Below are positions 1 to 64,000 of a stretch of 64,000 nt of DNA, in pieces (within the stretch, counting starts at the first letter, position 1; each line of letters opens with the position of its first letter). Source of the DNA: Paraphysomonas bandaiensis. Its lineage: Eukaryota; Protista; Chrysophyceae. Below the pieces are notes generated by a model, which searched no databases, had not been told where the DNA came from, and saw only the letters and a list, made by a program, of their open reading frames with translations. The stretch lies in the NCBI GenBank assembly GCA_965644295.1, contig CBFFRP010000071.1, positions 62,001 to 126,000 of the forward strand, in the 5' to 3' direction. A program made the position numbers and the translations under genes.

Positions 1-40
1 CCATCTGTAGAAACTTTCGAGGGATATTCTTCAAGTATGA

Positions 41-1528
<1,488 letters not shown>

Positions 1529-2988
1529 GCTTTTGATCTATCCCGTTGGCATACTATGACTCCGCGTTAAGTTTGTTTCATTTCTCGAGGTATAGACATT
1601 TATTACTTGTGCATGGTTATATCTTCATTATCCTAATTCCTAATTAATCAAATTTGTTATCAAAGCCATGAAATAAGTAATTGTTACGAAGAAATTTATC
1701 CAGTAGCACCCTATGTTCTATGTTATCTAGTAGCTACCCTTATTTAAGGATGTATAAAATATAATAGTTCTCTTCGATGTCTATTTACATATTGCTTTTT
1801 CTTAACGAAATATTAATTACTCCTTTGTGACTTACATGTCCTATGTAGTTTATGAGAATGGTATGTGTGCGTATTATTACAATTGTCTAGGTGTAAGTTG
1901 CTATAGTAATAGTGTAATAGTTAAGTAAGAGCGATCAACTATTGTCAATATAGTACTCTTTTTGGTCAATTTTATCAACATTAAGTTAATGTGGAATATT
2001 TTTCACACTTTACTCTTTACTTTACATTTTACATAAGCTACAAATCTATTATTTTATGTAACACAAACAGTAGAAGTTTCCAACATCTAACAAAGCACAT
2101 TTCACTCTACTTGAAATAATATATATCTGATTATTGCTAACTGTAGTCATCTGTTGCCCTTCCTTATAGACTCACACAGGATCCCTTAGTGATATTTTCC
2201 CTGTAATACAATGTCTGTATCGACAGGAAAAGCAACAGAAGAGTGAGATCATCACACGGATAATCAAACACTACTGTCCATACTGAATATTGTAGAGATT
2301 TTTACCGCACGCCTTGTCAATCGTGAAAGGACAGTGTCTGTAGGCAACTAATGAGGGTGCAGATGCTCTTCGCGCCTGAACGAACTTGCCCATGCAAAGC
2401 GTATAAGCATCTTATCGGGGAATGCAAAATATCGGTTAACCATGGATATATTATGCTTTGACGTCTGCCTGAAGGACATGCCTCTGCATGATACAATCAT
2501 TGCATGAGAGATGAGTTGCAATTGCAGTATCTATTGCAGTGTTTGGATATGGCGGTATACCATACAGCAGCAGGACGGTATGGAGGTATGATGAGGGTGT
2601 GTTTGGAATTCCGAATATCTTGCTTTTTTTTCCCTCAGCACGTACAGATATACACACCAGCAGCAGTACACCATACATGCCCAGTTGCACTAGGTCAAAA
2701 TTTCGTTTTTTGGTATGTATCATATACAGTCGTTTTTGAAATGGTATGTTTGGATGGATGTATGCCTGTACCTGCATGTGTATATTCACTGACAGATTTT
2801 CAGTTGAATAATAAATTATTCGATCCGGGTGAAGTGAGGAAGTGTATGGGAAGTCACTGTATTTAATTGAAGTGAGTGTCCCTTGAAGCTATATCGTTTA
2901 TTCCACGCAGTTGTGTGTGTTTCCGGCTATTAGATTACAGTATATTACATACTAATATATTCACATTAAACCATATCGATAAGTCCTC

Positions 2989-5900
2989 ATGCGACCTCTC
3001 AGTCAACACGATGAAGATGAAGATGAAGGAGGGAAGGTAGAGATGGGTCTTCTACATGGAAGCCCTCGTCGCAGCGTGTCTCAGATGCCTGTAAGCGGCT
3101 TCTCTACCACTAGTGTATTTGCTAAGACTCCTGTGAAATCAACGGAGGGATACGAGCAGATCATGCTCCAGGAGCGATCCCTATTCCTCGCATGGTTCCT
3201 TCTCTTCGTAGTCACGAGTCCTCTTGTGTTCAGGTATGCGATGGGGTCGAATATTGTTCATGAGAAAGACACTACAACTCTTCGGCGGGTTGATAATGTT
3301 ACTCTGCATACTGTTACACATTGGGACGAGTGCATTGATTGCCAAGATGTGTTTGGAGTTACCCTCTTTAATCTCACCGTTATTGCTAATAATGTAACTT
3401 CGCCCAACCCAGACGGAAATGTTCCGAGCTTAGCTGTATTTGCATCTCAGGACTTTGACCACTGGTGAGTAATCCACCCATCTAAATCCTATTTGTAAAT
3501 TGCATTGTAGGTACAGCGTTTACGCCCCTAACAAGTTAAAGGATGCGTACATCGATACTTGGCAGTCTACTACATTTGAGATATTTAATGGTACCGGGTT
3601 TGGGTGTCTCGGCGGGGTCTATCATAATTATCTAGTTATATGCATGAACGTATTCAACATTGCTATGGAGTATAGCCTGGGTGAGAAGGTGGAGGGCCCG
3701 CCGTTCAATGACCGGTGTTTCCAGGTGGATGGAATTTGTGGTGTACCGTGTGTTTCGTCGGAAGATGCGCCCGACTTCAGGGGATGTGAGGCTGGAGTAA
3801 TCGATAAGGACATGATGGTCAGTAACGAAACGCGCACTTTTGATACAGGGCATGTGAAGAGCGAGTGGATGAGCAACGTTAATTGGGTCGAGTGGGTGGT
3901 ACTAGTGACCATATTTTTTGATACATTCGGCAACATTCTACGATTTATGCCTGTTCTATCAGGTCGTCCCACTGAGTTGGAGTCGGCCAGGAGCTGTCTT
4001 TGTGAGGGAATTAGTGTTCTCGGCTGCACAAGTCCATTCGTTTCTGAGGATGAAGCTATATTTTTGCGCAGTTTGATCGGACGGTCTGTGACGATATTTC
4101 ATACGGTAGGGGGGCGGCATAATATGCAAGGCATGTATTTGGACACTATCCTCAATGAGAAGCGAGGCAAGGGAGAGGCCAACAGGAGGTATCTCTGGTA
4201 CGCATGGATGGAGTTCCTTACCCTTCTGGCTCGGATAGGGGCGGAAGACCCTGATGACTACGATGAGGATGAAGAATATGAAGAAGAGGGTTTCTCGGAA
4301 GACGGGGATGAGTTTAATGATGACAAAAATGACAGTCGAGGAGAGAACGCAGTAGTTGGTGACAACGGTGAACAGAGCAAGGCTATTAATCGACAGACCT
4401 CCGCGGCATCGACTCATGTCAGCCACCCTAGGAAGGAGCGGAGAAGTACATTAGGTCCCCGCGCCTCCCGTGCTACCCTTTCTCAAGTTCCTGTCAACAT
4501 TCGCGGACGCTCCTCTATTGCCGATATCACCAGTATGACACAGACCTCCAACCAGCCGATTGCGGGGTCTGAGTTTGGGTCCCTGCGTGTCAACAGTGCC
4601 GAAGTGGTCAACTATGACAAGCGTGTCAGAAGCTCAACAATTGCTGGTACCAATACTGGGCCTTCTCCTTCTTTTAGGAATCACGAGATTTTCGCCCGTA
4701 TGTCACAGGCGACTCGAGCATCAGTGTCGAATCCCAGGGCGTCTGTAGGGGGCGGTCCGAAACTTCCAAATATTGCCCGGCGCATGCAGTCTATCGGCGA
4801 GGCAACTGCTGATGACCCATATGCTGAGTTTGATGATGACTTTGTTGGTGAGCCTAGGGAGATTGATCCTTTCGATGCAGAGGAAGATCTTGAATTCGAT
4901 ATGGCCGACCTACTTCCGTTGGTATGTTTTTTGGATGGATGGTTGGAGGCCATCAAGGATAAAGAGTGGACGTACAACTACCGCAAGAAAGCCGAGGCCC
5001 TGGAAAGCATATTCAATGCCGCCCCACTGGAAGTGTATTTTCAAGGAAACGACTTGCTCATGGCCCATAATTGTCTCAAGAATTTATATGATGCTTTTGT
5101 TGGCATGCAAGAGGATGAGAAGGATCATGGCATGCCAATCCATCCAGAGCTTTATGAGGAAATTAACTGGCTTATTGTTCGCCGTGGTTTGCCAGACTGG
5201 ACTGTGACGTGGTCCTATATGAGCCGCGCACGCTTGAGACCAATGTCTGACAAAGCAATGGGCAATCCACCTTTACCTCCCTGCTTATTTGAATCCACAC
5301 GCATTAAGCCAGGAGCCATCGTTTATCGCGTACCGGATGCAGACCTTCCCCCTCATGACGCCCCAGAGAACTGGTTAGCTGCGAGGTATATTTAGAATGT
5401 TGTAAAGCTAGTAGTACTAACCATGGTATAATTTGTATTTACGTTTAGGGCGGCCACCTACAAAGTGGTGAGATTCGAGCGGTCAGTAGAAGGAAGCGTT
5501 GTCAGAGTTGTCCCTTGGCCAGAGATGGATCGTCCTAATGGGGATCCCTTTGATGATCGCGACCCATCCCCTATTTGCCTCTCCCTACAGGAAATTGCTC
5601 TAATAGAGCAAAACAGAGGCAAGGCAGGTGCACTCAATGTCTACAAGGATTTTCTACGATGCAAGGCGGCCCAGTGGGTTGCAGAACAGGGAATTCCTGG
5701 ACCAGTACAAGTCTTTATGGCTATTATCGATGCGCGTCACATGCTTGCTGAACCTGAGATATTCTGGAATGATGCTCTACCCTTTTTTGCTCGCAATAAG
5801 GAATCTGGAGAAAGTGCCAAGGACTATGGTGAGATGTCAGCTGGACAGCAGTGTATAATGGTTCAGTACCCACAGTTTTTCACGAATGTAACGCGAGATG

Positions 5901-7648
5901 ATTTCTTGGATAACAAGAACAGCGCCTATTACACAATTTGGCAAACACTTCGTGACTGTGGTAAGACTATAACATCTTCCGGGACGAATGCAATTTGGTA
6001 GGTAAAGTTTGCAGTTTTATAGTTTGCCTTATTAATGGTTCACAGGGAGATCACTAACCCCACGTTTAGTTATGCAACCACTTCTCGTATCGAGGACACT
6101 GGCACGTCTCAAAAGTATATTCCCCGGTACATTGCCGTGCACCTTCCATGCTTCGTCGCATATGGTATTGCCAAGCAGACAGAGGATTATATCGAGGCCG
6201 TGTACCGATGGAGCACTGGGGCTGTGGAGCTGTTCTGGAGTACAATGTTTAGTCCGCAGTTTTCCGACTATGTTCTCATGCTTGTACTCTGTGTTGTATT
6301 TGCATTGTCGTGCTTTGGCTCGAGTGGCTTTTGGTACGTTTTGTGGATTATTGTACTTATTGCGACAGCCATTCAGGTACGCATTCAAACACAAACTGCT
6401 TTTTTTTACACCTTGATTAGGCCTCTACGGACAAAGCGAATGGTCGTCGTCCTCTCCGTCGTCCCATTGTGTCCTCTACGATTGTGATGAACACTATGTA
6501 CTGGATATCAAACCTTGTGTCAACTGTGTGGATGATTCTCATCCCGATCCGAATTGGTAACGATTATTTCTATTTTATAACCGAATAATGTTTCTTCCGC
6601 AGCTTTCTACAGCGAGGTCCCACTATCCCAATCTATTCACCGTTCTCTATTTTGGGGTTTCGCGGCTCTTCTTTTGAGAGCTCCTCCTGTGAGTGTCCTG
6701 ACTGTCTGAGGTGTATCTCCTAATATGTATGCAGGCTATCATGACTGACCGCATAGTGAATATGTGCCGATTCCTTTCTCTAAAAACTGATGACTGGAAC
6801 TACTCTATGGTCTTATGGAGATCGTCGCAGCTCTACTCCTGCTCCTTTGCTTACTCCACTCTGTCCATAATTACTGGAACAGGGAATGCATTCAAGGCTA
6901 AGTTCTTCGACCGGTACATTTCTTATTTTAGATTTTGTCGCATACCTCACTCTGTACAGTGATCTTACTATGTGGTCGTCTTTCCGTGTCAGCGATGCTG
7001 CCTTCAAAACGGTATGTATTGTGCATATTTTGAACTTATATGTAATGCAGTGAAATTATAGGCGTGGGACAAGATTGCCAGAGCGGAAAGCTTCTGCACA
7101 TGTGCCTTCTTTAACCACCTGCTGGACTACTTTAATCTGTGTTTGAAGTTAGTTCTTTGTTTGAATGCATTTCTACTTTATTAATATCTTCGTGTAGGAG
7201 TATTATTGCGTCCTTTAGTATGCCGGATGTACTGACCAAATGGTGGGCACTCTTCCTATTCACTCTACAGGTGACTGGTTTAATGACCACAACTGGGAAA
7301 CAATGTCTTACCAATTTGATCGCAGATCACATGCATATTTGTTTCTGTTAACATAACGAACGTGGGTGATACGACCGGAATATTCATCACCTTAGTCGTT
7401 TGTGGCTTGAACACCCTGCTGGTATGTGGTTTGTCAATAGTAGTATATGCTTTCATCTTCTGTATGCGCAGTGTATCGACATCACCGTCTTGTTGTTTCC
7501 GAGCATTACGCTCGTTATCGGAAGACCTGCTCGTCCGGAGTATGTCTTTGCGTTTCTCGGATGTACCGTTGTTCTCTCAGCCCTCGTCAATGGTGACACT
7601 TCCCTGCAGCAGTGGAACGAAATCGTCAAACTCAGTGTCAATTTCTAA
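2989..7648 (+). CDS. Multi-exon cellulose-synthase-like processive GT2 glycosyltransferase with divergent motifs
   Basis: Spliced in frame across short GT-AG introns (e.g. 3465-3510, 5386-5448, 5998-6045, 6377-6420, 6557-6602, 6689-6734 and about 5 more). Motifs GKAGALN, IIDARH, VQYPQFF, SGTNAIW, IEDT and AVYRWSTG, followed by multiple TM helices. Stop at 7648. Confidence 0.8.
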
Positions 7649-8289
7649 GCTCAGGATGATGTGTCTGGTATTGGGTGTATATGTGGACTGGTGTTAGATG
7701 ATTTTTCGATTGCCGTTCATCGCCCTGTGCAATCCAAAATCATTTGTTACATATGTTGCCGAGAGGTGAGTGTGTATTATTAGCTAGCCATTGGCTAGTT
7801 AATCACAATACGTGTAGTGACTATGAGGTAACGGTTGTAACTTAAAGAATTATACACGTACTCTTCGTTCTTTAAGTAGAATAAAATTATAAAGTAGGGA
7901 TACAGCTTTATTGTAGAGTAGTGAATGTTGAAAGAAACGGAAATCATGAGCATGATTCTACCTATTTCAGTAGCCTATCACCATAGTGTCAAATTTGCTG
8001 GATAGGCTAACACTGACAAACTATAAACCCTTCCTAAAACTATATCATACTTCTAATACTCCCTGTAGCTCTGTAGACACGATATTTCAGCTGAGTATCT
8101 ATCAACAAACTGAAGTAACCGATATAAATTATATATTATACTTGCATTATCACTGTTAGGAAAGCAGAGCGAAAGAAACAGGATGTTGATACCTGAAATC
8201 AAACGCTGAGGAAAACATATTTGCGATTGGTTTTAACCACTCTCATCAACAATCAACACAGCACAAAAAAGCGAAAAGCACTGTTGATA

Positions 8290-10300
8290 TGTACGAAAAA
8301 AACGTAACAGTCAATTCTGACTCGACTAAAATGAAGTCTGTGAATTCATATGACAACACTCTCACACTCACAGTGACCCAATCACAGGACAGAATAATGT
8401 GCAGGTAACTTCATTATATTCGATTTATTCTTATATACTTAAAGATATCTCCAAAGCAGAGTAGATCCAATACAAAAGAGCGCACAGAAAAGGCTGCACG
8501 ACAAGCCAAAATTAGGGTTGAGTCGATGATCGAAGAAGCTTCAAAATCTGTGGAAGGGGATTGATTCGAGTCATGAATCGTTTCATTTGCCAGATTCAGA
8601 CCTTCTCAGTCAATATCCAACGTGTAAGCGCGACGATCAACCCTCCTGAGTTGCTCAAGTTTGTTACAAATGCACTTGTCACGACAATTGCCCGAGATTT
8701 CTGAGCATCTCGTTTACAACAAACGGGACTCTGTGCTGTTAGCTGTGCGTAAGATATACAAGATGCTTGCTATTTGAATTCGTATTCATGACGAACAGTT
8801 CGTGTTTACTGGTGTCCAGAAGAAGGTCCATCCACTGCGTTCACGACTGGAGTAATACCAAAAAGAGATCAGAAGATATTACCCTACGATTTCGTCATTG
8901 GGCATACAATTTGCCAAAATTCTCACTGCCGACTTTACGTTTTACAAGAAGCTCTACTCTAAAGATATCTCCTTGAAGTTTAGAAGTATCCTTAGCAAAG
9001 CAATTTCATGCGTTGACACGACTGGTGCAACACGGAGTATATATGTGAGGCAATGGAATGGGTTAGAAGCAAGTAATTGTGCACGCTCATAAGAAAGATG
9101 GGAAGCAGTACACAGCGTTAAGTAATGCATACACGTGGCGGGCAACCAAGGTCTCGATATGTCTGTGTGTGATGACTATTCCAAGCTGTTTTATGCCTAT
9201 GATGGATACAACAAGCAAATCAAACACAGGGTATGTCCACACAGGAATGGTGCAATGACCTTTTGGGTGAGGTGGGCAAGCATAGTTCGTTGATATTCGG
9301 TTGTATAATTCGAAACACTGTCAGCGCATATCGTCATATAATGTATGTTGATTCAGAAGATTTGGAGTCTTTTAGACATTGTCAAACTCTAGCAAACGAT
9401 TGGTATCTGCATGCAAGCACACTCTCTGATAGTACTATTCAGTAGAGTAATACAATAAGTTTAATTCAGTTGGACGTAAATATATTACTTCTTATAAGTG
9501 TGATTAATGTGTGTGGTTAAGACTAACTCTATACTCTATATATGTACACTACTACTCTTAATATAGTATACATATGCAACTACCAGATATATCGTACTGA
9601 TATGAAGAGATGCCTGAACAATGAATGCATGCAAAAGTAGTAATATTGACAGCTGTGTATGAAGTCTGGTTGTATGATGGTTCAGAATGGTTCTTACAAC
9701 AATTCGAAGAACCACACTATAACACGTAGAATCAGGAAGAGTCAATTAAAAAGTATTCACGGGCTGTCTGCACCACTGATCCCATGGATGGTTTCGTTTT
9801 TCAACCTTCAGATTAAGAGAAGAACATTAATGAATGGGAAAGTGGTAGCGTATAAAGATCCTGTGTCAAGAATCAAAGGCTTACCTAATGTAGCGACTGA
9901 TATTATTACTACTGCTCGACAGATTTCCGATATCAAAACTCTTGTAGACGACTTGACAATATATCTCCGTTCTGACAGCGATGGCAGCGATACAGGATTA
10001 TTAAGCTGCTGTTGGCTATGCGGAGAAATAATTCATCCAGCTCAAACAAATGAGAAACGAAACGTCAGGTGCACGAGTCACGTAGTTAGTAGTTTCAATA
10101 CATGTGAACGCATGTTTAGAGCAGCTCAAGTATGCATCTTACTACACTTAATATGATGCTGTTTCTGAAAACTAATCAGTACTAGAGGAAGGATGCATGC
10201 ATATGTCAATTACTATGGAATGGATGCTCCCATGATGTATCGCTCTTTGGCCTACCTGAAATCGACTACTGGGAGTGGCATGGAGTCAGTGTGTTGAAAC
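8290..10300 (+). pseudogene. Decayed coding-like sequence, probable mobile-element or gene relic
   Basis: Short protein-like fragments interrupted by stops and frameshifts (e.g. YKDPVSRIKGLPN...CWLCGEIIHP). No family recognised. Confidence 0.3.
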
Positions 10301-10889
10301 TCCACTTCATTGTCTCAACTGAAAACAGAACAGTCTCTTCCTTGTCATCGTAATTAGAAATCCATCATACGGCAATTAGTGTCATACATACACATACATA
10401 CATGCATACATACATACATGCAGGGGGCTGCTGTGGACAGTGCGTGTGTATGTATAGCATACGCATACAGCATCATCAGCAAGCCATTAGCCGATAGTAT
10501 CAATAGATGGTCTCAAGAGGCACTGCACATAGTCCTCCATCCTCCTTCTAGACACTCGTAGCATTAGTAGCAGCCCTCGATCATATATATGGACATGTGT
10601 ATGTATGTATGTGAGTGTTGATCAAGTCAACACAGCAGAGTGGCCATGTATACTGTATGTACAGGGGCATCTACAGTACAGAAAACACAGTATTTTTAGA
10701 AACAAAAATCATAAAGTTAAGAAATTTCACTGAAAAGTCCTTTAGAAAAAGCCCTTTTACCACTTCGCTCTTTCAGTGACAGTGAAGTGAAAGTATGTGA
10801 ATGTGTGTATGTTATGACTGTCTATGCAGTCGTGTTCACAGCCCTCCTCTCTATGTATGTATGCATGTATGTATGTATGCATAGAGTGA

Positions 10890-12069
10890 ATGTCCATCTG
10901 TAGCAGATTGTTTATCGTATCAGCAAATCATTCACACTTGCGCTTAATTCAACGGCTCAATCCTCTGATCTCCTCATCCTCTTGTTACTTCCACTCCTCA
11001 GCTGCTCGATACACTGACTATACACATCTATCGGCTATGGATTGTAACAACAACATCGTATGGCTGGATGAGGTTACCTCTACCATGGAGAAGGTAGGGT
11101 TGATACGCATGCATATGTATGGCCTCTATGTGTGCTGTTTTATCATCTACATCTCCTGTACAGGCTAGAGAAGTTGCCATGGATAACAACTTCGGGAAGG
11201 TACTGACTGTGGTTGCAAATAAGCAAACGAAAGGGCGTGGTACTCAGGGGAGGGGGTGGATGTCCCCCCATGGGAATTTGTTTATGACAATCGGGTTTAA
11301 TCTATCCACTGTCCCGATTCCTCTCACCCTGACACCACTAAGGTGCTACACTTGTCCAATTCTTCATCATCTAATTTATTGCACTATAGAATAGGATGCA
11401 TTATTGTTACAGCTATTGAGAGAATTCTCCAGTCGGAGGGTTCGACAAGTAAGATATACCTAAAGTGGCCGAATGATGTGTTAATAGGTGATGGGAAGGT
11501 GGGTTTTCACTTTCCAGTTAGTTTATTTGTGTGTGTGTGTTTACTTTGTATATTTATTTGCTTCTCTCAGGTGAGCGGAGTACTCATAGAGATAGAAGGC
11601 GGTGTTATGCTTGTAGGAATCGGATGCAATGTAGCCATGGCCCCAGCTGTTGCAAAAGAGGGGCCCGATAATGGCCGAGACTCGACTTGTTTGACTGCCC
11701 ACATACCGACTTCTGATGCACATAATCCCATGCACTGGAGAGACACACTAGTCCGAAATATTGTCGCCCTTACTCAGGAATGGCTGGATAGTTCCAGTGA
11801 TAGTGCTGAAAGGGTAGTGCAGGAGTTCCAGCAGCGGATGAGCTTTTCAGTGCAAAAAATGCGGAAAGACAGACTAAGTGCAGTAAGTGGGGATGACTCT
11901 ATGTCTACCATGGTTGACGTCCTCCCGTTGCGACTAAACTTAGATGGAACTCTGCAGGTGTTGTATATCCTACTCTTGGAAGCCCCTTAGATTAAGTTTA
12001 TTTGATATGTAGGTGTTGCACGTTGCCTCTAACACTGAGAGAACACTGGCTGCAGAGTACTTATGGTAG
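10890..12069 (+). CDS. Biotin-protein ligase (BirA/BPL type) with a probable mitochondrial presequence
   Basis: Spliced motifs STMEK, ANKQTKGRGTQGRGWMSP, LKWPNDV, KVSGVLIE, VGIGCN. Last exon ends ...LAAEYLW* at 12069. N-terminus is Arg/Ser-rich and lacks acidic residues. Confidence 0.9.
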
Positions 12070-12953
12070 TGCGTAGATTTAGTCGTGAAATTCCCTTGTT
12101 TATATAGTATTGTCCTGGCTGCCGTCGTAATGTGGTTTGGCATTGGCTTTCTCTAGTCATTCTTGTATCCATATGTGAACAGATTGCTAATTCGAAGTTT
12201 TCTATCATTTACGGTTTATGCGTCATTGATGCATTTGTAGATTGCTATAGTTTCCTCCTTTTGAAACTGTCATGTTGTACCATTTTGTAATCATCCACCA
12301 ATTTACACCTCTACGCTTACAGGTTTTATCATGATTATCAATGTGCGACTATGAACTTCGAAATCGTTTATCACGTACAGATTGAAGAGCAGTCTCACAC
12401 CATAAATCTATAGATAGGCAGTGCATTATAGTTTTCATTATCTATTTTACTTCAATACTAATGTATAATCTGGAGCCTATGTGATATAAAGATTCATACA
12501 ACATGCCACATCATGTGTCCTATGATTGTAACAATTGTCTGCATGTCAGCATACTCATGCAATATGACACTGTACTCATATGTCCGCATATAGTTACATA
12601 TGCTCCCAACAATATCGTACACGTTTTACATCGTATATAGTCTTCAGTATTCATTATTCAGTGTGACCATAAACTCAAAGGTTAAAAACAATTAGACTGC
12701 AAACATATAAAACTAAAAAACGAAAAGGTACTCGTGAAAGTGGAAAAACAAACGAACAAGAAGATTATACTGTCAACTTCTCGCTGCTGTCGAGAAACAG
12801 CGTAACACCCTTTATATGATACGGTCCTTATAGATACACATATACCACCAAAAACAGCAATGGGAGTACCCCCCGTTTTCCTATTTTTCTGTTTAGTATG
12901 TGATATTATTAGGATTAAATGGGGACGGCGGGTTACAATCTCTCAGAACTAAT

Positions 12954-13087
12954 AGTAGATTTAATAATGAATTCACTCATCAGAATCTACCAAGGTGCAT
13001 ATAAACTGCTGAGGCAAATATATGGCTCTGTAAAGTAAATATGCAGCCGTGTAGGTTCTGATGAATAAATTCACTATGAAATCTACT
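12954..13087. mobile_element. Small MITE-like inverted repeat
   Basis: agtagatttaataatgaattcactcatcagaatctac pairs imperfectly with gtaggttctgatgaataaattcactatgaaatctact. Confidence 0.6.
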
Positions 13088-13248
13088 TGAAGGCATGCGT
13101 TACTGGGACGAGTCATTGGTCAAGGTTTGGGTGATATTCCTGCATGATTACAGCAGAAAATAGATGAAATTATGTTTGCATTGCAGGCAGATCAATACAA
13201 TGGTATGTTCCTATACACTTCGAACTAAGATCCTAAAGATATGGACGG

Positions 13249-13399
13249 TCATGTGGATATGCATGCTGGGGACGATGGCTGGCCCTGGCACTGACACCCG
13301 GGACAGCGGGACAATGTCAGTCCCATACCCGGGTACACCATCAGCGACACCCGGGACAGCGGGACACTCTGTCTGTCATACATGATTATGTCTACATGA
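13249..13399. repeat. GC-rich insert with an internal direct repeat and weak inverted ends
   Basis: gacacccgggacagcgggaca occurs twice; tcatgtggatat...atgtctacatga are imperfect inverted termini. Confidence 0.4.
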
Positions 13400-13659
13400 T
13401 ACGAGTGTGTGTACTGTTGTATGTATTCGTAATAAAAATATGGGATTTTCGTGTTTCTTCCGAATAAATAAAGGATTTTATAATACAAGTTGTGTTTTTT
13501 CCAATCTAAAATAGAAATAATGTGATTTTTATACATGTGTTGCAAAGTCGAGTATTGTACCTGCACATACGTACCTGCGAGCCTGGTGTCTGTATTCGCT
13601 ATGCACTTTGTACTGTATAATGTACCTGTACATACGTACCTGTGTATATATCTGTATAG

Positions 13660-14797
13660 ATGGTTGTGGTTGGCTTGAGTGAGTGTCTGTGTGGGTATGT
13701 ATGTAAGCATCATCTGGCTGATCTTCTCATCATCTACAGGGAGGGAGCGAGAGAGGAGAGTGATATGGAGTGCAGTGATATGAGTGATGGTGATCGTCAT
13801 AAGAGGAATGTGGAGGACTATCTGAAGCTGAAGGCAGGAGCTCGACTAGACGGCAGGTACACATACACACACATACATACATACACACACACACATACAT
13901 ACACACACACAGATACACACAGATATGTATATGTATGTATAGAGAGATGTGTGTATAATGAGAGTGTATGTACACAGGTGTCACATGTGTTGGCACTCAG
14001 ATGCTAACTGCATATGCGGTAAGCTTCCCTCTATCAGCTTCAGTGACGGCTTGCGTGTGATCGTCTACATGGACTCCAAGGAGATGTATAACGCTGGCGA
14101 TGACGCGAAGCTCCTCCTCTGTGCATGTCCCCAGCAGACTAAGAGATTCATATATGCTTTAGAGGACGACGAGTTAGTGGCTCATCTAGGTACCCCATGA
14201 CCCCAGCATCCTCATCTGTTTTAATGACTGTGTTTGACAAGAGCAGAGAGTGTGGACCACAGAGATGTAGTCGTTCTCTTTCCTAGCAAGTTTGCGATTT
14301 CTTTTCCTGAGTGGATTGAATCTATTCAACAAGAGAGAATGGTTGGATCATCAGATACTAATTCTAATATTCCTTCCCGCTCCCCGCTGACCGTAATTGT
14401 GGTGGACGCTGTTTGGAGACATGCCCGACGAATGGCAACCAGGTTGCGGGAGAGATTACCAGATATACGCCATGTGCAACTGACTCCGGAGCAGATGTCT
14501 GTGTATGCGAGGAAACAGAGCCAGCCAGACAGGATATGTACTGTGGAGGCTGCTGCACTCTTTCTCTCTCTGTATGGAGAAGAGGAGAGTACAACGGATG
14601 CAATGGTGCAGTGCGTAAAAATAAATAATGAAGCAATTCGTCCTCCCTCAAATAAGGCTACAGCACATCCGGAGCTCGCGCCCCTTTATTCTAAAGATGT
14701 CCCGCATCCTGCATGGTACTTTGGACGATATTTCTATAGACAGCCCGACAGTAGGAACGCAAAAAAAACACCGAAGAAAAATCGTAAATACTTGTAG
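13660..14797 (+). CDS. DTW-domain protein (TapT/DTWD2-like tRNA aminocarboxypropyltransferase family)
   Basis: Zn-knuckle RCHMCWHSDANCIC after intron 13857-13977, then YMDSKE, VLFP, VDAVWRHARRM, RKQSQPDRICTVEA. Start codon uncertain. Confidence 0.8.
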
Positions 14798-16279
14798 TAG
14801 CCAGTTTTTAATAATAGTGGAAGTATTACTTTTTCTCTTATAGATGAGAGTAGAATTGCGTTATAACTATGACATAATTTGTATAGACTTTACTATGTAT
14901 GCAGAACGTATATCTTATATGTATATTTAGGTCACAGGATTAGTGATAAGCAACCAATTAATTTCGAAACCAATCATAACGTATAGGGGTATACCAACGA
15001 AGGTTGCTTATTTACTACAATCTCTATACCGGTGTACCGTTTAGGGGTACGCCAACTAAAACAGTACGCTTGGAATTTGGAATATATATCAAAAGAATTA
15101 TTGTTCGAAGAATTTTGTAATAACGAATTGGTAGATGGGAACAACAAAAAGAAGTGGGTTTGTTTATTAATAAGTTAATAAAAACTTGATTGAACTACCT
15201 ACCACCAGAAGTACTCTTAGAAGACATATTTTCAGAAGTATTGTCATCAGATCCAGAACCGCTTATCGCACCATGAAAAGGCTACACAATTCTAAAAGTA
15301 CGGCTGGTGTGTTTTTTTTAAACAAAATCCAGTTATTGCAATTCAAAATATTTTCCTAAATATTTTCTGAATGACTCGCGACTACGACCAGTCATTGTGA
15401 TGAATAAATACTGTCCGATTCTGGATTCTATTCACGGTTCCTGTTCGAATTGGACATTTCACTGAAGTTAACTTTTCTCTACACGTAAACCTTAATCTTG
15501 CTATGTTGAACACAATGCACTTTCACGTAAGAAATTATGATTATTATTCTGAACACTCCACTACATATTCGTGTAACATATGTTGAAACATCTGTTCTTA
15601 GCAACATCTGTTTATCTTATGTTCATCAGTCAGTTCTATATCTTGTATAGTCACACATCAGTAACTGAATTTAATTCCTTTGTAACTATATTCACCCGTT
15701 ACACCTATGAGTTGACTTTACCTATTGCACACTGTTAACTCACTTCAATTGCACAATATATATCTCATCATATTGCAGAACTCAACAGTTCCAGCATCGG
15801 CATCATCTCCATATCATGATAACTTCAAACCCCATGAACTTGCATACCGTCTGGACGACGCAGGTTATATAAAAACTATCTTCGTTGTTCAAATCTGAAT
15901 GAAAATGTTAAATAAATAATAATGAGATAAGAGCATACCTTGGGTAGCAGATGTTGGGGCGGTGGCACTCAAAACAAAGAATGACAACAAACCAGATTAA
16001 AGTTAGAGCATACGTGCAGCATGCCTTGTCTGTCAACTACACCGTAAATAGCGCTTACTGTATAAAACACGAAAGAAACACATTGTAAGGAAATAAATGC
16101 ACATATATAGCAAATGTATAACAATATAATCATTTTCAATAATGACAGGAGGGTTACATTACTTTACATACAGGTCATTGGGGTGGTTGAAACTTAAGAA
16201 ACTGAACGTTGAACTCACTCAATGCAACGGCTACAGTATATGTATAATTATAATCAACATTTCCCGTCATTCTCAACGA

Positions 16280-17005
16280 GAGTAGTAAATGTCTTATTGT
16301 TAGCAAGGCAACTACTTTCGCTGTATCACTCAAAGCAAACGCAGTGAGCAAGCAGAATGTTGATATACCTGACATTTGCTGACTTCAGGATTTTGGAGTC
16401 CTTAAGTAAGTATGGGAGTGTCTACGGACATGTAGTCCTTCAGTGTCAAGTGGTGCGATTGTTTAGGAGAACGCCCTTTGGGGTAGGGGTCCGCGACAAT
16501 TAATGGAGGGTCAGAGTTATGTAGATGGGAGGATAGTGTTCCAAGGTAAAAAGTAAGATGGTGCAGTACAAACTCTGATAACTGCTTGTGCGTCACCGTA
16601 AGCACCAACAAGGGGCAAACCAAGTGATCAACCATCTATAACTCAAAGCAAACCAAGTGATCAAGCATCAAGCAGAATGTTGATATACCTCACATCTGCT
16701 GACTTCAGGATTTTTGAGTCCTTAAGGTGAACTGCCCGGATGCTTGACTTCAGCAGGCAGCCCAATACCCGGTTACCCTTCAGGTGGGCCCATTCCCGGA
16801 TGCATGTTTATTCTTTAGGGCCCAAAGACAACTACACAAGTGACTCTTGTATTAGTGGCCTTTGTACCACACAAGAATTCGGCTGAGTGGGCAGAACAAT
16901 ATCTGCTGACTATATAATATGCGACTCACGTTAGTTTCCTGGAGAAATATCTCTGGTACTTATATACCACGAAAAGCTGCGAGTCAGACTTTGTTGAGGG
17001 CACTA
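16280..17005. mobile_element. Copy of the modular foldback repeat family (rearranged)
   Basis: Shares terminus agtagtaaatgtcttattgttagcaa and modules gcatccgggaatgggcc, tacacaagtgac and gagtgggcagaacaatatctgctgactat with the copies at 26 kb, 37.5 kb and 56.7 kb. Confidence 0.75.
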
Positions 17006-17206
17006 AAAATTAAGTAGCCGTTAATATTCAAATGTAATCGGCATTACTTGCAGTGCAAAATACAGCTCTGATTATTTTATATATTATAATATATATATGT
17101 CTGATTATGACAGCTCTACAAGTACTTTATGCATAGAACAAGATATCTATAATACGCCATGTGTTATCTCCAAAGAATCCGTGCTCCTCAGTCGAGATGT
17201 AAAAAG

Positions 17207-20200
17207 CTAGAAATATATTCCGTCATATTCATCAATCGTTTGCATTTCATCTTCTTCAATACTGTTCCGCATAATACCAATAAGTAACAACAACAAGGTA
17301 AGTTGCATCATACCTTATCGTAGTGCTCGTAGTACTTCGGCGATGTTCTATGTGCCTATTCTGCGATGGGTTAGAAGACGGGTGATCGTCGTGTACCTTT
17401 TTCAATACTTCTGGTACTTTCTGTGCATTGGAGACACATGTTATCTGCGCTATACGAATGCTTATGCTATACGTACCCTTAGCGTGTTCACCCTGGATTC
17501 GGAGTTAGACCTTGGTATGTTCGAAAGATTCGATCGGAGGTGTGCCAGGAAAGGGCTTGTTTCCACATTTTTAGATTGGTGACAACTATCTTCTTCCTCC
17601 TCTGCCCCATGGTTGGAGAGGTCTAAAGCCGAGTGGTACCTTCTTTCGTACAATGTGACGCGAGTCAGACTTTGCAACAACTCCATCACCGCGTCACAGT
17701 CATTTACATAATTCTTAGCTTCTGTATATTTTTTCCCCACCACAACACTATAGCACTTCACTGGATTTCGACTATTCTTCGAAGTTGCTTCCAGTCGATT
17801 CGCGGTCTCAAACATAGCTTCGTCGGTAACATCATCCCCAACAGTGAGGACAAAGTCAACGTAGTTGCCCATAGACTTAAGAAGGGAAAGGATGTGAGTA
17901 AGGAATAGACCTTTAGACAGCCCTTCTGGACGAATCTCGATGTATCCATCGTCAATACCTCCTCCTCTTATGATCTCCAGGGGCTGGGATGATATGATCT
18001 CTGTCAAATGCTCCTCCAGCTCCTTGCTTTGCATGAAACCGAATTCAGGGTCTGCGTCACGAAATTGCCATATTAGCGCACTTCCCTTTTGTTCAATGTA
18101 CGCGCCATGGGTACGTTGAGTGTATATATCCATAACTCTTCGCACAGCGTCCATCCAACTTGTGTCGTCGACAGATATCATCGTCTGCCACTTCTGCCGG
18201 TGGCCAGTGAGTACACTATGTTTCGGCAATCTGAAATAGCATCCATGCTCAGCAGCTAGTCCCAGTCCCTCAATCTCGACAAAGAACTCCTGCATCGAAC
18301 AAATATCCTTACCAGAAATAACAAACACGTGATTGCGAGAGTCCATACACAAGTCTTCCAGCATCTCTACTAGCTCTACGGAAGGCCCACCGCGGGTTGC
18401 ATGTCCAGTAGCAACCGCGTAAGCCTCGCAATTATCAAGCACATCCACCAACGTCCCTCCCCAATCCAAGAGGATCAAACGCTGTCTGGAGTTAGAGTAT
18501 GCCTTGGACATCTTCACAACATCAAGGGGACTAAATCCAGCCTTCAAACCAGAAACACGGTAATTGATTCCAAGACCGAGAGTGGAGTTATTGCAGTTGT
18601 CTACACTTTTTTCTACCTGCTTGAGATCTTGAAGAACTGTCTCAGCCCATTTAACAGTGGTAATACGGTTACAGAACTCGAGACTGCGACGAAAGCGAGA
18701 GTCGTGTTCGGTGGCTCCCATTGTTAGGGCACGTTTCAGAGCAGCTTTTACCTAAATATATAACACTAAGTTACCAATAAGTACATATATATATAAACAC
18801 TATTCCCAGGCAGATAACTACACTTTACATATTGTACTAAATTAGATTAGAATCGAGTCAAACGATAGAAGCCAGACCTCATCTGTTTTCCAAGGATTGA
18901 CAATAAGAGCCCCACGCATCACTCGTGCAGTACTCACGAATTCGCTGATAATCATAACACCTTCCCGAGTGGCAGTACCAGGGCTTTCCGGGAGATTTAC
19001 TGCGATTTCCTCAACAACCCTTCGAGCAATATCACGAGCGAGAGTGTACTCGATGGGAAGACGGTTTAATCCGTCTCTAAAAGGTGAACACAATTAGTAG
19101 TATACCAACTTTAAATTACTACACCACCTTGCAGATAAGACCAAGAGTATATCGGAGACACAAAACAAGGACAGCCGCTGAAATAGCTTCATTTGATTCT
19201 CTTTCCGCTCCTCATAGTACACAAGTCCGGGATATATCTTGTTAATGCGGTTCACTAAACAAGTGACGTCTCTCTGGGTTTGTAGGTAGTCTGATCCTCT
19301 CTCAGGGGCGGTAATACCTATTATTACAAATATCACTCTGTCGATATACCCTGGGTTCTCATTGATGAAATGCTCAATGGTCATCAGCTTAAGAGGGATA
19401 CATTTCAGCCGCTCCAGACGATCAATACCTAACACGCCCAATTACCGAATATTTCATAAAATAATATATTGTATCGTGGTAGTAGACTGGGCAGAATATC
19501 ATACCTGTGATAACTGTCTTTCCATTGAACTTCTTATGCCATGACATGACCTCTGGAACAAAGTCGTCCCTGCCGACCGCGTGAGAGATGTGTCTGTGAT
19601 CTACTCCCACATGCATGCAGGTGATGCATATCTTCCGTCCACCAGTCTCAACAACCAGGTTTCCCGAAGCATCAAACTCATAGTGAGTTCCCAACACACG
19701 GCGACATGTGGTAAGGAAGTGCCGAGCATACTCATAGAGGTGAAACCCCACCTGGTCAGCGCTCAGAACACCCTGCAGAATTTCTTCCCTACACCAAATG
19801 CTCTTCCATATCTCACTTGACGGAAAAGGGGTGTGTAGGAAGATGCCAATACGAGCACGTTGAATACGACGGCGGAGGAATGAAGGCAAAAGCATTAGAT
19901 GAAATCCGTGCACCCAAATGAGATCGCCTTCATGGTATACTTCCACCACCTTCGTGCGGAAGTGGTTGTTGACAGTGGTATATGTAAACCACAAATCTTT
20001 TTCATTTTGATGATTAAGACCATTTGGTCCCACAGCACCATACACATCACAATTATGATGGAGAATAGGCCACAGGTGTTGCTTGCAGAACACATCATAG
20101 AATTTTTTATGGGTATTTCTTCCGAGGAATATGGGAAAGCAGTTAATGCGTCGGAGAACTGCGGCAAGGGGTTCTTCATCTTCCGCTGCGATTTTTTCAG

Positions 20201-22312
20201 TCGTTTTAACTGTACCCACCCAAGATACGCGCAAGCGGGTCTCAAAAGAAAGTATATTCTCATTGTTCCATTCTGCTGTCCAGCACCCTCGTGGATCTTT
20301 CTTTACAAAAACAGGCAAAAAATAGGAAACTACTAGAACACTGTCGCTGGATCGAATGCTGTCGCTCGATTTTCGACTGACATCGGCCATTTTGCGAGCA
20401 CGGATTTCTTTCGCATATGCATGCACATTTATCGCGGTTCTTTGTAGCATATTGGATACGTCACGACAAGGTCCTTCATCTAATATATCTGACGTTGACT
20501 TTGTTGCACTATCAGAATATTCTAGATCAAGTGACCTCAGGAGTCGACCACCACCTTCATAACGAACAAACTTTCCACCGGAAAAAACTAAGTACCTATA
20601 TCGCACTGACAAATAATTCTCCGGTACATATACAGCTGCAGTAAACTGTGATGAGGCAGTGTAAATAGTAAATGAGCTCACCTTCTCTGTTGTACCACCA
20701 TGGAAACTCAGTTGGAGATGTAACCAACGGAACAGCACGATTAATATCATCGCAACCAAGTGACGGAAGATTTCCACTCAGTCTTATTTCTTCTCCATAT
20801 CGGGTATGAGCTCGAACCTATAAAAACGGCAATAAATTTTAGCGTGCAGGCAGTACGCACTTTCACCAAGTGTGGATTAAAGGCGAGAATCTAAATGGAG
20901 AAAACACAGCATATACACTCAGAGATACATAAACAAACTATGGAAGTATACATATAAAGGAACCAAAAGAAAATAAACAAATGTGTTACACACACAATAC
21001 AAAGCATATAGACACTGTATTGGAATGTAACCATTAGCATAGAAGACTAGGTATAAAATCGTACACTACCGAAAAACAAGAGAATAAACATCAAAAAAAG
21101 TATAGTATAAGTATCAGAGTAGAGGAGGGTGTGCAGGGCGTGTATCAGAGTAGAGGAGGGTGTACAGGGCGTGTATGAGAGTAGAGGAGGGTGTACAGGG
21201 CGTGTATCAGAGTAGAGGAGGGTGTGCAGGGGTGTGTATCAGAGTAGAGGAGGGTGTACAGGGGTGTGTATCAGAGTAGAGGAGGGTGTACAGGGCGTGT
21301 ATCAGAGTAGAGGAGGGTGTACAGGGGTGTGTATCAGAGTAGAGGAGGGTGTACAGGGGTGTGTATCAGAGTAGAGGAGGGTGTACAGGGGTGTGTATCA
21401 GAGTAGAGGAGGGTGTACAGGGCGTGTATCAGAGTAGAGGAGGGTGTACAGGGGTGTGTATCAGAGTAGAGGAGGGTGTACAGGGCGTGTATCAGAGTAG
21501 AGGAGGGTGTACAGGGGTGTGTATCAGAGTAGAGGAGGGTGTACAGGGCGTGTATCAGAGTAGAGGAGGGTGTACAGGGGTGTGTATCAGAGTAGAGGAG
21601 GGTGTACAGGGGTGTGTATCAGAGTAGAGGAGGGTGTACAGGGGTGTGTATCAGAGTAGAGGAGGGTGTACAGGGGTGTGTATCAGAGTAGAGGAGGGTG
21701 TACAGGGGTGTGTATCAGAGTAGAGGAGGGTGTACAGGGGTGTGTATCAGAGTAGAGGAGGGTGTACAGGGGCGTGTATCAGAGTAGAGGAGGGTGTACA
21801 GGGGCGTGTATCAGAGTAGAGGAGGGTGTACAGGGGTGTGTATCAGAGTAGAGGAGGGTGTACAGGGCGTGTATCAGAGTAGAGGAGGGTGTACAGGGGT
21901 GTGTATCAGAGTAGAGGAGGGTGTACAGGGGTGTGTATCAGTGTAGAGGAGGGTGTACAGGGGTGTGTATCAGAGTAGAGGAGGGTGTACAGGGGTGTGT
22001 ATCAGAGTAGAGGAGGGTGTACAGGGCGTGTATCAGAGTAGAGGAGGGTGTACAGGGCGTGTATCAGAGTAGAGGAGGGTGTACAGGGGTGTGTATCAGA
22101 GTAGAGGAGGGTGTACAGGGGTGTGTATCAGAGTAGAGGAGGGTGTACAGGGGTGTGTATCAGAGTAGAGGAGGGTGTACAGGGGTGTGTATCAGAGTAG
22201 AGGAGGGTGTACAGGGGTGTGTATCAGAGTAGAGGAGGGTGTACAGGGGTGTGTATCAGAGTAGAGGAGGGTGTACCTTGAATGTGACTTCTATTACTGA
22301 AGATGATGACAT
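17207..22312 (-). CDS. Bifunctional trehalose-6-phosphate synthase/phosphatase with an N-terminal CBM20
   Basis: Exon 1 (22312-22277, MSSSSVIEVTFK) splices to 20817 (VRAHTRYGEEIRLSGNLPSLG, a CBM20 start). GT20 motifs IWVHGFHL, FLHTPFPSSE, GIDRLE, RDGLN, ISEF. HAD motifs LDWGGTL and VGDDVTDE. Ends ...EYDGIYF* at 17207. Confidence 0.9.
21111..22276. repeat. 31/32-bp minisatellite, about 36 copies, filling TPS intron 1
   Basis: Unit gtatcagagtagaggagggtgtacagg(ggt/gc)gt repeated in tandem. Confidence 0.97.
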
Positions 22313-22495
22313 CAGATCTCTTGGAGGCTCACAGGGAGTTGTGGCAAGTGGATGTGTTGTAAGTGATGTATCGACGGTCAGAGAAATGGAGCTCTTTGCA
22401 GTGGGTTATATGTGTGCTTCGTACAGCTCCATACTCATATCAACATACACAAATAGGCCTACAATAGATACAAGAACATTGTACACTTCCTTGGT

Positions 22496-23030
22496 ACGTA
22501 CCTCTCTACGCACCTCTCTACGTACCTCTCTACGCACCTCTCTACGTACCTCTCTACGCACCTCTCCATGTATGTATGTACGTGCCTCTCTACGTACCTC
22601 TCTACGCACCTCTCCATGTATGTATGTACGTACCTCTCTATGTATGTATGTACGTACCTCTCTATGTATGTATGTATGTATGTATGTATGTATGTATGTA
22701 TGTATGTATGTATGTATGTATGTATGTATGTATGTATGTATGTATGTATGTATGTATGTATGTATGTATGTATGTATGTATGTATGTATGTATGTATGTA
22801 TGTATGTATGTATGTATGTATGTATGTATGTATGTATGTATGTATGTATGTATGTATGTATGTATGTATGTATGTATGTGTGTATCGCCAGTGTATTGTG
22901 TATAGTGTATTGTGTATAGTGTATGTATGTATGTATGTATGTATGTATGTATGTATGTATGTATGTATGTATGTATGTATGTATGTATGTATGTATGTAT
23001 GTATGTATGTATGTATGTATGTATGTATGT
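22496..23030. repeat. 12-bp repeat (cgYacctctcta) grading into a (TATG)n microsatellite
   Basis: Directly visible; lies between the divergent TPS and LRR genes. Confidence 0.95.
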
Positions 23031-23160
23031 ACGTTACTGTGTATATGGTAGAGGTGTACATGGTTCAGTAAGTGTGTATAGTTATGCGTATGGTGTGTTC
23101 GGAGGATAGATACATCGTCAATCTAATCTAATGAGAGACTCCTAACCCTCTCTCCACCCC

Positions 23161-25070
23161 ATGGACCCCTCTGATACCCCCCCTCACCCTCTCTCTCTCT
23201 CCATATACAATGACACCGTTGAATGCAGTGATCTCGTGTGTTATCTCTCCTCATCTGATAACACCCCTCACACTCCTTATCACTGGCTAACAAGCCCCCT
23301 CAACCCTCACTCTCTCATCAATCTAACCCTCTCTAATGTCCAGATTACATCAATTGAATTCATATCGTCTCTAGTGTCTCTTAAGTATCTGTCAGTGTCG
23401 TTCAACAGGATACACAGCATCGCCCCTATAAGCACACTAAGAGAGCTACAAGTCATAGATGTCAGTCATAATCGTATTAATGACATATCTCCACTCAGAG
23501 ATATTCCGAATCTAACAGTACTAAGATTACACTATAACTCTATTGAGTCTCTTGAGGCGATCCGCTCGTCCTCAGCTCTCATTGAGTTGTGGGTGGCTAA
23601 AAATCGTTTACAATTAGTTGATTTCTTACATCTTTTACAACTGACTAGTTTGCAACATATTGTTACTGAAGGAAATCCGTTCGAGGCCAAGCCCAAGTAC
23701 ATTGAATTCTTGCTTGCACTTTGTCCAAGTATTTTGACTGTGAATGGTGCTCCTGCCATTAGTTTGCTACCTGTATCAAATCAAAAGCATTGGTATAATC
23801 CAACAGAGTTTCTACGCACGACAGATGGACGTGTAATGCTTACCCAAGCTCGAGCACAGTTGACTGAGTCTCAGAGGGAGTTTTTGAACTCTTTGAAGAG
23901 TACACCACTGCAGGGCGTCTCTGTAGCTGCATCTGTGGACCTGGAAGGGGCAACGCATTGTCGAGGAACGCTGTACAGACGAGATCGAAATAGCATACTT
24001 CAAACAGACTCTGCATCAAGTAGTGGAAATTCCGGCGACGATTCTGTGCTAAGGGCTGTCAGTGAGGGTGGTAAGCCGATAAAGTACTTCAAAGCGAAAA
24101 AGAAAAATACTCCTAAGATGTTCATACAACAAAATACCGAACTTAGAAATACTGACTCTAGCTTACCCCGAGGTGATGCCTCAATTGTCCGCTTCGGAGA
24201 AGGATCAATGGCACCAGTGGCGGTCTGTGTTGAGGAGGACGGAACAGGTTATGCAAGGTAAGTGTTACTTCGCACTCAGTGTCGTCGTATGTATTATAGT
24301 GTAAATACATGTACTTTCGTTCATGATTTGGATTTTCTTCGTTTATGATTTGGGGTATACTCACCAGATGGGCGCGGACTGGTCCTACAGCGTGCTCCTT
24401 CGATAATCAACGGCTCTTTTCTTCCCACAAAAACGGGAGCATTGCCGCCGTTGTAGACCCAAGTGGTAATGGGTCGGTGATGACACCTGCAGGACGATGT
24501 GTACTCAACATCCGTGTGACAAAGGAAGGCCATGTTGCTGAGGAGCTAACGGAGGATGGGACGTTGATTCAAAATCACCACAGGAGAAATATAGAAGCTA
24601 CTGTAGAGGATAAGGAGGACGCCTCAGTGGAGCAGAAATCACAAGAGGGAGACTTGAATAACTCATCAGTGTGGAAGTTCGATGGAATGCGGGTGAGATT
24701 CGTTCCAAGTACTTGGGAGGTACAGTGGAAATATTTTGCGGGATGTCTATGTTAATACAGCTATTTGCTCGATAGGTGTGTGTAGAAGTCACCAATTCTC
24801 GTGTTACTGCGGAGTTTTCGAGCTTGAAAGGAGGCCGCATTGTTACAGGTATATCCAACTAAACGAATCGTAAAGATGTAAGTTTTGTTTCTGTCAGAGC
24901 ATAATGAGCCCTCGAAACCGAGGAAAAGTGGCACAAGTAGTAACAGAAGCAACGTTACCAAGAAAAAAACAGAGCTTCTTTCCTCTGATTCTCATGATAA
25001 TATGAGGGAGGGTTTGCAGTCGGTAATGTCGGCTCTAGACGATATGCTAGCTGGAATGAAAAGCAAATGA
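23161..25070 (+). CDS. Leucine-rich-repeat protein (SDS22-like LRRs plus LRRcap) with a C-terminal beta-rich domain
   Basis: LxxLxLxxNxI repeats, GNPF...YIEFLLALCPSI cap, three introns, stop at 25070. Confidence 0.75.
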
Positions 25071-25646
25071 AGCACCTCGCCATGTTGTATTACCTACACA
25101 TTGTAAGTATACTATCAATCAGAGTAATGGCTAAAGTGCTGTACATATTTACTGCTTTAGCGAAGGAACTATGTATCTGTGTACAAATAAAAATGACTAG
25201 ACTAGATGTTACCTTGCATTAAGTCTCCTGTGATTCGGTGTGATTTATATGACTGCTCTTATAATTCGGAACGATTAGTTGTTGGTTTTGCTGTTTGTGA
25301 ATAATTAAAAGCAGTATTTCTAAGGTATTTGAATTATGACCGTTACTTGAAGAATGCAGTTGAGGTTTACAGTATTACATTTACACATGAACTAATGTTT
25401 TGATCTGAATTATGTAGTGAAACTGAAATAGACTGTATAAGATCGTGTCTATCTGTAATCTGTTAATATTGATTAATAGTTGAGAGAATATAATTGTAGT
25501 GGTGAATATCAATGAATGATGAGAGATGACTAAATTTTAGTAATTGAGCATTGTGTAGTGTGTGTATACAGCGTTCAGTTGAATTAGTTTTAAACTGTCT
25601 TATTATGTCGAAAGTTGATATGAAAATCTTATTATTAGATTATTAG

Positions 25647-25978
25647 CAGGGCTGCGTATCAATTAATTGTCAATTATTGAAATTGCAATAGTTGAAATTG
25701 ACACACACAGAGAGAGGGGGGGGGAGTTTCACTCCTGTACCGTGTTAACCGTGACCATGAAAACTATTAATTTATACTGACCCTTACCCCTATGGTATTG
25801 CTGTGTATCACGTACAAGGGGTAAGGGTCAGTATAAATTAATAGTTTTCATGGTCACGGTTAACACGGTACAGGAGTGAAACTCCCCCCCTCTCTCTGTG
25901 TGTGTAATTGAGACAGCAAGTAATAATTGCAATTATAATTGACTACAACCTGCGTCAATTAATCGATACGCAGCCCTG
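25647..25978. mobile_element. hAT-type MITE
   Basis: TIR cagggctgcgtatc...gatacgcagccctg, with an 8-bp TSD attattag/attaatag. Confidence 0.85.
25701..25905. mobile_element. Near-perfect 205-bp palindromic MITE nested in the hAT MITE
   Basis: Arms 25701-25791 and 25817-25905 are identical inverses except for a G9 versus C7 run. Spacer is 25 nt; aattg is duplicated on both sides. Confidence 0.9.
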
Positions 25979-27366
25979 ATTAATAGCATTAGGCGTCGAG
26001 AATCAGCACCAGATAAGTAGCTAGATAAAAACTACTCAAGCCAGCTAGACTTCTACCTGTTACTAACTAACACAAATTCTCAAATCCTACTATATAACGC
26101 CACTTTCCTCAACAAAGTCGGACTCGCACCTTCTCGTGGTGTTCTGGGGAATAAGTACCGGAGATATTCTCTCTGGGAAACTAACGTGACCCGCAACATA
26201 GTCAGAAGATATTCTTCTGTCCACTCATAGCCGAATGCTTGTGTGGTACAAGGGACACCAATAAGTGTCACTTGTGTAGACGTCTTTGGGCCCTGAATAC
26301 ACAGGCATCCGGGAATGGGCCCACCTCAAGGGCAATATAGTAGGATAAAAAAAGTGTGTACTGATTAGTTACAGGTAGAGGTCTAACTAGTTTGTCTAGC
26401 ATTCATCTAGCTACTAAGTTGGTGCAGGTTTTTAACGCATGTTGCTAATAATAAGACTTTCAATATATATAACGCTACTAAGCTGCTTGTGCGTCGCTTC
26501 AGTTTTTATATGTGAGGGAGAAGATCGTTATGGACGTGAGTCCTTGAAGTGCAGATGGGGTTAAGTGTCAGGGGGGCGTCCCTTGGAGTTGAGCACTACA
26601 GGACTTTGTGGAGGCACAGGATTCTGAATTAGTGCGTCGAGTGTACCAGTGTACCTAGCCTGAGATACATGGGCGAGAGGGTGGATTGGGGAGCCGTCGT
26701 GTCTGAGATGGCGCGGGCCACGAGTTGGGCCTGGGGCAAAGAATCAGCTGGCGGAGGCTGCATCGTGGCTTTTCCACTTGTGCAGGGATTGTGGAAGAGG
26801 TGGCCGTGTGGGGCGAGCTAGGTCTCCTCTTTTTGTAGTTAAAATTTGAGTACGCAACCGTACTCATGTATTAATCAGACTTTCATATATTAAAATTTGA
26901 TATTACTGACGCATATAAACATCGGTGTATATAGTATATGTATATATCTTAGTGTATAGCCATGTGTTGTAGTCGTTGTGTACAGTGTTTGTTTGTATTC
27001 ATCTTGCCATAAAAATTTAGATTATACTACAAGATGTTGAACTCTTGTGAATCATAAACTTTATCCACTTGATCAACGAAGCCACATAATAGTTGATTCA
27101 GCATTAAATAAATTAGCTCTATCATATTATTAAAGAAAAAACAGATTTTTCAAATGGAGCGGCAAAACATCTACTATTAAAGCCCCAGTGCGCATCACAG
27201 CCAGTCCATCTCATAGGTTTGCACCAGGGTGATGTAAATTAATATAGTGGAGTATTAGAAACCCGTACACTCTTGCACACATAAAATGTCACACACATAC
27301 GATACGCCAATATGCAAATCATTTGCATAATGACTAAAAATCTCACGACAACACTAAAACAATAAC

Positions 27367-30300
27367 TTAAATCCTTACAGAATCCCATAATACTGTGCTG
27401 GATTCAGGATCCATTGCGCTCGACAGAAACTTTTTGCCGTCAGGGCTCCACTGAACGGACGTCACGGGGCCCATGTGACCCTGAAACGAAGCCAGTAGTG
27501 CCTTTTTCGCAAAACTCCACAGCATTATAATCCCATCGCAATCTCCAGATAGCAATAGCTCGTCATCCACACACCATGACACGGCCTTTACCGCCCGTTT
27601 GTGTTCGCGAAAGGTAAAATATACAGTTGTAGTTTGAATAGAGTTCCATATTGCAACCGTTCCGTCATCAGATGCAGAAGCAATTTTGTCACCAGCTTGA
27701 TTCCAACAGATCGCTGTTACTTTATTCTTATGCTCACTAAACGCTTTGGCCTTCTTGTCAGCCACATTCCATACTCTCACAGTGTTACTTAGGGAACTGG
27801 CAGCAATACTCTTACCGTCTGGGCTCCATTGGACATCGCTTATGAAGTAATCGTTAAACTTCTTAAGGGTGAACAGCTGCTGGCGTGATTGCATGTTCCA
27901 GACGATTACTGAGGAGTCTTTAGATCCTGTTGCCATATACTCATCATCCGGACTCCAACAGATGCTGTTGATATCCATCGAATGGCCACCGTGCAAAGTA
28001 GAACTCAATGCAGTCGTTGTCGATTGCCCATTGTTTCCATTTAATGATGATGGCACACTCCACACGACAAGATTCCCGTCGCGACATCCTGCCGCCAGGA
28101 ATGACCCTGTGGAATTCCAACCCAGTGCTAATACTGGCTTGTCGTGATTATGGCTGATAGCAGAGCCATTTTGAAAAGTATCCCATATATGCACGTAGCC
28201 ATCCTCACCAGCAGCTGCGATGTGACGCCCATTAGGGCACCATCGCACACAGTGCACGGCTTGCAACACTCTGTCATCTCTCTCAGTCGGATGTGCAATG
28301 TACGCCATGCCCTTCAGCCATGAAGTCTTTAAGAAGTTTCCATCTTGAGTGACAGGCAATTGCGTTATGTATTCCAAGAAAGCTGATCTTGCCACAGAGT
28401 GCAAAGGCTCTGCCGTAACAGTCGTTGGAATCATTAATTCTGGTGAGCCAGAAATACGATCTGAAGATCGTCGAAGCCACTTCAAATAGTGGTCAATCTT
28501 CGTGATGAGTTCCTCGTCACCTGAACCTTCGCATTGACAATCTTCTTCTTTGAGTTGACCAAGTATATGATCCAATAGAATTACAATGCGATGTCCTTGT
28601 CCACACTTCATTGATGCACAGATATTTTCAAAATTACACAGTTCATCCACTGCTCGATAAATTTGACCTGCATATGTAAAGTGACCAGCAGCTTCTTGGC
28701 ATCTCCTCAGGTTCACAACAGCGGATTGTATCCAGCAGGAAGTGCCCAGCAATAGAACTGGGTGAGATGATAACTTCTTTACTTCTCGCTGATGGACATT
28801 AACATCATTGCCGTAATACTGTCCCATAACTTTGTGAAGTGCCACTTTATTTACATTCTTCTCTCCAGCAAATCGTTCCTCTGCAAGTTGCTGAAACTGC
28901 TCATGGCGCCAAGACACACAACCGTGAGGTCGCTCAGATATTAGGTCCCCTAGAGTAACTCTTAGTCTTGCCCACACATGACAGGGTAGTCGAAACAGAC
29001 CCGGAAAGTCGTGAGTACACACAGCATAAAGGAGCTCGTCATCCATTGATAACATATCCTCCATTTCCAAGTCATCCACACCATGACATGAAAAGGTTAT
29101 GAGACTGAGAGCAATACGGGTCATTACCTCGCCACACTTTTGTTCAATATCATCCAGCACCTGAGAAAATATTCCACTCAAAGTTGTACCCAATTCAGGA
29201 GTAGAAGTATCACTGTTCCAATTTTGTACTACACGGGCTACGAGGCTAGCGTACAGTGCAGTAGGTTCTTCCGCTATTCGATTCATTACCATGTCCCATT
29301 GACTATCAGTGAGAGTCCGACCTTTGGATGCCAAAATCTTTTCAACAATAGTGTGTGCCTCGCATTGTTGATCCTCGGTCTTATCATCCTGAGAATCATC
29401 TGATGCTTTTGTAGGTGAATTCGCAACCTCAGGCAACTCAGCGCCACTTTCACGCGATTTCGTTGGCGAACTGACAGAAGTGTTAGATGGACCCATAGAG
29501 AGATCAGGAATATTTATTCTCCGAACTTTTTCATCACGCAATAAATTAGTAACACCCAAATCATCATCAGTACAGGTTGAAACAATAATGCGAGTGTCAG
29601 AGTGTACCACAATATCTTGAAGAAAGGATACTCCCCCAGTTATTTCGTCTACGGCATCCAGAACAAGCACAACCGCATGGGCACCAAGCAAATAGTTCAA
29701 AGCTTCCCAGTCTGTTGTACGTTGACCACATCTATTAGGCGGGGTTGCTGGACCCATCAGATACTCCATCTGAAGGAGTAGACTGTGGACAAGGACATCA
29801 CCCCGCGAACTACTATCACTGGTTCCACAAAAACGAACTATCACAGGCCTAGCTTTATATACTTTTTTCTTAACAGACTTACTGGAATTGCTAGCGGTCG
29901 ACATCTCTATTTCTTTGTCATATATCATTTGAGCAAGTCTAGCCATTAAAGCTGATTTTCCGACCCCATGATCTCCCGTCAGTACCATGGAGATGCAGTT
30001 ATATCTACCTGTGGACCTGTTTTCATCATCCTTACCTTTAATAACTGCTCTCGCCCTGGCATCTCGAGGATCTAACACAATTTTATTAGGCGTCTGTAGC
30101 ATGTCTAAGGATTGACGAAGAATTTCTTCGCGCCCTGCGAATGCTAGACACATATCATGCGCCAGCTTACAGTGATGTAAAAACTCCTCCACTGCTGCTC
30201 CGGGAAATCCCATACCACATCCAGAACTCTCCCAATTTTGTCGTAGGTGTATAATCGCTGAAAGCTCTTCAGTAAGAGCATCCAATGTGCGCTTCTCCCA

Positions 30301-31632
30301 AGTGGACATATAATTCAAGTAGGTACTGTCATGATCGGTCATAGAGGCGTACGAGATATTACTGTGCACATGAATCCGTCCAACATCATACTTCGCAATC
30401 CGACGAGTCATCCAGTCTCGGAGGTCGCAAATATGCTTCTGCACTTCTGTGTCATCAGTGGAATCACAGTAGTTCTTGTCAGTGCAAGGGCTGACGAAAT
30501 TTCGTCTGATCCATAGAACGCGATTCACATCAATGTCATTCTTAAGGGCATACTTAACCTCCCACTCCGATATACTCCTCCCCACTGCAACATCACGACA
30601 TACCGACTTATCAAAGCGTACACCATTGAATAACGTTCTCAGTGGTTGCATAATGTCCCAATACGGGTCATTGTCAACTGTCTCAAGACTTTTGAGTGTG
30701 TATTGAACGGGATTAGCGTTAGTGTCAAGAGAGTACCAATTCTGAGCCAAAGTAACCAAAGCAGGGTCATCGCATTTCTCAATTATCGATTCAAAAGTAC
30801 GCCGTTCGATTGATCGTGGTAGAGGACGATAGCCATACTTGTCGTTTTGCAGTGATATGAAAAACAGACCTCGAGATTCGTCTCGGCACCGCTGGATCTC
30901 TCGCTTGCATTCATCCCACGTTCTGTGGTCAAGCATGTGCTTGTCTAGAACACCCCATCTGGTATAAAAAGAGTAAGAACTGAAATCATTATACGTTCTA
31001 AACAACAAACCTCATATCTACAAAAGTGACCTCAATGTCATGCGGATATGAAAGCTGGCGCAGCTGCGGCAAGATTCTGTCTAACAATATGTTTCTCTCG
31101 CACCTTGTGTCCTAATTACAACAGGTGGTCATTGAAATTGTAACATGTAACCTATAAAACGTACTGTGAAGGTACTCGACACAAAAACTAGCATCTGCCA
31201 CTGACGAAATCTCCATTGATTGACAGTAGTTGCAGTCGTCTGACTAAATTCTTCAATTTCTCCGTGCATAAAATTGCCTGATATAACCTCTCGACGAAGA
31301 CCGATTTTACTCTCTTCAAGTGCAATCAATTTATCCTTTAAGGCAGCATACTTGAATTTATTTTGAGGCGAATTCGATCCATTAACACGCCTGCGAGATA
31401 AGCTACTACTGCATCGCTTCAATGACACAGCCGGCATCTTAACATCACTGTTAGTGCCTCCTGACAGCCCTAAAGGGGACCTCCTGCCGTTTGATACACT
31501 CTTCGGTGACTTGACAGTGTTGGGAAGAGTGTGTACTGTGGCTGTGTGTCTCAGATGACGACTGGAGGAAGAGGTATTGAGGTAGGGCCTCTGTGTGTTT
31601 GCGCGAGGTAGAGTGGAGGCTGATCTTGACAT
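27367..31632 (-). CDS. NWD1/2-like STAND NTPase: DUF4062-like domain + NACHT-type P-loop + WD40 repeats
   Basis: VFVSSTFT...ERN motif, Walker A GDHGVGKS, Walker B VVLVLDAVDE, about 6-7 C-terminal WD40 repeats, two short 5' introns. Confidence 0.88.
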
Positions 31633-34033
31633 GAGAGGACTGCACGGGGTCTATATGTACTGTATGGGATGGTAAGGGTCTCTATGGGCTTACAGGGCTA
31701 TAGGAGCTGATAAGAGGTGATAGTGATGTGTATGGGTGATGGGGATGATGGATAGATACCACACAAGTGCACAGATAGACAGATACACAGATAATGTGAT
31801 GATTATATAGATGACAATGCTATGAATAGATATACACATACATGTTCAGTCAGCAGATACCACGATGATATGCTGCCTGTATATGGATGTATGTGTGTAT
31901 ACAGCAGTACTGTGTATGTGTATAGCAGCACACGTACAGCAGCAGTACATATGCTACATACAGTCCATATGAAGAAGTGAAACAGAAATCTAATCGTATT
32001 GGCAGTCGGCATCTTATTTTTCGGAAATAAATTGAAGCCAATATACTCTATATATCTGCAATAAAACTACAGCTGGAATACAGATAAGTTTTGTCTCAAT
32101 ATTAGAGGCATCTTGGAACAAAAATATACAAAGGATGCCAATACGATGAAGTTCAAGTCATTTGAAAATTAGGAGATTTTGATATAAAAGCTTATATTTA
32201 ACACTTTATATACACAAAAATCACTGCTTTTTACTATAATAACAGCATAGTGCGATAGTTGTGGTCACCGTATTCCACAGTATTCCGTCTATATGTTGTC
32301 ATACATAGATGGGGCAAACAGCGTTTCAGGTCATGTGATTATGTGGCTGAGAATCACTCTTAAGGCTCTGCATAGACGAGAGGCTACAGCATGCAATAAT
32401 GCACACCTGTCACAAGTTAGGCGACTATGGTTGTGCGAGTAACTCCATTATATGAGTGATATGATGCATTGCGTGTGTGATTGGCTGTGATCACCAGATA
32501 TGTGTGTATCTTCTCACAGCTATGTGCAGTGATAGATGTACATATGCTAGAGACAACAAGAGTCTAATCCGGCAATAGACAACACTCTGTTAGTGGTAAG
32601 TTGATCTTACTGTCAATGTTGATGAGTAGGCGCCACTGTGATGATAAGTTTCTTCTTGACATAAATTGTGGAACCACAAAAATTTAATCTTTGAGAACTG
32701 AGTGGCATGCATTGACTGTCGCCCCTTCCTTGTGGTGTTGTACATTGTTTAATATTGTGTTTGTGAATGTAGACCTTACGCAGAGTGACATCAGGAATCA
32801 TCAGCTGTTTTATTTCCAGCATATACTCTCGCATCTCATGCCCACTGTGAGGTAAGAATCGCCGTATGTGTTTTCCGTCCCGGTGTTATGATGATCGGAG
32901 CTCTGCTCTTTCTATAATGTGATGTCCATGATCACTAATTCAGTCTTCAATCTGATACACCTTTGTTATTGAAAGTTAATGTATCTTATCTGACATTTGC
33001 TATGACGTCATTTTCCCCTGTAATTATGTGTCGCAGATGTTTGGAAACGATGTCCGATACCAGATGCTGTAGAACTCGGTACGTTTTGGTATTTTTTTTG
33101 TGTAGCATTTTCCTCTACTATGAAGATATTACTCTTTATTGACATGCATTGTGGAACCACAAATATTAATCTTTGAGAACTGAGTAGCGGAATAGTAATC
33201 ATATGTGTTCTTATTGAGTATGCCTTCGGTACTTACTTGCTCGTGTGTAGCTGAAAGGAGTAATTGTGCCTAAAGATGGAGGAAAAGAGATCCTCGGACA
33301 TCATAGCTTCTACGATATGATATACTTATCGAAGTCATGTTTGGCTCATGTCTAAATCCTCGGTTGGTGTAGTCCTCATGGACGATACGAGAGAAGCGAA
33401 CCCATCTCAACCACGGTTATCCTTATCAAGGAGTATTATTAGATGAGTAAGCCTACTTCTATGTATCATTATTTATAATTAATTCTACTCTGATTACCAT
33501 TACAAGAATATCGTTCGCTCTAGGGTGCAGATGTTTACGCCGTCATGTCTCAAAGTAGATTTTTTAAAACAAAGTTGTACCTTGAATTATAGTTGAAATA
33601 TATAGTTACCTTAGGTATATTATTGTGCCTCTATACCGCTTTCACTAATAAAGTTTCTATTACTCACATTGCAGTGTATGGTGAGGAAGTATTCGGTATC
33701 CACAAGTAGTTCAATACAGAACCGCAACTCAGACAACAAATTGCAGTATATTGTTCCCTATTGCTGACTAATTCTAAGCAGCACACGAATTCACTTTTAG
33801 CTTTATCACCAAGTTTGACATTCGTGTTATTAGTGATAATAGGTAGTAAGCAAGTCATCGCCCTATTTACTAGTAATCATATGCAGCCACATATACTGTC
33901 AAAAGCAACCAAGAGATTCGTGGAACGTAACTGAACTATCTGTTCCTGCAAAGCACTATATAACACAGGACTCCACAAAACTAGGCCACAGAGGCAAATG
34001 CAATAAAGCTAACGATTCTTTTAAGGCAGAGTG

Positions 34034-35539
34034 TTAGTCCATTTTCTTCACGGCAGATCGTTTTCCCATTCGATACACAAATATATCCAGTGCATCCGCC
34101 GCTTCGCAACATATCTATATATATGTGTCACATGTGCTAAACCGCCAATGCACTAGAAAGTAAGACGTACCATGCAGAATCTGTGAGTAGAGTAGGCAAT
34201 AGAGAGGAGAGTAAGCGGAATGATCAACAATGACTCATCAACAAGGGCACCATCAGAAGGACAGAATGCAACATTCGCAGCAAGCACGAGTGGAATCCAC
34301 ATAGTCTGTATACATACCAAATCAGCTCAATACTAGAGCAGCAAAATAGACAGCAAAATTGTACTGAGTTACGTAAGTAACAGCAGAGTAGAGTGTACGT
34401 AATATGTACATATGTTTTTACTACTCACATATCGCTCCCCAGGTCTTATATAGCTATGACATATGTGCATAAGCATCACATGTGTAATGAGCTCTACGAA
34501 CACAGACCCGAGAAGTAGCGTCTGGAAATAAAATTATTAAATGAAATACAAAAGTAATGGAATAGTTACCGTCCATATAGCATACTTCTGTAGTGCAACT
34601 TGACTGAGGAAACACCAACAAAATGCTGAGACACAGAATACAACGAAAGGTACCAAGTTCAGCAATGCCCGTGGCGCACTAGAATTTTCCTTTTTCTCGG
34701 CCATTGGAAGAGCTATGAAACATCATCAGAACATAAATACTTTATACATACACAACATACCAACAATGAAGTTGCATGCCGTGGTGCATATAGTAGCTAT
34801 CGCGAATGCAAGTGCAAGTATATCAAAGTTGGAATATGAGGTCGGAAGGAAAGAATACTTCTGCAGCAACTCAGGTGAGGTAGCAATAGAGTCTTGCCAA
34901 AACTCTGCTCCATGGAAAAAAGATGTCGTACATAAACCCATGACGACCAGTAAACCCTCAGTTGGGCCATTCACCACAGGAAGAACTAGCTCTTCTCTGT
35001 AGAACTCTTCCCACCCTTGCATGTAGAACGGAAAGAATCCCATGCCGTATAATAGAAACAGCTTCATAGTCTCGCCAGTACCCAATGCAGAGGCAATCGG
35101 AAGCATTAATAGACCAGCGTTAATGGCATCAATCCCATGGTCGTATATCATGCCAAGAGCAGATGATGACCCGGTCTTGCGTGCCTGAGTACCACAATCA
35201 GAAACAGCACTAGTAACACTGAAACATGCTTACCTGCTTTCCATCCATGTTGTCTAGAGTTTGATAGATAAATAAGTTAACCGCGGTTGCGAGATGAATC
35301 CAACGTGGGGCATCCACACTCAAAGTGGGATTGTATACAATAGTGATCACAAAAGACAAAAGCGAAAATATAAGTCCCCCCGTCGTAATGACATTAGGGG
35401 CAACTGTTGTAGGAGTAAAATTATCTACACAAAACTGTGCCAATGGAGAAAGGGCATATTTATAAATATAAGAAGTGTCCCCTCCATTATACTTATATCG
35501 AACCAAATTCCTGATCTCTGTGGGTGTCATAACAGTCAT
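34034..35539 (-). CDS. Choline/ethanolamine phosphotransferase (CDP-alcohol phosphatidyltransferase, AAPT/CEPT family)
   Basis: YKYNGGDTS, APNVIT, and spliced signature DNMDGKQARKTGSSSALGMIYDHGID. Ends ...KKMD* at 34034. Confidence 0.92.
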
Positions 35540-36091
35540 TGTACTTCACGCGCGCGTTGGGTGCAATGAACAGGTTTACTTATGAATGATTAATCGTTGC
35601 AGGTCCCAATAGACTGGCGCGATGATAGCTAAGTGAGTTATATGCGCTCGAGGGATGGAAGTTGCATCAACAGTTAAGTGCAGCGCTGCTGTGTGCTCAA
35701 ATTATCATGACAAAAAAACAGTTGTGTGGTTGATGTTTTTTTCAGGTGGGATTCAACTGTCATGATCTGTACCTATAGAGGTGTAGACAAGTACACTTAT
35801 ATATATATGGGTTACACATTAAGCACAGTATATAAGTACACCCCTACATCACCCAGTACAGTGCAACAGTACACAATTCATGAGCACACTGCAGCATACA
35901 TAATCCTACCACAGTACATAAGTACGTACCCTACCCAGGTACACGGGCGGTTGACGTCGAGCTGTTCTATTCTTCTTCTTTACACATACATGCACAGCCA
36001 TATCGTCACACTCATAGCTGTCCATATACTGTAACCTTAACGATTACTGAACTCTTTCATTGCATTGTCGTTGTGATCATCACACAGTACC

Positions 36092-37031
36092 ATGATAAAG
36101 CGCATCCTCGTAACAGGAGCTAATAAGGTACCTGTATATGAATGCCGACCTGTGTATGTATGTGTATGTGTACCTGTGTATGCATATATATATAGTATGG
36201 ATGCATATCTATGAACTCACTGACTTAAAGGGCATTGGAAAAGCACTCTGTACAAAGATCCTCTCTGAGTACCCCGACACCTATGTTCTTCTTGGCTCAA
36301 GAGATCGTCAAAGAGGCGAAGAGGCTGTTGAGAGTATCATTCAAGATACTCATTTAGACTATCGTCCAAGAATTGATGTGTTGGTTGTGGATGTTTCATG
36401 TGATTCATCTGTTCAATCAGCTGCTGAAACTGTTGAGCGTATGTTTGGCAAGTCTCCTGCTCCGTTATATGGTCTTGTAAATAACGCAGGCATTGGCAGT
36501 GGTGCCTATAGCACTGTAATGGCCACTAATTTCTACGGTACAGTGAGAATGACAAACGCATTTCGTCCACTTTTACAGAATTGTGGTCGTATTGTCAACA
36601 TTGCATCTGCATCTGGACCAAATTATGTTTCTCGTTGTAGCCCAGAGATGCAATCGTTCTTTACATCTCGAGACGTAACTTGGGATGAGTTGAATGACAA
36701 GGCTGTAGCTATGGGGCAATTGGGTTCCTGTGATGCGGATGCCTATGGTATCTCGAAAGCGTTTGTAAATCTATTCACTATGCAGACCGCTAAAGCTCAC
36801 CCCGATCTAATTGTCAATTCGTGCACTCCTGGATTTATTTTGACTGACATGACTGCCGGAAAGGGAGCAACTAAATCTCCTGAGGCGGGAACAGTGTCAC
36901 CCATGCATTGTCTCTTTGGAAAAACGGAAGATGTAGGTTCCGGAAGATACTATGGTAGCGATGCAGTGCGCAGTCCGCTGGACAGGTATCGCGATCCTGG
37001 AGACCCACCGTATATTCCAACCGATGACTGA
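36092..37031 (+). CDS. Classical short-chain dehydrogenase/reductase (carbonyl-reductase-like)
   Basis: Exon 1 MIKRILVTGANK splices to GIG, giving TGxxxGIG; also NNAG, YGISK and PGFILTDM. Confidence 0.92.
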
Positions 37032-37539
37032 ATGCTTAAGCATTGGCACATGCACAGTATTTGACATATCATCACGTTTGAAGGAAATGGAATATTGGGT
37101 ACTGATGCAGAGATTAAGTTTTGTTTCCGAAGTCAGATTCTAGGCCTAGAGTTCGATTAAGGCTTGTAATAGTTGAAATCATGATTCTTGTTAATTCTAT
37201 AATGCAGCCAATTGAGCATTTACATTTTTTATTATAAATGTGTAGAACAGTAAGTACTCTGCATCGCAATCTATATTAAAATGTTCAAGTATATGGAATA
37301 TATTTTTTGCTTCTAGGCTTTGGGGTCTATTCGAAAATTCAACATTATATTTCAGGTATAGGTATCAATATAACGGCCCCACTCCGACTGTTCTCCGGTA
37401 CAATTTCGCGCTTATTCTACGCACTTCCCACGTTCTCTTCTATCTCGGCTGGCCATATCGTGCGAAGAATTTGGGAGAGCTACCCTTTCGCTCCCATTCA
37501 TATTAGCATCACTACTGTTACGCGAAACCAACCCTCAAC

Positions 37540-38390
37540 ATAATCGGACTTGTACCTTTTTGTGGGGTTCTGGGGGATAAGTGCCTTATAGCCTAATGCA
37601 TGTGTGGTACTAGGGGCACTAATAAGTGACACTTGTGTAGATGTATTTGGGCCTTGACGAATAGACATGCATCCGAAAATGGGCCTGCCTGAAGGGCATC
37701 CGGGCTGTTCACCTTAAGAACAGAGGGCGAAAGTGGTTGCACCTTGGTGCTTGCGGTGACACACAAGGCATCCGGGAATGGGCCTACCTGAAGGGTAACC
37801 CGGGAATACGGCTGCCTGCTGAAGTCAAAAGCATCCGGGCTGTTCACCATTAGGACACAAAAAACTTGAAGTCAGCAGATGTCAGGTATAGCAGTATTCT
37901 GCTTGCTCACTGCGTTTGCTCTGAGCAGAGGTGGTTTATTCGTCAGGGGGGGCAATGACGTTTACACGTCTACACAAACATTCGGCTATGAGTGGGCAGA
38001 ACAATATCTGCTGTCTATGTTTGCGGCTCGCGTTTGTTTTCCGGAGAAATATCTCCGGTACTTATCCCCCTGAACACCACGAATAGACTCAACTGATTTT
38101 GAACTACTCTTCCACACTGTATGATACAATACATTTTTTTCAGTCAATTGCTATCGACACACGATCTTGGCGAACCTCACAATCAACATTAAGAACGGAA
38201 GTGGTCGCACCTTGGTGCTTGCGGCGACGCACAAGCAGCTTCTGTAGCGCTAAATAGTAGGATAATAGAGTTTGTGCTGATTAGTTATGGGTAGAGGTTC
38301 TAAATAGTCTGTCTAGCATTCAACTCTAGCCACTACATTGGTGCAGATTTTTAACGCCTATTGCTAAATATATGCTTTCAATATATGCTA
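37540..38390. mobile_element. Copy of the modular foldback repeat family
   Basis: Same modules as at 16.3, 26 and 56.7 kb, some duplicated and inverted. Right end ...ttaacgcctattgctaa. Confidence 0.75.
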
Positions 38391-38793
38391 TCGACTTCCA
38401 TGCGCGCCCTGGATATCTAGCTTACTTGAGTTGTTTACAGTTTACTTATTAGAAAGCAATATAATAATTCCACATATTATGTTTTAATATAAGTGTGTGA
38501 CTTTGAGTCTAGCTTGAGTTGAACAACTAATTTTTGTGGCTATATTATGTGGAGTAAAGGAAGCACTATGAAATAAATGAGATTAGCTGGTAGACAGTGA
38601 CTGAATAAGAGAATGAGCGCCTATGATTGTAAATTGTTAGTTGACTGAAGCTAATCAATGTAGCAAGTTACAATAAATGATGAGAAATACTTTTCAAAAC
38701 TACAATTAATGACCGAACTCAACTACCTTACTTCGAAGGTCCAAATGTCAACTACTAACATGTGTGAAACCGCAGCAGTTAGCCTGCTGGTGA

Positions 38794-39618
38794 CTAGCGT
38801 CTGTCTAGGTAAGGAGTTAATAGCCGTCGAACTTCATTGAGCTTTCTCTCATCGGGAGCATAAGCGACAACTCTGTTTGATGTTCCACCTCTTCCAATTG
38901 TGGTAACCTGAAAGAAACATCCTGGAACCTTGTTGCTGAGAGATTTAAGATTTCTTCCTTTGGGACCAATAAATCTTCCCACTAGCCTTCCATTAAGAGG
39001 TTCAACAGTAACACGGCCTTCCCTGACGGCCCTTAAATTAGCATTTGAAAGAGCTTTGCCGGTTTCCCTTTGAGATGGAGAGGCGAGGGAATTTTGTCTT
39101 TCGTGTAACTGAAATAGGCATCCTACATCGCCTGATGCCCAGTCAATCATTTTCGACGTCAACGGACGAGTAGCCCAAAATCGAAAATTGGAAACATACA
39201 TATTCTTGTCCCGTTTATTGTTTTGTGGAAGTGCATAAGTGGAGAGCAGATCATTTAAATTCACCTCCTTTCCACGAATTGCTTGATCCCAAGCCTGAGT
39301 GTCATGAACATTATGCAGCCTTATGCCCAACAAGTGATACAAAGCATCAGAGTCCATTTTGCAGTCATGAATAATTTTCATGATGGAATTATTCTCAAGA
39401 ATATCCTTTAGTTCGTCAATCATCTCACAGCAATTAGAAGTCAGTCGATGAACATCAAAGAGAAAGCATCTCTCTCTAGTAGACAGCTGGACAATGCATA
39501 TTTCTCCTGTTCTTCCCAGGTCAACTCCTTCGCAGTCCAGAGCAAGTATGCTCTCACTCCTGAGACACTGGAATACCCCACATATATCTGAATCCTTATC
39601 CACAACTGTCACGTTCAT
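38794..39618 (-). CDS. EXD1/Egalitarian-like DnaQ 3'-5' exonuclease fused to a C-terminal KH domain (intronless)
   Basis: ALDCEG, HDCKMDSDAL, DTQ, WATRPLT..MIDWASGDV, and KH loop VGRFIGPKGRNLKSL. First ATG is at 39618. Confidence 0.85.
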   Translation of the reverse strand: MNVTVVDKDSDICGVFQCLRSESILALDCEGVDLGRTGEICIVQLSTRERCFLFDVHRLTSNCCEMIDELKDILENNSIMKIIHDCKMDSDALYHLLGIRLHNVHDTQAWDQAIRGKEVNLNDLLSTYALPQNNKRDKNMYVSNFRFWATRPLTSKMIDWASGDVGCLFQLHERQNSLASPSQRETGKALSNANLRAVREGRVTVEPLNGRLVGRFIGPKGRNLKSLSNKVPGCFFQVTTIGRGGTSNRVVAYAPDERKLNEVRRLLTPYLDRR

Positions 39619-40454
39619 TATTGTCAATCAAAGAGAAAATAACGAATAGCTTTATGTTATGTAGATTGAATGCGCTGCACTGCATACAGATGTCTCTTGA
39701 TTCGTATGTGAACAATTGTCTGTATTTTGGACATAGAAGAACAAACTTCAACAGATCCAGAAGTTCAAACTGAAAACATTATGCAACTGACAACAGAGTG
39801 CATCTACGCTGCTGTTGTACTTACAGCTCTATACATACATATATAGTGTGTGCGTCGTATAGGAAGACTTAAAAAAACACCAATACATACAGCATCCAAT
39901 CAGCTGTTTCTTCTCCTTCAGATTCTTCCACATGACTTCATGTTAGGGGACATATTTATCGACCATATTGATTGCCAAGGCACATATACATACATATCTG
40001 TCCCTGATATATGGATAATACTTATAGCCATGGCACATATGCATTATACATGCACTGTATATACACATATCGAATGATGAGACGTAAGTATCTGTATATA
40101 TACAGTCCAAAGGGGGCATTTCCTCCACCAAACTCAGAAGAGTGTCTACCTCATAACTAGAGTAGTTCTACCCCATTCTTTCTTCCTGTCTTTAGCTGTG
40201 GATAGATAATCTAAGTGCTGGACTGGCTCATATACACAGGCATCCACTGCGTACCGAACACATGAACACATACGCTCATTAGCTGGAAAAATCTAGTGAA
40301 TATTAATTACGTGTTTCGAGTGGAAAGACGACTTACTGCTGGATATTGAGAGGTGCTGTGTATTGAATATGTTGCGATAGTGTGAGAGTCTGTTAGTGTA
40401 CATGTACATGATCTGACTACTGTGTGCATAGTGCTGCAGTGTATGAATACATGT

Positions 40455-40836
40455 ACATACATACATACATACATACATACATACATACATACATACATAC
40501 ATACATACATACATACATACATACATACATACATACATACATACATACATACATACATACATACATACATACATACATACATACATACATACATACATAC
40601 ATACATACATACATACATACATACATACATACATACATACATACATACATACATACATACATACATACATACATACATACATACATACATACATACATAC
40701 ATACATACATACATACATACATACATACATACATACATACATACATACATACATACATACATACATACATACATACATACATACATACATACATACATAC
40801 ATACATACATACATACATACATACATACATACATAC
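40455..40836. repeat. (TACA)n microsatellite, about 95 units
   Basis: Pure tetranucleotide array between divergent genes. Confidence 0.98.
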
Positions 40837-41214
40837 AGCAGTGTATGCTAAATATTAAATATACTGTTTGCTTTTTTCTAGATTTTTATGTCGAAAAAAC
40901 GGGTATTTATCCTCCACAGTTGCTATAAAAGTGCTCTATACTGCTGTATGCCATACTGCTGTACATGCTCACAGACATACAGCTGCTGTGTATGATACAC
41001 AACTGTGTATACCTCCTTCTGTATATGTACTACAAGGACAGCCATATATATCTACATCTACCCTCATACATATACACCAGTACACACTGTGCCGTACATA
41101 CATACCGCATCCACCACAAGACAGTCCTGTGCCTCCATATATATCCATACACATACACACATAGGCCTCATCCATCAACACCATACAAGGAATCAATCCT
41201 ACCCAATCATCAAC

Positions 41215-42314
41215 ATGTCTCGTGTGCTTCCCTGTATATCCATAGGGGTTATAGTGGTGGCTGTGTGTCTGCAGCAGATCGCCGTTAAAAACATTTCACT
41301 GCGTCAAAATCTCTCCAAAGAGAGCTTTAAAGAAGTCCCTTATACAGTGGGGGATATTCCGACCACTCTCTACTCTGCTGGTCGTATCGGAGACGTATTA
41401 AAGGAGTGGAATCATGAGGGGTTTCATTTATACAGACTCAAAGCTGGAGAATCTTTTGATGTGGATTATATGCACATTAACTCAAGTGTCCGAGCTAAAT
41501 CCTTGAGAAGTGAGTGTAAATGGGAGAGTGTGTTATGCACTCCCTGTTTCAATGAATCAAACATGGTCACTACTGTGGACACCACAACTGTTTTCAGTGA
41601 GCCAGGATGGTACGCATCTTTCGCTAAAATATCTGACGATGCCGTTGAAAAGCTCTGGAATCTTCTTAAACTTCCATTCAATGTTGAGATCGCAGAGCTG
41701 GAGCATGCATTCATTTCTAATCTAAAGTCGCCTATGATTACTGCTGCGATTCACGCCAACCCCATGACATCATCGATGGCCATTCAGGTGAGATGCAGCG
41801 TGGGTGTACTGTAATTTTGGCACTAACTGTATTGCAGTTTGTAGGCAGGAAAACATGGCTGTTTTACCCTGCGGATACATATGTCTCATCAATGGGTGCT
41901 GTCCCGGCTGCACCTATACTTCTTCCTAAGAGATCTCCTCGCGAACCCTACACACTCTACGTGTACACCTCCCAACCTGGAGACGTCTTATTCTTCCCCG
42001 AGTCATGGGCACATGCTGTGCTGACTTATGATGGGCCGAATGTCATGGTTAATTACAGAAACTTTCACTACAAAAATATACTTCGACAGCCTTTCACTTG
42101 GATTACTGCCATGTTTAATCTGAAAATGTTTCCGGAGCTGATTCATCGTGGTGGTGTAGCTGCTGGTGGGGCAGCCCAGAACGAAGCCGTTCCAGAGAAA
42201 AAATTGAACAAGGATATTTATGGCAAGCTCGATGAACTTTGCACTGATGGGGTAACAGATTTTGATAACCAAATGTTGGAATTGCTGAGGTCGGAGCAGA
42301 AAAAGTATCAGTAG
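41215..42314 (+). CDS. JmjC/cupin-fold protein with an N-terminal hydrophobic segment
   Basis: AAIHANP...IQ|FVGRKTWLFYP...QPGDVLFFPESWAHAV, with one intron at 41788-41837. Confidence 0.78.
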
Positions 42315-43492
42315 AAACATAGTGTACCATACTATATAGCATAGCTAGTCGGCCTTTTTTGCAGTTTGCAATTGAGGGTCTCATAGCATGAGTGTAATAT
42401 ACCCGTGGTTTAAGACACTATCGTTGTGTGGGACGAATGCAATTGTTGAGGTAGCTGGATAGCGATTCGATCAACGTTACATATTAACTTCACATACTTT
42501 TTTTGCTCAACAATCTATTTTCTGGTTACAGAAGGCAAGCGATAAGTCACTATGCCTATCTGAGTACATTTCATGTAGTTCAACTAAAAAGAATGGTTAG
42601 TACTTGCTTTTAGTACTTATATGTAACGATATTGGATATTAGAGCACTCTTTAAACTGTAAACAGTACTAGTATCTAGTATACAAAAAACGATATTACAT
42701 AGGAAGTAATTCACACGGGTTGAGGATGTGTTACAAGTGTACATGTGATTATCAGATTATATAAGGATAGATTGTAGTGAAATATTTATCTTCCCCAACC
42801 TGTGTCTGGAGTCTGGAGCGATAGTAATCTAAATATGTGTTTGGATCAATGTTTGAGACCCTATAATTCGAGCGCAACAGGACCGAGCAGCAGCAGGTAC
42901 TAAAACCATGAAAATGTGACGTAGGAGCGTCACGTAAAAAGCAAATAAGAATCGCTGAAAATATTTTTATATGTGCTGCTGGACGGTCTGCGTTATGAAA
43001 AGCTTTTAACGAAGAAAATTGAGCACAACAATGTATAAATGACTGCATCTAGTCAGAAGATGACTGAAAAAACGAGAAAAACAGGAGGGCGAAGTCAACC
43101 GGATGGAGAGACAGCTAAAGAATATAGTGTACAACGTTTGAATTCAAAGAGTGAATTATCATAGTGCAAAATCAACTGTACATCGTTTATTTCTAGGGTT
43201 CGGGAATAATAAATATGTGGACACTTCCACTGATTAGATGCCTACTTACACTACAATGTAGTAGATTTCTTACTTTCAAAAATATAGCTATTACATCAAT
43301 CAGATACCAATAAATGATAATTACTTATCTTCAAAAATATAGCTATTAGCTAACGAAGTGACACCCTAACAACAATTAATCCAATAAAAATACATGTTGT
43401 GTGACTGCACGATAACAAAATTATATATACGTCGCAGTCAATCAGTGCAACAAATAAAGAGCTGCGTCCAGCTGACCTACACTACACGCTGT

Positions 43493-45676
43493 CTAGTGCT
43501 GTTTGTGTCGACTACTCCACATTCCTTCTGCAAGCTCTTTTTGTCGCTGTTGATACCATCTAGAATGTTGTACACTTTGGTCGGAACTATCATTGTGCCG
43601 CCCTGAGCAGTTGCCGTGGTACTCTCCGAGGTCCGCAATCGTTTCTGTGACCTCCCACTCAGCACTACATGCCCGATTATACTGCTCTTCTTCATCTTCC
43701 TCGTCTTCTTCATCGCATACTGTGATAGCCCCGCCTGCATCAGTATCATTTATGCACAGAGAGGACATGTCTTCAGTTGGGTCGGGAGGTGAAGAGGGTG
43801 ACAGTCCTTCCGGACTGCGGCTCCCAGCCCTGTCTCTATCAGATATTGACACCGGAGGTGATGGTCTCCGACAACCCCCTGCATTTGGTCCAGGCCCACT
43901 GCATTGAGGTGGGTTGTTACCATTACTCACATTCCATGCTTGTCTCACAGAGGGTGCAGAAGAAGGTTGTGTATGTTGTTGTGGCTGTGGGCTTCGTCTT
44001 TCCTCGCTCGTAGGACCAGGACGAACCCAACGGTTCCTGAGGGCCTCAGATGCAGAGGGACGGAGAAGAGGGTCCGGGTGCAATAGCTGAACCATAAGAG
44101 ACCTAGCACTTGGCGATATATGTCCTGGAAAAAGCCATGAAGGATACATGGGTTCTTTCCCCGCCTGTACGGCTGCGGCGTATTCGTTCAAGACCCAGCG
44201 CTTAAAACGTCTGTCACAAATTATTAGTCGATACACAACGCAATTCATGGTATACACACTTGTAACGCTGACAGGCAGAGAGCTCCCGTCCAAAAGGTAA
44301 ATTTCCAGTGAGAGTTCCATATAGTATGACTCCAGAACTCCACATATCAACCTTGCGGCCGTCGTAACCCGCGGAGTCTACAGCAAACAGATCATGTCAT
44401 GAACCGATATAACAAGTATATAAAAACACGCACCTCCTGTGATCTCAGGGGCAACATAATGTGGTGAGCCGACTACCGACCGCAATCTCTTTACTGGTGA
44501 CCCCTCTGACACAGACACATCCTTCAGAGCCCCTGCTCTATTTCCACTCTCACTCTCTTGAGACTTCTCCCCAGACATCTGATCAGCAGACTCTTCTGCT
44601 GCAAACATTACTGCAGAGAGCCCAAAGTCTGCCATCTTCAGCAAGGCATTATCAGATGCATCACTCAATCTATTCACAGCGTCAGACCACTTAAATCCAT
44701 AATGTAGCATCACTTACAATAAATTCTCTGGTTTGAGATCCCGATGACACACACCTGATGCATGTTACATGCTAAGGTCAGCAAAACTATTAGAACAGCA
44801 AGAATCCCCAATTACCTCTTTCGTGGCAGTACTGTATCCCAGAAAGAAGCTGTCTGAAATACCTCCTAGCGGATGTTTCTGAATTACCATGTCCGCTCTT
44901 GATGCGGTCGAACATTTCGCCGCCTGTTACTAACTCAAGCACAAGGAACAGAGTTGTTTTTGAATCCTGTACAAGCTCCAATACTTCATACAGTTTAATA
45001 ATATTCTGATGTTCGCCAATCTGCATCATACTTCCCATTTCACGACATATATTTTGTCTGCTTCTCAACCATTTTAAAAATTTAGGCGCCACGATGGGCA
45101 GCTGTCGCATGCATCCATCAAGGCTATAGTGGCTGGTGCTATGGTTGTGTTTTTCTTCCTCCTCTACACTAAATTCGTTGTCTCCAAATGGAGACCAGCC
45201 CCACACTTCTACACACTTGGGTAGCGGAAGTTCGCGTAGCTGACCTCTCTGAGGATCCTATTTTCGGGAGGTATAAAATAAAATAATAATAGATTTAATA
45301 AAATCATACGTACCTCATACGCAGCTAATATTTGTCTAGAATTAGAGTGATATAACCACCATATATTATCTTGTAGCATGATACTTTTCCCTTGATACTG
45401 TTCGAGAGATAGTGGCATCCCCTTCCTCAATACAGTGCATTTCGATATCTGATTACTCGGAAGGAGTTTAAAGCCAACTGGATTTAATATTTTAATAGCT
45501 ACTGATCGCTCAACAGGAAGACAGCTTAAATCAACAGCTTGATAGACTGATCCTGATGCCCCACCTCCCAAATAATTTCCCAGTTCATAGACTTCATTAC
45601 CGTTAATGTATATGGACTGACCGTCATACTTCTCTACTTGTCTACGAACTAAATGAGGGATAGATGATGATGTCAT
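43493..45676 (-). CDS. Ser/Thr protein kinase, CAMK/SnRK-like, with inserts
   Basis: LGGGASGSV, VAIKIL, ELVTGGEMF, HRDLKPENLL, DFGLS and GSPHYVAPE across several introns; low-complexity C-terminal tail. Confidence 0.9.
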
Positions 45677-46264
45677 TAATTTAATAATAATTCAAGTGGT
45701 TGCTATATGTATGATATGAAGGTGTTGGTAATATATATATATATATATGTGTATGTGTGTGTATGTATGTATATGTGTGTATTAATGAGAAGATGGCAGA
45801 ACTTTCCATTCCGTTTAGTTCCCTTTTATTTAATGTCTGACATAGATGTATGTATGTATTATTATATATGGAGATGTACGTAGAGTATTGTGTTGTAGAT
45901 ATACTGTATGTATGTATTCCCCCCATCATCATATGTGTGCAAATATAGTGCGGTGGTTCCTGCTCGTACATGTTGAGGATACACAGCAGAGGGTCGAGGG
46001 GTTGAATATTTCAGTCAGATGGGATCGTGTGTGAAGAAAAACAAAAACGTACCTCGTGTGGTTGAAATTCTTCGAAGCTGTTGGGTGATGACGTTCTAAT
46101 ATTCCGAGGAATACACAAGAATACAGTACCGTATTGTATAATGTCATGCAACGGATAGAGTCTCATATACATACATGTCTATATATGCGTATAGATCTCA
46201 TATCTTCATATATATATGTATAGATACATAGACACTCCTTCTCCTCTAGACAGTGAATCACAAC

Positions 46265-47335
46265 ATGGGGGGAGGTGTATCCACCCTACCCGATCAAGTA
46301 ACCGAAGATGATCTTCAGCAGCTGTGCAGTGAGCGAGCAGATAACACCCTCATATACAACACTGTATTCAACAGTAACGTCTTGTATACGTCACTAAAGG
46401 GGCCTGATAACACCATTAACAAACAGCAACTGCTCACTATAATATTAAACAGTTCAGAACAAGAAGTCATGAGGTTCTTTTTATCACAATCTAATGGCGA
46501 AATGGACTCGAATGCATTCATAGAGTTTTGTCGTATGAGTAAAGTGCTTTCAAAGGGTTCATTTAATAAGACACAGGCACTCAAACTATACACTGATAAA
46601 ACTAATGGAGAGCTATTAAACTATCGTATATTCCGCTTTGATATTCTTCCTGCGATTGCTTCAAGTCGAGGGAAAGATATTAAAGATATTATATTAAGAT
46701 TATCACGCTTAGAGCCTCCTTTAGATAACCAGCCGATGAGTCCGAGTCGGTCTATAGTGAGAGTATCAACAGGATGCTCACGACTTCATAGTGCTGTGCT
46801 ACGGATACAAGCAGTTGGAAGGATTAAATTAGCTCGTACTTATTTTGAGCGGCAACGTATATTAAATAAGGTAGAGTCAACCCCTCCTGTAGCTGCAGAA
46901 ATGCGTTCTTCTGCTCAAACAGAAGCGGAAAGTGAAGTTCATTGCAAAGATATGTTTGAAGAGTACAGTATCAATGGTGAAATGAATATACATGATTTTG
47001 TGCGGCTTTGTTATGACACATCACTGATTCCATTCGATGGGGACAAAATCGACTTCACTGCTCGGGAAGCACGATTTCTATTTCAGAAAGTCGTAGCGAT
47101 GTATTTTGATCCAAAAGAAAATTTTTATCGTGATGGTGTTTTACATGGAAAGCGAATATTATTTCCAGTCTTTCGAAATTCTCTGATACCTGAGATTGCT
47201 GATACAAAAAGTGTATCGGAAACAGTTGTAGTAGGTGTGATTGCAGAAGGGCCTGTAACGAAGCGAATGTATAATGCACAGGAAGGGCCACGTATACTGT
47301 CTTTATTGAACCCTGAAACAGTTGAAACTGCATGA
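46265..47335 (+). CDS. Predicted N-myristoylated protein with EF-hand/p25-alpha-like helical repeats and an IQ-like motif
   Basis: MGGGVS start, two similar modules (NGEMDSNAFIEFC and NGEMNIHDFVRLC), IQAVGR; intronless. Confidence 0.6.
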   Translation: MGGGVSTLPDQVTEDDLQQLCSERADNTLIYNTVFNSNVLYTSLKGPDNTINKQQLLTIILNSSEQEVMRFFLSQSNGEMDSNAFIEFCRMSKVLSKGSFNKTQALKLYTDKTNGELLNYRIFRFDILPAIASSRGKDIKDIILRLSRLEPPLDNQPMSPSRSIVRVSTGCSRLHSAVLRIQAVGRIKLARTYFERQRILNKVESTPPVAAEMRSSAQTEAESEVHCKDMFEEYSINGEMNIHDFVRLCYDTSLIPFDGDKIDFTAREARFLFQKVVAMYFDPKENFYRDGVLHGKRILFPVFRNSLIPEIADTKSVSETVVVGVIAEGPVTKRMYNAQEGPRILSLLNPETVETA

Positions 47336-48075
47336 ACACTTCTTCTCGCAATTTGTAACAATGGTTTTCTTTATTTCGGTGTGCGTTGTGTTTATATTAT
47401 ATCTTTCTTGAATTGTACCTTTGATTTTTTGTGACAAGCAGTATGATTTATGGACAGCACACTTTTAGGCTTCTTCGGGGTTCTCATGTAGCCGTTGTTG
47501 TGTATTTGGAAGCACATTTCTTTAGAATAAATTTTGTCACCTAACCGAACAAGTGAATTTACACTTATAAAAGTTATAAAATCGTCAACCAGGCAACTTT
47601 CTGGCAAACTCTTCAATTGAATTCTTTGTCATGAATGAACTTGTAAAAATCTTTTAACTTCATTGCTAAAAATGGACAAAATTTAGTTTACTTTTAAATA
47701 TCCCCTTGAAGTTGATTAACTTAGTGGACGCAATGGGATATATTATTCACAATTCATTGGGCCAGTCACCAATTTGGCTATGTTGAATAATATTTCCCGA
47801 AAAAAAGGAAATTGAAAAAAAGAATACGTCGTCGTTGTGTGTGTGTCTAGTTATTAGTGGACTTGTATGAGGATGACAGCATCAATTTAAACAGTTTGAA
47901 GTTTACTATTTGGTGAGTAGCTTGTCCGAGACAGTACGAATTCTAATATTGAACATGAATAGCGTTCTTGGTTGCAGGTAGTTATCATAATTGTTCGATG
48001 TTATAATTGTAGATGAGTTATGTGAGTATGAAGAGTAGTTTATGTTTAATCAAGTATATTTTTTAACACACACTA

Positions 48076-48188
48076 GCATGAGCAATATATTGATATATTG
48101 CGAGGCCAAATTTTGCTAAAATGATAATTAATATATTGTAGAAAACAAAAACAAAAATTGCAATATTTCAATATATTGCAATCCATGC
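48076..48188. mobile_element. Small AT-rich MITE-like inverted repeat
   Basis: gcatgagcaatatattgatatattgc...gcaatatttcaatatattgcaatccatgc. Confidence 0.55.
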
Positions 48189-48454
48189 CCCATTCCGAGA
48201 GCGTACCCTAGTAAAGTGCTAGTGTTAATTAAGTTAAGTAACGTATATAGATTGTTAATAAAATCTCAGCGTATTTTTTGTGTGTCGGCACCAAGAAAGC
48301 TCTAGCTAGATTTACATTTTACTTGCATAACGTATATGAGATTACGAGTAACCCCGCGTATTCTGGGGAGGGGCGGCCAATGTCACACTAGTCATGCATG
48401 GTCACCAGAAGCTCCGCGTCATCTTTGTGAGGTAATAATGGGAAGGTACACATG
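48189..48454 (+). mobile_element. Truncated copy of the CCCATTCCGAGAGCGT element
   Basis: Colinear with 56102-56310 apart from an internal indel. Confidence 0.75.
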
Positions 48455-49174
48455 CAATTTAATTCCTCACAACATTTGATTGGGTCGGATCCTCAAAACT
48501 TGACAAATGAATTCGAGACAGAAGAAGTGGACATTATTCATAGACACTTATATCATAGATTACAGTTGAATAATATATACTGTAAAAACAATCAGAGTGT
48601 TGTCAATACGCAACATACATGCATATGTCGTCAGGTTGTGTTCATATTGCAGGTAATGCATACATGTGAGTTGAGTGATACATCATGCTATCTATAACTA
48701 TTAATTCTCAATGAAATACAATAATATGACGATAGATTAGTGCTCAGCACCTCTGAATTAGTCTACCAGCATCATCCCTCCATTAGCATCACTGTGAGCA
48801 GACATACTCAGACAAACCATGATCATAAGGGCATCATGATGGACGACAGCGACAGGTGGTTGAAAAGATTAAGACACTCACAACACTGAACTGATGAGAG
48901 ATCAAAGTCACGAGAATGATAATGAAACAAAGCTGAGAGTGTGTTTGATTTGATCCTCTGTGAGTGTGTGTTATGGGCAGAATGAAAAATAGTGTGTCTC
49001 TTCAAGATACGATGTGTGGGTTGTTTGTGTGTAGGTATCTTTTTTTGTTTCTCATAGTAGAGAATGAAGAATGAAGTGATAACAAGTGAGCCATGTATGT
49101 GTATTTGACACTATTATCATAGTCACTCTTCACTTCTGTTCACTTCTGATCACTTCTATATACTTATATATAAG

Positions 49175-52100
49175 ATGCCTCGTCTTGTTACAGCTGCTGA
49201 TATAGGTGACTTCAATGGTGTGAGGAGGTGTGTGGAGAGGGGTGATGATATCAATACACGAGATAAGGTAACCATACACACATACCTGCATACATACACA
49301 TACATACACATACAGTGATATGAGGGCTCATATGATATTATTGTGTTGTAGAGTGGTGATACAGCTCTTCACTATGCTGTCATTAGAGGTCGCAGAGATA
49401 TATCTGCATATCTCATAAAAGAGGGAGCAGAGATAAATATACAAGACAATGTAAGCAACCCCTCTATACATACATACACATACAGTGTTATATATACATA
49501 CAGTGATATGAGGGCTCATATGATAGTATTTTTATTGTTAATAGGAGGGTCGTACAGCTCTTCACAGGGCTGTCTCTAATGGTGACAGAGATGTATCTGC
49601 ATATCTTATAAGAGAGGGAGCAGATATAAATATACAAGACAAAGTAAGTAACCCCTCTATACATACACATACAGTGTTATATACACATACAGTGATATGA
49701 GGGCTCATATGATATTATTGTTTTATAGAGTGGTGATAGAGCTCTTCACTATGCTGCCTCTAAAGGTCACAGAGATATTTCTGCATATCTCATAAAAGGG
49801 AAAGCAAATATTAACATACAAAACAAAGTAAGTAACCCCTCTATACATACATACATACATACATACATACATACATACATACAGTGATATGAGGGCTCAT
49901 ATGATAGTATTTTTATTGTTAATAGGAGGGTCGTACAGCTCTTCACAGGGCTGTCTCTAATGGTGACAGAGATATATCTGCATATCTTATAAGAGAGGGA
50001 GCAGATATAAATATACAAGACAATGTAAGTAACCCCTCTATTATACACACACATGCATACATACATACGTACACTGTTATGAGGGCTCATATGATGTTAT
50101 TGTTATTGTTTATAGAGAGGTTGGACAGCTCTTCACTGGGCTGCTCGTTATGGTTACAGAGATATATCTGAATATCTCAGTAGAAGAGGAGCAGATACAA
50201 CTGTACGAACTATTGTAAGTAACCCTTCTAAACATGAATGCATACAGTGTTATGAGGGCTCATATGGTATAATTGTTATTGTTTTATAGAGGGGTTGGAC
50301 AGCTCTTCATTATGCTGCCTTCAAAGGTCACATAGATATATGTCTATATCTTATAAGAGCAGGAGCAAGTATTGACATAAAAGACAATGTAAGTAACCCC
50401 TCTATACATACATACATACATACATACATACATACATACAGTGATATGAGGGCTCATATGATAGTATTTTTATTGTTTATAGGAGGGTCGTACAGCTCTT
50501 CACAGGGCTGTCTCTAATGGTGACATAGATATATCTGAATATCTTATAAAGGAGGGAGCAGATATAAATATACGAGACAATGTAAGTAACCCCTCTATTA
50601 TGCACACAAATACATGCATACATACATACATACGTACACTGTTATGAGGGCTCATATGATGTTATTGTTATTGTTTATAGGAGGGTTGGGCAGCTCTTCA
50701 CTGGGCTGCCTACAGAGGTCACATAGATATATCTGAATATCTTATAAGCGAGGGAGCAGATATAAATATACGAGACAATGTAAGTAACCCTTCTAAACAT
50801 GAATGCATACAGTGTTATGAGGGCTCATATGGTACTATTGATTTATAGGAGGATCGTACAGCTTTTCACTATGCTGCTCGTTATGGTCACATAGATATAT
50901 CTGAATATCTTATAAGCGAGGGAGCAGATATAAATATACGAGACAAAGTAAGTAACCCCTCTATACATACATACATACATACATACATACATACATACAT
51001 ACATACATACATACATACATACATACATACATACATACATACATACATACATACATACATACATACATACATACATACATACATACATACATACATACAT
51101 ACATACATACATACATACATACATACATACATACATACATACATACATACATACATACATACATACATACATACATACATACATACATACATACATACAT
51201 ACATACATACATACATACATACATACTCCCATACATACATACATACATACATACATACATACATACATACATACATACATACATACATACATACATACAT
51301 ACATACATACATACATACATACATACATACATACATACATACATACATACATACATACATACATACATACATACATACATACATGTACATACATACATAC
51401 ATACATACATACATACATACATACATACATACATACATACATACATACATACATACATACATACATACATACATACATACATACATACATACATACATAC
51501 ATACATACATACATACATACGTACACTGTTATAAGATCTCATATATAAGTATGCATATTATATGTACTTCTCTGACTCATTATGTTAAAGACGATATGAA
51601 TATGCGGCGATGTACTGCGTAACTTCTTTTATTTTATGATACTTATTATTTTGCAGGATGGAAAGACTCCTGTTGATGTGGCAGAAGATGATGCGATGCG
51701 TGATATTATCACAAATGCACATGTTAGTATGTATACCGTATGTTTCATCTTATTCGTAGAACCAGAAGTATAGGAGTCATATGTGTATTGTATAGGCTGA
51801 GAGGCAGAGACAGCAAAAGGAGGAAGCTGCCACTGCAGAGGTATGTGTGTGATGGTGATGTAGTTATATGGTATGATATGTTTGATAGTATTGGTATTAT
51901 GGTTGGTGGATATGAGTATGTAATATGTTACGCTTTAATTTCAGTTTGTGTGTGTTTATGACTTTTATGACACTGCCTGTTTATTTGTGTCCGTATGCAG
52001 AAAAGAAAAATATTTGGAAATTTACTTCCAGATACCTGGGGATTGATATTATATGATGAAAGCGATATCCCAAACCCTTCATTAGTGGAGCTGGAGTGTA

Positions 52101-52657
52101 ATAGCTGGGAGTTTGTCATGGCTTCCACAATCTTCGGAAGTAATGACTTTGACTCCAAGGCAGACATTGTGCGTATTGAGCGTGTTCAAAACGTAGAACT
52201 CTATAGACATTACGATTCCAAGCGCAAAGAAGTCGCTAGTAAGAATGGGGGCAAAGCGAATGAGACCCTTCTAAAGCATGGAACACGCTATACTTCTCCT
52301 GAGGTGATCTGGAATAGTGGGCGAAATAACGTATATGGTTTTGATTTCCGCTATTGCAACGATTATACCCTCTATGGCAAAGGGTCATACTTTACAGACG
52401 ATACCAATTATGCACATGACTTTTCGTATGATTGCCGGAACTCATATAGTGAAAGACAGATATTTTTGGCGTTGGTTGCTCAAGGTAGTATTGAACAGAG
52501 AAAGATCTCAGATAGTAGAATAAAAGCTCCAAAAGAAGGATGCCAGTCTGTTCGTGGGCCTATTCGGGGTTCTATTCAAGGACTAATTGTTTATGAGCAT
52601 CATCAAAGCTACCCTGCATACCTTGTAACTTACAGAATGCGCAACAGACTAGATTAA
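49175..52657 (+). CDS. Ankyrin-repeat PARP-family ADP-ribosyltransferase; 13 exons, one ankyrin repeat per 99-nt exon
   Basis: Exons 49175-49267, 49352-49450, 49545-49643, 49729-49827, 49926-50024, 50116-50214, 50290-50388, 50483-50581, 50681-50779, 50849-50947, 51657-51722, 51796-51840 and 52001-52657, all with phase-0 GT-AG introns. TALHxA ankyrin motif; PARP motifs LKHGT, YGKGSYF and IVYEHHQSYPAYLVTY. Confidence 0.93.
50964..51520. repeat. (TACA)n expansion inside intron 10 of the ankyrin-PARP gene
   Basis: About 550-bp array at the position where the sibling introns have only a few TACA units. Confidence 0.97.
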
Positions 52658-52948
52658 CGATATAACACCGAAATTTTACCTTTTCTCTTTTCACAAGATG
52701 TAATAAACAATGTTGCCAGGCATTAAAGGTTTATATGCTTCTCTAGTATTTATATGTATGGGTATTGTTGGAATATATTGCATTCGATTAAATTATAGCA
52801 GTAACAATATTAAAATTTAAATTTGATTGCTCGCAGAAAGGTTGCAATTAATTGGCAATTATTTACTATTCAGAGTAAGAACATATTAGAATGAGAACTT
52901 GGAAAACTTTAAGGACGATGGCCATTTTTCGCCCTCAATGGCCACCAC

Positions 52949-54450
52949 CTATACGGACTTTTTCATTGCTACGTCATTGCTATCTGTTACCAAAGCCTCC
53001 CTCCTAGTATTGTCGTCTCTCGATTCTGAAATGTAATGTTTCTTTGTACGGTCGATTACGTTTCTTTCCTCTTGATCTTGAGCCACAAGACTAAGTTCAG
53101 CTCGATCCATAACGTATATGTAATTGCTCATCACCCTTCTAGTTTTAAGATGTCTATAAGCAGTTTGGCGAATCTGCTCTACAGGATACCCACCCGTTAC
53201 TGGATACTGCAGGGGGGTTGAAGTACTACAAACCGGACTTGCAGTGGTATATACATGGATTTTTACTGTTTTTGCAACCAAATCAGCGATATTTAGAGTT
53301 ACGAAAGCATCGCCATCGGCTTCCGAAAACATATAGCAGTCCTGAGTTCTGCCTACTCCTTGACCGGCACTCAAGCAAACTTGAGTTCTACTGGATCCAT
53401 CAAGTATGGATACTGAAGTTGATTCGGCAAACTTCCGATTGTTATGAGTTCCTATATCTTCACTTGCGCAACCAAGATCCAATGATTTATCGATTCCATT
53501 TCTTACTGCATCGACGAGAAGACTGTAATATCTCTTACTCTGATCGTTTCCAGCAAATAAATATTTAGCATCTTCGACACTGATACAGATCTAATAGAGG
53601 ACAAATTTCTGGAGCAAAAGGGTTTGCATAAATACGCTTTATATCACTTGTCACAGTCCCTGCTTGATCAGTTTTGGTGGTTCCAAATTTTATAGTCATA
53701 GCGTCATTAGACCAGTCCATATTCGTAGTTATGACATCATCAACATTATCCGATCTACCGATAGTTGAAACGGATTTTGTAGTAAAAAAGAAGCAAATAT
53801 TCCCTCGTGCCATGATTGGCCTTTTTTGGTGAGCTTCATTTTCTTGAAATAACGACAAATAGCTTTATAGCCATGTATATTGAATGCACTTTTCCCTTCT
53901 CTTGACTTCATTATGCCATTGCGCTTTTTACTTCCTACATACCTTTTATAGGTTGCAATATGGAAGCACACAAAGCCATATCCACATCCCCAGGCCATGG
54001 GTAGCCGACTTTTCCCATACTTGGACAGTCATATTGGTGCACCACCGAAGTGCACTCTTGTAATTTATCTTACGGTTACTTTATCTTTTCCCGGATTCAT
54101 ATCGTATTGACTGTCGACTTCAACATGATCACTGCTGGTTGCCTCAACTTCACCTTCCGTGATAATTTCGTCACGTCGTTTCCTTTTATTCCCTCGTTTG
54201 GGAAGGTCTTCATCAATTGAGATGGCCGCAAAGAGAAGCTTTGCCACAGCTACGTCAATAGGAAGCTTCATTACGTAAATGTCTTTATCTTCTCCAGTGT
54301 GCTTGATAGCTTCACCATCCTCATTAGTCACCAGTGCTTCTTTTCGTATATCCTCGTCTTTGTTTAGTATGTTGGTGAGTACTTTACATATCGAAGATAC
54401 TGTTTTTTCGTCTTTGTGACAACGTTTCTTTCAGCCTGCCCTTGAACAAC
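52949..54450 (-). pseudogene. Decayed Crypton(S)-like tyrosine recombinase
   Basis: Frameshifted fragments REGKSAFNIHGY, DAMTIKFGTTKTDQAG, IYANPFAPEICPLL, DIGTHNNRK (HSxRK box) and QVCLSAGQGVGRTQDCY (catalytic Tyr box). Confidence 0.75.
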
Positions 54451-54779
54451 AAGACTCAGTCTAGCTCGTTCCTTTATATAGCACAATTACAGTTAGTTGA
54501 TGTCCATTGAATGTCCAGTCAGTATACTATTGTATGAGGATATGAGTGTTCTATTCGACAGTTCCAGTAATATGATGGATTTTTATGCTTAAAAAGTGCA
54601 CTTTTATACTTAAAATAAGGGTTTTCTAGAGTTTAAGGCTCTGTAATTTATTTACACAACTCCAAAAAATTGAGGTTTTAGGTTTTAATTTTCATACTTC
54701 TTCGGGTTTTATATACTGGAATTATGCCATTATTAGAATATACAGTGCAATGGTGTGTACAGCTCTGCATTAACTAGAA

Positions 54780-55494
54780 ATGTCTGACAACTTCACACCA
54801 GAGTCCATTTCAAGGGTGCTTCTTACCCAACTCAAGGACTTTGATGATGGCTGTCAGAAATGGGAATGCAGATAATGTCAAAAATCAAATCAGTGACAGA
54901 GAAAAGCAGGATGATCCACTGGGCTGAGCATGCAGAGCAGCACAAAGACTGGAATGCCAAGAAATCAGAGCAGCTTTACATGAAGCTGATTCCATGGTTT
55001 GTTATGTTGAGAGAAAAGTTTCTATGATCTTTCAGAAAGATGGCGCCGAACAGGCCGATCTTAGTGATGTGCGTTATTTATTCAATTCCGTTGCATAGCC
55101 ACCAACTTCGTGCGGATGTGGACATCATTATGAATCAGGCCTCCGAAAATGCTGTTGTGAAAGTCCAAATAAGCGGATTGGAGGACACTATCACTCGACC
55201 TGAGAAGGCGCAGCTCAAATGTTTTCTGTTGGACAGAACTGATGAAGAAGAGGAAAAAGAAGATGATGGTGTGGACACACGGATGAGGAGGCATCAAGCG
55301 CACATAGAACAAAAGCGACTACGCACGACCAAACCAACTAAGTACCGTTGCTTGAAGCATGTTGACTCCACTACTAATTGTGCAAATCCATGACACCTCC
55401 TCCATCATTGGAGGCCCTTATGTTCTTGCGCTTTAATAGACATCTGTGGAATGCAAGTACAGTTGAAGATGCTATTCGTGCTTGTAATGAGTAA
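54780..55494 (+). pseudogene. Internally deleted hAT-like transposase relic
   Basis: BED-finger-like start KWECR*CQK...WAEH, and C-terminal dimerisation-like region KYRCLKHVDSTTN...LEALMFLRFNRHLWN. Confidence 0.65.
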
Positions 55495-56101
55495 CTAAAA
55501 GTTAATTAGACAATAATTGGCACATCATAATAATTAGATAAAGAGAATGAAATCTGCGGCGCCACCTGCACCGAATCCGCCTGCACCTCTTCCACCAGCT
55601 GAAATTCTATGTGAACTTCCAGTCGTCGCTTCTTCTCCTCTCGTCGCGACGTCGACACCCCTGCAGCAGACGATTCCGTGTGTGGACAGACACAATGTGT
55701 TCGATGATGTAGCTAATGAGTACATGCAACAACAAATTATGCAGGATCGAACAGGTCGTGTAATACACTATCATGAGCAAACCCTGAGGCTTCATATTTA
55801 CGAGAATCTTCTAATGCGGAGAGGTAGATAGTAGTTTGTACTGCTATTTCTAACTACTTCTGTAGAAATTTAACTCTTATAGAAGTTTAAGTTAATAATA
55901 ATTGCGTTGAAAACTCAGCCTTGTAATTTTTTTAATATAACAATATTACTTTTAGTATCTACTATTCATCAACAAAACCTGGTAAAATCACTTTACCAGG
56001 TTTGGTCATCACATCGTCTTCTTGTAAAGAGTAGCTAATTTAATTAGTAGACAATAATTGGAAATTAATTGCAATTATAATTACGCAGCTATAACTAATG
56101 T

Positions 56102-56538
56102 CCCATTCCGAGAGCGTACCCTAGTAAAGTGCTAGTGGTAAAATTAAGCGAAGTGACGTATTTAGATTGTTAATAAAAATCTCAGCTTATTCTGTGTGTG
56201 TTGGCACCAAGAAAGCTCTAGCTAGATCTACATTTTACTTGCATAGCCTATATGAGAGTACGAGAAACTCCGCGCAATCTTTGTTACGTAATAATGGGAA
56301 AATACACATGGTCCTATACCAGAATAATCTGCGCGAATTACATATATAAAAGTCATGCATAGTTATGAGAAATCCCACGTAATCTCAGGCAAGATAAACA
56401 CAGGATCTGCACGTGATCTACGCGGTCAGCTACGTTAGTGCACTTGTAGTCGGGTGGTAAAATCAGTGCTATATTATCTCGGTGTTAGAGGTGGTGCACC
56501 AGCTAGCCTACAATATGTGGCCACGCCCTCGAAATGGG
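56102..56538. mobile_element. MITE with 16-bp TIRs (CCCATTCCGAGAGCGT)
   Basis: Right end acgccctcgaaatggg is the inverse with 2 mismatches; a second partial copy lies at 48189; no clear TSD. Confidence 0.7.
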
Positions 56539-56678
56539 GCAATCCAATATATTGTTGACTGGCCCTAATTATTCAACCTCTAGTCAAAATGGATTCACAG
56601 TTGTTGCGGGTACCCTACTGCAAGGCAGAATGAGCTAGACAAGATAATCTCATCTTACACATTTCTTTTATGAAGAGA

Positions 56679-58005
56679 AGTAGTAGATGTCTGATTATTA
56701 GCAATAGGCGTGTAATAGTCAGAACTAATGTAGCAGCAAAACAATTTAACTAACTAGTGCTAAACTCTGATATTCTACTATATATCATTATCAATGATTA
56801 AATCTGGTACCATACATTATTTAACCCTACGAAAGCAGCTTGTGAATCACCCCAAGCAATAATGTTCAACCACTTTTTCTCTCTGTCCTTAAGGTAAACT
56901 AGCCCAGATGCTTGACTTCAGTAGTCAGCTCAATGCCCCGGATGGCCTTGCGGTAGGCCCATTACCGGATGCCTGTTTATTCGTCAAGGCCTAAATTATA
57001 TTGATCCTTCAACATATAGTTGCACTCACAGTTTTTGCAGTACTCTGGGGGATAAGTACATAAGATATTTCTCCAGGAAACTAACGTGAGACGCATATAC
57101 AGTATAGTAGAGAGCAGATATTGTTTTGCCCACTCATTGCTTATAGCCAAATGCTTGTGTGGTACAAGGGGACACCAATAAGTGTCACTTGTGTAGACGT
57201 CATTGGACCTTGTCGAATAAACAGGCATCTGGGAATGGCCCCACCTCAACAAGGGCATCCGGGGTATTGAGCTGCATGCTGAAGTCATGCATTCGGGCTG
57301 TTTACCTTAAGGACTCAACAATCCTGACGTTAGCAGATGTCAAGTATATCAACATTCTGCTTTTAGTGATAGAGCGAAGGTGGTCGCACCGTGGTTGCGC
57401 CGTGGTGCTTGCGGTGACGCACAAGAAGCTTTCGTAGCGCTAAATAATAGGATATCAGAGTTAAGCACTAGTTAGTAGTTAATATCTTTTTCTAAATTAG
57501 TTCTGACTCATTCACCCCTATTACTAATAATCAGAAATTTACTACTGCCTGTTTATTCGTCAGGACTCAAAATGACGTCTACACAAGTGACACTTATTAA
57601 TGTCTCTTGTTCCACACAAGCATTTGGCCATGAGCTATGAGTAGGCAAAACAATATCTGCTGACTATAAATGCGTCTCACGTTAGATTTCCGGAGAATTA
57701 TCTCATGTACTTATCCCCCAGAACATCACAAAAAAGTTACGAGTCGGAATATGTTGAGAGAAATGTTATATATAAATGTCTGTTTATTAGCAATAGGTGT
57801 TGTTTCAATACTAGACACACCCTTCTCATGTAATATTCAGATATTCTATATATATGTAGGTGTTGTTTTAGAATCAGAACCAGCTTAGTATCTAGGTATC
57901 AGACTAGTCAAATCTCGATAAGCATCTACCATAAACGAAGTAGTTTAACTCTGATTATCCTACTATTAAAGCTACAAAATTTGCTTGTGCGTACCCGCAG
58001 GAACC
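56679..58005. mobile_element. Foldback-family element (56679-57546, about 300-bp imperfect arms) plus adjoining partial modules
   Basis: agtagtagatgtctgattattagcaatagg pairs with cctattactaataatcagaaatttactact, and inner modules are mirrored around a central block. Confidence 0.8.
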
Positions 58006-58404
58006 AGCGACGCGTCTGTCGTGTTACCAAATGCTATATATGATCATATGTCATCTTGAAATCAGTCATGGTAGGGTGTTCAAATAGATTATTTTACAAT
58101 CTACAGAGAGAAAAGCTAAAGTTTGGCGAGTTAAAACTGATAAATTAACACAGAAGCCAAATACATCAGTAAGACCCATGTATATAATATGTGTAAACAC
58201 ATTTTAAAACTAGAATTTTCAATGGAATGAGTTTCCAAAAATAGTATGCACACAGTTAATATCTGCAAGACATATTGTTTACTTATCTACGCACGAATAT
58301 CGTTTCTCCAACATAATATGCATAAACAGCAGTTCGATTTAAAAATTAGCTGTCCATAGACTTTATTCTAAATCATATAACAAACAAGAATTTTTTAAAA
58401 AACG

Positions 58405-61400
58405 TCATTGAAATCTCATACGGGTCATAATACGATCTAAATCTTCTGTACTCAGGTTTTGGATTTTATTGTACTTCACCACAAATCTTGTTTTCGGTTG
58501 TGACTTAGTAGCAACTAATAGATCTTCGATTCCTGACATCCTACTCATTGCCAACGTATACCTCACTGACAAAACGGATAAACTACGTTCACTGGGCAAG
58601 TCTGTCCCTGCTTTTATGGCTGTTGTTTCGGGACGGCGCTCTGACGGACGTGAATCCCATGATTCCTGGTCATACTTAATAAGTGCTTCCTCCAGGCAGG
58701 AGGTGTTGATGGTCAGTATATTTCGTCTGACCACACTAGGTCCTCCAGTTGATACTTTGTTCGTTTTATTGTCATCATCCTCACTCTGCTCCTTGCCTAA
58801 TTTCACAATAAATGCTGTAATGAAGAATGACGTGATGACATTCATCATCAGCAGTACACCTACACAGTACCACGTGATAAAAAACGGACGGGCCGTAGAC
58901 CGAGAGGTTACTGCAGAAAGACCGCCCGTAATGACATCCCATCCACTGACGTGTAAACAGACCACCAAAATTACAAAGCTGTTTCCCATGTCATTGAAAT
59001 TCAGCTCGAAGAAGTCGCGATCACCAAATTCTGTGCCTAACAGCTTATTATACTGATCCTCATTGGGGTCCTTATTAATTAGACCACCAAATAATGACAT
59101 GCCAAGTGCAGCAAAGGCAAACATAATCACAAAAAATGGGACCGCAATATTGACCACGCTTAATAACGCCGTTCTGATTGAGGCGAACATGAAGTGAACA
59201 TCAAGGGCAGGAAACAAATATCCAACATTTCTCAAAAAGAAACAGCCTCGAAACCAAAGCAATATCCTGCAGAAAAGCATCGTGAAACAGGATAACGCAA
59301 CGAATTTTTCCAAACCTATGTGCTCCTACAAAGAATGACACATGCTGTGAGGTGGCAACGTGCGCGCATCCACCAAACAAAACAAGAACAACTGCAACCA
59401 AAATGTCCAATCGGTGCCATGAAAACGACCAAACTCGCCTTGGGCCTACTATTCCAAGCTTCAATATGACATCAACGACCAGTAATATCCCGACAACAGC
59501 GAAGATGTGTGATTCGCCTTTATGATCAAAAAAATTCTTTCTGACCCCTCGTAATATTATGCCAGTACATATCAAGGTAAGTACTGATAAATCAAACACG
59601 ATTCTGTAAAACTTAGACAAAAACAATTTATACAGGAGTAGAAATGACTTATGTCGGACCACAAGTGGTATTACTGCATTCAAATAGTGGCCCTCAACCT
59701 ACACGAAATAAGAAAAGGTGTAAAGGGACATCAAAACTAACCTCTTGTATGACAGTAACTCGTAGAAGATCCAAAATCATCAAAAACTCTTCGAAGTAGA
59801 CCCTACCGTCACCATTGATATCCAACGCTCTGAGCAACAAAGCACGCTCACGATTCGATGGTACATGCTTTCGAAAACTTGAGTAATGCTCATAAAGTTC
59901 CTCTAGAACTTCGTTCACTTGTTTATATGTGAGGTACCCGACACGATGCACGTCAAGTGATTGATAAGCAAGGGTAAGATTCTTCACTCGAAAAGCAGTG
60001 CTGTCAAATTCAACACTTTGCCTTCCCGACTCAAAAGCTGCAAATACGACCACCAGGATAGCTTTCAAGTAAAGGAAAGAGCCACATGTTATAACGACAA
60101 AGAAATATATCATTGTCCATCTTCTGTCGTTGTATCCAGGTATTAACTGGTCTGGAAAACTGGAGGATGTTATTGCAACAAACATGGTCCATATACTCTC
60201 CCCCAACGAACCAAAGTACTGCTCGTTTGAATCGGGAGTGGTTGCATCATCCTTGAATATGACTCGCCCTATAGTTCCTCCAATCAACACTAAAATAAGA
60301 AGTGATAGTATCATTATAAAAAACCTAAGCAATCATATTCAATTAGGTCAACACTTCACATATAGGTTTACGTACAAAGGCAAAGTCTTAATCAGTACAA
60401 AAAGGCCATTCATGTAGATTACATTGAACCACAGCATATATAACAATGCTGTCCATTGAGTTGCCCATACACAAAACCAATCAATGTTGGTATTCCCCCC
60501 CATACTCAAAGAAAGCACCTGCAAAAGAATGACCGCCATGTTGAAAGATATCATAAGTGGGAGTGCAACAGATTGAAACCATTGGGAAATGATCTCGATT
60601 AGAGTCGGATCAGATCTCTGTATACCAGATGCATGAGGCTGCGGCTGTGTACCAATACGAGAAACGTCAGTTTTTTCCGCCGCTTTAGATTCCGAAGATC
60701 TTTTTTCTTGAATCCCATATTTTGATTGAGTACCTTTTTTTGTGTCTGATGCATGTTTCAAGGAGTCACACCTGTCAACACCCCCAACTGCCTCATCTAC
60801 AACTGGACTTTTCGAACTACTTAGAGAAGTTGAGAGTGTTCTATTACTTCGTATCAATTTTTCCTCATACGACTTGTAACCGAACTCCAATATTAATCCC
60901 CAGGTAATTACGCACGTTAATATTATAGTTATCACACTCGCTAGAGATCTGTCCAATCTAGGAATATTCGAATTGGGATACAATGCACCGTCGTTCCAAT
61001 CAGATGAGGCACCACTGTGGTAAGTCCAATACGGTCTCGTAACAAACGGCAGCACGCACAGGAGCCACGTTGCCAGTCTAAATACTCGAGAATACTGCAT
61101 TGATATCAACACACTTCATTGCTACGAGTGAATCTATTACAAACCTTTTTGCTTTCTCTGTAACAAAGGTAGTTAAATCGCGAGTGAAAGTTAATTCTTT
61201 CTTGACCATTCTTGGCGCACTGCATGAGGGCCGCTGCGTACTCCACCACAGACACACTTTCCCGCTTCTGCTCCCACAATGACTGGTAACAAAGAGATAA
61301 CATACTTTACGCCAGAAGAATACATGGCACAAAACTCACCTGTAGTAATCGCGGTAAAACGCTGCTGGTCTCAGTATTTCTAGCTGCGGGTGGGATGTCG

Positions 61401-64000
61401 AAAGCTGGAATGTCAGTCGCAGACATTGATAACTGCGAGATAGTTGTAGCGTGAGTATTATGATTAGAATTATCATCTTGAAAAGAAATTTCTCGTTGAA
61501 GCAATTTTGTAGACTTCCTGTCTATTAACCGTTCAGACGGCCGCAAGGGTTGTGTAAATGTAGATCGATATATATCCAGCCCACCTCCAGATTCAAAAGT
61601 CACTGGTACAATGACACTACTTCTTCCAGATGACGCTCGATTATCTTTGGAATCAGCAAGGCGTTCAGGAGTTGACTCAACCCCTGAAATCGTTATATCG
61701 CTGCCACTATCCTCCGACTGTGGCACCTCATCCAAAAGTTTCGCAGTGTACATAGCTCGCGATATATCCGCTGCCTCTAACTGAGGGGCATTCATCCACT
61801 GATACACGTCATCGCAATAGAATGACTGGTGCGTAGACAATGGTTCCTCCTCAGTAGTTGGAGGGGGTCTTGCAGCCTTGGATATATCGACCACTTCACC
61901 TTCAACAAGACTCTCTGACGACGACTCAGGCACGACATAATCAGAAGCAGTAGTGGATATCTCATCTCTCCCGACACTATCCTCTTTTATGCACGCCTTT
62001 GTACCACAACTTCTTGAAAGCCAAAAGACCATAAATCCGTTAAGAAGTGAGGCGGTAAAAAGGTTAAGAAGCAAGAGTACGCCAATCACATACCACATCA
62101 CAAAATATAACCTTGAAGAAGTGCCGTTAGTCACTGATTCTATGCCTTCCGAGGTGATGTCCATGTTATTGACCATAAGGAGCGTAAAGAGTGTACCCAT
62201 TGCAGATAAGATATCATTGAAATTTAAAACATAATAGTTCTTTTCACCGAAAGATGTTTCTGATAGTGTCGTATACGTACCATTACCGGATGCCTGAATG
62301 AACCCACCAAATGCCTGCGGTGCGTAGTTACCAAAGAAAATCAACAATGTCACTAAGACTACTAACCTTAACTCCAACCCCAGCAAATACTAACCCAATG
62401 GTCAGTAATAACAGCAGCAACAGAATAACATCCAGAGCACCTAGCATAATATAAACGCATAAAACAGTATTTTTAATGACTGCATACCGACTACGCAACG
62501 ACGTATTCCAAATTTAAGAGCACGCCGATAGGGTCTCATAGAATCCAACAGAAAGATGTTGCGTGGAAACAAAATCACGCGAACAGCTGCAGCATATATA
62601 AAAGTGGTGCGTGAAAAATCAACCAGGACCACTCCAGCCTGAGTAATGGTTACAATAATTCATGCACAACTGTGTAAAGTGTATACAAAGCACAATCTAA
62701 TGCCGATACGCCAATATGATGATTGCATTACACATACCATGACAGTAGTTAGAGCCATGTCTTGAAAATATCTATAACTCGCCAGAAATCTAACGCCCAC
62801 AGTGTGAAAGGGTGCGGCAAAAAACATCACATCATACCTTCTTATTCCCTTGGCCCACATTCTCAATATAGTTTCCAGTACACAAAACACAGTGATAACT
62901 ACCGCTAGGGCAAAATCACATGCACCGCACACCGCAGCGAAACAGAGGCACGTCACAATGAAGTCATGTGAAAACTCAAATTCTTTGCAGTTAATCTGCG
63001 CACTTAGCCATTGTACAGAAGCAAATGCCGGCATTGCGAGCTGTCCTAAACCAGATTGCACGGAGTCCAAACGCGGTTTCGACTTCAGAAGATACTCATA
63101 TCGCGAGGCAAGCCATTGTAGGCGTATATCATTGTCGAAAAAAATGACAATATCGTTAGAATCCTGAGCGACTTGTGGCATGGAAACATCAGGAGAGTTT
63201 GACAAAACAACACTACCCCTGCCCGGAATTACAGATGGAAGTAGCATTGGGTGGTCATGAGAAAAACTCAGTAAGTCTTGAACATTTTCATTGTGATATG
63301 TATTGACATCAAACACACCTTCCGATATGCCCCGATTATCACCGGAGAAAGATACATCTGCTACATCTTCACAAATACTTTCGAGAACAGAACCCCTATC
63401 ATAGATAGATCGCATTTCAGGTGATGCATTCAATTCCATATCTATTGGTTTGCTACAACTGAGCACTGGAAGTGATTTAAGAAACTTGGCACAGTCCGTC
63501 TCAAGAACGACAGTAAGAAACAACTGGAAGAATAACTCACGTGGCATCCCAGAGTCGTAAATGTTCTTCACAGCATCAGACCGACGGTGTACAGCAGTCT
63601 TTCTCAAAGTAGATACAGAGGAGCGAATTCCAAAAGCATAACTGTACGAAGTCGCCATCGCTTCTCCGTGTAAACGAAGCAAAGGCTGAATATCCAACAG
63701 CGGTAGAGGAGAGGTGTATTCCTCAAACCAGTCGAAATTTGGACGAAATTTCTTCAATATCTTTGCCTTTGACCACGGGTCTTCATCCTGTTGTCTCATA
63801 TGTTCCTGTGTGTCTTCCATAGGCTTCGATTTGACTTTGGAAGGTGCAGAGTCTGCTGAAGAAGCTTGTGTAGGCCTATAATCTCGTTGTACGCGTAATG
63901 TCTCCAATTGAGCCGCTCTGTAGTGAATATTCATAACAGCCAAAAGTATGTCAGTATCTTCGTTGAACTCGGAATCTCTTGCCTCCAATCCACTTTCCGG
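58405..64000 (-). CDS. Two-pore-channel-like cation channel, apparently two TPC units in one polypeptide (5' end outside the window)
   Basis: Three pore domains are visible (LLMVNNMD, AITSSSFPD, CLHVSGWD), with paired EF-hands DVHRVGYLTYKQ and DINGDGRVYFEE, joined by in-frame GT-AG introns. Stop at 58405. Confidence 0.82.

Follow-up and report, generated by a model that had tools for sequence, protein, structure and literature searches.

The window analysed in this study, a stretch of 64,000 nucleotides of Paraphysomonas bandaiensis DNA, carries at positions 49175-52657 of its + strand a gene of 13 exons and 583 codons (coding length 1752 nt). Its exons follow one another in the order N-cap, nine ankyrin exons of 99 nt in phase 0, C-cap, a 15-codon linker, and a PARP catalytic exon (Table 1). 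The frame is open in 13 of 13 exons, and GT..AG ends are found at 12 of 12 introns. An earlier note, made from the sequence alone, had described nine consecutive single-repeat exons of this length and phase, lying between caps and upstream of a PARP domain, and pattern scan, exon translations, and Pfam agree on this arrangement. Scanning for AG followed by a 99-nt open frame and GTAAG or GTAAC returned exactly nine exons, each encoding one 33-residue ankyrin repeat. A1 scores above the cut-off of Pfam Ank (PF00023; 36.4 bits against 21.1, E 5e-9), and the remaining eight exons, with a mutual DNA identity of 66-98%, have the framework TALH..A..G..D....L...GA in common. A5 is the repeat that diverges most, its nearest exon (80% identity) being located at a different locus, C508. 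The N-cap is 61-63% identical to those of two ankyrin-PARP paralogues, and a similar upstream motif is common to all. As also remarked in the note, open reading frames miss the array, with none of at least 120 aa covering it on the + strand; an exact look-up of a 220-aa ORF product gave no match. From the N-cap to the PARP domain the exons encode ankyrin, cap, and linker only, and a NACHT or NB-ARC NTPase is absent. All sequence and fold searches were run exon by exon, not on the joined 583-residue protein.

Table 1. Exons and introns of the ankyrin-PARP gene, in positions of the window.
Feature	Position	Strand	Evidence or remark
Exon 1, ATG + ankyrin N-cap (31 codons)	49175..49267	+	93-nt frame, GT donor at 49268
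Ankyrin exon A1 (99 nt, phase 0)	49352..49450	+	Pfam Ank; A1-A2 RNA junction
Ankyrin exon A2	49545..49643	+	pattern scan; 98% identity to A4
Ankyrin exon A3	49729..49827	+	pattern scan; A3-A4-A5 joined in RNA
Ankyrin exon A4	49926..50024	+	pattern scan; RNA
Ankyrin exon A5	50116..50214	+	pattern scan; A5-A6-A7 joined in RNA
Ankyrin exon A6	50290..50388	+	pattern scan; RNA
Ankyrin exon A7	50483..50581	+	pattern scan; RNA; 95% identity to A4
Ankyrin exon A8	50681..50779	+	pattern scan; RNA joint ambiguous with A7
Ankyrin exon A9	50849..50947	+	pattern scan; RNA contig into C-cap
C-cap exon (22 codons)	51657..51722	+	at least 31 genome copies, 77-92% identity
Linker exon (15 codons, charged, Glu/Gln/Arg/Ala-rich)	51796..51840	+	RNA splicing to PARP exon
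PARP catalytic exon (218 codons + TAA)	52001..52657	+	Pfam PF00644; His93, Tyr130, Tyr137, Gly194 (exon numbering)
Introns 1-9 (69-99 nt)	49268..50848	+	duplicated along with exons
Intron 10 (709 nt)	50948..51656	+	(ATAC)n microsatellite of ~560 nt, 50963-51525; excision shown by A9-C-cap RNA contig

The repeated unit of the array comprises exon and intron, with periods of ~193 and 381 according to Tandem Repeats Finder. In introns 1-9 the 5' end (GTAAGTAACCCC) is conserved, the ATAC microsatellite varies, and a 16-nt core (TATGAGGGCTCATATG), which sits ~21 nt 5' of the 3' splice site, is invariant. The mean identity of the first 17 nt of these introns is 94%, compared with 78% for the exons. 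Of 169 units from other loci, 112 have the 5' motif and 70 the core GAGGGCTCA. A genome search with the exon+intron unit, which the earlier note had proposed, returned at least 242 matches on ~20 contigs; 161 further 99-nt phase-0 single-repeat exons were recovered at other loci. The gene is not single-copy. The genome contains three ankyrin-PARP genes with nine (this gene), four, and one internal repeats, which split at dS ~0.25: paralogue C457 has an N-cap, four repeats, a C-cap, a linker, and PARP, and paralogue C235 has an N-cap, one repeat, a C-cap, and PARP. Three more PARP paralogues are without ankyrin. Other arrays are followed by a RING (zf-C3HC4_3) or a Pkinase domain, by an unknown one of ~280 aa, or by a neighbouring ankyrin-only gene, a partial list obtained from the 1.5-kb flanks of 30 C-cap matches. 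The ~280-aa domain, present in five family members, has no sequence match in Pfam or PDB. The differing repeat numbers, together with the varied downstream domains, show that cassettes have been gained and lost in evolution and that the binder is coupled to exchangeable effectors.

Within this gene, residues vary at position 1 (S/E/R), 3 (D/R/W), 8 (Y/R/W), and 11-12 (IR, SN, SK, RY, FK, YR), exactly as the earlier note had listed them. The framework, which had been called near-constant, is so only roughly: 9 of the 33 positions are invariant, but nine further positions (10, 14, 15, 19, 23, 24, 27, 31, and 33) vary too. Across the family, the hypervariable positions are 8, 12, 3, 1, 33, and 11. 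The variable residues coincide with the ankyrin binding face, as had been supposed, and the per-codon comparison of exons finds nonsynonymous change in excess there. The DARPin-randomised positions, chosen a priori, have a dN/dS of 2.83 (bootstrap 2.3-3.4) over 85 family exons, versus 0.64 for the other positions; within this gene, the values are 2.16 and 1.07. These are pairwise Nei-Gojobori estimates and not a site model, and 8% of random six-codon sets attain as high a value. Because the pairs are non-independent, short, paralogous, and possibly gene-converting, a dN/dS above 1 is indicative of diversifying selection at the ligand-binding positions rather than a formal test of it. A2, A4, and A7, three of the nine repeats, have identical surface residues, and the diversity of the array is below the potential of nine cassettes.

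The last exon encodes a PARP domain (Pfam PF00644; 53.3 bits, cut-off 26.7, E 3e-14), which is the only domain found there by the Pfam scan. In a sequence search of PDB, the catalytic exon matched PARP12 (E 2e-16), PARP14/15 (~1e-13), and tankyrase (~4e-10), so that the E-values place PARP12/14/15 ahead of tankyrase by 3-6 orders of magnitude. The AlphaFold2 model of this exon has a pLDDT of 91, and its best Foldseek matches are tankyrase catalytic domains (probability 1.00, TM 0.70-0.74). The NAD+-binding residues are present: among 30 aligned relatives, His93-Gly94 and Tyr137 are invariant and Tyr130 occurs in at least 90%. Poly-ADP-ribose-forming PARPs have a Glu in the third position of the triad (His-Tyr-Glu), where the strand begins that leads up to the conserved Tyr-Pro (YP) motif. 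Here this position, assigned by its fixed spacing to the YP motif and aligning with an Ile of PARP12, is Gly194; it is Gly or Ala in 30 of 30 clade members, and the poly-ADP-ribose-type Glu is absent. Because His and Tyr are kept but Gly replaces Glu, the domain is predicted to be a mono-ADP-ribosyltransferase at best, and its activity is a prediction because a Gly at this position occurs in none of the PARP structures matched. With a dN/dS of 0.12-0.16 against the non-ankyrin copies, the PARP exon is under purifying selection, and the values of 0.45-0.58 among the three ankyrin-PARPs (dS 0.23-0.30) suggest that constraint is rather relaxed in them.

Tankyrases (TNKS1/2), the classical ankyrin-PARPs, recruit substrates through ankyrin clusters, and the N-terminal ankyrin array of the present protein could likewise recruit substrates to a C-terminal PARP domain that has no PARP1-type regulatory domain. 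The best fold matches (TM ~0.72) are a further likeness. Unlike tankyrase, however, the protein has no SAM domain between array and PARP, where only the 22-residue C-cap and 15-residue linker exons lie, and its triad is His-Tyr-Gly instead of His-Tyr-Glu; a tankyrase identity was rejected on these two grounds and on the better E-values for PARP12/14/15. An HMM of the nine repeats was run on the top 150 PARP relatives, a set below which the tankyrases rank, and detected ankyrin in none of them; the nearest relatives bear macro, WWE, or NYN domains, or none. Considering that ankyrin is missing from these 150 relatives elsewhere, the fusion seems to be young and lineage-specific, and considering that the sequence is nearer to PARP12/14/15, it seems to be independent of tankyrase. 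PARP12, PARP14, and PARP15, mono-ADP-ribosyltransferases which are vertebrate and interferon-linked, are the closest solved catalytic domains by sequence and, like the present one, have the His and Tyr and no catalytic Glu. They differ in their Ile or Leu at the third triad position, where Gly or Ala is found here, and in their targeting domains, which are CCCH zinc fingers with WWE, or macro, instead of an ankyrin cassette array.

Spliced poly-A RNA of the gene is present in marine metatranscriptomes. Read-derived contigs were compared with positions 49100-50960, and the junctions among the C-cap, linker, and PARP exons come from two JGI transcript contigs; all this RNA evidence consists of assembled contigs, not raw or long reads. 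The junctions seen in the array are A1-A2, A3-A4-A5, A5-A6-A7, A8 (or A7)-A9, and A9-C-cap. A poly-A contig of run X8 joins A3-A4-A5, and an X8 contig passes directly from A9 to the opening 30 letters of the C-cap exon. Contigs connecting A5, A6, and A7 come from runs X10 and X12. Run X10 also provides a contig spanning 49163-49266 (exon 1) and a joint from 50779 to 50849, that is, A8-A9, which is ambiguous with A7, the last 30 nt being identical in A7 and A8. JGI contig L073 retains intron 11 and has linker and PARP exon spliced together in frame, and in L074, the transcript of a paralogue, the whole C-cap-linker-PARP chain is spliced. The sole contig over the exon 1/A1 junction has three extra letters which read as an in-frame TAG, and therefore at least one transcript form would stop after codon 31.

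We consider it fairly probable that the gene, which is transcribed, is intact and encodes a binder-guided mono-ADP-ribosyltransferase, diversified in the germline, in a family devoted to conflict-driven recognition. The product would be a cytosolic 583-residue protein in which eleven stacked ankyrin repeats (the two caps and nine internal ones) are tethered by the short charged linker to a PARP12/14/15-like His-Tyr-Gly domain. The concave face of the stack would bind a target protein, and the enzyme domain would then mono-ADP-ribosylate the target or itself. Diversity of the array would be encoded in the germline, with the exon+intron unit as a recombination module that may be duplicated, deleted, or exchanged by unequal crossing-over or gene conversion, and with selection favouring amino-acid change at binding-face positions 1, 3, 8, 11, 12, and 33. 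The gene is one of three young ankyrin-PARP paralogues among at least 31 arrays with other effectors or none. The family pattern suggests conflict-driven recognition, be it anti-viral, anti-bacterial, or of self and non-self, and a putative immune role of the ankyrin-PARP is plausible.

Ankyrin-enzyme fusions are common, and ankyrin stacks recruit fixed cellular substrates in tankyrase and the ASB proteins. The gene may encode an ordinary housekeeping adaptor-enzyme with such a substrate, and the variation of its repeats may reflect neutral drift and concerted evolution without an arms race. The dN/dS of ~1 off the surface positions within this gene is compatible with relaxed constraint, and no difference is seen in the eight pieces covered by X5, a DNA run that bears the label of another organism. 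Nevertheless, we regard a housekeeping role as unlikely, considering that change is concentrated at binding-face codons named a priori, that repeat number differs among paralogues which separated so recently, that the at least 31 arrays are accompanied by several unrelated effector domains, and that ankyrin is missing from all 150 of the closest PARP relatives elsewhere. It is also conceivable, albeit very unlikely, that the locus is a decaying or non-productive copy which is transcribed but yields no functional protein. The in-frame TAG, the intron retained in L073, and the relaxed constraint on the catalytic exon among ankyrin-PARPs would fit such decay, whereas the open exons and regular introns, the intact NAD-binding His, Gly, and two Tyr, the confidently folded model, the spliced poly-A RNA, and a catalytic dN/dS below 1 argue against it.

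Many isoforms can arise from one gene, as in DSCAM, and programmed combinatorial diversification, in which the nine cassettes are skipped, reordered, or somatically rearranged into many receptor isoforms, would be favoured by cassettes of a length and phase that keep any subset in frame. The conserved intron ends and the invariant 16-nt core could serve regulation, and exon-per-repeat LRR arrays of Ectocarpus are reported to be alternatively spliced (PMC11378527). One X10 contig does link A2 to A5, with one letter between the two sides. However, A2 and A4 have 49 identical bases in common, which together with A4's own last base account for the joint, and since a k-mer assembly may jump from A2 into the end of A4, we take it to be an assembly ambiguity and not a skip. 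An A7-to-A9 skip was likewise rejected, as it rests on the 30 letters identical in A7 and A8. In the assembled contigs, every unambiguous junction is between neighbouring exons, and splicing-based mixing of exons is unsupported. The earlier proposal that any exon can be gained, lost, reordered, or skipped in frame (up to 2^9 subsets) therefore survives for gain and loss in evolution, as seen from the 9, 4, and 1 repeats, but not for skipping and reordering as a library of 2^9, and we regard combinatorial diversification as highly improbable. That the cassettes are put to use during the life of an individual, through regulated choice of exons or through somatic recombination guided by the intron core, appears more improbable still; if this did occur, single cells or clones would differ in the ankyrin surface that they join to an ADP-ribosylating effector, and a protist would have an equivalent of DSCAM- or VLR-type receptor diversification.

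A binder gene of this kind has close precedents in brown algae, where exon-per-repeat shuffling has been described for LRR and TPR genes (PMC3341825, PMC11378527). According to Zambounis et al. 2012 (PMC3341825) and Teng et al. 2024 (PMC11378527), the LRR-ROCO and NB-ARC-TPR genes of Ectocarpus and other brown algae may encode immune receptors. Like these, the present family belongs to a stramenopile, has one repeat per exon, with exons of fixed length and symmetric phase, forms a multigene family in which repeat number differs, and bears signs of diversifying selection on the ligand-binding face. The repeat, however, is ankyrin (99 nt, phase 0), where the brown-algal genes have LRR (72 nt) or TPR (126 nt), a ROC-COR or NB-ARC is lacking, and the effector is a PARP, a RING, or a kinase. 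Alternative splicing has been reported for ROCO genes, whereas it is not seen here in assembled RNA contigs. Fungal NLRs with ANK, TPR, or WD repeats, among them the Podospora NWD/HET genes, also have hypervariable ankyrin repeats (Dyrka et al. 2014, PMC4986451). In both cases the repeats are highly conserved internally and vary in number, effector domains are assorted in combinations, and the inner helix and beta-hairpin of the concave face bear sites with signs of positive selection. Unlike the present arrays, which are N-terminal, have one exon per repeat, and lack an NTPase, the repeats of fungal NLRs lie within single exons, C-terminal to a NACHT or NB-ARC NTPase.

The gene belongs to a binder family that is large and diversifies fast, and families of this kind are known from fungi and brown algae; the design has these precedents, and the PARP fusion is the new part. 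In the open-access literature we found no description of protist ankyrin exon cassettes or of ankyrin-PARP12-like fusions. A design of constant scaffold, hypervariable face, and swappable effector, which fungal NLRs, brown-algal LRR/TPR genes, and the artificial DARPins exemplify, appears to have evolved again in a heterotrophic marine stramenopile, here with ankyrin repeats one per exon and no NTPase switch. Its PARP member connects the design to ADP-ribosylation, a chemistry which animals and bacteria alike employ against viruses. Should foreign proteins be what the array guides the enzyme to, the two would amount to a simple immune effector of binder plus modifier, in a protist group with little-known immunity.

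The family also brings together natural ankyrin binders on a defined framework, and offers a tractable case of exon+intron units driving repeat turnover. Like DARPins, its arrays have a constant framework with N- and C-caps, whereas they are natural and germline-encoded. Of the six positions randomised in DARPins, four (exon positions 1, 3, 11, and 12) rank, along with position 33, among the most variable of the family. DARPin position 33 (exon position 31) varies only moderately here, and helix position 8, which is not randomised in DARPins, is the most variable of all.

The ankyrin-PARP gene is a eukaryotic gene of 13 exons with a coding length of 1752 nt (583 residues), and each of its 12 introns starts with GT and ends with AG. 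A pattern scan for AG followed by a 99-nt open frame and GTAAG or GTAAC gave exactly nine matches, A1 to A9, each encoding a 33-residue ankyrin repeat, and the array unit was also detected by Tandem Repeats Finder with periods of ~193 and ~381. In searches run, like all others here, on single exons, A1 matches the Pfam ankyrin repeat (E 5e-9), and the last exon matches the Pfam PARP catalytic domain (E 3e-14, 53 bits versus a cut-off of 26.7). Pattern scan, translation and Pfam thus bear out the architecture described in the earlier note, nine 99-nt ankyrin exons between caps and upstream of a PARP domain, and its list of variable residues proved exact when checked against the exon translations.

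Features of the ankyrin-PARP gene and of other genes in the window
Feature	Position	Strand	Length	Remark
Ankyrin-PARP gene	49175-52657	+
Exon 1, N-cap	49175-49267	+	93 nt	begins with ATG; ankyrin N-cap coding
Introns 1-9	49268-50848
Exon A1	starts 49352	+	99 nt	pattern scan
Exon A2	starts 49545	+	99 nt	pattern scan
Exon A3	starts 49729	+	99 nt	pattern scan
Exon A4	starts 49926	+	99 nt	pattern scan
Exon A5	starts 50116	+	99 nt	pattern scan
Exon A6	starts 50290	+	99 nt	pattern scan
Exon A7	starts 50483	+	99 nt	pattern scan
Exon A8	starts 50681	+	99 nt	pattern scan
Exon A9	starts 50849	+	99 nt	pattern scan
(ATAC)n microsatellite	50963-51525		~560 nt	inside intron 10, between A9 and C-cap
C-cap exon	51657-51722	+	66 nt	downstream of array
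Linker exon	51796-51840	+	45 nt	charged; downstream of C-cap
PARP exon	52001-52657	+	657 nt	last exon; TAA stop; Pfam PARP
Trehalose gene frames	17462-20777	-		adjacent frames
LRR protein frame	23161-24261	+		LRR_4, E 1.5e-19
NLR-like gene	27367-31008	-	1213 residues	single open frame, 18 kb upstream of ankyrin-PARP
Ion-transport frames	58405-62386	-		two frames with ion-transport domains

Among 85 distinct family exons, entropy was highest at positions 8, 12, 3, 1, 33 and 11, all on the beta-turn and first helix of an ankyrin repeat; exon positions 1, 3, 11, 12, 31 and 33 are the counterparts of the six that DARPins randomise. An excess of nonsynonymous change at surface positions, which the earlier note had set as a test, was found at this a-priori set: pairwise Nei-Gojobori dN/dS was 2.83 (bootstrap over exons 2.3-3.4), as compared to 0.64 (0.57-0.72) at the other 27 codons, in non-independent pairs of short sequences with possible gene conversion, and random six-codon sets match the observed value in 8% of trials. 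In this gene alone, the values were 2.16 at the DARPin positions and 1.07 elsewhere. A2, A4 and A7 are 93-98% identical and have their surface residues in common, which argues that part of the array is a very recent duplication that has yet to diversify. The nearest relative of most repeats lies within the gene; that of A5 is an exon at another locus, and A6 is equally near to exons at other loci.

Conservation is higher at the intron ends than in the exons, with 94% mean identity over the first 17 nt versus 78%. All nine introns of the array carry the 16-nt core TATGAGGGCTCATATG unchanged, ~21 nt upstream of the 3' splice site. This core is an imperfect palindrome with partial conservation in the family; of 169 units at other loci, 112 have the intron 5' motif and 70 the core GAGGGCTCA. 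CTCAT within the core is a plausible branch-point sequence, and the pattern is most simply read as splicing signals kept by purifying selection next to exons under diversifying selection. The core and intron ends may also have a regulatory or recombination role.

The earlier note had proposed looking for paralogues and their effector domains, and a search of the genome (62.6 Mb, 669 contigs) uncovered both. The exon-intron unit has at least 242 matches on ~20 contigs at 72-93% identity, intron included, and the C-cap exon has at least 31 matches. In the 1.5 kb downstream of C-cap matches, PARP is found at this gene and two further ankyrin-PARPs with shorter arrays, C457 (N-cap, four repeats, C-cap, linker and PARP) and C235 (N-cap, one repeat, C-cap and PARP); a C-terminal RING finger (zf-C3HC4_3) at C438, C241, C41 and C436; and a protein kinase at C483, confirmed by Pfam, with the same downstream sequence open at C640 and C365. 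A shared domain of ~280 residues, with no match in Pfam or PDB sequence searches, follows arrays at C138, C618 (twice), C263 and C430. Thus, one type of predicted binding array is joined with several unrelated output domains. The shared open frame measures ~240-280 residues after five arrays (L062, L068, L069, L071, L072), longer if the loci are uncut, and is a candidate effector of the family. At C186, ankyrin-only genes follow one another directly with no effector; this tandem cluster (C186:139000-149200; L052-L057, L059) holds at least seven genes with near-identical C-caps, and in at least five a new N-cap exon lies ~300 nt past the C-cap.

The genome contains six close copies of the catalytic exon. 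Those at C321, C620 and C330 are without ankyrin, and their homology begins at residue 9 of this gene's last exon, which marks the fusion point. Relative to these copies the catalytic exon is under purifying selection (dN/dS 0.12-0.16, dS ~1.5); in comparisons among the three ankyrin-PARPs, constraint on it is looser (dN/dS 0.45-0.58, dS 0.23-0.30). Since the ankyrin-PARPs split (dS ~0.25), array lengths have become 9, 4 and 1.

Tankyrase is a known ankyrin-PARP, with a SAM domain and a catalytic Glu among its defining features. An AlphaFold2 model of the catalytic exon (mean pLDDT 91, built on 30 relatives) retrieved PARP catalytic domains in Foldseek with probability 1.00 and TM 0.70-0.74, tankyrase structures at the top. 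Among solved structures, PARP12 (E 2e-16) has the nearest catalytic domain by sequence, followed by PARP14 and PARP15 (~1e-13) and, lower down, tankyrases (~4e-10). Only the C-cap and a 15-residue linker lie between array and catalytic exon, so this protein lacks the SAM domain of tankyrase, and instead of the catalytic Glu it has Gly194. We therefore rejected a tankyrase identity. All 30 aligned relatives have His93-Gly94 and Tyr137, and nearly all have Tyr130; position 194, placed by spacing to the Tyr-Pro motif at the site of the Ile of PARP12, is Gly or Ala in every member of the clade. Because poly-ADP-ribose formers have Glu at this site, the domain is predicted to be of mono-ADP-ribosyltransferase type at best. 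Among 1.84 billion representative proteins, the catalytic exon has 2256 matches (E up to 0.001). The partner domains in the ten best are exclusively macro, WWE and NYN, several having no second domain, and an HMM of the nine repeats found no ankyrin in the best 150 of the 2256, which argues for a young, lineage-specific fusion.

Part of the window is contained in twenty public runs, poly-A marine metatranscriptomes included. When assembled contigs were compared with 49100-50960, junctions A1-A2 (run X10), A3-A4-A5 (X8), A5-A6-A7 and A8 (or A7)-A9 (both X10 and X12) and A9-C-cap (X8, at a loose end) showed no mismatch. For the linker and PARP junctions we used JGI transcript contigs: L073 retains intron 11 and shows in-frame splicing from the linker to the PARP exon, and in the paralogue transcript L074 an ankyrin exon end and an unspliced intron are followed by C-cap, linker and PARP spliced in frame. 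The suggestion that in-frame skipping generates a library of up to 2^9 isoforms found no support in the available contigs. An A2-to-A5 joint occurs in one X10 contig, with a single letter between its sides, but a 31-mer assembly can cross from A2 into the end of A4 because the 49 bases ahead of their last, differing base are the same in both. An A7-to-A9 joint was likewise rejected as exon skipping, as A7 and A8 share the 30 letters on which it rests. At the exon 1/A1 junction (49266-49352), the sole spanning RNA contig (X10, 603 nt, no mismatches) carries three letters beyond the GT..AG model. They give an in-frame TAG past codon 31, so either the intron is GT..TG or the strain differs here. 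L073 (sample 3300017004) is 100% identical to the window over C-cap, intron 11 and linker and changes to the C457 sequence for ~30 residues inside the PARP exon, reflecting either chimeric assembly or gene conversion in that strain. The DNA run X5, whose label names another organism, has contigs that agree fully with the window in all eight listed pieces, which are too short for repeat counts.

The data are best explained by a fast-evolving binder-plus-enzyme encoded in the germline. In this model, the ankyrin face would select a target, which the PARP-like domain would mono-ADP-ribosylate as its putative activity, and arrays would grow, shrink and exchange through the exon-intron unit as their module. 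An immune or other conflict role of the cassette family is a reasonable inference, because diversification is focused on the surface and effectors are swapped. In principle, this agrees with accounts of hypervariable ANK, TPR and WD repeats in fungal NLRs (PMC4986451) and of brown-algal LRR and TPR genes built one repeat per exon (PMC3341825, PMC11378527). In contrast to these, the family described here packages ankyrin repeats one per exon, has no NTPase, and uses PARP, RING and kinase effectors.

Intron 10 (709 nt) is largely (ATAC)n microsatellite, and long microsatellites likewise lie just past the last recognised ankyrin exon in other family members (L013, L023, L025). Two or three copies of the linker exon and its flanks occur at L044 (C438), L049 (C640), L069 (C618) and L072 (C263), so the linker, too, behaves like a cassette whose copy number varies. 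Elsewhere in the window, the NLR-like gene has an NWD1-like winged helix (E 1e-8) and a WD40 propeller (E 1e-51), and a weak AAA_16 match points to an NTPase of STAND type. The trehalose-phosphatase (E 1e-51) and glycosyltransferase family 20 (trehalose-6-phosphate synthase, E 4.5e-66) frames probably form one TPS-TPP gene, and the ion-transport frames are probably exons of one cation channel gene.
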